Positions 1 through 11,732 of a stretch of DNA of 11,732 bases are shown here, piece by piece (positions within the stretch are counted from its first letter, which is position 1; every line of letters begins with the position of its first letter). This stretch comes from a virus. Its lineage: Duplodnaviria > Heunggongvirae > Uroviricota > Caudoviricetes. Both the position numbers and the translations under genes were made by a program. Under the pieces are notes generated by a model, which did not search any database, was not told where the DNA came from, and saw only the letters and a program-made list of their open reading frames with translations. The DNA lies in IMG/VR virus record IMGVR_UViG_2548876857_000009. The stretch is one strand, 5' to 3'.

Positions 1-168
1 TTTTGGTGTTTTGCCCTGACGCTCATCACGCAGTTGTTTGACCCATCTTGTCATTATGGAAAGGCCGATATCCATAGCTTTGGCGGCATCTGCCACCGTG
101 CAGTTCTGGTCAACAACCAGTTGAGCGGATTCGCGTTTAAACTCTGCGCTGAAATTTCTTTTTTTCAT
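1..168 (-). CDS. IS911-type transposase OrfA (HTH DNA-binding subunit), N-terminal 56 codons only; the rest lies outside the window
   Basis: Minus-strand ATG at 166-168, then [56 protein letters not shown], near-identical to IS911 OrfA as I remember it. The frame is open to the window edge. Confidence 0.8.
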
Positions 169-240
169 TGGAGCACCTGTGTTGTTCTGAGGTGAGCATA
201 TCACCTCTGTTCAGGTGGCCAAATTCAGTGTGCCACTACA
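1..240 (-). mobile_element. Left end of an IS911-like (IS3 family) insertion sequence; only ~240 bp lie in the window and the element continues past the window start
   Basis: Minus strand read from ~240 gives TGTAGTGGCACACTGAATTTGGCCACCTGAACAGAGG..., a TG-initiated terminal repeat as in IS3-family ends, followed ~70 nt later by the orfA start. I recognise the terminus and the OrfA N-terminus as IS911 from memory; not database-verified. Confidence 0.8.
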
Positions 241-1415
241 AAGTAAGCCCACCACTGCATCATCGGACGACGTTGCTCAAGGTAATCACTGCGGTTGTAA
301 GCGCGACGTACCTCATTTTTGTCTACATGAGCCAGTGCTGCTTCAATGACATCAGGCGGGAATCCTTCCTCATTGAGTGCCGTACTAGCGATAGAGCGTA
401 AACCGTGTGATACGAGTACGCCTCCTAAGCCAGCACGCTTAAGTGCGGCATTAACTGTTTGGCTGTTCATTGGCTGGGTTGGTTTGATGCGACTGGGAAA
501 GATAAACTCTCGGCCACCACTGAGTGACTTCATCATTTCCAGAATAGAAAGAGCCTCATCCGATAGTGGAACCGTATGGTCTCGGTTCATCTTCATACGA
601 GCTGCTGGAATTTTCCATTCTTTAGCACTGAAATCGATCTCATCCCATCGTGCCTCAGCGGCTTCGGCAGGGCGGGTAATGGTGAGAAGCTGCCACATGA
701 ACAAGCACCGCGTTGACATACTGATACTTGCTGTACGCATTGTTTGCATTAACTGTGGAAGCTGATCCGGACGGATACTCGGCATGTTTTTCTTTTGCGG
801 TTTCTCGAACGCTTTTCCGATATTTACACTGGGAACTGCATCAATCAGGCCTGTGTTCTGCGCATAAATCATGACTTCGTTAATACGCTGACAAAGGCGG
901 CGAACAGTCTCTAATGCACCTCTGGCCTGAACCGGCTGAACAGCTTTAACCAGAGTATGAGCCTAAATCTCAGTGACGCTGATATCACCGATTGCTGGGA
1001 AAACATCTCTCTCAAGCGAGCGCCAGATATCGTCGGCATAGTCCTCTGTTACGCTGGCTTTCTTCACATTCCACCAACGCTCGGCAACTAACAAGAAGGT
1101 GTTGGTTTTGGCCTCTTGAGAATTCCTCACCTGTTCTTTCTGGTGTTCCTGAGGATCAATATCTTTTGCCAACAAAACTCGAGATTCAGCTCTGAGTTTA
1201 CGCGCATGAGAAAGGGAGACAGCAGGGTAGGCACCGAAGCTCTGCTTGGTTCGCTGTTTGGTTAGAGGCCGATAGTAACGGAACTGCCAGAGCTTACTAC
1301 CGCTGGACTTTATTAACAGGGTCAGCCCATCACCATCATAAAGCTGGTAATCGGCATCTTTAGGTTTGGCGGCTTTGATTTCCGTATCGGTTAACGGCTT
1401 GGTTTTTCTTGCCAT
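225..1415 (-). pseudogene. int: P4-type tyrosine integrase, disrupted by an in-frame TAG at 963-965 and by replacement of its C-terminal end with the IS911 terminus
   Basis: ORF-track ORFs 963..1451 and 225..872 are in the same minus-strand frame, separated only by one TAG. Joined, they align end to end with the intact integrase at 10521..11732 (MARKTKPLTDTEIKA vs MARTTRPLTNTEVLRA, and HGLRSIASTALNEEGFPPDVIEAALAHVDKNEVRRAYNRS in both). Start taken at the ATG at 1413-1415, preceded by GGAG. The last ~5 codons and stop (225-242) fall inside the IS terminus. Confidence 0.8.
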
Positions 1416-1434
1416 GGGGAGTCTCCATGCGTTT

Positions 1435-1471
1435 AGGCCCAACGAAAACAATAGAGCTTTTCGTTGGGCCT
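1435..1471. repeat. Perfect 14-bp inverted repeat (AGGCCCAACGAAAA / TTTTCGTTGGGCCT) with 9-nt spacer, ~20 nt upstream of the int pseudogene start
   Basis: Read directly from the sequence; function unknown (possible operator or 5'-UTR hairpin). Confidence 0.5.
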
Positions 1472-1535
1472 ATCAATGGGCCTAAAAGGTTCGGATTTAA
1501 TTAGTTCTCTTCGGACTTCGCGGGACAAATTGAAG

Positions 1536-1572
1536 ACACAAAAAAGCCCGCAGGGCTTGTGCCGTGCGGGCT
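1536..1572 (-). terminator. Rho-independent terminator on the minus strand
   Basis: 8-bp GC-rich stem AGCCCGCA/TGCGGGCT (1545-1552 and 1565-1572) with 12-nt loop, followed on the minus strand by UUUUUGUGU. It lies downstream of the alpha-crr transcript and of the tRNA-3'-end-like segment. Confidence 0.6.
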
Positions 1573-1618
1573 CTTAGGACTTCATCGGATGACTCTGGTA
1601 ATCACCGATGGAGAATTT

Positions 1619-1640
1619 TGGTGGGCTGGCGGAGTTTGAA
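1619..1640 (-). other. Candidate att core or direct repeat: tRNA/tmRNA 3'-end-like segment ending in CCACCA on the minus strand
   Basis: Plus strand TGGTGGGCTGGCGGAGTTTGAA reads on the minus strand as TTCAAACTCCGCCAGCCCACCA. From memory this resembles the 3' end of E. coli ssrA/tmRNA (…TTCAACTCCCGCCAGCTCCACCA). It sits ~200 bp upstream of the integrase start on the same strand, the usual geometry for tRNA-integrated P4-type elements. No full tRNA is present here. Confidence 0.35.
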
Positions 1641-1775
1641 TAAATATTATATCGCTTTGATTTTTAACGATTTTGTTTAATTCAGTTTTTGTGCGTATAC
1701 CTAATCGTATACCAATGGCTGTAAGTTAATGTGAAATGAAAGCGCATTTTTACTTGGATTGATGCTATATCGTAC

Positions 1776-1910
1776 AGGAAAAAAAATTTTTTTTCGAAAG
1801 AACTGTTCACACTGTTCACCTTTCTGTTTTCTCCTTTTATTTCATAGTGATAGGTGGTGAATAATGGGTGAAGGGTGAACATTCGATTCTTCACCTCCGG
1901 CATTCTGCCG
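1776..1910. repeat. crr (cis replication region) direct repeat copy 1, with type-I iteron octamers
   Basis: Contains TGTTCACACTGTTCACC and the inverted GGTGAA...GGTGAAGGGTGAAC. Near-identical to copy 2 exactly 180 bp downstream (1803 aligns to 1983). Confidence 0.8.
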
Positions 1911-1955
1911 GTGTGACTCATACCGGTGATTAATCCTCCGCACTGAAATCACTCA

Positions 1956-2090
1956 GGAAGAAAAAAGTTTTTTTTGATTTGATTGTTCACACTGTTCACC
2001 TTTCGTTTTTCTCTTTTAATTTCAGTGTGATAACGGGTGAATATACGGTGAAGGGTGAACAGTGGATTGTTCACCTTCGGGGGATTCAGG
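1956..2090. repeat. crr direct repeat copy 2
   Basis: Same octamer arrangement as copy 1 at 180-bp period. Matches the P4 crr description (two ~120-bp direct repeats separated by ~60 bp) located just downstream of alpha. Confidence 0.8.
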
Positions 2091-2134
2091 GATGAAAAAA
2101 GACCGGCAGATGCCGGTCAGATGAGTCATGAGGG

Positions 2135-4468
2135 TCAGGTTGTTGCAGGGTCGTCACATTTTGGCAGCCAGTCGCCGTAGCTTTCCTCTTTCAGTGTCAG
2201 GTTGGTCTGTATCCCCTGTTTGGTATGGCGCTTCTCGTAATTCAGTCCGTATTCCTTCAGCATCACCGGCAGCCCCAGCCCGAACATTTTCAGGCTGAGT
2301 ACATTCCGGTAGCCGTTTGCCTCCATGTAGGCCAGATAGGCGTGATAGAGGTATTTACGGTAATTACGCGGGATGATACTGGCGTTCCCCATATACATGC
2401 CGCTGGTCTGCGGCAGGGTTTCCAGATAGCCGATAAAATCAAACGTCGGGTCGGCATCCCGTTTGATGTTCAGTGCCTCGTCTGAGTTCTGCTGGGACTG
2501 AAGCAGTGACCGGGCGAGCATCGGGTCGCTGAACTTCTGCATCAGGTGACGCACGATGACCGCCAGCTCGCGGGTGATTTTGTCCTTAAGCTGCGGGTCG
2601 CGCTCCTGCGGGGCTATCTGTTCCGGGAAGTGAATAATCACCCGCCGGCGTGACACGCCGCCGCTGCGGTCGGTGAAGCGCATCGGGTTATTGTTCACGG
2701 CCAGAATCACCGCCGGGATGTGCGTGGAGTATGCATCCCGGTATTTCGGGTCAACGGACACCGCATCGCCGCCGGTGATGGCCTTGAGTCCGGCACCGTC
2801 GCCGCTCCATTTTTCCTGGTCCGGCAGGCGTATCAGTGAGAAGCCAGTTAACGCGGCACGTTCACGCGGGGATTCCAGCGTCTCGATGGTGGCCGACGTG
2901 GCGTTATCCTCCCCGGCCAGCAGGGTGGCTATTTCGGCCATGATACTTTTGCCGCTGCCGCCGGGACCGGTCACCTCCAGAAAGAGCTGCCAGTCGTAGC
3001 GGTTTGCCAGCACCATAAACAGTGCGGCCAGAATCACGTCGCGTTTTTCCGCACGGCCACCGGCGGCACGGTCAAGCCAGCGCCAGAACGCGGGGGCGTG
3101 GGTTTCCAGCGTTTCCCCTTCCACCGGCGGGGTGAAATCCACATCGCACAGGGTGCGCATCCAGTGTGACGGACTGTGCGGGTGGAACGTGCCGTTCTGC
3201 GTGTCGAGCACGCCGTTACGAAAGCCAATCAGGCGGCGGGAGGGGGCTTCCTGCTGCGGAATAATCAGCTTCAGGGTGTCCACCACGGAGGCCACCTTCC
3301 CGGAGGAGAACGGCGCACGCAGCCGCTGAAACAGCCCGGCCACATCCCGGGCAAAGTCCTGTGGTGGCAGCACCTTCCAGACACCATTTTCATAACGGGA
3401 CAGAAGCTGGCCGTTGGCATCGACCGCGAGCGCCTCGCCGTAATGCTCATAGATACGCATGGCCTTTTCGCTGGTACTCATGGCGGAAAACTCCGCTTCG
3501 CTCATGGTGTCGAACGGGCTTTCAGCCGGTGGCCGGATGGCATCGTAAATGGCCTTACGGGTGGCTTCCCCGCCGTACTGCGTGAAGGCATCATTCCAGT
3601 CACCGAAGACCGGCGGCAGGGCAACAACACCTTCACACGCATCTGCGGCTGCGGCGGCTTTTTTCTGGCCGTCACCGCTGAGGTCACGGTCTGCGGCAAG
3701 GACAATCTGACAGGCCGGATGCTTCTGCCGGGCAAGGCTGGCCAGAGAAAAGAGGTTCACGGAAGAAAGCGCCACCATCACCGTTTCACCGGTCAGGTGA
3801 TGTACGGTAAGTGCGGTCGCGTATCCCTCCGCTATCCACAGACGTTTTCCGGCCTGATTCTGTCCTTCAAGGATGTGACAGGTGCCCCTGACCTGCCCGC
3901 CTTTCAGGGTGCGCTTACGGCCGTCAGCGCTGATTAACTGAAGGTTAACCAGTTCGCCGCTGTCGTCATACAGTGGCACCACAAGGTCACCGGCGCGCCA
4001 GCTCACGCCACCGGCTCTGTGTGTGCCGGTCAGCATCCGGCATTCCCGGCCGGGAAAGCCCTTGCGGGTCAGGTAGGCGTTACCGGTTCCGGTACGGGTT
4101 TTCGCCATCAGGGTTTGTGCCAGTGCGGCGGCGTTCTTCCGGGCAGCGTCTGTTTCAGCGCCGGCGGCGGCCGTCACTGCCGGGTCAGCCGGGGGCAGGC
4201 TGCCGGTCACGGCAGCCACCTTTGCGGCCGCGTCGGACGGGGAAACACCAAACACCTTTTCAACCAGTTTCAGGCCGTCACCGGCACCACACTGATTGCA
4301 GTACCAGGTGCCGCGCCCCTCCCTGTCATCAAAACGGAAGCGGTCACTCCCGCCACAGACCGGACAGGGCTGATGACGGTTCTTAAGCACCTGAATCCCC
4401 AGCGCCGGGAGAATACGCGGCCAGTGGCCGAGCGCATGGCTGACGGTGGCGGTTACGTTCATTTTCAT
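2135..4468 (-). CDS. alpha: P4 alpha-type replication protein: N-terminal zinc-binding primase fused to a D5/SF3-type helicase
   Basis: 777 aa, the same length as P4 alpha. N-terminal Cys motif CPVCGGSDRFRFDD...CNQCG; Walker A VTGPGGSGKS in the C-terminal half. RBS AAGGAGAA 8 nt upstream of the ATG at 4468. Sits between cnr and crr as in P4. Confidence 0.9.
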   Translation of the reverse strand: MKMNVTATVSHALGHWPRILPALGIQVLKNRHQPCPVCGGSDRFRFDDREGRGTWYCNQCGAGDGLKLVEKVFGVSPSDAAAKVAAVTGSLPPADPAVTAAAGAETDAARKNAAALAQTLMAKTRTGTGNAYLTRKGFPGRECRMLTGTHRAGGVSWRAGDLVVPLYDDSGELVNLQLISADGRKRTLKGGQVRGTCHILEGQNQAGKRLWIAEGYATALTVHHLTGETVMVALSSVNLFSLASLARQKHPACQIVLAADRDLSGDGQKKAAAAADACEGVVALPPVFGDWNDAFTQYGGEATRKAIYDAIRPPAESPFDTMSEAEFSAMSTSEKAMRIYEHYGEALAVDANGQLLSRYENGVWKVLPPQDFARDVAGLFQRLRAPFSSGKVASVVDTLKLIIPQQEAPSRRLIGFRNGVLDTQNGTFHPHSPSHWMRTLCDVDFTPPVEGETLETHAPAFWRWLDRAAGGRAEKRDVILAALFMVLANRYDWQLFLEVTGPGGSGKSIMAEIATLLAGEDNATSATIETLESPRERAALTGFSLIRLPDQEKWSGDGAGLKAITGGDAVSVDPKYRDAYSTHIPAVILAVNNNPMRFTDRSGGVSRRRVIIHFPEQIAPQERDPQLKDKITRELAVIVRHLMQKFSDPMLARSLLQSQQNSDEALNIKRDADPTFDFIGYLETLPQTSGMYMGNASIIPRNYRKYLYHAYLAYMEANGYRNVLSLKMFGLGLPVMLKEYGLNYEKRHTKQGIQTNLTLKEESYGDWLPKCDDPATT

Positions 4469-4482
4469 GGTGTTGTTCTCCT

Positions 4483-4803
4483 TCAGTGCAGTACCGGCGC
4501 TTTTATGTGACGGGCACAGAGTTCATCCATCACAACCAGCCCGAGAAAGGACAGCGACGGCGCGGCCTTCAGGGGGCCGGATTCCATTAAATCTTCCAGC
4601 AGGGCACAGGCTATCTGACGCCCTTTTTCCTCACCGTGCTGGCGCAGATAAAAGCCTTCCAGCTCAGCGGCGATGGCCGCCTCCAGTGATTCAAGGGTGA
4701 GATGCGGGTAGCGGTGCTGACGTTCGCACACGGTCAGCCAGGCACAGGCGACAGCACGACGGTAAAGGGCTGCGCGTAAGACGGGCGGTAAGGGTGTTTT
4801 CAT
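4483..4803 (-). CDS. cnr: Cnr-like copy-number regulator (P4 orf106 equivalent)
   Basis: 106 aa, immediately upstream of alpha on the same strand; RBS GGGAGG 8 nt before the ATG. Assigned by size and position as remembered for P4; no sequence memory to confirm. Confidence 0.6.
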
Positions 4804-4938
4804 TTGCTTTCCTCCCTGTGACAGATGACTGCATTCCGTGCCGGTTGCATTAACTGATAAGGCATATCTGCGTCTCCTGAAGACGTGCGTATCCCTGCGC
4901 GAATACGCACATTTAATTTTTCGGGTGTCGTTTTTTAA

Positions 4939-5394
4939 TTACAGATAATTGCGGTAACTGTTATCCGGGGTGATTTCCGGGTCAGGCTCCGTGCGGGGAA
5001 TTTCCCGCCATTCCCGCGCCACCGGTGCCGCCCGGCTGACCGGAACAGGGTCCTGCGGGTAAATATCCAGATATTTCTCCCGCCATTTCTGTAATTCCGG
5101 GTCTCCGGCCATTTCTTTCAGTACCGCATGCCGGTTTACGGGGCTGCGTTTAAACAGGTCAGGACGGTCACAGGTAAATTCCCGCAGAAAACGCCCCAGC
5201 GGGATGTCTGTGGTGCGCCCGTCAGCGAGGATACGCACAAGGATACTGAATTTACGGCGGTACGGGTTCCAGACAATGTCCGGGCAGCGGTACGGCATTT
5301 CCCACGGAATACCGTCTTCCAGAATGCCGACCACGGCCACATCGGGAAAACCGGCAGAACGGTAAATCTCACCGGGCTGGGGAAAATCAAACAT
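4939..5394 (-). CDS. Hypothetical protein, P4 orf151 equivalent
   Basis: 151 aa ORF in the position of P4 orf151, upstream of cnr. Its start overlaps the stop of the upstream ORF, suggesting operon coupling. Confidence 0.6.
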   Translation of the reverse strand: MFDFPQPGEIYRSAGFPDVAVVGILEDGIPWEMPYRCPDIVWNPYRRKFSILVRILADGRTTDIPLGRFLREFTCDRPDLFKRSPVNRHAVLKEMAGDPELQKWREKYLDIYPQDPVPVSRAAPVAREWREIPRTEPDPEITPDNSYRNYL

Positions 5395-5674
5395 GCGTCT
5401 TGTCTCCCCGGTCTTTCTGCTGGGCGAGAAAATCGCGGCACAGGCCTTTGGCTTTCAGCTCATTCAGCACAAAATCAATATCTTCATTCAGGTAGCTGAA
5501 AATATGCGGAATGTAGAGCTGATGCAGGCCGGAGAGTTCACGGTGAATCAAATCACCCCCAACAAACTGGGATACGGCGCTGGCGCGGTTGAGCTTATGG
5601 TAAGCCTCAATGCTGAGGTGTTCACGGGCGTCATGACGCGCTGAGACGGTCTGAGGGGCTTTTTTATTACGCAC
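5387..5674 (-). CDS. Hypothetical 95-aa protein, GTG-initiated; possible P4 epsilon (eps) equivalent by position
   Basis: The frame has no internal Met. GTG at 5672-5674 is preceded by GGAGG at 6-nt spacing and overlaps the stop of the upstream 65-aa ORF (GTGCGTAA). The eps name is a positional guess only. Confidence 0.5.
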
Positions 5675-5864
5675 GGGACACCTCCACCACCGGCAGACGG
5701 GCAGCAAGGGAGAGCACATAGTCACGGACAAGGGAACGGCGGGCGCTGCGTTCATCACCGGCGACGGTGCGAAGCATACAGATACGGGGATGACGGTCTG
5801 CGCGACGGACAGCCGCAAACACAAAGACAAATTCAGGGTGTGAAGGGGTAAGGGTTGTAGCCAT
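5667..5864 (-). CDS. Hypothetical 65-aa protein of the early-left operon (kil/eta region)
   Basis: ATG at 5862-5864 preceded by AAGGAG at 8-nt spacing. It is the 3' part of the ORF-track frame 5667..6302, whose upstream portion I regard as noncoding. Confidence 0.5.
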
Positions 5865-5929
5865 AAGGCAGTCTCCTTCGAGTAGCAAATAACTGCTATC
5901 GCCGGAGTTCCTACGCTCGATGGCGATAG

Positions 5930-6000
5930 CCCAGACGGGGGTAGGAATACCGGCCTCGAAGAATACCGGCCAGCCCGGAGGCTGCCCCGCCTGAGCTACC
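5930..6000 (-). ncRNA. Candidate CI-RNA-like immunity RNA (seqB-like element); approximate boundaries
   Basis: On the minus-strand transcript AUUCCUACCCCC (plus 5937-5947) is complementary to GCGUAGGAAC, which occurs upstream (plus 6150-6159) and downstream (plus 5907-5916). This is the seqA-seqB-seqC arrangement of P4 immunity. The region also has tRNA-like motifs (GGUAGCUCAGG, UUCGAGG), consistent with RNase P processing. No convincing ORF with an RBS. Confidence 0.3.
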
Positions 6001-6253
6001 ATTGACTCAGTGGCATAACATGCGATTGCGAACAGGATCATACCTGCACGGCAAACCACACGCCACACCATAATCTGGCGCTCTGTGGCGTTGATTGCGA
6101 CACAAAAAAAGACGCATGGCGCGTCATATGTCGCCTTCGAGTTACACGGGTTCCTACGCCCGGCTGCCGATTTTGCGGCAGCGGAAAAACTATATCCGCA
6201 AATGCCGGAAAAAGGCAAGCCAGAAAAAGGGACTTTTTGCAGAGCGGGCATCA

Positions 6254-6520
6254 TCATGCGTCGTACCCCCGTTTGCGTCCGGCAATGCGTCCGGCCATCC
6301 ATGCGGTGACTTCAGAGTGCAGCCAGGCCACATTTTTACCGCCAAGACTCACCTGCGGCGGAAATTCCCCCTTACGGATGAGTTCGTAGATGGTCGAGCG
6401 TGACAGGCCGCACAGGTGCATCACTTCCGGAAGACGCAAAAAACGCTCCTGTGTGATGTCCGGCTGCGGCATCAGTGGCGTCACAGGGGCGGGAGACGGG
6501 GAAGAAAAAACAGCTTGCAT
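6254..6520 (-). CDS. vis: AlpA-family DNA-binding regulator, Vis-like (P4 orf88 equivalent)
   Basis: 88 aa. Motif [48 protein letters not shown] is typical of AlpA/Vis HTH proteins. RBS GAGGT 7 nt upstream. It is the first gene downstream of the leftward TGT-N12-ACA dyad. Confidence 0.75.
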
Positions 6521-6622
6521 CGGGCTACCTCGTTAATGTCCATACAGCACCGGATAAGTCCGTCCGGCTTCGGGTAGCGCTTTATTTTGTGAATATTTTC
6601 AGCAGACGCAACAGGGGGAATT

Positions 6623-6640
6623 TGTTCCGGCAACCTTACA
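6623..6640 (-). promoter_or_regulatory. Candidate Delta/Ogr-dependent late promoter element (PLL-like) driving leftward transcription into vis
   Basis: TGT-tccggcaacctt-ACA (TGT, 12 nt, ACA). P2/P4 late promoters carry this dyad centred near -55, which would place the start ~50 nt upstream of the vis ATG. Confidence 0.45.
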
Positions 6641-6796
6641 ATGGCTGTGTGTTTTTTATCCATCCGGACTGGAAGGGTCTCAAAGGGTTCTGAAGGACCT
6701 GGAATTTTTTATAGTGAAATGCAAATTGTTTTTTCTTATTTATTTCAGTTAATTAATAAAAATAAACAGTAATAAACAGCATAAAAAGCCCATCAA

Positions 6797-6904
6797 CGGG
6801 TGAACAGTGGTGAACAGACGGTGAACAGTCATTACTGCGATTATTCACCCTTTAACTTACTGTATTACTTATCTTTTTTCTTATGGTGAACAGAGGTGAA
6901 CAGT
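6797..6904. repeat. ori-like iteron cluster (replication origin)
   Basis: GGTGAACAG three times in tandem (6798-6828), an inverted TTCACC (6845-6850), then GGTGAACAG twice (6886-6903): six octamers in an AT-rich context. The same octamer occurs in crr ~4.9 kb away, matching the P4 ori/crr arrangement. Confidence 0.75.
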
Positions 6905-6981
6905 AAAATATAAAAAAACAAACAGTAAGCCGGTTTTTCCTGCGACCTTTTCCTGGCTTGCCGGTCTGAGGATGAGTCTCC

Positions 6982-6999
6982 TGTGTCAGGGCTGGCACA
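6982..6999 (+). promoter_or_regulatory. Candidate Delta/Ogr-dependent late promoter element (Psid-like)
   Basis: TGT-gtcagggctggc-ACA dyad ~80 nt upstream of the sid ATG; possible -10 CACAAT near 7034-7039. Confidence 0.5.
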
Positions 7000-7071
7000 T
7001 CTGCAATGCGTCGTGTTGTTGTCCGGTGTACGTCACAATTCTCTCAACCTGAAGTGACGAGGAGCCGGAAA

Positions 7072-11732: not shown

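Follow-up and report, generated by a model that had tools for sequence, protein, structure and literature searches.

An IS911-group insertion sequence end at a probable deletion junction, outside a P4-like satellite integrated at ssrA

The left edge of the window (i.e., the whole 11,732-nt stretch of viral DNA analyzed here, IMG/VR record IMGVR_UViG_2548876857_000009) holds, on the minus strand of positions 1 to 240, the left end of an insertion sequence (IS) of the IS3 family. Taken together, the data make it very likely that this is the IRL end of an IS911-group element of about 1.25 kb, which lies outside the neighboring P4-like satellite, sits at a probable deletion junction, and is cut by the end of the source contig. 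The features of the window on which this reading is based are listed in Table 1.

Table 1. Features of the IS end, the adjoining integrase pseudogene, and the satellite in the window
Feature	Position	Strand	Basis or remark
orfA, codons 1 to 56 of 100	1-168	-	ATG at 168-166; the rest is lost at the end of the source contig
IS leader between IRL and orfA (IS positions 37-72), with ribosome-binding region	169-204	-	Identical to the IS911-family copy
IRL, left terminal inverted repeat, 36 bp	205-240	-	TGTAGTGGCACACTGAATTTGGCCACCTGAACAGAG (begins TGTAGTGGCAC...); 35/36 in the IS911-family copy L006
AAG, intA target triplet adjoining IRL	241-243		Deduced from the empty site in L002
intA pseudogene, CP4-57/ssrA-type tyrosine integrase, codons 1 to 392 of 413	241-1415	-	tblastn, Pfam
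intA upstream region in its native form, found between ssrA and intA where no satellite is present	1416-1620	-	238-1640 aligns at 99.7% to L002
Hybrid attachment (att) site, true left end of the satellite	1621-1645		ssrA 3'-end repeat TGGTGG plus satellite-borne GCTGGCGGAGTTTGAATAAATATT
P4-like satellite integrated at ssrA	1624-11732		Primase, Icd-like protein, AlpA, Ogr/Delta, Psu, C4 antisense RNA, cargo, integrase
Satellite's own intact integrase, 403 aa	10524-11732	-	Pfam integrase domains; 64% identical to IntA

A megablast search with positions 1 to 242 matched features annotated as "IS3 family transposase" in 4,263 of 5,426 complete Escherichia coli genomes (median, one place per genome; maximum, 24), with a best identity of 99.2% (i.e., two mismatches in 242 bp). 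Over its entire length, the 56-residue OrfA peptide matched the Pfam model HTH_Tnp_1 (E = 3.5e-8; 34 bits; cutoff, 24.1). The IS3-family match of this segment is far beyond chance. An earlier reading of the window, made from the sequence alone, had staked its IS3-family assignment on the terminal 240 bp finding such a match, and both searches returned one. Its proposal of an IS911-like IS3-family end abutting the 3' portion of a degenerate integrase is likewise borne out by the junction itself and by the HTH_Tnp_1 match.

The structural features of the family are also present. IS3-family elements begin with 5'-TG and end with CA-3', and terminal repeats that start with TG are found at both ends: the IRL, read from 240 to 205, begins TGTAGTGG, and the IRR of complete copies with the same junction begins TGTAGTGGTCAAC. 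The upstream gene, orfA, encodes a helix-turn-helix protein, 56 codons of which lie within the window, and the helix-turn-helix part encoded in positions 1 to 168 is common to the regulator OrfA and the transposase OrfAB. In the complete same-junction copies, orfB, with its rve domain, is fused to orfA by a -1 frameshift; the corresponding part of the window's copy lies beyond the contig end. Both the IRL and the leader that follows it are 36 nt long. The pIRL promoter of IS911 is weak, and a scan of positions 1 to 242 for consensus sigma-70 promoters, which returned nothing, is consistent with such a promoter. Translation of the minus strand agrees with the sequence-only reading in that the window begins within orfA. 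The IS end was placed by that reading at positions 1 to 242; the end is indeed there, but its terminus is position 240, and positions 241 to 243 are already intA DNA.

The gene joined to the IRL is annotated as intA or integrase in the relatives. In a tblastn search with the intact 413-aa IntA (L002; intact next to ssrA in SC477), residues 1 to 393 matched at 99.7% identity. This match runs to window position 237 because the first IS bases encode equal residues by chance; the intA-derived bases end in codon 392, and the frame continues into the IRL as ...YFVVAH before meeting a TGA at positions 225 to 227. The pseudogene retains the Pfam domains Arm-DNA-bind_3, Phage_int_M, and Phage_integrase. 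Since the catalytic domain model is covered nearly to its end, it is clearly an internal stop, and not the IS, that kills intA. This stop, an in-frame TAG at positions 963 to 965 (K151*), is also present in both satellite-bearing relatives (L001 and L005), while no internal stop is annotated in the four other genomes with the same junction. The alignment to satellite-free genomes (L002) extends through the intA upstream region to position 1640, toward ssrA, and then breaks. Together with the satellite boundary described below, these alignments assign the degenerate integrase and the IS to an older ssrA island, which integration of the satellite would have displaced.

The sequence-only reading had instead assigned the degenerate integrase to the satellite and had taken the IS to mark the left limit of satellite sequence. 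Within the window, the integrase and the IS do immediately adjoin the satellite genes, but this assignment is almost certainly wrong. Positions 1621 to 1645 read TGGTGGGCTGGCGGAGTTTGAATAAATATT, in which the 3' end of ssrA (TGGTGGAGCTGGCGGGAGTTGAA...) is fused to the satellite-end sequence of strain 98206 (L009), and an intact integrase of the satellite's own lies at its other end. Five other contigs (L010 to L013 and L015) match the satellite from position 1624 to position 11732 with 100.000% identity (10,109 bp), and in them its left neighbor is either an autotransporter island or the normal chromosome flank (with a csiD/glaH-type gene, PF08943); neither intA nor the IS occurs beside the satellite in any of these five. 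The satellite adjoins ssrA in L009 to L013, with no intA or IS beyond it, and it is the satellite integrase that adjoins ssrA in the relatives. Conversely, the truncated intA and the IS are found directly beside ssrA, without the satellite, in RM14723, EC12, and Z1323HEC0355. The hybrid attachment site, together with the identical satellite copies that have no intA or IS, refutes satellite ownership of the degenerate integrase, and on the same evidence the IS neither lies between the att repeats nor travels with the satellite. ARAGORN detected no tRNA or tmRNA in the window, which holds only the short repeat of the ssrA 3' end.

The satellite itself carries a P4-type RNA immunity region on the minus strand (5919 to 6195), in which a C4 antisense RNA (5919 to 6006), isrK (6105 to 6182), and a c4 a1/b1 target (6143 to 6195) all scored above the Rfam gathering threshold. 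In P4-like satellites, the variable slot between psu and the integrase often holds defense genes. The cargo region of the window's satellite (9140 to 10554) differs from those of the satellites in L001 and L005, and no Pfam match was obtained for its 328-aa open reading frame (9283 to 10269, plus strand) or for a 57-aa open reading frame in the same region. From position 1624 on, the window's satellite and that of L001 (15624 to 26010) have diverged by about 1.7%, carry different cargo, and share only 79% DNA identity in the integrase. Because differing satellites stand on the same background of truncated intA and IS, the comparison points to independent acquisition or exchange of satellites at ssrA in the window strain and in L001. 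In strain 377323_2f (L018), this ssrA slot is occupied by another element, one that carries a tyrosine recombinase.

The outer limit of the IS in the window is an assembly feature. Once reverse-complemented, AIAY01000114.1 (L014; a 37.6-kb contig of GCA_000446525.2) contains the whole window exactly from its second base on, and this contig ends 1 nt before window base 1, inside orfA. The IS therefore looks truncated because the draft assembly broke in a multicopy repeat, and the other IS end and any target duplication are absent from the source contig because the contig stops inside the IS. Alternatively, the window could hold a solo remnant (i.e., an IS piece only a few hundred bases long, in a genome with no full element). 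Remnants of IS911 cut down to about 250 bp are common, many partial matches lie on plasmids, and a 254-bp IS911 segment has been described downstream of hlyD on alpha-hly plasmids (PMC2918590). However, a contig break inside an IS is the usual behavior of assemblers at multicopy full-length repeats, and IS copies of full length, 1,249 to 1,251 bp, are present in all six relatives with the same junction, which makes a solo remnant very improbable.

Only two bases, 56 (T38I) and 101 (Y23C), distinguish positions 1 to 1623 of the window from the satellite-bearing relative Z1323PEC0014 (L001). Both changes are nonsynonymous and fall in the helix-turn-helix of OrfA. A third OrfA substitution relative to IS911, V34I, is common to the IS lineage, whereas Y23C and T38I are private to the source contig and are carried by none of the best-matching copies in complete genomes. 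No more than 101 nt separate either change from a contig end that falls in a multicopy repeat, and Y23C and T38I may therefore be assembly errors rather than real change.

The far side of the IS is visible in complete genomes. The 140-bp junction (171 to 310) was found at 100% identity in only 6 of the 5,426 complete genomes, and in all six the IS is full length. Its IRR there abuts residues 142 to 413 of a second integrase, a homolog 84% identical to IntA, which is followed by IS debris and the espC/espG island. The triplet outside the IRR is ATT, that beside the IRL is AAG, and so these six relatives lack the 3- to 4-bp direct target duplication typical of the family; its absence indicates a rearrangement and does not argue against membership in the IS3 family. 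In enteropathogenic strain E2348/69, the second integrase is full length (although a pseudogene) and without such an IS; it is the EspC island's own integrase. The EspC island adjoins ssrA and holds an integrase and several putative transposases (reviewed in PMC7545054). An intact intA with its cargo island (Hachiman and ABC-three-component genes) is present in ChlosBP-23-1, and this island is partly deleted in SC477. Given a full-length second integrase and an intact intA island elsewhere, the two flanks of the IS normally lie a whole island apart, in the same order and orientation.

The different gene across the IS and the missing target duplication in the six relatives make an IS-bounded deletion the simplest reading, in keeping with the earlier suggestion that sequence beyond the IS may have been lost or rearranged through it. 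As a counterpoint, the source contig stops in orfA, and the left-hand structure is seen in the relatives only; the source genome presumably shares it. The default outcome of IS3-family transposition would be a simple insertion, with a complete IS in intA, a duplicated AAG (positions 241 to 243 would then equal one copy of the 3-bp target duplication), and, on the far side, the missing 21-codon tail of intA followed by the remainder of its island. The IS911-family copy L006 has such a duplication (GTG) at both flanks, and the far side of the window's IS is outside the source contig. We nevertheless regard a simple insertion as quite unlikely, given that every one of the six genomes with the identical junction has a different far-side gene and no duplication, and that the window is only two bases away, over positions 1 to 1623, from one of them (L001).

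On the deletion reading, an IS-mediated deletion most likely has one of its boundaries where the IRL meets intA. Lost in that event would have been the intA tail (21 codons), the entire intA island, the att site that follows it, and codons 1 to 141 of the EspC-island integrase. The satellite would have entered ssrA later and pushed the truncated intA and the IS away from ssrA. The resulting order, from right to left, would be ssrA (beyond the window), the satellite integrase, the P4-like satellite, the att site at 1621 to 1645, the truncated intA, and the IS.

A second lineage has an IS at the same breakpoint of the second integrase. Roughly 20 genomes have this integrase in truncated form. 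SC477-type genomes carry a 99.84% identical copy there in the opposite orientation: the breakpoint (...GTCGCCAATT) is joined to the IRL in SC477 (L021, 11429 to 12677) and to the IRR in L001 (12990 to 14240). The other IS end in SC477 lies inside the gene for the Hachiman DEAD/DEAH helicase. If one ancestral insertion in the second integrase had been followed by nothing but simple adjacent deletions, the window-type and SC477-type orientations could not both have arisen. The products of replicative inversion, worked out by hand, did not match the observed flanks either.

IS911-group elements have also met the 3' end of intA more than once. In strain MS 124-1 (L004, 7214 to 7240), the IRL of ISEc52 is joined to intA 15 bp further in, in the same orientation, and the far side of this ISEc52 copy is a truncated AIDA-repeat gene; here an IS911-group deletion junction arose at the intA 3' end a second time, independently. 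Since the IRLs of two elements are joined to intA within 15 bp and in the same orientation, and since the two lineages have opposite IS ends at the second-integrase breakpoint, one could suppose that the intA 3' end is a natural preferred target of IS911-group elements through IS-end-like sequences. In laboratory studies, IS911 is reported to carry out end-targeted strand transfer. An IRL-like stretch, TCAGTG[AGTC]TGCCACTA, does lie in intA about 13 bp from the junction. In an end-mimicry test (80-bp windows, four repeats, both strands), the intA site came only within the top 3.8% of the background, and the ISEc52 site in intA, the second-integrase breakpoint, and the Hachiman helicase breakpoint were unremarkable (0.25 to 0.59). 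As a general explanation of the junctions, end mimicry is rejected on these results; as a cause of targeting at the intA 3' end, it is a weak lead, and the preferred-target idea is unlikely.

The feature at the left edge of the window is the ordinary left end of a common, well-sampled IS911-group element that is already annotated in public genomes. It offers no new IS biology, and its value is practical, chiefly as a correction of the satellite boundary. The satellite extends from about position 1624 to the integrase at its right end, and neither the dead integrase nor the IS should be taken for a part of the satellite or for a sign of its decay. In the window's lineage, ssrA holds a stack consisting of the satellite, a remnant of the intA island, and then probably the EspC island. 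The left edge of the window should be treated with caution as an assembly break in a repeat.

To place the IS type, the window's 240 bp were compared with the complete same-junction copies, a Shigella sonnei plasmid copy (L006), and two copies of ISEc52. L006, which the PGAP annotation labels "IS3-like element IS911 family," was used as a stand-in for IS911 and is not the ISfinder reference sequence; by the same kind of annotation, the window's IS type is labeled only "IS3 family transposase." The window matches L006 at 235 of 240 positions (97.9%). The five differences are A3T in the terminal repeat, two bases that together give V34I in OrfA, and one base each for Y23C and T38I. The sequence-only reading was therefore correct in reporting one mismatch in the repeat (TGTAG versus TGAAG) and a few OrfA substitutions. 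Its term "variant copy" is apt insofar as the element differs from IS911, but TGTAG is not private to this copy: all eight complete copies of the window's IS type that were examined start with TGTAG at both ends. The published IS911 IRR is TGAAGTGGTCAACAAAAACTGGCCACCGAGTTAGAG, starting TGAAGTGG (i.e., TGAAG; PMC2909936, Table 1), and the window's IS, with T at position 3, departs from the published terminal repeats (TGAAGTGG...) expected of an IS911 isoform. A literature search with TGAAGTGGCAC for a published IRL returned unrelated papers only, so that the published comparison is with the IRR oligonucleotide and the IRL comparison rests on the PGAP-labeled copy L006.

The complete copies of the window's IS type are 1,249 to 1,252 bp long, with A AAA AAG at position 324 and an annotated programmed frameshift. 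The OrfAB reconstructed from the RM14723 copy (L003, 5992 to 7240) matched Pfam rve (E = 2.5e-31). Four of the six same-junction copies, both satellite carriers among them, have a true 2-bp frameshift in orfB. By the ISfinder convention, an isoform shares at least 95% DNA identity and about 98% protein identity over the whole element. The whole same-type element is 91.2% identical in DNA to the IS911-family copy and 88.6% identical to ISEc52; identity to IS911 is 98 to 100% at positions 1 to about 480 and about 85% from position 500 on, in orfB. OrfAB is 92.8% identical to that of the IS911-family copy and 92.5% identical to that of ISEc52. On the basis of these sequence identities, the window's IS type would, by the 95% convention, be a separate member of the IS911 group and not IS911 proper. 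The window alone cannot show this divergence because it holds only the IS911-like part of the element.

The element type would work as IS911 does. The N-terminal helix-turn-helix of OrfA would bind subterminally within the 36-bp repeats, OrfA would be fused to the DDE (rve) catalytic domain by a -1 frameshift at A AAA AAG (outside the window), and the element would move through a circle by copy-out and paste-in. For IS911 itself, 36-bp repeats, a 100-aa OrfA, the -1 frameshift, and the circle intermediate are described (PMC2909936).

Among known systems, IS911 (IS3 group; first found in Shigella dysenteriae) has the same 36-bp repeat layout, an IRL that agrees at 35 of 36 positions, the frameshift site A AAA AAG at the equal position, and a similar length of about 1,250 bp. 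Its OrfA differs at three positions from the 56 residues encoded in the window and at V34I alone from the 100-aa OrfA of the complete same-type copies. It differs from these copies in that they share 91% of its DNA and 92.8% of its OrfAB, the divergence being concentrated after position ~480, in orfB; in that both of their repeats read TGTAG rather than TGAAG; and in that their IRR departs from the published one at 3 of 36 positions. With regard to the surrounding islands, the EspC island is entirely absent from the window; in the six complete relatives, the IS sits between the truncated CP4-57-type intA and the truncated espC-island integrase, whereas the EspC island of E2348/69 has its integrase at full length and no IS911-like element. 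ISEc52 resembles the window's element in belonging to the IS911 group and in its layout, but it shares only 88.6% DNA identity with the same-type copies, and its IRL reads TGAAGTGGTTTAC... Another counterpart is the IS911-like copy on pO157 of E. coli O157:H7, between eptO and ehxC, which is 99.6% identical to the complete same-junction copies and has TGTAG ends. It differs by a 3-bp insertion just past the frameshift site and by being plasmid borne, while the window's copy is chromosomal and joined to intA. The window's IS type is the same as that of pO157 and of the EspC-island region of some E. coli strains.

Follow-up and report, generated by a model that had tools for sequence, protein, structure and literature searches.

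How an integrase gene next to a tmRNA gene comes to be lost, and in how many steps, is the question raised by the left end of the DNA studied here, a viral (Caudoviricetes) stretch of 11,732 nucleotides that is referred to below, as a whole, as the window. The gene has a stop codon in its middle and the end of an insertion sequence (IS) at its 3′-terminus, and it had been described in a preliminary description as inactivated twice. For integrases of the CP4-57 family, the site at which islands are inserted is the 3′ end of ssrA, the tmRNA gene. The explanation that best accounts for the observations, with a probability of about 0.9, is a young pseudogene of this intA type, in which an IS-mediated junction was formed first and an amber mutation of Lys151 followed.

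Structure and identity of the interrupted integrase gene

The gene occupies positions 225–1415 on the minus strand. Translation of this interval gives 397 codons (150 sense codons, one TAG, 245 sense codons and the terminal TGA at 225–227), i.e. a 396-codon frame with a single internal stop. The open reading frames called on the two sides of this stop, 225–872 and 963–1451, have a common frame. In a global alignment of the stitched product with the intact paralog encoded in the same window (10521–11732, minus strand) there is no gap across the stop and identity is 63%; the paralog residue opposite the stop is Lys151, encoded by AAA at 11280–11282. The preliminary description had seen here one P4-type integrase pseudogene, its collinear halves being separated only by a TAG at 963–965 where the paralog has Lys. 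Translation and alignment reproduce the position and the codon exactly, the ungapped alignment bears out the collinearity, and the Pfam domains, the identity to K-12 intA and the public annotation, all given below, agree with the family assignment.

Codons 1–150 (966–1415, minus strand) encode the whole arm-type DNA-binding domain (residues 8–95) and the first 43 residues of the central core-binding domain; codons 152–396 (228–962, minus strand) encode the remainder of the central domain and the catalytic domain. In terms of Pfam families, the N-terminal piece has Arm-DNA-bind_3 and half of Phage_int_M, and the C-terminal piece has the rest of Phage_int_M and Phage_integrase. An intact 413-aa allele carries the same families at residues 8–95, 108–198 and 214–378, respectively, and scores 897 bits on NCBIfam PRK09692. 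Taken across its two pieces, the pseudogene has the three-domain architecture of P4/CP4-57 (IntA) tyrosine recombinases. Residues R236, H337, R340, H363 and Y373, which we regard, from the family motif, as the catalytic residues (Arg-His-Arg-His and the Tyr nucleophile), are all encoded in it and all correspond to invariant alignment columns. The stop lies in the middle of the central domain, upstream of these five residues, so that the uninterrupted frame of an active enzyme is broken at codon 151, before every catalytic position.

Over the whole gene the DNA is 91.9% identical to K-12 intA, and a match is present in 489 of 5426 complete E. coli genomes. The allele of isolate SC477 is intact, encodes 413 aa and is 99.7% identical to the pseudogene at the DNA level. 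The location is also that of an integrase at its attachment site: the native ssrA–intA spacer is kept, and ssrA is directly adjacent to intA in close relatives without the P4-like insert described below. The closest well-known counterpart is therefore IntA (SlpA) of the K-12 cryptic prophage CP4-57, which the gene resembles in DNA (~92% identity), in its three domains, in the PRK09692 match of the intact allele and, in relatives lacking the P4-like insert, in its position right downstream of ssrA. It differs from K-12 IntA in the amber at codon 151, in the IS-derived C-terminus and in the P4-like element that separates it from ssrA; on its far side, an IS and a second integrase remnant take the place of the CP4-57 cargo. 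In K-12, overexpression of AlpA induces CP4-57 excision (PMC10107115).

In the two complete genomes with the same stop, CP148268 and CP039403, PGAP annotates the same coordinates as 'integrase; internal stop'. We conclude that the feature is a pseudogene of a P4/CP4-57-type (intA) integrase and not a functional member of the family. It is real, recent and ordinary, and public annotation already marks the locus as a pseudogene.

The amber codon is genuine and recent

The stop (TAG, codon 151; 963–965, minus strand) arose from AAG (Lys) through an A-to-T mutation of window base 965. Between positions 238 and 1618 this base is the sole difference from both the IS-fused allele of E. coli RM14723 and the intact allele of SC477. 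Both have AAG here, which bears out the earlier reading that a Lys codon was replaced. An alignment of 23 homologs, drawn from many enterobacterial genera, shows Lys at position 151 throughout.

The window comes from a short-read draft contig (AIAY01000114.1, to which it is 100% identical over the 4415 bases compared) and the change is of one base only, which could suggest a sequencing or assembly artefact in what is really an open 396-codon allele. We consider this extremely improbable. A 63-mer containing the TAG is present in two of the 5426 complete E. coli genomes, CP148268 (dog, Korea) and CP039403 (human), which have the same base and come from unrelated sources, and the exact 150-aa product is called on 110 contigs (NCBI, ENA, Logan). 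Since two independent complete genomes and these contigs share the truncated product, the amber is not a sequencing error. The pseudogene is otherwise identical to functional-looking alleles; the knock-out is therefore recent. The single-base amber is also a handy lineage marker.

The 3′ end of the gene is supplied by an IS911-like element

Positions 1–240 (minus strand) are the left end of an IS911-like element of the IS3 family. Its terminal inverted repeat starts at base 240 (TGTAGTGGCACACTGAATTTGGCC), with boundaries taken from independent copies: the minus-strand sequence TGTAGTGGCACAC... is also the end of the element in independent copies elsewhere. The orfA start codon is at 166–168 and the frame runs off the window, which begins inside the IS because contig AIAY01000114.1 ends there.

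The native 3′ end of the gene reads ...TAC TTT GTG AAA AAG... and encodes ...Y F followed by 21 residues (VKKADSGRLTDVELTTLKLTG) and a stop, while the window reads ...TAC TTT GTA GTG GCA CAC TGA, or ...Y F V V A H and a stop. The third base of Phe392, codons 393–396 (V V A H) and the TGA are all provided by the IS, the four codons and the stop falling within its terminal inverted repeat. Twenty-one native residues have thus been swapped for four, the first Val being the same by chance. It had been proposed from the first inspection that the C-terminus and stop come from an IS911-type terminus, and the element boundary at base 240 confirms this; of the roughly five codons credited to the IS, four are complete and a fifth receives only its third base (Phe392). 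The estimate of about a dozen lost residues has to be corrected to 21, as counted against the intact 413-aa allele; it was wrong because it was drawn from a comparison with the shorter-tailed 403-aa paralog.

Over its 240 bases in the window, the element shares 99.2% identity with a plasmid copy and 97.1% with one that PGAP names 'IS911 family'. At full length (1249 bp in RM14723) the element is 99.6% identical to the plasmid copy, which has the same TGTAG/CTACA ends, 91.2% to the IS911-family copy and 88.6% to an ISEc52-like one, the IS911 comparison being made against the PGAP-named copy rather than the ISfinder reference. In ISfinder practice, about 95% identity or more is expected of the same element. 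With its ~1.25 kb, TG...CA ends and inverted repeats (termini TGTAGTGG...CCACTACA) the element has the hallmarks of the IS3 family. It resembles IS911 in length (~1250 bp), in its 5′-TG...CA-3′ ends, in the near-identity of its inverted repeats and in the programmed frameshift annotated for the transposase of the RM14723 copy. It differs from IS911 in its TGTAG/CTACA termini (TGAAG/CTTCA in IS911), in the PGAP name, which is only 'IS3 family transposase', and in the lack of a target duplication. The original identification as IS911 therefore holds for the type of the end (97% over the 240 visible bases) but not for the element, which at full length reaches only 91% and begins with TGTAG, not TGAAG; the accurate name is 'IS911-like IS3-family element', not IS911 proper.

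In both complete genomes with the amber, the IS beside the pseudogene is 1251 bp long and its transposase gene is frameshifted by two bases (11998–13168 in the NZ_CP148268.1 and CP039403 loci); the RM14723 copy (3000–4168 of that locus) measures 1249 bp, and its programmed-frameshift transposase is intact. Decay in the amber lineage extends to the IS itself.

The native intA tail contains TAGTGGCAGACT (3977–3988 of a locus with the native gene end, L003), 12–13 bases downstream of the junction point. It matches the IS terminus TAGTGGCACACT at 11 of 12 positions and is the sole such match in the 9.4-kb locus; at least one was obtained in 6 of 200 shuffles. The 3′ end of intA may attract IS911-type elements via such end-like sequences. 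Strain MS 124-1 was considered as another carrier of the junction and rejected: there an ISEc52-like element joins intA 15 bp further upstream (...RRPMM|HEVVY*; around 4225–4240 of its locus, L005), and the two junctions arose independently.

The far side of the IS does not match a simple insertion

The window's own contig ends inside the IS, and its far side was judged from complete genomes of close relatives. In these the IS is bordered by ...TACTT and AATTG..., without a 3–4-bp target duplication, and the 63 bases of the native intA tail are missing at the locus in the complete genomes that have the junction. Instead, the far flank is codon 141/142 of a second gene of the intA family. The remnant of this gene, which keeps residues 142–413 at 78% DNA identity together with its own 413-type tail, has one frameshift and two stops. 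It abuts the far IS end beyond the left end of the window, at 11174–11988 in NZ_CP148268.1 and at the same position in the RM14723 and CP039403 loci. Altogether, the ssrA site holds three tandem integrase genes, an intact one (P4-like) and two remnants.

The lack of a target duplication and the presence of the second remnant beyond the IS therefore argue for an IS-mediated deletion and against simple insertion; in the simplest reading of this arrangement, the junction would be the scar of such a deletion or of IS–IS recombination.

Beyond the second remnant there are further IS remnants, followed by espC and an EspG/VirA-like gene, which lie 5–10 kb beyond the IS in two complete genomes with the amber. 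The region resembles the espC island of EPEC as reported at ssrA; according to the review PMC7545054, which cites Mellies et al. 2001, that island is inserted at ssrA and includes an integrase and several transposases. The original integrase of the espC island was probably not the present pseudogene; the more decayed remnant beyond the IS appears the better candidate.

The IS junction preceded the amber codon

A fused allele that has the IS end but no amber (396 aa, WP_001357551.1) is found on 157 contigs and in four complete genomes with this exact junction, and is annotated as intact intA. In RM14723, which carries it, the DNA of the gene and spacer is identical to that of the window but for base 965, and the IS junction and the VVAH end are the same; the differences are AAG (Lys) at codon 151, the annotation as intact, and the 1249-bp IS with its intact programmed frameshift. 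The junction is present in all seven amber loci fetched, and the exact downstream ORF ending in VVAH is called on 103 contigs, compared to 110 for the N-terminal piece. Because the amber-free fused allele exists and all seven amber loci carry the junction, we place the amber after the IS junction.

Both complete genomes with the amber also have the P4-like insert, and a link between the two was considered. It was rejected on account of one contig with a different integrase at that place: in ENA assembly ERZ27278363 (k141_1655, 1467–2639) the amber allele is accompanied by a lambdoid-type integrase (Arm-DNA-bind_2 and Phage_integrase) in the position of the P4-like element. Within the amber lineage, ssrA has therefore been invaded by different elements.

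Effects of the lost tail and of the amber on integrase function

As the first of the two lesions, the junction may have been the one that inactivated the gene, with the TAG as a neutral second hit in a gene already dead. Several observations speak for this. Among the 120 best homologs, which come from many enterobacterial genera, almost every one has a length of exactly 413 aa; the tail residues A396, D397 and L411 are near-invariant; and the IS event apparently removed the element to which the integrase belonged, which would relax selection on it. On the other hand, the junction lies 15 residues past the Pfam catalytic domain (214–378) and 20 past Tyr373, and the whole tails of well-known recombinases are no longer than that: the catalytic Tyr is followed by 14–19 residues in lambda Int (Tyr342 of 356), Cre (Tyr324 of 343) and XerD (Tyr279 of 298). 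The tail is moreover the least conserved part of the protein, that of the intact paralog being different and 10 residues shorter, and the fused allele has no other lesion and is annotated as intact. We regard a gene that was dead before the amber as a tentative possibility. The statement that the gene was inactivated twice is accordingly right in that both lesions are real, but overstated, as the junction spares all three domains and Tyr373 in an allele that annotation treats as intact.

An AlphaFold model of an intact 413-aa homolog, built from a 23-sequence alignment, had a mean pLDDT of 50 and a pTM of 0.28, with the tail below 50, values too low for the model to bear on any structure of residues 393–413. 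A PDB sequence search returned relatives solved as isolated N-terminal and central domains, and none for the catalytic domain or tail. The natural 396-aa IS-fused allele would allow a direct test of whether integrases of the IntA type need their 21-residue tail of conserved length.

With the amber in place, the split gene might still act, either through the 150-aa product as an arm-site regulator or competitor, or through a 215-aa product restarted at Met182, or by read-through of the UAG in a suppressor background. The arm-binding domain is indeed complete, isolated domains of relatives fold alone, the upstream spacer and a promoter-like site in it are intact, and both pieces are reported by gene callers. 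Gene finders call such pieces mechanically, however, and the mutation is too recent for signs of selection on the pieces. The first possible restart after the amber, Met182 (ATG, 870–872), has no good Shine-Dalgarno sequence before it. A tRNA/tmRNA scan of the window, in which ssrA is not included, gave nothing, and thus no suppressor tRNA. Activity of the split gene by any of these routes seems to us highly unlikely. The remark made at the outset that an amber-suppressor host could read the TAG through is formally true, and with no tRNA gene in the window it is unsupported; low natural read-through of the UAG or restart at Met182 is conceivable from the sequence alone.

Equally doubtful, and to be given only a few chances in a hundred, is an effect in trans, by which the 150-aa fragment would occupy arm sites, or the P4-like integrase, which is 63% identical and has the same ssrA core, would act on the orphaned att sites. 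Were either the case, the newcomer satellite would govern excision or co-mobilisation of the EspC island in trans.

Proposed history of the locus

In the preferred reading, that of an intA-type gene first joined to an IS and then stopped by an amber, events would have run as follows. An IS911-like element came to abut codon 392, so that the 21-residue tail was replaced by V-V-A-H-stop, and IS-mediated deletion or IS–IS recombination would have removed the integrase's own island cargo together with the first part of the integrase beyond it. At a later time and in one sublineage only, AAG at the invariant Lys151 became TAG through a single A-to-T transversion. Translation now ends after 150 residues, which comprise the arm-binding domain with one half of the central domain and include none of the catalytic residues; judging by this domain content, the product would therefore be no recombinase. 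Other elements have since integrated into ssrA, so that some 10 kb now separate it from the dead gene; in the window this newcomer is the P4-like satellite with its intact integrase.

The neighbouring EspC island region would as a result be without a working integrase of its own type, a loss that would tend to fix the espC region in the chromosome. More generally, the locus shows how the ssrA hotspot gathers stacked elements and decaying integrases, and it has little import beyond annotation.

The ssrA spacer, the attachment site and the P4-like satellite

The spacer between ssrA and intA (1416–1618, minus strand) is fully kept and identical to that of genomes with intA directly after ssrA. 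Within it are a terminator-like hairpin (1544–1558), probably the ssrA terminator, and a promoter-like site (1448–1476) revealed by a consensus scan. The spacer is followed by the attR of the P4-like element (1619–1640, minus strand), an imperfect copy of the ssrA 3′ end (TTCAAACTCCGCCAGC-CCACCA) recognized by comparison of attB, attL and attR. The same comparison suggests that crossover of the P4-like element took place within CCACCA. The attR copy of the ssrA 3′ end is without the T of ...GCCAGCTCCACCA. In K-12, loss of this base on CP4-57 excision (ssrA deltaT357) cripples tmRNA (PMC10107115). As the crossover seems to lie 3′ of that T, a normal ssrA should be regained when the P4-like element excises.

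The satellite prophage itself extends from 1641 to 11732 (minus strand), between the pseudogene and ssrA, which is off the window to the right. Its intact 403-aa integrase, the paralog used above (10521–11732, minus strand), is directly beside ssrA in strain 98206. The element has the features of a P4-like satellite: a P4-family primase (Primase_Cterm), C4 and isrK RNAs, iterons and an integrase next to ssrA; psu, ogr/delta and Icd-like annotations are found in near-identical loci. Rfam matches to the C4 antisense RNA, isrK and the c4-a1b1 target (5919–6195, minus strand) mark the P4-type RNA immunity region of the satellite. The octamer TGTTCACC occurs 10 times, compared to 0.4 expected, in two clusters of five (1813–2075 and 6799–6902), the first of them inside two near-duplicate blocks. 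We take these clusters to resemble the crr and ori iterons of P4 that are bound by the alpha primase.

Over bases 1–9139 the window shows 98.5% identity to the elements in CP148268 and CP039403. At its integrase-proximal end (9140–11732) the satellite is mosaic: the stretch ~9140–10555 holds unrelated cargo, and in the integrase identity drops to 79%. This cargo consists of a low-GC gene for a predicted 328-aa membrane protein (9283–10269) and a 57-aa ORF; a PADLOC search with the two cargo ORFs returned no matches. In another genome the cargo spot is taken by a gene of the SIR2 family.

Follow-up and report, generated by a model that had tools for sequence, protein, structure and literature searches.

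A very probable attR site of a P4-like satellite prophage within a tandem array of ssrA islands in E. coli

P4-like satellites, ssrA arrays, replacement terminators, and the deletion of T357 from ssrA together with its physiological consequence have all been described, and the feature that we discuss here is hence of a kind that is already known. Williams is said to have noted in 2003 that the ssrA integrase seems routinely to damage its own attachment sites, and a limited set of conserved sequences reportedly serves as ssrA terminators. In P4, which targets leuX, attP is laid out as crr, two tandem 12-bp repeats, a gap of 53 nt, a core of 20 bp, a further 112 nt, two repeats, an inverted repeat and int. 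Sequenced excisants of CP4-57 from E. coli carry an ssrA gene without T357, which reads CGCCAGC-CCACCA and is inactive in trans-translation (PMC10107115), and excisants of CP4So from Shewanella carry an ssrA gene with the same one-U deletion, by which tmRNA function is abolished (PMC5148205). Excision of the island is coupled to this loss of tmRNA function and to a switch to ArfA rescue (PMC10107115).

The DNA that we analyzed, hereafter the window, comprises 11,732 nucleotides of the IMG/VR record IMGVR_UViG_2548876857_000009. A feature on its minus strand (1640-1619) is, with high confidence, the attR site of a P4-like satellite prophage of about 10.3 kb that resides in the 3' end of ssrA, within a tandem array of ssrA islands. 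The first-pass annotation had proposed an att junction at this place, with the distal copy of a direct repeat and a replacement terminator next to an integrase gene. The junction and its repeat copy stand, as the attR of the satellite; the terminator and the left integrase, on the other hand, belong to a neighboring island of the IntA/CP4-57 type. Judged from its homologies, the junction is a hybrid site, with the P arm and core of the satellite on one side and, on the other, the integrase-proximal arm that an older CP4-57-type island contributed.

The satellite prophage and its distal end

In the window, an E. coli P4-like satellite prophage is found that comprises an integrase, psu, delta, a C4-type RNA, the alpha primase and the cis replication region crr. 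The core gene set of such elements was found through Pfam (Psu, Ogr_Delta, the primase-helicase domains and the integrase), through Rfam (C4 and c4-a1b1) and through crr. Along the minus strand, the order is integrase, a 328-aa cargo ORF, Psu, the Ogr/Delta protein, an ORF at the position of sid (without Pfam match and assigned by position only), the C4-type, isrK and c4-a1b1 RNAs, alpha and crr. The integrase (10521-11732, minus strand), whose GTG start codon is the last base triplet of the window, is a tyrosine recombinase of the P4 subfamily according to its Pfam domains. It adjoins ssrA in three related loci (L001, L003 and L004), is 63% identical to IntA of K-12 and 36% identical to P4 Int, and is the enzyme that made the attR junction. 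The alpha primase-helicase (2135-4468, minus strand) was recognized by Pfam and from the annotations of sister genomes, and it possesses its own terminator. The adjacent crr (1781-2095, minus strand) is P4-like and contains TGTTCACC-type repeats, of which the second copy was read as well; its part from 1930 to 1781 is 98.7% identical to the annotated crr of P4.

Between 5919 and 6195 on the minus strand, Rfam reports the C4 antisense RNA (74 bits), isrK (72 bits) and c4-a1b1 (49 bits), all above their gathering scores; the satellite has its P4-type immunity RNA region here. The 328-aa ORF, located on the plus strand (9283-10269) between psu and the integrase, has a match neither in Pfam nor in PADLOC. 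P4-like satellites often carry anti-phage systems in a variable cargo slot, and we take the position of this ORF to be that slot. In sister elements, the position is occupied by two hypothetical proteins (L001), by an 885-nt ORF (L003) or by a SIR2-family protein (others).

The minus strand reads TTCAAACTCCGCCAGCCCACCA from 1640 to 1619, a 22-mer in which three parts can be told apart: the element-specific TTCAAACT (1640-1633), the 8-nt block CCGCCAGC (1632-1625), which is the same as in ssrA and is the likely exchange block, and CCACCA (1624-1619), the displaced terminus of ssrA without T357. As the first-pass annotation had stated, this imperfect copy resembles the ssrA terminus without being identical to it. 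When it is compared with the last 23 nt of E. coli ssrA (TTC-AACTCCCGCCAGCTCCACCA), 21 of its 22 bases align, with three single-base indels. Taken by itself, the match is weak and only modestly better than chance, with a local alignment score of 27 against the last 30 nt of ssrA that is equalled by 6 of 300 dinucleotide shuffles of the window. We nevertheless regard it as non-random because its position coincides with two homology breakpoints. Similarity to the satellite in other genomes stops at window 1618-1624, exactly at CCACCA, and from there rightward the window is 98-99% identical to the element in other E. coli genomes; from 1636 leftward, it is about 96% identical to the ssrA terminus of K-12 and the following 200 bp, up to intA. 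A complete tRNA had been noted as absent, and over the window ARAGORN indeed detected no tRNA or tmRNA gene and Rfam no tRNA/tmRNA at gathering score, with neither a complete tRNA-like fold nor a tmRNA body being present.

Comparison with the ssrA gene of the host and a search for a second copy beyond the right edge had been proposed as checks. The first gave the 3'-end match and the homology of the following DNA just described. As to the second, ssrA is intact in the closest complete genomes, has a perfect ...CCCGCCAGCTCCACCA end and is located past the right-hand integrase, at a distance of about 184 bp; three annotated sister genomes share the order smpB, ssrA, int, satellite genes, alpha, the 22-mer copy and a second int pseudogene. 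In the sister genomes, ssrA is followed by CTTGCTCTTCC..., by a terminator that is homologous to but unlike that of the window, by GGTATACG repeats (two direct, two inverted) and by the start of the integrase. Because the 22-mer matches the ssrA 3' end, and because the closest complete genomes have an intact ssrA beyond the integrase, we assign the 22-mer, which lies 10.1 kb from the satellite integrase, to the attR of the satellite. The element, 10.3-10.6 kb in length, fills the window, with the 22-mer as its distal repeat copy. To judge from genomes with 96-99% identity to the window, attL and an intact ssrA should lie beyond the right window edge. Past 11732, we expect about 184 bp with GGTATACG repeats and a terminator, then ssrA ending in ...GGGTTCAACTCCCGCCAGCTCCACCA; the satellite's own replacement terminator would thus be found outside of the window, between ssrA and its integrase.

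K-12 provides the empty site, in which ssrA is joined directly to the right flank of the window's junction (AAATTCTCC...). The satellite separates the two in the window and in L001, and in this comparison of occupied with empty site the element boundary coincides with the repeat. The copy recurs where the satellite ends in L001, L003, L122 and further loci, whose right flanks differ, and the left flank of the satellite together with the copy meets unrelated right flanks in L003, L122/L004, L033, L035 and L110. The right flank of the satellite end is a third integrase type in L003 and the native sequence ATCATGATTGG in L122 and L004. In FORC 064, a third island type, with yet another terminator and integrase, adjoins this satellite end. 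In complete E. coli genomes, the matches that span the junction carry no annotated feature at this point. The exact left boundary of the satellite prophage is now fixed at window 1619.

The attP-derived DNA between crr and the core (1641-1780, minus strand) forms the P arm of the satellite and holds two tandem 12-bp arm-type repeats. Exact copies of GGTATACG are located at 1713-1706 and 1701-1694 on the minus strand, the only two in the window, upstream of the 22-mer and 51 nt away from it. In front of the satellite integrase, two direct and two inverted copies are present in L001, L003, L004 and L007, and in L003 the integrase-proximal repeats begin 112 nt past CCA. The GGTATACG repeats flank attP on both sides and are predicted arm-type binding repeats of the integrase. 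A 79-aa ORF (1682-1921, minus strand) overlaps the crr repeats and the att arm; it has no Pfam match and is very likely not a gene.

A contiguous attP of a close relative, with an integrase 92% identical to that of the satellite, is contained in the viral contig L007, in which TTCAGACTCCGCCAGCTCCACCA is enclosed by the P arm and the P' arm. The order in this contig is alpha, crr, GGTATACG repeats, TTATTCAGACTCCGCCAGCTCCACCA, CTTGCTCTTCC..., terminator, GGTATACG repeats and integrase, and its attP has 15 nt (CCGCCAGCTCCACCA) in common with ssrA. A free attP of the exact TTCAAACT lineage was found in none of the viral, phage, plasmid, E. coli and metagenome collections. The phage and plasmid collections, searched for an unintegrated attP, returned only P4 crr or weak matches; a synthetic attP query against E. 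coli genomes returned only attR sites, aligned through their homologous terminators, and no satellite-satellite tandem; and a single metagenome scan for attP gave two unrelated chance matches with a G at the variable position.

The missing T357

The copy in the window lacks T357, and this form matches Table 1 of PMC10107115. We surveyed IMG/VR and one genome per species with a pattern consisting of ACTCCGCCAGC, a T or none, and CCACCA, and retained AT-rich left flanks that end in TCAR. The T is absent from 86 of the 93 surveyed junctions and from 46 of the 47 species-representative genomes, in about 20 genera of Enterobacterales, and the missing-T form stands on at least 14 unrelated right flanks. 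In 21 of the junctions without T, an integrase gene begins 155-224 bp downstream, and these are internal array junctions like that of the window. The reverse order of the islands, with a CP4-57-type P arm followed by a satellite-type arm and integrase, is likewise without T (L152, L112, L136). The free attP (L007) has the T, as do L008/L100 and a few attR sites (L034, L099, L162, L037). The missing-T form in the window is consequently the norm among such junctions.

Several loci deserve mention in their own right. The IMG/VR contigs L034 and L122 have an identical satellite P arm and native right flank, yet the former contains T357 and the latter does not; the state of the T is therefore polymorphic independently of both flanks. 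In L004 (NZ_CP173544, 13090-13105), a satellite end on the native flank has lost four further bases (CGCCAGC-----CA), a loss that Table 1 of PMC10107115 lists as the second class of recurrent lesion and that would probably immobilize the element. In many Enterobacteriaceae other than E. coli (L132, L137, L161 and other GTDB loci), the missing-T copy is followed by AAATTCTCCATCGGTGATTACC..., and no integrase was detected within 2.5 kb. This flank may represent the ancestral native region downstream of ssrA, captured by CP4-57-type elements.

An exchange inside CCACCA, the only run common to attL and attR, with the missing T contributed by the attP of the satellite, was considered as well. We rejected it because the excisants of CP4-57 and CP4So carry an ssrA gene without the T and because the attP of L007 has it. 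As the excisants of both islands lack T357 in ssrA, the exchange that is inherited lies, for the IntA type, 5' of T357, within the shared CCGCCAGC, and the missing T is on the displaced side. By analogy, the satellite integrase, with its 63% identity, would exchange within CCGCCAGC too. A simple conservative exchange at this position predicts a T in the window copy, since the same right flank has a T next to ssrA in K-12; the T is absent despite this prediction, so that an extra step is needed.

A systematic process fits the survey, and a simple conservative exchange 5' of T357 does not, because the T is lacking in the large majority of junctions (86 of 93), on at least 14 right flanks and in either island order, but is present in the free attP. 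We therefore entertain, as a tentative reading to which we give somewhat less than even credence, that the loss of T357 was made or propagated by the recombination system itself and not by decay. T357 may lie inside the overlap region, in which case the missing-T state would segregate between the partner sites and selection would keep the T only in the working ssrA. The integrase may, alternatively, delete T357 during integration. If the origin in the recombination system were true, every island of an ssrA array, the satellite included, would be "addictive", with its excision switching off trans-translation. The missing T could also persist through inheritance over successive island turnover combined with selection against loss.

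It is doubtful, by comparison, that the missing T and the general imperfection of the copy reflect the random decay of a useless displaced fragment, unlinked to the recombination system. Selection for tmRNA function does not act on displaced fragments, and the few junctions that keep the T (L034, L099, L162, L037) fit an intact copy that mutates later. However, decay should yield varied lesions, and what is found is one and the same single-base loss, shared by 86 of the 93 junctions and by 46 of the 47 species-representative genomes, regardless of island order and across the 14 or more right flanks; the only other recurrent form, CGCCAGC-----CA, is a deletion that begins at this very position.

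The neighboring island and the origin of the junction

The minus-strand DNA from 1618 to 1416 is the integrase-proximal (P') arm of a neighboring ssrA island of the IntA/CP4-57 type and shares about 96% identity with the K-12 sequence downstream of ssrA. It includes the hairpin that had been reported from the letters of the window as a GC hairpin with a U-run some 45 nt downstream of the copy. The distance is 46 nt on the same strand; positions 1572-1561 pair with 1556-1545, and the T-run extends from 1545 to 1540. A terminator scan detects this hairpin (1540-1572, minus strand), and its position is identical to that of the terminator after ssrA in K-12, in line with an ssrA-type replacement terminator of the neighbor's P' arm. 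The scan yields three hits in 1300-2300 against 1.4 expected, a count that is not significant alone; the argument rests on the z-score of the fold and on covariation. Folding of the 116-nt stretch gives -38.2 kcal/mol (z = -5.4), a value matched by none of 200 shuffles. For covariation, 20 versions of the hairpin, all different and taken from the attL and attR sites of several types of island, were placed in a gap-free alignment, in which 92% of the cells are paired and four pairs are changed on both sides; at the 12/21 pair, for instance, G-C is replaced by A-U in six sequences. The covariation score is reached by none of 500 shuffles, and slid registers score far lower. A GC-rich hairpin, a U-run behind it and a conserved structure are thus all present, as in a predicted Rho-independent terminator. 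This pattern supports a putative role of the hairpin at the RNA level, consistent with each island supplying its own ssrA terminator, and transcription would be expected to terminate here. The copy in the window no longer follows ssrA.

Between CCA and the terminator, the neighbor's P' arm folds into a small hairpin (1584-1609, minus strand), and the same sequence is found after ssrA in K-12. The small hairpin at this place differs by island type (compare the window with L003, 3822-3842 and 14110-14135), and a conserved GAAGTCC/GAAATCC motif follows each of them; hairpin and motif together might be a processing element for the 3' end of pre-tmRNA. Further downstream (1434-1484, minus strand), TAGGCCCA occurs as two direct copies (1484-1477 and 1472-1465) and one inverted copy (1434-1441), three exact matches against 0.24 expected, which we assign to the left integrase as its arm-type repeats; in K-12, intA is preceded by the same TAGGCCCA trio.

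The ATG of the left integrase is found at 1415, 203 nt after CCA, in keeping with the spacing of about 200 bp on the same strand given in the first pass. This gene (225-1415, minus strand) is a pseudogene of the IntA/CP4-57 type, with an in-frame stop at 965-963 and with its Pfam domains (Arm-DNA-bind_3, Phage_int_M and Phage_integrase) split over two ORFs; for its counterpart in a sister genome, the annotation gives a pseudogene with an internal stop. The two integrases of the window are 63% identical to each other. But for the single in-frame stop in codon 151 (963-965, minus strand), the left integrase is intact, and its inactivation is probably recent because there is only this one stop.

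The terminator and the small hairpin are indeed those of the left integrase, as are the TAGGCCCA sites, and the same 200 bp stand before intA in K-12. One might therefore regard the copy and the terminator as nothing but the attL of the left IntA-type island, its gene-proximal junction, both derived from the attP of that island, a reading that we consider quite improbable. In K-12, the arm follows a complete ssrA, whereas there is no ssrA body here, and the left 8 nt of the copy, together with the 160 bp upstream that contain GGTATACG, go with the satellite, whatever the right flank. Since this left part travels with the satellite, it is to be read as the satellite P arm, and the site as a hybrid.

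It is very improbable that the region encodes a tRNA-like gene or a small RNA, such as one of the IsrM type with its end at the terminator. Rfam gives a weak local match to IsrM at 1540-1596 on the minus strand (33 bits, E = 1e-7), but it comprises the terminator module only, leaves 274 of the 329 model positions absent and stays well below the gathering score of 376 bits of RF02763; there is, moreover, no tRNA or tmRNA in the window and no promoter-like site upstream on the minus strand in 1640-2300. That RF02763 matches only by its last ~50 positions, which are the terminator module, suggests that the end of IsrM itself is formed by an island-arm ssrA terminator of the displaced or replacement kind. 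Chance, finally, can be dismissed as an explanation of the ssrA resemblance, despite the 6 of 300 shuffles that equal the score of the 22-mer, as the copy coincides exactly with two independent homology breakpoints and recurs at element ends in dozens of genomes.

With the feature read as the attR of the satellite, we propose the following course of events. The P4-subfamily integrase of the satellite would have recombined the element's attP with ssrA, this attP having the order crr, two GGTATACG, a spacer of about 51 nt, TTCARACT-CCGCCAGC-TCCACCA, its own terminator, arm repeats and int. The ssrA gene would have been left intact, with the TCCACCA end and the terminator of the satellite, beyond the right window edge. 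The former terminus of ssrA would have been displaced to 1624-1619, where it would still be joined to its old downstream DNA, comprising the hairpin, the terminator and the TAGGCCCA sites of the older IntA/CP4-57-type island. In analogy to the excisants of CP4-57 and CP4So, the IntA-type relatives for which such activity has been published, excision of the satellite would leave a defective ssrA. What was observed directly are the breakpoints in homology, the repeats in the arms, a geometry like that of P4, the intact attP of a relative and the prevalence of the missing-T form. The window hence spans two mobile elements, and the terminator and each set of arm repeats are assigned to the correct integrase. 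The junction is another instance of the documented ssrA arrays with displaced ends without T357, and its main value lies in annotation.

Comparison with CP4-57, P4, CP4So and IsrM

The satellite shares its ssrA target with CP4-57 of K-12, an island with an integrase (IntA) of the P4 subfamily. The attR of CP4-57 in K-12 reads TTCAGACTCCGCCAGC-CCACCA, followed by ATCATG..., and differs from the window copy by one base; its attL arm in K-12 is about 96% identical to window 1618-1416, including the terminator and the TAGGCCCA repeats. In contrast to CP4-57, the element in the window is a P4-like satellite with another gene set (alpha, crr, psu, delta and the C4-type RNA), and the arm motif TAGG(A/C)CCA of CP4-57 stands against the arm-type motif GGTATACG of the satellite. 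Furthermore, the window junction is internal to an array, with the arm of another island and no native chromosome on its right side.

P4 and the satellite share the order alpha, terminator, crr, repeats, core ending in CCA, repeats and int, and the gaps of 53 and 112 nt in P4 find a close match in the 51 and 112 nt of the satellite. One inverted arm repeat is annotated in P4, and two are present in the satellite. The core of P4 consists of the last 20 nt of tRNA-Leu including CCA, and its arm motif is GGGGGCA, whereas the satellite targets ssrA. Similarity to P4 ends at window 1781, which constitutes a sharp module boundary. Because crr is 98.7% identical to that of P4, but the adjacent att arm is unrelated and the integrase only 36% identical, the comparison indicates that the whole int/att module has been swapped between satellites for one that targets ssrA.

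CP4So from Shewanella oneidensis, which has a P4-type integrase and resides at ssrA, possesses an attR with the same one-U deletion (PMC5148205); its host and cargo are different, and it is not a P4-like satellite. The IsrM sRNA of Salmonella (RF02763) resembles the locus in its last ~50 nt, which are the same conserved ssrA-type terminator module, and differs from it in the IsrM body, which is absent from the window.

Follow-up and report, generated by a model that had tools for sequence, protein, structure and literature searches.

The crr of P4 and its counterpart in the window

The closest described system is that of the satellite P4. Its alpha protein reportedly binds type I iterons in both the origin of replication (ori) and a second region, crr, which is said to be needed in cis and to be common to the oriI and oriII replicons; further studies reportedly deal with both the binding and the cis requirement. 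Functional analogues, for which we claim no homology, can be seen in other clusters of initiator sites that lie kilobases from the start of replication and are needed in cis. In R6K the gamma-origin iterons act on the alpha and beta origins from afar, through looping mediated by pi, and the family of repeats of EBV oriP is an analogous remote cluster of initiator sites. Vibrio cholerae crtS can likewise be compared as a remote initiator-site cluster, although it differs in acting across chromosomes, and the proteins and motifs of R6K, EBV oriP and crtS are unrelated to those of crr.

The GenBank annotation of P4 reflects the cis requirement, since record X51522 labels 4291-4590 as 'crr (cis required region for replication)'. 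Within it the annotation places two copies of a 'crr 120bp direct repeat' (4291-4410 and 4471-4590) and ten 'ori type 1 repeat' octamers. In the open full-text literature we found no paper describing the function of crr: PMC9942202 merely mentions that crr was included in a cosmid, and 'crr' has 0 occurrences in the text of PMC8628076, a large comparative study of P4-like satellites.

Here we compared with P4 a stretch of 11,732 nt (hereafter the window), in which a preliminary description had pointed to a repeated region near the left end and matched it to the P4 cis replication region. Judged from the sequence comparison, window 1781-2080 is very probably (about 95%) the crr of an integrated P4-like satellite prophage. 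Over this stretch, its alignment with P4 X51522 4291-4590 has 298/300 identical positions and no gap, and it continues gaplessly beyond crr (1781-2128 against 4291-4638, 8 mismatches, blastn E=3e-167 over 348 nt). The only mismatches inside the 300 nt are at 1845, where the window has T for G, and at 1911, where it has G for A; neither lies in an iteron, and every iteron position annotated in the P4 crr is kept in the window. The P4 match that had been claimed is thus upheld, both by the 298/300 identity over the annotated crr and by the ten annotated iterons at their P4 positions. The preliminary description had also proposed comparing the window with itself and aligning it to the P4 crr, and these comparisons gave 97/120 identical positions between the repeats and the same 298/300 with P4. 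Its identification was right in every essential, and the feature is an already known, textbook P4 element.

The likeness extends from the sequence to the layout. Like the P4 crr (X51522 4291-4590; X05623), the region in the window consists of two 120-nt units and a 60-nt spacer, carries the ten annotated type I iterons, lies at the same site beyond the alpha terminator, and has the same partners, alpha and ori. Apart from the two substitutions, the elements differ outside crr: the element in the window has another integrase, and the DNA to the left of its crr is unrelated to that of P4. For this window in particular the result carries little weight, as it confirms an apparently replication-competent P4-like satellite prophage with a textbook crr.

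Repeat and iteron architecture

A repeat search over the whole window returned a 120-nt direct repeat family, D1, at 1781-1900 and 1961-2080 with 81% identity, by far the longest repeat family of the window. The start-to-start distance of the two units is exactly 180 nt, and a base-by-base comparison found 97/120 identical positions, with the 23 differences scattered; in 20 whole-window shuffles scanned at offsets of 60-400, the best 120-nt self-match was 52-56/120. The first unit (1781-1900, plus strand) is distal from alpha and corresponds to the P4 'crr 120bp direct repeat' at 4291-4410, and the second (1961-2080, plus strand) is proximal to alpha and corresponds to 4471-4590. The 60 nt between them (1901-1960) are not repeated. 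Compared in register, the repeat flanks agree at chance level, at 11/40 positions upstream and at 18/60 downstream, the latter being the identity of the spacer to the stretch after unit 2. One idea about this spacer, that it is an alpha-terminator relic of a larger ancestral duplication, was dropped: the local alignment of 1896-1960 with 2076-2150 scored 16, which 127/2000 shuffles matched, and is not significant. Each unit opens with an A/T tract, A6T8 at 1781-1794 in unit 1 and A6GT8 at 1961-1975 in unit 2. In an alignment of 90 distinct units, the columns of the A-run and T-run are mostly conserved at ≥75-90%.

The full iteron motif is the octamer TGTTCACC, which has 10 exact matches in the 11.7-kb window against 0.40 expected, a number reached in 0/200 shuffles. 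Five of these matches lie in crr (1813-2075), five in ori (6799-6902), and none elsewhere in the window. Each crr unit holds six iterons or near-copies of them, two direct, three inverted and one direct, where five are annotated in P4; both orientations are present in each unit, as TGTTCACC and its one-mismatch variants. In unit 1 these are the type I iterons TGTTCACA (1804-1811, P4 4314-4321) and TGTTCACC (1813-1820, P4 4323-4330) on the plus strand, then TATTCACC (1856-1863, P4 4366-4373), the iteron-like CCTTCACC (1867-1874) and the type I iteron TGTTCACC (1874-1881, P4 4384-4391) on the minus strand, and finally the type I iteron TCTTCACC on the plus strand (1888-1895, P4 4398-4405). Unit 2 repeats the series with TGTTCACA (1984-1991, P4 4494-4501) and TGTTCACC (1993-2000, P4 4503-4510) on the plus strand, TATTCACC (2036-2043, P4 4546-4553), the iteron-like CCTTCACC (2047-2054) and TGTTCACC (2054-2061, P4 4564-4571) on the minus strand, and TGTTCACC on the plus strand (2068-2075, P4 4578-4585); again all except the iteron-like site are type I iterons. 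The iteron-like octamer is without annotation in P4 in either unit, and its GGTGAA columns are conserved in the unit alignment.

With this inventory at hand, the remaining statements of the preliminary description can be placed. Two long direct repeats with an exact 180-bp period and scattered differences between the copies are indeed what the D1 units are. Its frame of 1776-2090 pointed to the right region and was slightly generous, the true limits being 1781-2080. It had counted TGTTCAC twice in direct orientation and GGTGAA three times inverted per copy, and both counts are right (TGTTCAC at 1804 and 1813 in unit 1 and at 1984 and 1993 in unit 2; GGTGAA at 1856, 1867 and 1874 and at 2036, 2047 and 2054, respectively). 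The sites that it gave all stand, but one direct site per copy had been overlooked, namely TCTTCACC at 1888-1895 and TGTTCACC at 2068-2075. In the same way, its reading of these sites as octamer-type was borne out, whereas the heptamer and hexamer that it listed fall short of the full motif, the octamer. It had also taken the repeats to be no assembly artefact, and rightly so: of 5426 complete E. coli genomes, 1126 contain the 300-nt crr, 1067 of them with at least 80% of the query.

The second cluster of these octamers lies at 6799-6902 on the minus strand, 4.7 kb from crr, and corresponds to the P4 'ori type 1 repeats' at 9310-9413. It consists of five exact TGTTCACC on the minus strand and one TTCACC on the plus strand at 6844. 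As in the P4 ori (ori1), the octamer is shared with crr, and the same alpha would be expected to bind both. The two clusters differ in arrangement. The iterons of the P4-type ori are about one helical turn apart and nearly all in one orientation (6799, 6809, 6820, 6885 and 6895), whereas those of crr are of mixed orientation with spacings of 9, 43, 11, 7 and 14 nt, and the whole block is duplicated.

A lone TGTTCACG was also seen at 2692-2699, within the alpha coding sequence (gene nt ~1770). The TGTTCAC core at that gene position is kept in most of 80 relatives, and this match to the iteron core probably reflects coding constraint in the helicase domain.

Replication partners, prophage context and competing readings

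Immediately to the right of crr lies the gene for alpha (2135-4468, minus strand), a 777-aa ORF with the Pfam domains Zn_Ribbon_Prim, Toprim, D5_N and Pox_D5; the protein combines a primase, an SF3 helicase and a C-terminal winged-helix origin-binding domain. Its stop codon is at 2135-2137 and crr ends at 2080. Between them, a terminator scan found a strong hairpin, the rho-independent alpha terminator (t-alpha), at 2101-2118 on the minus strand, with a stem of 7 pairs, 6 of them GC, and a T tail; the P4 record has the alpha gene at 4636-6969 and the alpha terminator 'talpha' at 4604-4628. The protein is full-length and identical to P4 alpha at 769/776 positions (99%). Its C-terminus matches PDB 1KA8, the solved P4 origin-binding domain, with E=3e-66, and all 7 substitutions relative to P4 fall outside residues 671-770, the stretch that matches 1KA8. 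This alpha is the protein expected to bind crr, an expectation that comes from the near-identity of the window's crr to that of P4. Likewise, the requirement for crr in cis would carry over to this element from the P4 annotation and literature.

The other replication parts are also in place. The gene cnr (ORF106) at 4483-4803 on the minus strand, for a negative regulator of P4 replication, matches Pfam DUF5375 with E=3e-63 and occupies the position of P4 ORF106; PMC8628076 supports naming it cnr. Open frames are kept in the late genes sid, delta and psu. The P4 immunity RNA system at 5919-6195 (minus strand) was recognised by the Rfam families for C4 antisense RNA (74 bits), isrK (72 bits) and the a1/b1 C4 targets (49 bits), and is apparently intact.

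The mechanism with the best support is the one already established for P4: alpha would recognise the type I iterons at crr and ori through its C-terminal winged-helix domain, and occupation of crr and ori on the same DNA molecule would be what permits alpha-dependent, DnaA-independent initiation. Initiation would follow excision and circularisation of the element. The probable route is that alpha-alpha contacts bring crr and ori together, presumably by looping, and cnr would modulate the alpha-dependent initiation.

The window as a whole is an integrated P4-like satellite prophage. Window 1781-9113 aligns in one piece with 4291-11624 of complete P4 (X51522 / NC_001609) at 97.4% identity, so that 7.3 kb are collinear with P4, and the P4 core set (int, psu, delta, sid, the immunity RNA region, epsilon and alpha) is present in P4 order. 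It includes P4-sized ORFs for a 151-aa protein (P4 ORF151), cnr, alpha, delta and psu, together with the C4, isrK and a1b1 RNAs and integrase domains. The prophage is apparently replication-competent, and activity of this particular copy would be predicted from the intactness of all its parts.

The homology with P4 starts exactly at 1781, the first base of crr and of its A/T tract, and the left flank is unrelated; this edge of crr coincides with a module-exchange breakpoint. The left end of the prophage lies at ~1618-1624, as placed by the start of the E. coli matches, so that crr begins ~160 nt away from it. At the other side, the element's own integrase (10521-11732) runs off the window and is 36% identical to P4 Int, and in a close relative the int gene adjoins ssrA. 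Since the P4 homology begins only at 1781, the integrase is this diverged and no alignment exists between the left flank of crr and the att-proximal DNA of P4, we assign crr to the replication module, as a part that does not depend on the integration module.

Four other accounts of the region were weighed against its reading as the crr of the prophage. Given that crr starts only ~160 nt from the left end, its repeats could in principle be accessory (arm-type) sites for the integrase or excisionase of the nearby attachment junction. This reading is ruled out by the swap of modules just described: crr is 99% common with P4 while the integrases share 36%, the P4 att-proximal flank does not align and close relatives sit at ssrA, the arm repeats annotated in P4 lie outside crr, and the motif that is repeated is that of ori. 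We give it practically no credence. Just as little can be given to the idea that the region encodes a product, either a protein or a structured RNA. A 79-aa ORF (1682-1921, minus strand) does overlap unit 1, and a 'hypothetical protein' is annotated at this place in RefSeq P4 and in some E. coli records. This ORF, however, has no Pfam match and no counterpart in unit 2, it runs out of the P4-homologous DNA, and relatives carry 1-2-nt indels in the unit; without a domain match and without conservation, it is likely a spurious gene call. As for RNA, the predicted folding of unit 2 is somewhat stronger than that of its shuffles (z = -3.1 and -2.8), whereas that of unit 1 is no better than chance (z = -1.4 and -0.8). 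No Rfam family matches crr, and the apparent stems are oppositely oriented iterons (inverted repeats I19 and I20). With no Rfam match and with z-scores that are inconsistent between the units, an RNA gene was rejected.

The other two accounts accept the descent from the P4 crr and differ on its role. An unlikely one is that the main role of crr is not a positive one but the negative control of copy number, through titration or handcuffing of the initiator as in P1 incA or F incC. Iteron clusters outside the origin are typically inhibitory in iteron plasmids, and a unit number of one or two among lineages is what would be expected of a tunable dose element; the P4 record nevertheless calls the region 'cis required region for replication', and P4 genetics is said to have shown a positive cis requirement, while the two roles are not mutually exclusive. 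Quite improbable, too, is the view that the region is a crr by descent which has become an inert relic in a decaying, immobile prophage. The element is bordered by an IS fragment and by what remains of another integrase element, a setting where decay is common, and crr-like units orphaned from any adjacent alpha occur in relatives (e.g. L027, L028 and L054). Against decay stand the replication parts, none of which is damaged (alpha with its 777 aa, cnr, the ori with five exact iterons, and the immunity RNA C4), the open frames of sid, delta and psu, and a crr that differs from the functional one of P4 at only 2 positions, both outside the iterons.

Several features of the flanking DNA were recorded along the way. 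A fragment of IS3/IS911 (1-242) abuts a tyrosine integrase that is broken into two ORFs, both on the minus strand, with the arm-binding N-terminus at 963-1451 and the catalytic domain at 225-872. Repeat D2 (71% over 77 nt) shows this broken gene to be a paralogue of the int that belongs to the element itself, and 1-1451 seems to be what is left of a second integrative element that sat in tandem at the same att site. Overlapping with the start of the broken integrase ORF is a perfect 15-nt inverted repeat at 1434-1472 (TAGGCCCAACGAAAA / TTTTCGTTGGGCCTA, with a 9-nt loop), and a terminator-like hairpin lies at 1544-1558 on the minus strand. At the other side of the element, a 328-aa ORF (9283-10269, plus strand) sits between psu/cos and int. 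In P4 this position is the variable 'hotspot' that holds gop/beta/cII, and it often carries anti-phage genes. The ORF has no Pfam match and no PADLOC match, and is a candidate for an uncharacterised cargo or defence gene.

Distribution and variation among relatives

All 2566 places at which crr was found in the E. coli genomes are chromosomal. The RefSeq features under these matches are mostly 'none', sometimes 'hypothetical protein' and once 'integrase', and crr itself is not annotated. An iteron signature downstream of alpha could thus mark the end of the replication module in P4-like elements, and could help to expose 'hypothetical protein' calls over crr that are spurious.

For a wider comparison, one genome per species was scanned with the alpha protein, which gave 80 loci from many genera of Enterobacterales, 77 of them with enough downstream sequence for counting iteron cores. 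Since the distance between ori and alpha varies (1.6-2.6 kb), a scan of the whole locus replaced a k-mer comparison of fixed ori and downstream windows. The hexamer TTCACC alone under-detects crr in diverged lineages, and the TGTTCAC core is the more general marker. These cores cluster at +50 to +137 nt after alpha and, in closer relatives, again at +230 to +317; they also cluster 1.6-2.6 kb upstream of alpha, which is ori. At least three TGTTCAC were found within 340 nt after alpha in 34/77 loci, against a background of 0.1 per 340 nt in alpha coding sequence. Among the alpha loci, the crr unit of ~120 nt is found singly or doubled shortly after the end of alpha. This layout does not hold for every locus: in 44/77 relatives, the 150 nt that follow alpha contain fewer than three exact core heptamers, and in these the iterons have diverged, or crr has been displaced or lost.

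Two units were found at 14 loci, where the alpha C-termini are 82-93% identical to that of the window, and one unit at 19 loci, where the median identity is 77%. In the two-unit relatives the period is 166-180 nt. Over 90 distinct units, column conservation reaches ≥90% in the A-run and T-run with which the unit opens, in the two direct iterons, in the GGTGA(A) core of each inverted iteron and in the closing TTCAC, and the sequence between them drifts with small indels (1-2 nt). Orthologous units of different elements are 84% identical when proximal and 82% when distal, whereas a proximal and a distal unit share 67%, whether they come from one element or from two; from this we infer that the duplication of crr predates the split of the sampled two-unit lineages, which span several genera. 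The two units of the window, 76% identical over a 130-nt frame, are more alike than those of its relatives, which would fit some homogenisation.

The eighth base of the iteron distinguishes a C-type octamer, TGTTCACC, from a T-type octamer, TGTTCACT. By the majority within each element, ori and crr are both of C type at 11 loci, both of T type at 7 and discordant at 4, in raw counts that ignore shared ancestry. T-type loci go with more diverged alpha C-termini (73-78% identical to that of the window). Such co-variation between ori and crr is what would be expected if a single protein reads both sites, with the same caveat of shared ancestry on the counts.

These comparisons suggest, tentatively and at odds that we put somewhat below even, that the crr unit, rather than being a peculiarity of P4, is a self-contained module of ancient origin common to all P4-like satellites. 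The module would open with an A/T tract, followed by two direct iterons and a T-rich spacer, and then by three inverted iterons and a direct one; many lineages would have one unit and the P4 lineage two, and the iterons would co-evolve with ori and the DNA-binding domain of alpha. What the sequences may add to existing knowledge is comparative and modest, namely the age of the unit and its varying number (one or two), the conservation of the A/T tract, and the co-variation of iterons and alpha. All three may bear on how bipartite origins are tuned. If the number of units or the A/T tract, possibly a bend or an unwinding element, tunes replication or copy number, it would be a new regulatory feature.

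Some loci depart from the common layout. Extra crr-like units with no adjacent alpha lie 1.2-2.3 kb beyond the alpha-proximal unit at five of them, in nt after the alpha stop at ~2060-2321 (L027), ~1276-1537 (L028), ~2081-2165 (L031), ~1878-1962 (L033) and ~1979-2063 (L054). These alpha-less units are probably orphans of decayed tandem satellites. At three further loci (L009, L032 and L036) the sole crr lies at a distance of 0.7-1.8 kb from alpha, a displacement that points to insertions between the two.

Follow-up and report, generated by a model that had tools for sequence, protein, structure and literature searches.

A P4-type RNA immunity module with recognition boxes that differ from those of P4

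An RNA immunity module in a P4-like satellite genome

We found that a stretch of phage DNA of 11,732 nucleotides (virus record IMGVR_UViG_2548876857_000009, here called the window) carries on its minus strand a cI-seqA-seqC RNA immunity module of the P4 type, as an earlier note on this DNA had proposed from its repeated motifs. The module is orthologous to the immunity region of satellite phage P4 and is matched by Rfam models. We regard the interval as very likely to be a P4-like satellite prophage's immunity region. RNA immunity of the P4 type is an already known system, and the understanding of its mechanism is unchanged by these findings.

Positions 1781-9113 of the window aligned with positions 4291-11624 of P4 (X51522) at 97.4% identity over 7.3 kb. 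The order of genes was as in P4: crr, alpha (777 aa), orf106, orf151, epsilon, the old 'cI gene product', ORF88 (vis), sid, delta and psu. The genes that define membership in a P4-like satellite genome, namely alpha, epsilon, sid, delta, psu, crr and int, were all found, and the module belongs to the P4 immunity family, whose testable defining features were all present. Related DNA was detected in 2119 of 5426 complete E. coli genomes, and the RefSeq labels for the interval are 'host cell division inhibitor Icd-like protein' together with an AlpA-family or helix-turn-helix regulator.

The prophage's own integrase (10521-11732) is truncated at the window end. A second P4-type integrase was seen on the minus strand at 1-1451, divided between two ORFs, with 963-1451 corresponding to profile positions 1-150 and 225-872 to profile positions 182-395; since it is split in this way, it is a pseudogene. 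An IS911/IS3 fragment (1-242) adjoins it, and both lie before position 1781, where homology to P4 starts. The second integrase and the IS fragment are probably traces of a neighbouring island, in tandem or decayed. No gene for a tRNA was found in the window. A 328-aa ORF (9283-10269, plus strand) lies between psu/cos and the integrase, where it occupies the place of P4's gop-beta-cII region, and searches of Pfam, NCBIfam, PADLOC and PHROGs returned no match to it. Anti-phage systems have been reported from this P4 'hotspot' between psu/cos and the integrase (PMC9122126).

Repeated motifs and RNA elements of the module

The window holds exactly two copies of the motif GCGTAGGAAC, which lie on the minus strand as stated in the earlier note (6150-6159 and 5907-5916), and 200 dinucleotide-preserving shuffles gave an expectation of none. 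CTCGAAGG was likewise found exactly twice on the minus strand (6134-6141 and 5875-5882), with 0.27 copies expected and two or more copies in 6 of 200 shuffles. The complement said to lie between the two sites is indeed there, as AUUCCUACCCCC at 5948-5937, and the interval previously given for it (5937-5947) was one base short. The spacing of '~15-30 nt' proved roughly right: the motif and CUCGAAGG are separated by 8 nt at the first site and by 24 nt at the second, or 18 and 34 nt from start to start. Overlooked earlier was that CUCGAAGG, too, has its complement between the sites, UCUUCGAG at 5962-5955, which is placed in an RNA hairpin loop. The CGAAGG that had been taken for a ribosome-binding site at both positions is mainly a second antisense target box, and a genuine Shine-Dalgarno sequence (AAGGAG, 5878-5873; 8 nt upstream of the kil ATG) is overlapped by the downstream copy alone. 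Chance repeats were ruled out by the shuffles and by covariation in 51 haplotypes (see below); the arrangement of the motifs is far beyond chance, is conserved and covaries at all three sites. The box names used here follow P1 and Rfam usage, and their mapping onto the P4 names is our own.

We then have the Rfam covariance-model scan that had been suggested as a check, in which C4, isrK and c4-a1b1 all scored above their gathering scores on the minus strand; all elements described in this section are on that strand. A PLE-type sigma-70 promoter is predicted at 6189-6218 (TTGCCT, an 18-nt spacer and TATAGT). It is internal to eta, identical to P4 at the same position and the sole promoter-like site in 5600-6700. 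The isrK model begins at 6182, which is the expected +1 of PLE, and delimits the isrK-like seqA leader at 6105-6182 (RF01394, 72.3 bits, gathering score 50). The order within this leader is hairpin 1, hairpin 2 with box a1 (GUAGGAA, 6151-6157) in its loop, box b1 (CUCGAAGG, 6134-6141) and the terminator t1. The c4-a1b1 target at 6143-6195 (RF03163) scored 49.1 bits against a gathering score of 46.7, a margin of just 2.4 bits. The predicted intrinsic terminator t1 (6104-6125) is composed of GACGCGCCAUGCGUC followed by U7, its stem running from 6125 to 6111. It is contained in the isrK model and is the sole terminator-like site in 5600-6700, and its stem covaries from G-C to C-G.

The CI RNA was matched by the full-length C4 antisense RNA model at 5919-6006 (RF01695, 74.4 bits, gathering score 45, E 2.1e-13), positions that give the span of the match and not the mature ends. 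It has the shape of a long closing stem with two internal hairpins, and its fold has an MFE of -48 kcal/mol (z = -4.69). Box b' (UCUUCGAG, 5955-5962) is found in the loop of the second CI hairpin and covaries with its targets; box a' (UUCCUAC, 5941-5947), which was the central motif of the earlier note, is found in a single-stranded joint. On the other side of CI, box a2 of seqC (GUAGGAA, 5908-5914) is presented by a hairpin at 5895-5930, the 5' arm of which is also the 3' arm of the CI closing stem, and a2 lies in its loop just as a1 lies in the loop of seqA hairpin 2. Box b2 of seqC (CUCGAAGG, 5875-5882) is the copy that overlaps the kil Shine-Dalgarno. In the window itself, all 15 of the 15 designated CI pairs form at both seqA and seqC.

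Covariation of the three sites among relatives

Loci were collected with Kil as the query and included at least five from other genera (Kosakonia, Enterobacter, Phytobacter, Kluyvera, Mixta) and 80 from viral contigs. Between PLE and kil, they comprised 51 different haplotypes (alignment A2). For CI and seqA, 99.0% of cells were paired across the 51 haplotypes and 12 of the 15 pairs showed double-sided changes. The covariation score was 0.668 compared with 0.231 in shuffles, none of 500 shuffles reached it, and slid controls gave 41-51% pairing. Box a1 was paired with a' in 99.7% of cells (6 of 7 pairs double-sided) and box b1 with b' in 98.3% (6 of 8 pairs). Results for CI and seqC were 98.2% paired, again with 12 of 15 pairs double-sided, a score of 0.628 compared with 0.230, and slid controls at 37-50%. 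Here box a2 was paired with a' in 100% of cells (6 of 7 pairs double-sided) and box b2 in 96.5%, the shortfall at one pair of b2 being an alignment artefact of the GUUAUCGG allele.

The structures around the boxes were conserved as well. The a2-presenting hairpin, in which 5930-5922 pairs with 5903-5895, was 99.0% paired with four double-sided pairs (slid controls 26-54%). The MFE fold of the seqC region alone differs from this hairpin, and we preferred the structure supported by covariation. The internal helices (the two seqA hairpins, t1 and the CI fold) were 100% paired in the 51 haplotypes, with six compensated pairs. C4 and isrK matches were also found together in distant relatives, namely in Kosakonia, Mixta and viral contigs.

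Some haplotypes suggest recombination between seqA and cI, and a lesser need for pairing at seqA than at seqC. Four of the 51 (L062, L075, L021 and L065, in the stretch before kil, near 850-1200) have a seqA or a b box that does not match CI, so seqA pairing may be dispensable. In L062 and L075 the boxes of CI and seqC always agree, and those of seqA are of another type. The b boxes of L021 and L065 are degenerate, and in L065 the eta frame is broken as well.

We also observed that GCUAUCGCC (5930-5922), the 3' arm of the CI closing stem, can pair with the CI 5' arm or with GGCGAUAGC (5903-5895) further downstream. All three strands covary in the region 5895-6001, for example from AUCGCC to ACCACC. 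A second Rho-independent site, t4, was reportedly placed between cI and timm by Briani et al. in 2000. As a speculation, the second (a2) hairpin followed by UUAUUU might be this atypical terminator t4 of P4.

Recognition boxes and predicted specificity

Alignment with the P4 immunity region, another check named earlier, gave 95% identity, and many of the substitutions fell inside the boxes, where they were mutually compensatory at all three sites. For box a, the targets a1 and a2 read GUAGGAA in the window and face UUCCUAC in CI, and in P4 the targets GUGAGAA face UUCUCAC. For box b, targets b1 and b2 are CUCGAAGG and face UCUUCGAG in the window, and in P4 UUCACAGG faces CCUGUGAA. Duplex energies of the window CI boxes were -7.7 and -9.7 kcal/mol on their own targets and -0.8 and -0.3 kcal/mol on the P4 targets. 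Since both boxes differ from those of P4 at all three sites, heteroimmunity is predicted: the window element would be immune to itself and probably not to P4, as judged from box energies alone and for boxes that are short (7 and 8 bp).

The 51 haplotypes contained 15 CI types, built from at least five a alleles and at least seven b alleles in mixed combinations. The three common a alleles were combined with four to five b alleles; one a allele occurs with several b alleles, and the reverse also holds. The window's own type (the a3/b2 allele combination) was present in 5 of the 51 haplotypes. The three a alleles of E. coli (GUGAGAA, GUGGAAA and GUAGGAA) differ by transitions alone, so that G-U wobble intermediates could permit stepwise change with pairing kept. 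Alleles are constrained by their presence in triplicate (seqA, CI and seqC) and by the requirement for no stop codons in the overlapping eta frame. We tentatively raise the possibility, which we think somewhat doubtful at present, that immunity specificity in P4-like satellites is a modular two-box code that has changed by repeated reassortment or by wobble-mediated steps, with selection for heteroimmunity. No description of the combinatorial pattern of boxes was found in the literature searched, the primary P4 and phiR73 papers lying outside that search.

Just two pairs of loci came from the same genome: L010 and L079 differ in both boxes, and L031 and L032 have the same CI type. Matched box differences from P4 offer a simple, readable predictor of mutual exclusion among P4-like satellites. 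Such a predictor is relevant since these satellites bear hotspots of anti-phage defence and are often found together in E. coli.

Genes overlapping the RNA

The vis/orf88 homolog (6254-6520, minus strand) encodes an AlpA-family regulator of 88 aa (Pfam Phage_AlpA, 7.3e-21) and is at the same position as P4 ORF88. Its stop codon is overlapped by the start ATG of eta (ATGA), and an ORF starting at an ATG on the vis stop (GCATGATGATG) was found in several lineages. The eta gene (5667-6257, minus strand; 196 aa) contains PLE, seqA, t1, cI and seqC, with kil in frame at its 3' end. Compared with P4, the window has a 9-nt in-frame deletion between t1 and cI, which is why its Eta has 196 aa and not the 199 aa of P4.

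The 211-aa ORF listed for this region had been thought spurious upstream of 5864. Our results contradict this: the frame, which is that of eta and kil, is open through the whole RNA region in 49 of the 51 haplotypes, starts on the vis stop and matches P4 eta. It was the listed start that was too early, the conserved start giving 196 aa. In the 330 nt upstream of kil, stop codons summed over the haplotypes numbered 3, 125 and 277 for the three frames. Indels were multiples of three or compensated pairs (e.g. +1/-1 between seqC and the ATG), and the two haplotypes with a broken eta frame have uncompensated deletions of 1 or 2 nt. Dinucleotide shuffles kept the eta frame open in 0.6-5% of cases per lineage (seven lineages, P 0.006-0.05). 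Alleles differ drastically in the residues that the boxes encode (E, G or R in the targets; L, S or P in CI); there the open frame is conserved and not the peptide. P4 gene eta is described as containing PLE, seqA and cI and as being translated only from the late promoter (PMC10111431). The earlier note would have taken translation of the 211-aa frame as evidence against the RNA module; since the P4 RNA module and an overlapping translated frame coexist, that refutation is invalid.

The kil gene (5667-5864, minus strand) encodes an Icd-like protein of 65 aa (NCBIfam NF033153 phage_ICD_like, 76.1 bits). It follows seqC as the first gene to be translated from transcripts made at PLE, with its Shine-Dalgarno overlapped by box b2, and Kil has been described as a truncated Eta (PMC10111431). 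The fragment of P4 that holds the Rho-dependent terminator timm has the coordinates X51522 8365-8209 (PMC3177188), which map to 5864-5708 of the window, so that it begins at the kil ATG. The predicted timm homolog (5708-5864, minus strand) is therefore inside kil, and 155 of its 157 bases are identical to P4. A 29-aa ORF (6127-6038) had been put forward as kil-like, a role that belongs to the 65-aa ORF at 5864-5667. The shorter ORF has AAC, CAG or TAG in place of its ATG in eight haplotypes and is anywhere from 22 to 46 aa long; it is read in the +1 frame with respect to eta, with its start inside the t1 stem, and a search for a family match to it found none. We conclude for annotation that the 29-aa ORF is not to be called a gene and that the long ORF is eta with kil nested in it.

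The translation of the long ORF matched Pfam Phage_ASH (1.9e-23), and its PHROGs label is 'transcriptional repressor'. The span of the Pfam family PF10554 ('Ash protein family'), 5829-6194 on the minus strand or residues 37-158 of the 211-aa ORF, covers the PLE leader, the CI RNA and seqC. A 'cI gene product (AA 1-137)' is still listed in the P4 GenBank record. A C4-family RNA (77.5 bits; L088 2532-2619, minus strand) on an IncI-type E. coli plasmid lies beneath a CDS for an 'ash family protein', and the immunity region was matched at 890 places on E. coli plasmids. The protein annotations here largely shadow an RNA gene: the repressor is an RNA, yet databases label the frame 'Ash', 'cI gene product' or 'transcriptional repressor'.

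Proposed mechanism and alternative readings

The anatomy, pairings, covariation, Shine-Dalgarno overlap and conserved frame were observed here, and the functional steps for the window element are all transferred from P4. By this analogy we infer that the element is functional. As in the P4 literature, constitutive transcription from PLE would produce a leader with seqA (a1, b1), t1, cI and seqC (a2, b2), followed by kil. RNase P, for which CI is a known substrate, and trimming at the 3' end would release a CI RNA of ~80 nt from the same leader, and this RNA would act in trans on newly made PLE transcripts. In P4-like prophages, the seqA and CI RNA of the P4 literature are the homologs of IsrK and C4 (PMC3632133, Barquist et al.), and CI from the untranslated transcript is reported to pair with the upstream seqA and the downstream seqC, leading to premature termination (PMC4825925, Hershko-Shalev et al.).

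In the window, the single-stranded a' and the looped b' of CI would pair with a1/b1 and a2/b2, the target a boxes being exposed in hairpin loops. Pairing at seqA would favour termination at t1 and would in this way limit transcription of cI itself. Briani et al. in 2000 reportedly found that CI and seqA stimulate termination at t1, autoregulating CI. Pairing at seqC would cover the first bases of the kil Shine-Dalgarno and leave kil untranslated, and with kil untranslated Rho can, according to the literature, terminate at timm inside kil. The downstream genes from epsilon to alpha (helper derepression and replication) would then stay silent. On induction, transcription would come from the late promoter upstream of vis, and eta, coupled to vis, would be translated through seqA, cI and seqC, so that termination would be overridden. 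Translation of kil and eta has been reported to counteract termination (PMC10111431).

Three other readings were weighed against this P4-type mechanism. The region might be only protein-coding (Eta, Pfam 'Ash'), with the motif a repeated peptide (…ERRN… / …GRRN…) that has no RNA function, and the open and conserved frame, the Phage_ASH match (1.9e-23) and the PHROGs 'transcriptional repressor' label all agree with that. The changes at variable positions are, however, Watson-Crick-compensatory between sites on one strand, for which a peptide repeat cannot account, and this covariation effectively refutes the protein-only reading. An amino-acid sequence that is unconserved at the boxes, Rfam structure models far above threshold and a literature in which the repressor is an RNA (PMC3632133, PMC4825925, PMC10111431) also speak against it, and we give it next to no probability.

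An RNA could also act purely in the manner of P1/P7 immI, just blocking Icd-like translation at a2/b2, in which case downstream silencing would be polarity and seqA and t1 would have no role in termination. This reading draws on the Rfam clan shared with P1 c4, the Icd-like nature of Kil, the overlap of b2 with the Shine-Dalgarno, the position of timm inside kil and the mismatched seqA tolerated in some natural haplotypes. It must face a seqA:CI covariation as tight as that of seqC:CI (99.0%), a conserved and covarying intrinsic terminator directly after seqA, and the CI-dependent termination involving seqA described in P4 work (PMC4825925), and we judge it very improbable. Lower still is the probability that we give to the logic of IsrK in Gifsy-1, by which the t1-terminated leader would trans-activate downstream translation on read-through transcripts or serve as a CI decoy. 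The isrK match is full length and includes the terminator, the leader is complementary to CI and so could titrate it, and in S. Typhi the IsrK-like elements of P4-like prophages were found by TraDIS to be required (PMC3632133). Against this, orf45-anrP-isrJ is absent downstream, and P4 genetics gives seqA the role of a target (PMC4825925). The P4-type mechanism, with CI acting at both seqA and seqC, is the one that we retain.

Comparison with known systems

The small CA RNA of the N15 anti-immunity system, reportedly described by Ravin in 1999, is likewise antisense and processed, and it acts on downstream genes through termination. It belongs to a different element, a linear phage-plasmid, and controls an antirepressor.

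The leader of the window fits the full length of the model of Gifsy-1 IsrK from Salmonella (72.3 bits), and IsrK has been described as a structural homolog of P4 seqA (PMC4825925). IsrK of Gifsy-1, however, is a trans-activator of orf45-anrP translation, whereas the window is without those genes and has cI, kil and epsilon downstream. To our knowledge, no IsrK-like trans-activator role has been described for P4.

With immI of P1/P7 the module shares an Rfam clan (C4, c4-a1b1) and the pairing of a'/b' with a1/b1 and a2/b2. In both, the first gene is Icd-like and has its ribosome-binding site under b2, and the immI RNA is processed by RNase P from the same transcript. Downstream, however, the window has no ant and carries epsilon (Pfam 'Derepression'), orf151, orf106 and alpha instead. 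Beyond what immI has, the P4 type carries an intrinsic terminator linked to seqA and an eta frame that overlaps the module. Despite the same logic and the same RNA clan, the module is not a member of P1/P7 immI.

There is reportedly a precedent for heteroimmune alleles in retronphage phiR73, a P4-like element for which Sabbattini is said in 1996 to have found that the CI and seq boxes set a different immunity specificity. The paper in question (Sabbattini et al. 1996, Virology 216:389) is cited in PMC7567579. The immunity region of P4 itself is orthologous to that of the window, with the same gene order, an eta frame coupled to vis in both, and a promoter, terminator, CI stems and kil protein that are nearly identical; the two differ in the alleles of both recognition boxes at all three sites.

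Follow-up and report, generated by a model that had tools for sequence, protein, structure and literature searches.

A P4-type satellite prophage with divergent vis and sid-delta-psu genes

The window, i.e., the entire 11,732-nucleotide stretch of DNA analyzed here (IMG/VR record IMGVR_UViG_2548876857_000009), carries a P4-type satellite prophage that is 97.4% identical to P4 (X51522/NC_001609) over window positions 1781–9113. The region of interest (Table 1) separates two oppositely oriented transcription units, viz., vis (ORF88) on the minus strand and the sid-delta-psu late operon on the plus strand, in keeping with the gene orientations given in the original prediction made for this DNA. 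The vis product is an AlpA/excisionase-type regulator, with 97% identity to P4 ORF88 and a match to the Pfam Phage_AlpA family (E = 7e-21), and its gene is the first one downstream of the promoter PLL. In the late operon, Sid shows 98–99% identity to P4 Sid, Psu matches its Pfam family, and Delta, the cognate Cys4 zinc-finger activator (PF04606), is intact, with 98% identity to P4 Delta, the PF04606 domain (Ogr_Delta) recovered in two stretches and each half of the protein aligning to P2 Ogr.

The vis-sid intergenic region corresponds to the rep_origin feature of the P4 records, and, in agreement with that annotation, five copies of the ori type-1 iteron GGTGAACA lie between the two promoters. 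This motif has 10 matches in the window as against 0.38 expected, the other five being located in crr (1813–2075). The regulatory region itself is positionally orthologous to that of P4: window positions 6400–7200 align to P4 8910–9711 with 92.9% identity, and most of the differences within this segment are concentrated in 6655–6712. We take the P4 dyads upstream of vis and sid to be the Delta/Ogr-activated late promoters PLL and Psid, respectively. P4 PLL is reported to be dependent on Delta/Ogr, and Vis represses PLL and stimulates Psid. These promoters are already known from P4. Their re-identification in a natural variant of the phage helps with annotation, since the GenBank and RefSeq records of P4 annotate neither of them.

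Table 1. Genes and regulatory features of the vis-sid region, in window coordinates
Feature	Positions	Strand	Sequence	Remarks
vis (ORF88)	6254–6520	-		Pfam Phage_AlpA
PLL predicted start	~6576 (range 6575–6580)	-		Placed from the -10-like element and the P2 benchmark; ~54–56 nt from dyad center
PLL -10-like element	6583–6589	-	CAAAAT/AAAATA	43 nt downstream of dyad center; conserved across P4-like elements
PLL -35-like hexamer	6606–6611	-	TTGCGT	Read from the sequence; in the conserved TTGTTGC block
PLL activator dyad (Delta/Ogr; putative)	6640–6623 (center 6631.5)	-	TGTAAGGTTGCCGGAACA	Exact TGT-N12-ACA; orthologue of P4 9133–9150
Variable ~50-bp cassette, allele B	6655–6712	-	CCTTCAGAAC CCTTTGAGAC CCTTCCAGTC	Just upstream of the PLL dyad
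ori type-1 iterons (five copies)	6799–6902	+	GGTGAACA	Between the two promoters; fits the P4 annotation
Psid activator dyad, site I (putative)	6982–6999 (center 6990.5, -55.5)	+	TGTGTCAGGGCTGGCACA	Exact; identical to P4 9493–9510
Psid site II	7020–7037 (center -17.5)	+	TGTCCGGTGTACGTCACA	Exact; identical in P4 (9531–9548)
Psid -10 hexamer	7034–7039	+	CACAAT	Other clades have CAGAAT; from the gapless dyad-anchored alignment
Psid predicted start	7046	+	A	7 nt past the end of CACAAT; sid ATG 26 nt downstream
sid	7072–7806	+
delta	7803–8303	+		Pfam Ogr_Delta in two stretches
psu	8377–8949	+		Pfam Psu; whole operon 7072–8949

Three exact dyads cluster in the intergenic region

The original prediction envisaged two divergent TGT-N12-ACA dyads flanking ori, one reading into vis and the other into sid. 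Both dyads are real, being exact matches to the pattern at 6623–6640 (TGTTCCGGCAACCTTACA) and 6982–6999 (TGTGTCAGGGCTGGCACA), situated 359 bp apart with the five iterons of the annotated origin between them. A third exact dyad, which the prediction had omitted, is found 38 bp downstream of the Psid dyad (site II in Table 1), and all three dyads have counterparts in P4, at 9133, 9493, and 9531. The placement of the dyads 50–80 nt from the respective start codons holds for Psid, whose dyad ends 73 nt ahead of the sid start codon, but not for PLL, whose dyad is 103–120 nt away from the vis start codon (ATG at 6520).

Across the whole window the pattern has six exact matches versus 2.44 expected, a number reached in 5 of 200 shuffles, and this window-wide excess is weak evidence when taken alone. 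The clustering of the matches is a stronger signal and goes beyond chance: half of them are located within the 551 bp between vis and sid, for which ~0.2 are expected, and in 5000 dinucleotide shuffles the probability of at least two matches in that region was 0.019 and that of at least three 0.001. The remaining matches, at 2141, 4926, and 6129, lie outside the promoter region and were treated as chance occurrences. P4 has no counterpart of those at 4926 and 6129, the latter of which is located inside isrK, whereas the match at 2141 is shared with P4 (4642) and lies inside the 3' end of alpha.

Anatomy of PLL and Psid

The Psid region is nearly invariant between the two elements, with the window and P4 having no differences over 6886–7040 and sharing site I, site II, the CACAAT -10 hexamer, and the downstream genes; only 7041 and 7045, just upstream of the predicted start, are substituted. 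These two substitutions are a point against the proposed assignment, but otherwise Psid is the same promoter in a natural variant. The predicted start, A7046, lies 55.5 nt from the center of site I. Site II has its ACA arm inside the CACAAT hexamer. Delta footprints have been reported around -55 on each of the six late promoters of P2 and P4, and Psid is reported to have a second one near -18, which the position of the third dyad, centered at -17.5, fits.

PLL likewise occupies the same position as in P4, with the same -35-like/-10-like core, TGT and ACA arms, and vis leader. It departs from the P4 version in four substitutions, all of which fall in the dyad spacer and leave both arms intact, and in the exchange of the P4 Cox-box array (9180–9208) for an unrelated cassette of similar length. 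On the minus strand, the dyad is followed by 9 nt, a TGTTGC that overlaps the TTGCGT hexamer, a 16–17-nt spacer, and the CAAAAT/AAAATA element. At both promoters the dyad center is separated from the first base of the -10-like hexamer by 43–43.5 nt, a geometry that puts +1 at 55.5 nt; for PLL this corresponds to a predicted start at ~6576–6577, 54.5–55.5 nt from the dyad center. The starts predicted from these hexamers, ~7046 and ~6576, agree with the original estimates of 7045 and 6575. A consensus scan of 6300–7300 recovered no sigma-70 consensus promoter on either strand, which fits activator-dependent promoters; the cores are weak, with Psid having no recognizable -35 element and PLL only the TTGCGT hexamer.

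Conservation among P4-like satellites

Alignment of Psu proteins yielded 51 loci from representative bacterial genomes, including 26 with the divergent vis/sid-delta-psu arrangement. The divergent loci come from Klebsiella, Raoultella, Citrobacter, Enterobacter, Kluyvera, Tatumella, and other genera, with Sid identity dropping to 27–30%. Even so broad a set retains the Psid dyad: all 27 vis-sid loci from other genera have an exact TGT-N12-ACA at one and the same offset before sid, with the consensus TGTGCCA-N4-TGCCACA, and dyads occur at a density of 2.15 per kb in the intergenic regions versus 0.23 per kb in the remainder of these loci. In a gapless alignment of 28 elements, the Psid layout comprises the dyad, 34 nt, CA(C/G)AAT, ~25 nt with a GAGG-type RBS, and the ATG. 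The corresponding arrangement of TGT-N12-ACA, 34 nt, and CA(N)AAT was detected on the sid side in 98 of 104 IMG/VR regions, these being the unique regions with a PLL core, and the site occurs there as 19 different 18-mers whose arms are invariant. With this site I layout present in all or nearly all surveyed elements, it is a possible marker for satellite late operons.

Nearly all of the 28 aligned P4-like elements retain the PLL core, including the TTGTTGC block, and the vis leader. Within the P4 clade, the arms of the PLL dyad are fixed in 23 of 24 unique IMG/VR sequences, with variation at spacer positions 7–10 and 13. The exact N12 dyad is, however, limited to this clade and a few other sequences: in a large non-P4 clade it is replaced by a symmetric TGT-N11-ACA (TGTGGTG-N3-CACCACA) placed 1.5 bp nearer the promoter, and across the relatives as a whole about a third have TGT-N11-ACA and about a third lack an intact dyad. 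The pattern of retained arms and drifting spacer is accordingly seen for Psid throughout and for PLL within the P4 clade, with a mixed picture for PLL family-wide, where its conservation is much lower than that of Psid. Since the N12 dyad of PLL is not conserved outside the P4 clade, Delta/Ogr may govern this promoter in some clades only, or in second place to Cox and Vis.

Site II has a narrower distribution. The exact form is almost limited to elements with a two-finger Delta of 162–166 aa (38/39), and among the 82 elements that lack it, 79 encode a one-finger Delta of 67–87 aa, an association that is largely a clade effect and hence not independent evidence. In the other clades, site II reads TGT-N12-AGA in place of ACA. 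The satellites with the single-finger Delta of 67–87 aa, which are phiR73-like elements, share the Psid spacing of the window (dyad, 34 nt, CA(G/C)AAT, RBS, ATG) but differ in having AGA for ACA at site II and a PLL dyad that is mostly N11 or degenerate.

Comparison with the late promoters of P2

As a benchmark, we used the activator sites and starts of four late promoters annotated in the P2 RefSeq record. The distance from the dyad center to the annotated start is 55.5 nt for PO and PP, which have one dyad in common, and 57.5 nt for PV and PF. The P2 promoters thereby resemble those of the window in having an upstream dyad of the TGT-N12-ACA class 55.5–57.5 nt from their starts; moreover, the left half-site of PO/PP (TGTGTCAG) is the same as that of Psid, and the arrangement is divergent in both cases. 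They differ in that a single dyad serves PP and PO in both directions, whereas the window has separate dyads with ori between them, and in that the P2 promoters have imperfect sites, ending in CCA or with an N11 spacer, and no second site at -18. At the annotated P2 activator sites there is no exact TGT-N12-ACA: the PO/PP and PF sites are TGT-N12-CCA and the PV site is TGT-N11-ACA. A scan restricted to the exact pattern would therefore overlook all of the genuine late promoters of P2 (sites at 3057–3087, 10239–10266, and 17555–17583), and an exact TGT-N12-ACA is neither necessary nor sufficient for a late-promoter site. By the same token, the N11 form found at PLL in other satellites is not disqualifying, because the annotated PV activator site is itself a closely similar TGT-N11-ACA.

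A variable cassette upstream of PLL

The segment just upstream of the PLL dyad is the most divergent part of the region. P4 has three P2 cox-boxes there, at 9180, 9190, and 9200, with a 10-bp period. A search for the cox-box consensus TTAAA(G/C)NC(A/C) (PMC3936717, PMC5009727) with at most one mismatch recovered none in window positions 6640–6720, so that the window lacks the sequence hallmark of a P2 Cox-activated PLL. Among 32 unique P4-clade sequences, the cassette exists as three discrete alleles with sharp conserved borders, namely the P4 type, the window type, and a third type. The window allele has 10-bp-periodic repeats of its own that are unrelated to the P4 cox-boxes, and more distant satellites feature yet other 10-bp-periodic repeats in the same position.

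W-phi-type Cox repeats were also considered for this cassette and rejected as unsupported: the best box matches at 9 of 12 positions, and CCTAGAARGGAC with up to three mismatches occurs 8 times versus 12 expected, with one occurrence in the cassette. W-phi Cox does not activate P4 (PMC5009727). A blastn search of the cassette against 50,697 phage records returned only chance matches of 18–19 nt, and a k-mer comparison of the cassette alleles with the Pe-Pc regions of P2, W-phi, PhiR44_2, SEN5, and SW3 gave nothing convincing. None of these searches linked the window allele to a known Cox operator of a helper. The P2-like phage fiAA91-ss, isolated on O157:H7, has its cox region disrupted by IS21; O157:H7 is a serotype in which near-identical copies of this region of the window are common.

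The allelic structure raises the tentative possibility, which we regard as rather less than even, that the cassette is an exchangeable helper-specificity module, by means of which a given helper, through its Cox-type protein, would derepress the satellite lineage wired to it, and the element in the window would not respond to P2 Cox. If true, the cassette could explain how closely related satellites come to be matched to different helper phages. It is the only part of the region worth following up.

Proposed mode of late-gene activation and alternative interpretations

The consensus of Ogr-dependent late promoters is TGT-N12-ACA (PMC3931495), and Ogr binds inverted repeats centered near -55 and contacts the alpha subunit of RNA polymerase (PMC3152322). 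Delta is a homologue of Ogr, and both proteins activate late genes of P2 and P4, including delta, psu, and sid (PMC7552001, PMC8628076). The helper Cox protein exerts a further control on PLL, with P2 Cox activating P4 PLL via sites just upstream of it (PMC3936717). Judged from sequence comparison, the dyads of the window are very probably the upstream activator sites of the divergent late promoters PLL and Psid of a P4-type satellite. The motif itself, with exact instances at PLL and at both Psid sites, the positional orthology to the P4 promoters, the spacing, and the presence of an intact Delta all support the original view of them as Delta/Ogr-responsive; binding, activation, and the start sites are points that we infer from the literature on these phages.

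We accordingly envisage a scheme in which Delta from the satellite or Ogr from the helper, as a Cys4 zinc-finger activator, would bind each TGT-N12-ACA ~55 bp upstream of the start and recruit RNA polymerase to core promoters with a usable -10 and no consensus -35. PLL would then drive leftward transcription of vis followed by the left operon, and Psid rightward transcription of sid-delta-psu. Such an organization would couple satellite late functions to the late phase of the helper and set up a positive feedback loop through Delta, the coupled functions being the determination of capsid size, Psu, further Delta, Vis, and the left-operon genes reached by read-through. The two promoters would each have an additional element: at Psid, the second site at 7020–7037, overlapping the -10/-35 spacer, and at PLL, an extra upstream control module at the position where the helper Cox acts in P4.

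Two other accounts would deny the dyads any role in transcription. Around 2.4 matches to a pattern with merely six specified bases are expected in the window by chance, and three of the six observed lie outside the promoter region, with two of these absent from P4; nevertheless, that the promoter dyads are themselves such accidents is scarcely credible, since three matches in 551 bp have P ~0.001 and the fixed-position conservation in 27/27 and 98/104 relatives effectively refutes a chance origin. The dyads might alternatively be replication-origin elements, serving as auxiliary sites for the alpha protein or as boundaries of ori, considering that both are within the rep_origin stretch of the P4 records and that the PLL dyad begins with TGTTC, like the type-1 iteron TGTTCACC. 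This account is very improbable, as the iterons consist of another 8-mer, which is strongly over-represented and occurs only in 6799–6902 and crr, and the dyads maintain a fixed distance to the -10 hexamers and start codons and not to the iterons; furthermore, the late promoters of P2, which are remote from its ori, have a motif of the TGT-N12-ACA class.

A single rival carries some weight, though it is still unlikely; it accepts the Psid dyad as a Delta/Ogr site and regards the PLL dyad as weak or vestigial, with PLL mainly under the control of the upstream cassette, through a helper Cox-like protein, and of Vis autoregulation, so that the PLL dyad would be a minor input. Beyond its arms, the PLL dyad is indeed poorly palindromic, with 4/9 half-site matches versus 7/9 for Psid, and across the family it appears as N12, N11, or not at all; PLL also has a recognizable -35-like TTGCGT with a 16–17-bp spacer, and P2 Cox activates P4 PLL via the sites just upstream (PMC3936717). 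Against this stand the invariant arms of the PLL dyad in 23/24 unique P4-clade sequences despite the varying spacer, and its distance to the -10, which is exactly that at Psid. The N11 form of the other clades, moreover, corresponds to the annotated PV activator site of P2. The reported Delta/Ogr dependence of P4 PLL also speaks against this rival.

Other features of the element

The 5' leader of vis (6521–6580, minus strand) is very highly conserved across genera. It can be folded into an outer stem, GCTACC/GGTAGC, lying over part of the Shine-Dalgarno sequence, and an inner CCGG hairpin; covariation gave no verdict either way on this hairpin, with nearly all pairs being invariant. Further along the left operon, downstream of vis, Rfam matches above the gathering score were obtained on the minus strand at 5919–6006, 6105–6182, and 6143–6195 for the C4 antisense RNA, isrK, and the c4 a1/b1 target, respectively. 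The C4 antisense RNA family includes the P4 CI immunity RNA.

To the right of the late operon, a 328-aa ORF (9283–10269) between psu and an integrase gene occupies the place where P4 has gop, beta, and cII, and it has no match in Pfam or PADLOC. The window contains two integrase genes (1–1451 and 10521–11732). The one at the right end is intact-looking and codes for 403 aa. The left one, on the minus strand, is split or degraded, with an arm-binding part at 963–1451 and a catalytic part at 225–872, and adjoins an IS911 fragment (1–242), to the left of crr. The presence of two integrases points to a second, tandem integrative element of which a remnant is left.

Follow-up and report, generated by a model that had tools for sequence, protein, structure and literature searches.

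Gene content of the window and its relationship to phage P4

The window, which here means the whole stretch of 11,732 bp that was analysed, carried the gene content of phage P4, namely alpha, cnr (ORF106), vis (ORF88), sid, delta and psu, and its positions 1781-9113 aligned with positions 4291-11624 of the P4 genome (X51522) at 97.4% identity. The P4 cohesive-end (cos) 19-mer was also intact at 9114-9132 and identical to that of P4. The alpha gene was located at 2135-4468 on the minus strand and encoded a 777-aa protein with primase, SF3 helicase and C-terminal winged-helix origin-binding regions, matching Zn_Ribbon_Prim, Toprim_3, D5_N, DUF5906 and Pox_D5 in Pfam. The protein was identical to P4 alpha at 769 of 776 residues (99%), and its residues 671-770 were 100% identical to PDB 1KA8, the crystallised origin-binding winged-helix domain of P4; at the DNA level, the identity of the gene to that of P4 was 98%. 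The gene for the copy-number regulator acting on alpha, cnr, was encoded upstream of alpha at 4483-4803 on the same strand, with a product 100% identical to P4 ORF106 and assigned to Pfam DUF5375.

The immunity RNA module of P4 was detected with Rfam, also on the minus strand, as the C4 antisense RNA (5919-6006), isrK (6105-6182) and the c4-a1b1 targets (6143-6195). It was followed by vis (6254-6520, minus strand), encoding an AlpA-family HTH protein (Pfam Phage_AlpA) identical to P4 ORF88 at 86 of 88 residues (98%), and by sid (7072-7806, plus strand; 244 aa), which was assigned from the P4 annotation and aligned with the start of P4 sid. In E. coli FORC 064, a 99%-identical element adjoined ssrA, with its integrase gene abutting the tmRNA gene. 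The window was therefore considered to contain an integrated P4-like satellite.

Octamer repeats between vis and sid and at crr

The initial annotation had placed an origin of the P4 type between divergent vis and sid promoters, consisting of six octamers in ~110 bp of AT-rich DNA and sharing its octamer with crr 4.9 kb away. Each part of this description agreed with the results. The cluster at 6799-6902 spanned 104 bp and consisted of five exact octamers and a sixth variant, TATTCACC, that kept just the TTCACC core. The exact copies read GGTGAACA on the plus strand, that is, TGTTCACC on the minus strand, and the letters of 6797-6904 ran GGTGAACAGTGGTGAACAGACGGTGAACAG ... ATTATTCACC ... GGTGAACAGAGGTGAACAG. 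The GC content of 6700-6899 was 0.305, compared with 0.51 for the whole window. The distance between crr and the cluster was 4,719 bp from edge to edge (2080 to 6799) and ~4.9 kb from centre to centre. The position between divergent promoters followed from the gene order and from flanking dyads, the promoters themselves being putative and recognised by homology and motif.

Iterons 1 (6799-6806), 2 (6809-6816) and 3 (6820-6827) were exact copies of TGTTCACC on the minus strand, as were iterons 5 (6885-6892) and 6 (6895-6902). Iteron 4 (6842-6849) was inverted, lying on the plus strand, and matched with one mismatch. The start-to-start spacing of the six octamers was thus 10, 11, 22, 43 and 10 bp. 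The true repeat unit was found to be a 10-mer, GGTGAACAG(T/A), with start-to-start spacing of 10, 11, 65 and 10 bp.

Motif counting showed how strongly the octamer was clustered. Exact copies of TGTTCACC numbered 10 on both strands of the window against an expectation of 0.40, a count that was reached in none of 200 shuffles of the window, and all ten were confined to 1813-2075 or 6799-6902, so that the octamers were not randomly distributed and the clustering predicted for crr and ori alone was obtained. When one mismatch was allowed, 29 matches were found (9.4 expected), 16 of which fell within these two clusters.

The second cluster, crr (1781-2080, plus strand), comprised two direct repeats of 120 bp from family D1, located at 1781-1900 and 1961-2080 with 81% identity and a spacing of 180, and contained ten type 1 iterons. 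The iteron matches started at 1804, 1813, 1856, 1874, 1888, 1984, 1993, 2036, 2054 and 2068, and corresponded to the ten annotated repeats of P4 at an offset of 2510. The P4 crr is likewise annotated as 2 x 120 bp, at 4291-4590. Only two substitutions distinguished the 300 bp of crr from P4, and none was located inside an iteron.

The correspondence at the vis-sid cluster was equally direct. The six octamers coincided, at an offset of 2511, with the six features annotated as 'ori type 1 repeat' at 9310-9413 of X51522. Iterons 1, 2 and 3 were equivalent to P4 9310-9317, 9320-9327 and 9331-9338, iteron 4 to 9353-9360, where P4 has TGTTCACC, and iterons 5 and 6 to 9396-9403 and 9406-9413. Across the iteron region, the window differed from P4 by one iteron base (G to A at 6843) and two spacer bases. 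On this base-for-base alignment with the P4 origin, in which the annotated repeats occupied the same positions, 6799-6902 very probably constitutes the iterons at the core of a P4-type satellite prophage's replication origin (ori, ori1), predicted to be bound by alpha with crr as its bipartite partner.

An origin of this type has already been described and is annotated in the P4 reference genome, and the window is a fresh copy of a known element. Among the 5,426 complete E. coli genomes, 1,004 carried the 108-bp ori core, in every case on the chromosome. There is accordingly little new in the finding itself, which re-identified the P4 origin in one of about a thousand E. coli genomes having it. 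In the RefSeq annotation, no feature was found under the ori sites.

The iteron 4 variant and the activity of this copy

The G-to-A substitution at 6843, which converts iteron 4 to TATTCACC, was not seen in P4, 17 close relatives or 30 distant loci, all of which keep G, and just 3 of the 1,004 E. coli genomes matched the 108-bp core at 100%. Loss of any single iteron reportedly inactivates ori1 of P4, so that a weakened iteron 4 could matter. Function of this ori copy is also not guaranteed, since the satellite is integrated as a prophage and has decayed mobile DNA next to it. Given the iteron 4 change, full activity of the copy in the window is the main point of doubt.

A stronger form of this doubt is that the prophage is a decaying remnant whose P4-homologous origin is dead or crippled and no longer fires, for example through the change in iteron 4. 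The rarity of the substitution fits such a history, as do the IS fragment and split integrase at the left end of the window and the sporadic iteron mutations seen in other prophage copies, such as GGTTAACA in locus L171 and AGTGAACA in locus L002. The other parts of the element, however, were all intact: alpha was a full-length ORF with 99% identity to that of P4, Cnr was 100% identical, and the ten crr iterons and the cos 19-mer were the same as in P4. The decayed DNA was located to the left of ~1534, outside the satellite. Moreover, TATTCACC is annotated twice as a type 1 repeat within the functional crr of P4 itself. A dead or crippled origin is considered very unlikely.

Conservation of the two clusters among alpha-encoding loci

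The two-cluster arrangement was examined in 80 loci with alpha homologues (57-99% identity) from different Enterobacterales species, 1.50 Mb in total, with a cluster defined as at least four octamer-like sites with no more than one mismatch and gaps of no more than 70 bp. Clusters were confined to two places, 1.2-3 kb upstream of alpha (ori-equivalent) or downstream of it (crr), and none was found elsewhere in the 1.50 Mb or in block-shuffled controls. When alpha identity was 79% or higher, the ori cluster was detected in 28 of 30 loci and the crr cluster in 37 of 42; at lower identity, this strict criterion recovered 19 of 34 and 3 of 35, respectively. The suggestion that a shared octamer at two distant loci is a hallmark of P4-type replication thus held across the related loci.

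An unbiased 7-mer search, comparing the upstream cluster with the 500 bp downstream of alpha, identified GTGAACA/TGTTCAC as shared in most loci with alpha identity of at least 79%. The order in which two copies are followed by an inverted one and then by three more, at ~10, 42-43, 21-22, 11 and 10 bp, was kept down to 57% alpha identity, and was observed in Rosenbergiella (57%), Pantoea, Serratia and Pectobacterium. In a Pantoea clade of ten loci, the iterons at both the ori-equivalent and crr-equivalent sites (~1.65-1.96 kb upstream and 40-140 bp downstream of alpha) were mostly YCTTCACC instead of TGTTCACC, with unchanged spacing. Such a coupled change at both sites is what is predicted if one protein reads both.

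The downstream clusters mostly began ~55 bp past the alpha stop codon, and some were displaced by inserted DNA by 0.7-2.3 kb. In nine loci, a crr-like cluster, or an extra one, was located 0.7-2.3 kb past alpha, which suggests insertion of DNA between alpha and crr or duplication of crr. An alignment of 32 sequences showed conservation of the iterons, the AT-rich spacer, the A-rich block AAAAAAACAAACAG and the dyad of the sid promoter (Psid), whereas the left flank was hypervariable. The value of these results lies in annotation, as the two-cluster octamer signature around alpha provides a clean family-wide marker for ori and crr in the P4-like satellites of Enterobacterales.

Four loci encoding an alpha 98-99% identical to the E. 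coli type had been assigned to MAGs with the names Clostridiales, Ferruginibacter, 'bacterium' and Ruminococcus. These names most likely reflect binning contamination.

Promoter context of the cluster

The iteron cluster was flanked by two TGT-N12-ACA dyads at distances of ~160 bp and ~80 bp. The dyad upstream of vis (6623-6640), which aligned with that of P4, is the putative activator site of the late leftward promoter PLL, and the one upstream of sid (6982-6999), identical in P4 and conserved across genera, is the putative activator site of Psid. TGT-N12-ACA is the motif of the Ogr/Delta-activated late promoters of P2 and P4. A sigma-70 promoter scan of 6400-7150 gave no match, as expected, since the late promoters of P4 are activator-dependent.

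The location between two activator sites, and the rightward extension of the conserved block to Psid, would also be compatible with octamers that serve mainly as operators of the divergent PLL and Psid, bound by alpha or another protein as a transcription factor or roadblock, with replication as a secondary role. The same octamers, however, lay downstream of the alpha terminator, where there is no such promoter pair, and the pairing of ori with crr was conserved across genera even in loci with crr displaced by inserted DNA. The P4 annotation and the cited literature give these repeats a role in origin recognition, and any regulatory side effect of alpha binding would add to the replication role, not replace it. 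We regard a primarily regulatory function as extremely improbable. A chance or low-complexity origin of the octamer cluster was ruled out by the window counts, the shuffles and the block-shuffled controls on the 80 loci.

AT-rich DNA around the iterons

Three AT-rich segments accompanied the iterons of the proposed P4-type origin. The left block (6706-6798) had a GC content of 22% and contained degenerate AATAAACAG repeats together with the least stable 40-mer of the entire window (6736-6775), which was located 24 bp to the left of iteron 1. The spacer between iterons 4 and 5 (6850-6884) was 35 bp long, had a GC content of 20% and was strongly conserved in an alignment of 30 species, making it a candidate unwinding segment. 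The minimal ori1 of P4 is reportedly 123 bp long with a 35-bp AT-rich region, with which the exact 35-bp length and 20% GC of this spacer are consistent. The right block (6903-6930; 21% GC) was the A-rich sequence GTAAAATATAAAAAAACAAACAGTAAGC. Its AAAAAAACAAACAG part hardly varied across genera, suggesting that it is under constraint, for example for unwinding, for priming or as a Psid upstream element. On either side of the true iterons, at 6761-6782 and 6907-6928, there were also degenerate iteron-like repeats rich in AT (AATAAACAGT, AATAAACAGC and AAACAAACAGTAA).

A search for the DnaA box TTWTNCACA found none in 6560-7060, the single copy in the window being located at 8943, and a DnaA-box-dependent origin, of the type of the DnaA-dependent iteron plasmids, was thus ruled out. 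The lack of a box in this region is consistent with the DnaA independence of P4 replication.

Predicted initiation and comparison with known replicons

In P4, binding of alpha to the octamers, initiation at ori and the need for crr in cis are known from biochemistry and genetics. Looping between ori and crr, replication independent of DnaA and stimulation of alpha binding by Cnr also belong to the P4 system. A second origin, ori2, is reported to lie inside the alpha gene of P4, and is probably present in the window element because the alpha gene is 98% identical in DNA to that of P4.

P4 alpha uses its winged-helix domain to bind the repeats of the origin, and then unwinds and primes (PMC4234260). 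By analogy, the C-terminal winged-helix domain of the window alpha would bind the TGTTCACC octamers at ori and those at crr, 4.7 kb off and just downstream of alpha. The bound protein would assemble on the six helically phased sites, its SF3 helicase would open the adjacent AT-rich DNA, and its DnaG-type primase domain would prime, so that theta replication would start without DnaA. In this scheme, Cnr would restrain replication through alpha, and crr would be required as the other half of a bipartite origin, probably by means of an alpha-mediated contact between ori and crr. Binding, looping, unwinding and firing at the window copy are what we infer from the P4 literature.

When compared with the ori and crr of P4 (X51522 / NC_001609; 1KA8), the window was alike in the location between vis and sid, in the spacing and orientation of the six octamers, in the 35-bp AT-rich spacer, in a crr of 2 x 120 bp with ten octamers, in an initiator with 99% identity and the same DNA-binding domain, and in an identical Cnr. 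It differed by the G-to-A change in iteron 4, by a few substitutions in the AT-rich flanks and by another allele of the 'type 2 repeat', and the element differed further in its ssrA-side integration, its integrase and its cargo.

Iteron theta plasmids such as pSC101, R6K, F, P1 and RK2 replicate with their own winged-helix Rep initiator, which binds the iterons, and use a second iteron set in control or pairing. The second cluster of P4 differs in that it is needed in cis for initiation and is not only inhibitory. These plasmids resemble the window in a phased direct-repeat cluster beside an AT-rich unwinding segment, a layout described previously (PMC2777425). Their iterons, however, are ~17-22 bp long, compared with 8-10 bp here, and the P4-type initiator differs in being itself the helicase and primase, with no DnaA box at the present locus. 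The combination of primase, SF3 helicase and C-terminal winged helix with recognition of the own origin is shared with the pri-rep proteins of PICI/SaPI elements (with ori iterons), ORF904 of pRN1 and poxvirus D5. Of these, pRN1 differs by its prim/pol domain and by a stem-loop origin without iterons. The origins of SaPIs are single clusters beside rep, unlike the bipartite pair 4.7 kb apart.

Type 2 repeats and the helper phage

The left flank of the origin contained a variant 'type 2 repeat' block at 6662-6705 (plus strand), identified by alignment with P4 and made up of the 10-bp repeats CTGGAAGGGT, CTCAAAGGGT and TCTGAAGGAC, which can also be written as GACTGGAAGGGTCT, GTCTCAAAGGGTTC and GTTCTGAAGGACCT at 10-bp intervals. 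It takes the place of the P2 cox-boxes of P4, in whose 'ori type 2 repeats' (9176-9205) the box TTAAA(G/C)NC(A/C) occurs twice without mismatch, at 9180 and 9190; no cox-box was found in the type 2 block of the window. The flanks of the block remained close to P4, being identical to the left of ~6620 and ~90% identical to the right. The allele found in the window was also carried by 17 close relatives and was present in 275 E. coli genomes, compared with 439 for the P4 allele. Other genera had yet other periodic repeats at this position in the 32-sequence alignment.

In P4, Cox of the helper acts at the cox-boxes to activate PLL and derepress the satellite. The site of P2 Cox for activation of PLL is located upstream of this promoter, with boxes recurring every 10-11 bp (PMC3936717). 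The Cox protein of W-phi fails to activate P4, and its recognition site is a 12-nt direct repeat in the Pe-Pc region of W-phi (PMC5009727). The window allele, (C)TGGAAGGGTC-like, resembled this 12-nt CCTAGAA(A/G)GGAC direct repeat of the W-phi Pe-Pc switch, and the Pe-Pc region contained CCTAGAAAGGAC and CCTAGAAGGGAC as well as two more AAGGG sites. The number of 6-mers common to the block and the W-phi switch was 9 against 2.45 expected (p ~0.009, uncorrected, with five phages compared), in a test that was insensitive, as the positive control of the P4 block against the P2 switch went undetected. The overlap is thus only suggestive.

A scan of viral contigs for AAGGGTN4AAGGGTN4AAGG returned at least 120 contigs, mostly unrelated, the informative ones being P4-like satellites with the same allele. 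No helper phage was found among these contigs, and none of them encoded a P2 Cox homologue. Vis is unlikely to be the reader of the type 2 repeats because its HTH is unchanged. One tentative explanation, to which we attach rather less than even credence, is that the left flank of ori constitutes a helper-specificity module, in which satellites may swap the type 2 cassette to follow different helper Cox proteins and leave the alpha/iteron replicon fixed. If confirmed, the interchangeability of the periodic repeats that separate the origin from the PLL activator site would bear on the helper choice of satellites.

Integration site and cargo of the element

The leftmost part of the window (1-1553) did not derive from P4. 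An IS911/IS3 fragment occupied 1-242, and a tyrosine integrase was present in two pieces, as ORFs at 225-872 and 963-1451, probably left over from another island integrated at ssrA. The 20-mer at 1534-1553 was found again in E. coli FORC 064, where it lies between int and ssrA; it is likely an att-related duplication at the left boundary of the satellite. At the other end, the integrase encoded at 10521-11732 differed from P4 Int, giving no megablast match to P4. The usual attachment site of P4 is leuX; as the integrase of the 99%-identical E. coli element abuts ssrA, the satellite uses the tmRNA gene instead.

The genes gop, beta and cII of P4 were replaced, beside cos and between psu and int, by an ORF of 328 aa at 9283-10269, for which no match was obtained in Pfam or PADLOC. 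The interval between psu and int is a hotspot of anti-phage defence in P4-like satellites (PMC9122126), and the ORF is a candidate for an uncharacterised defence gene.
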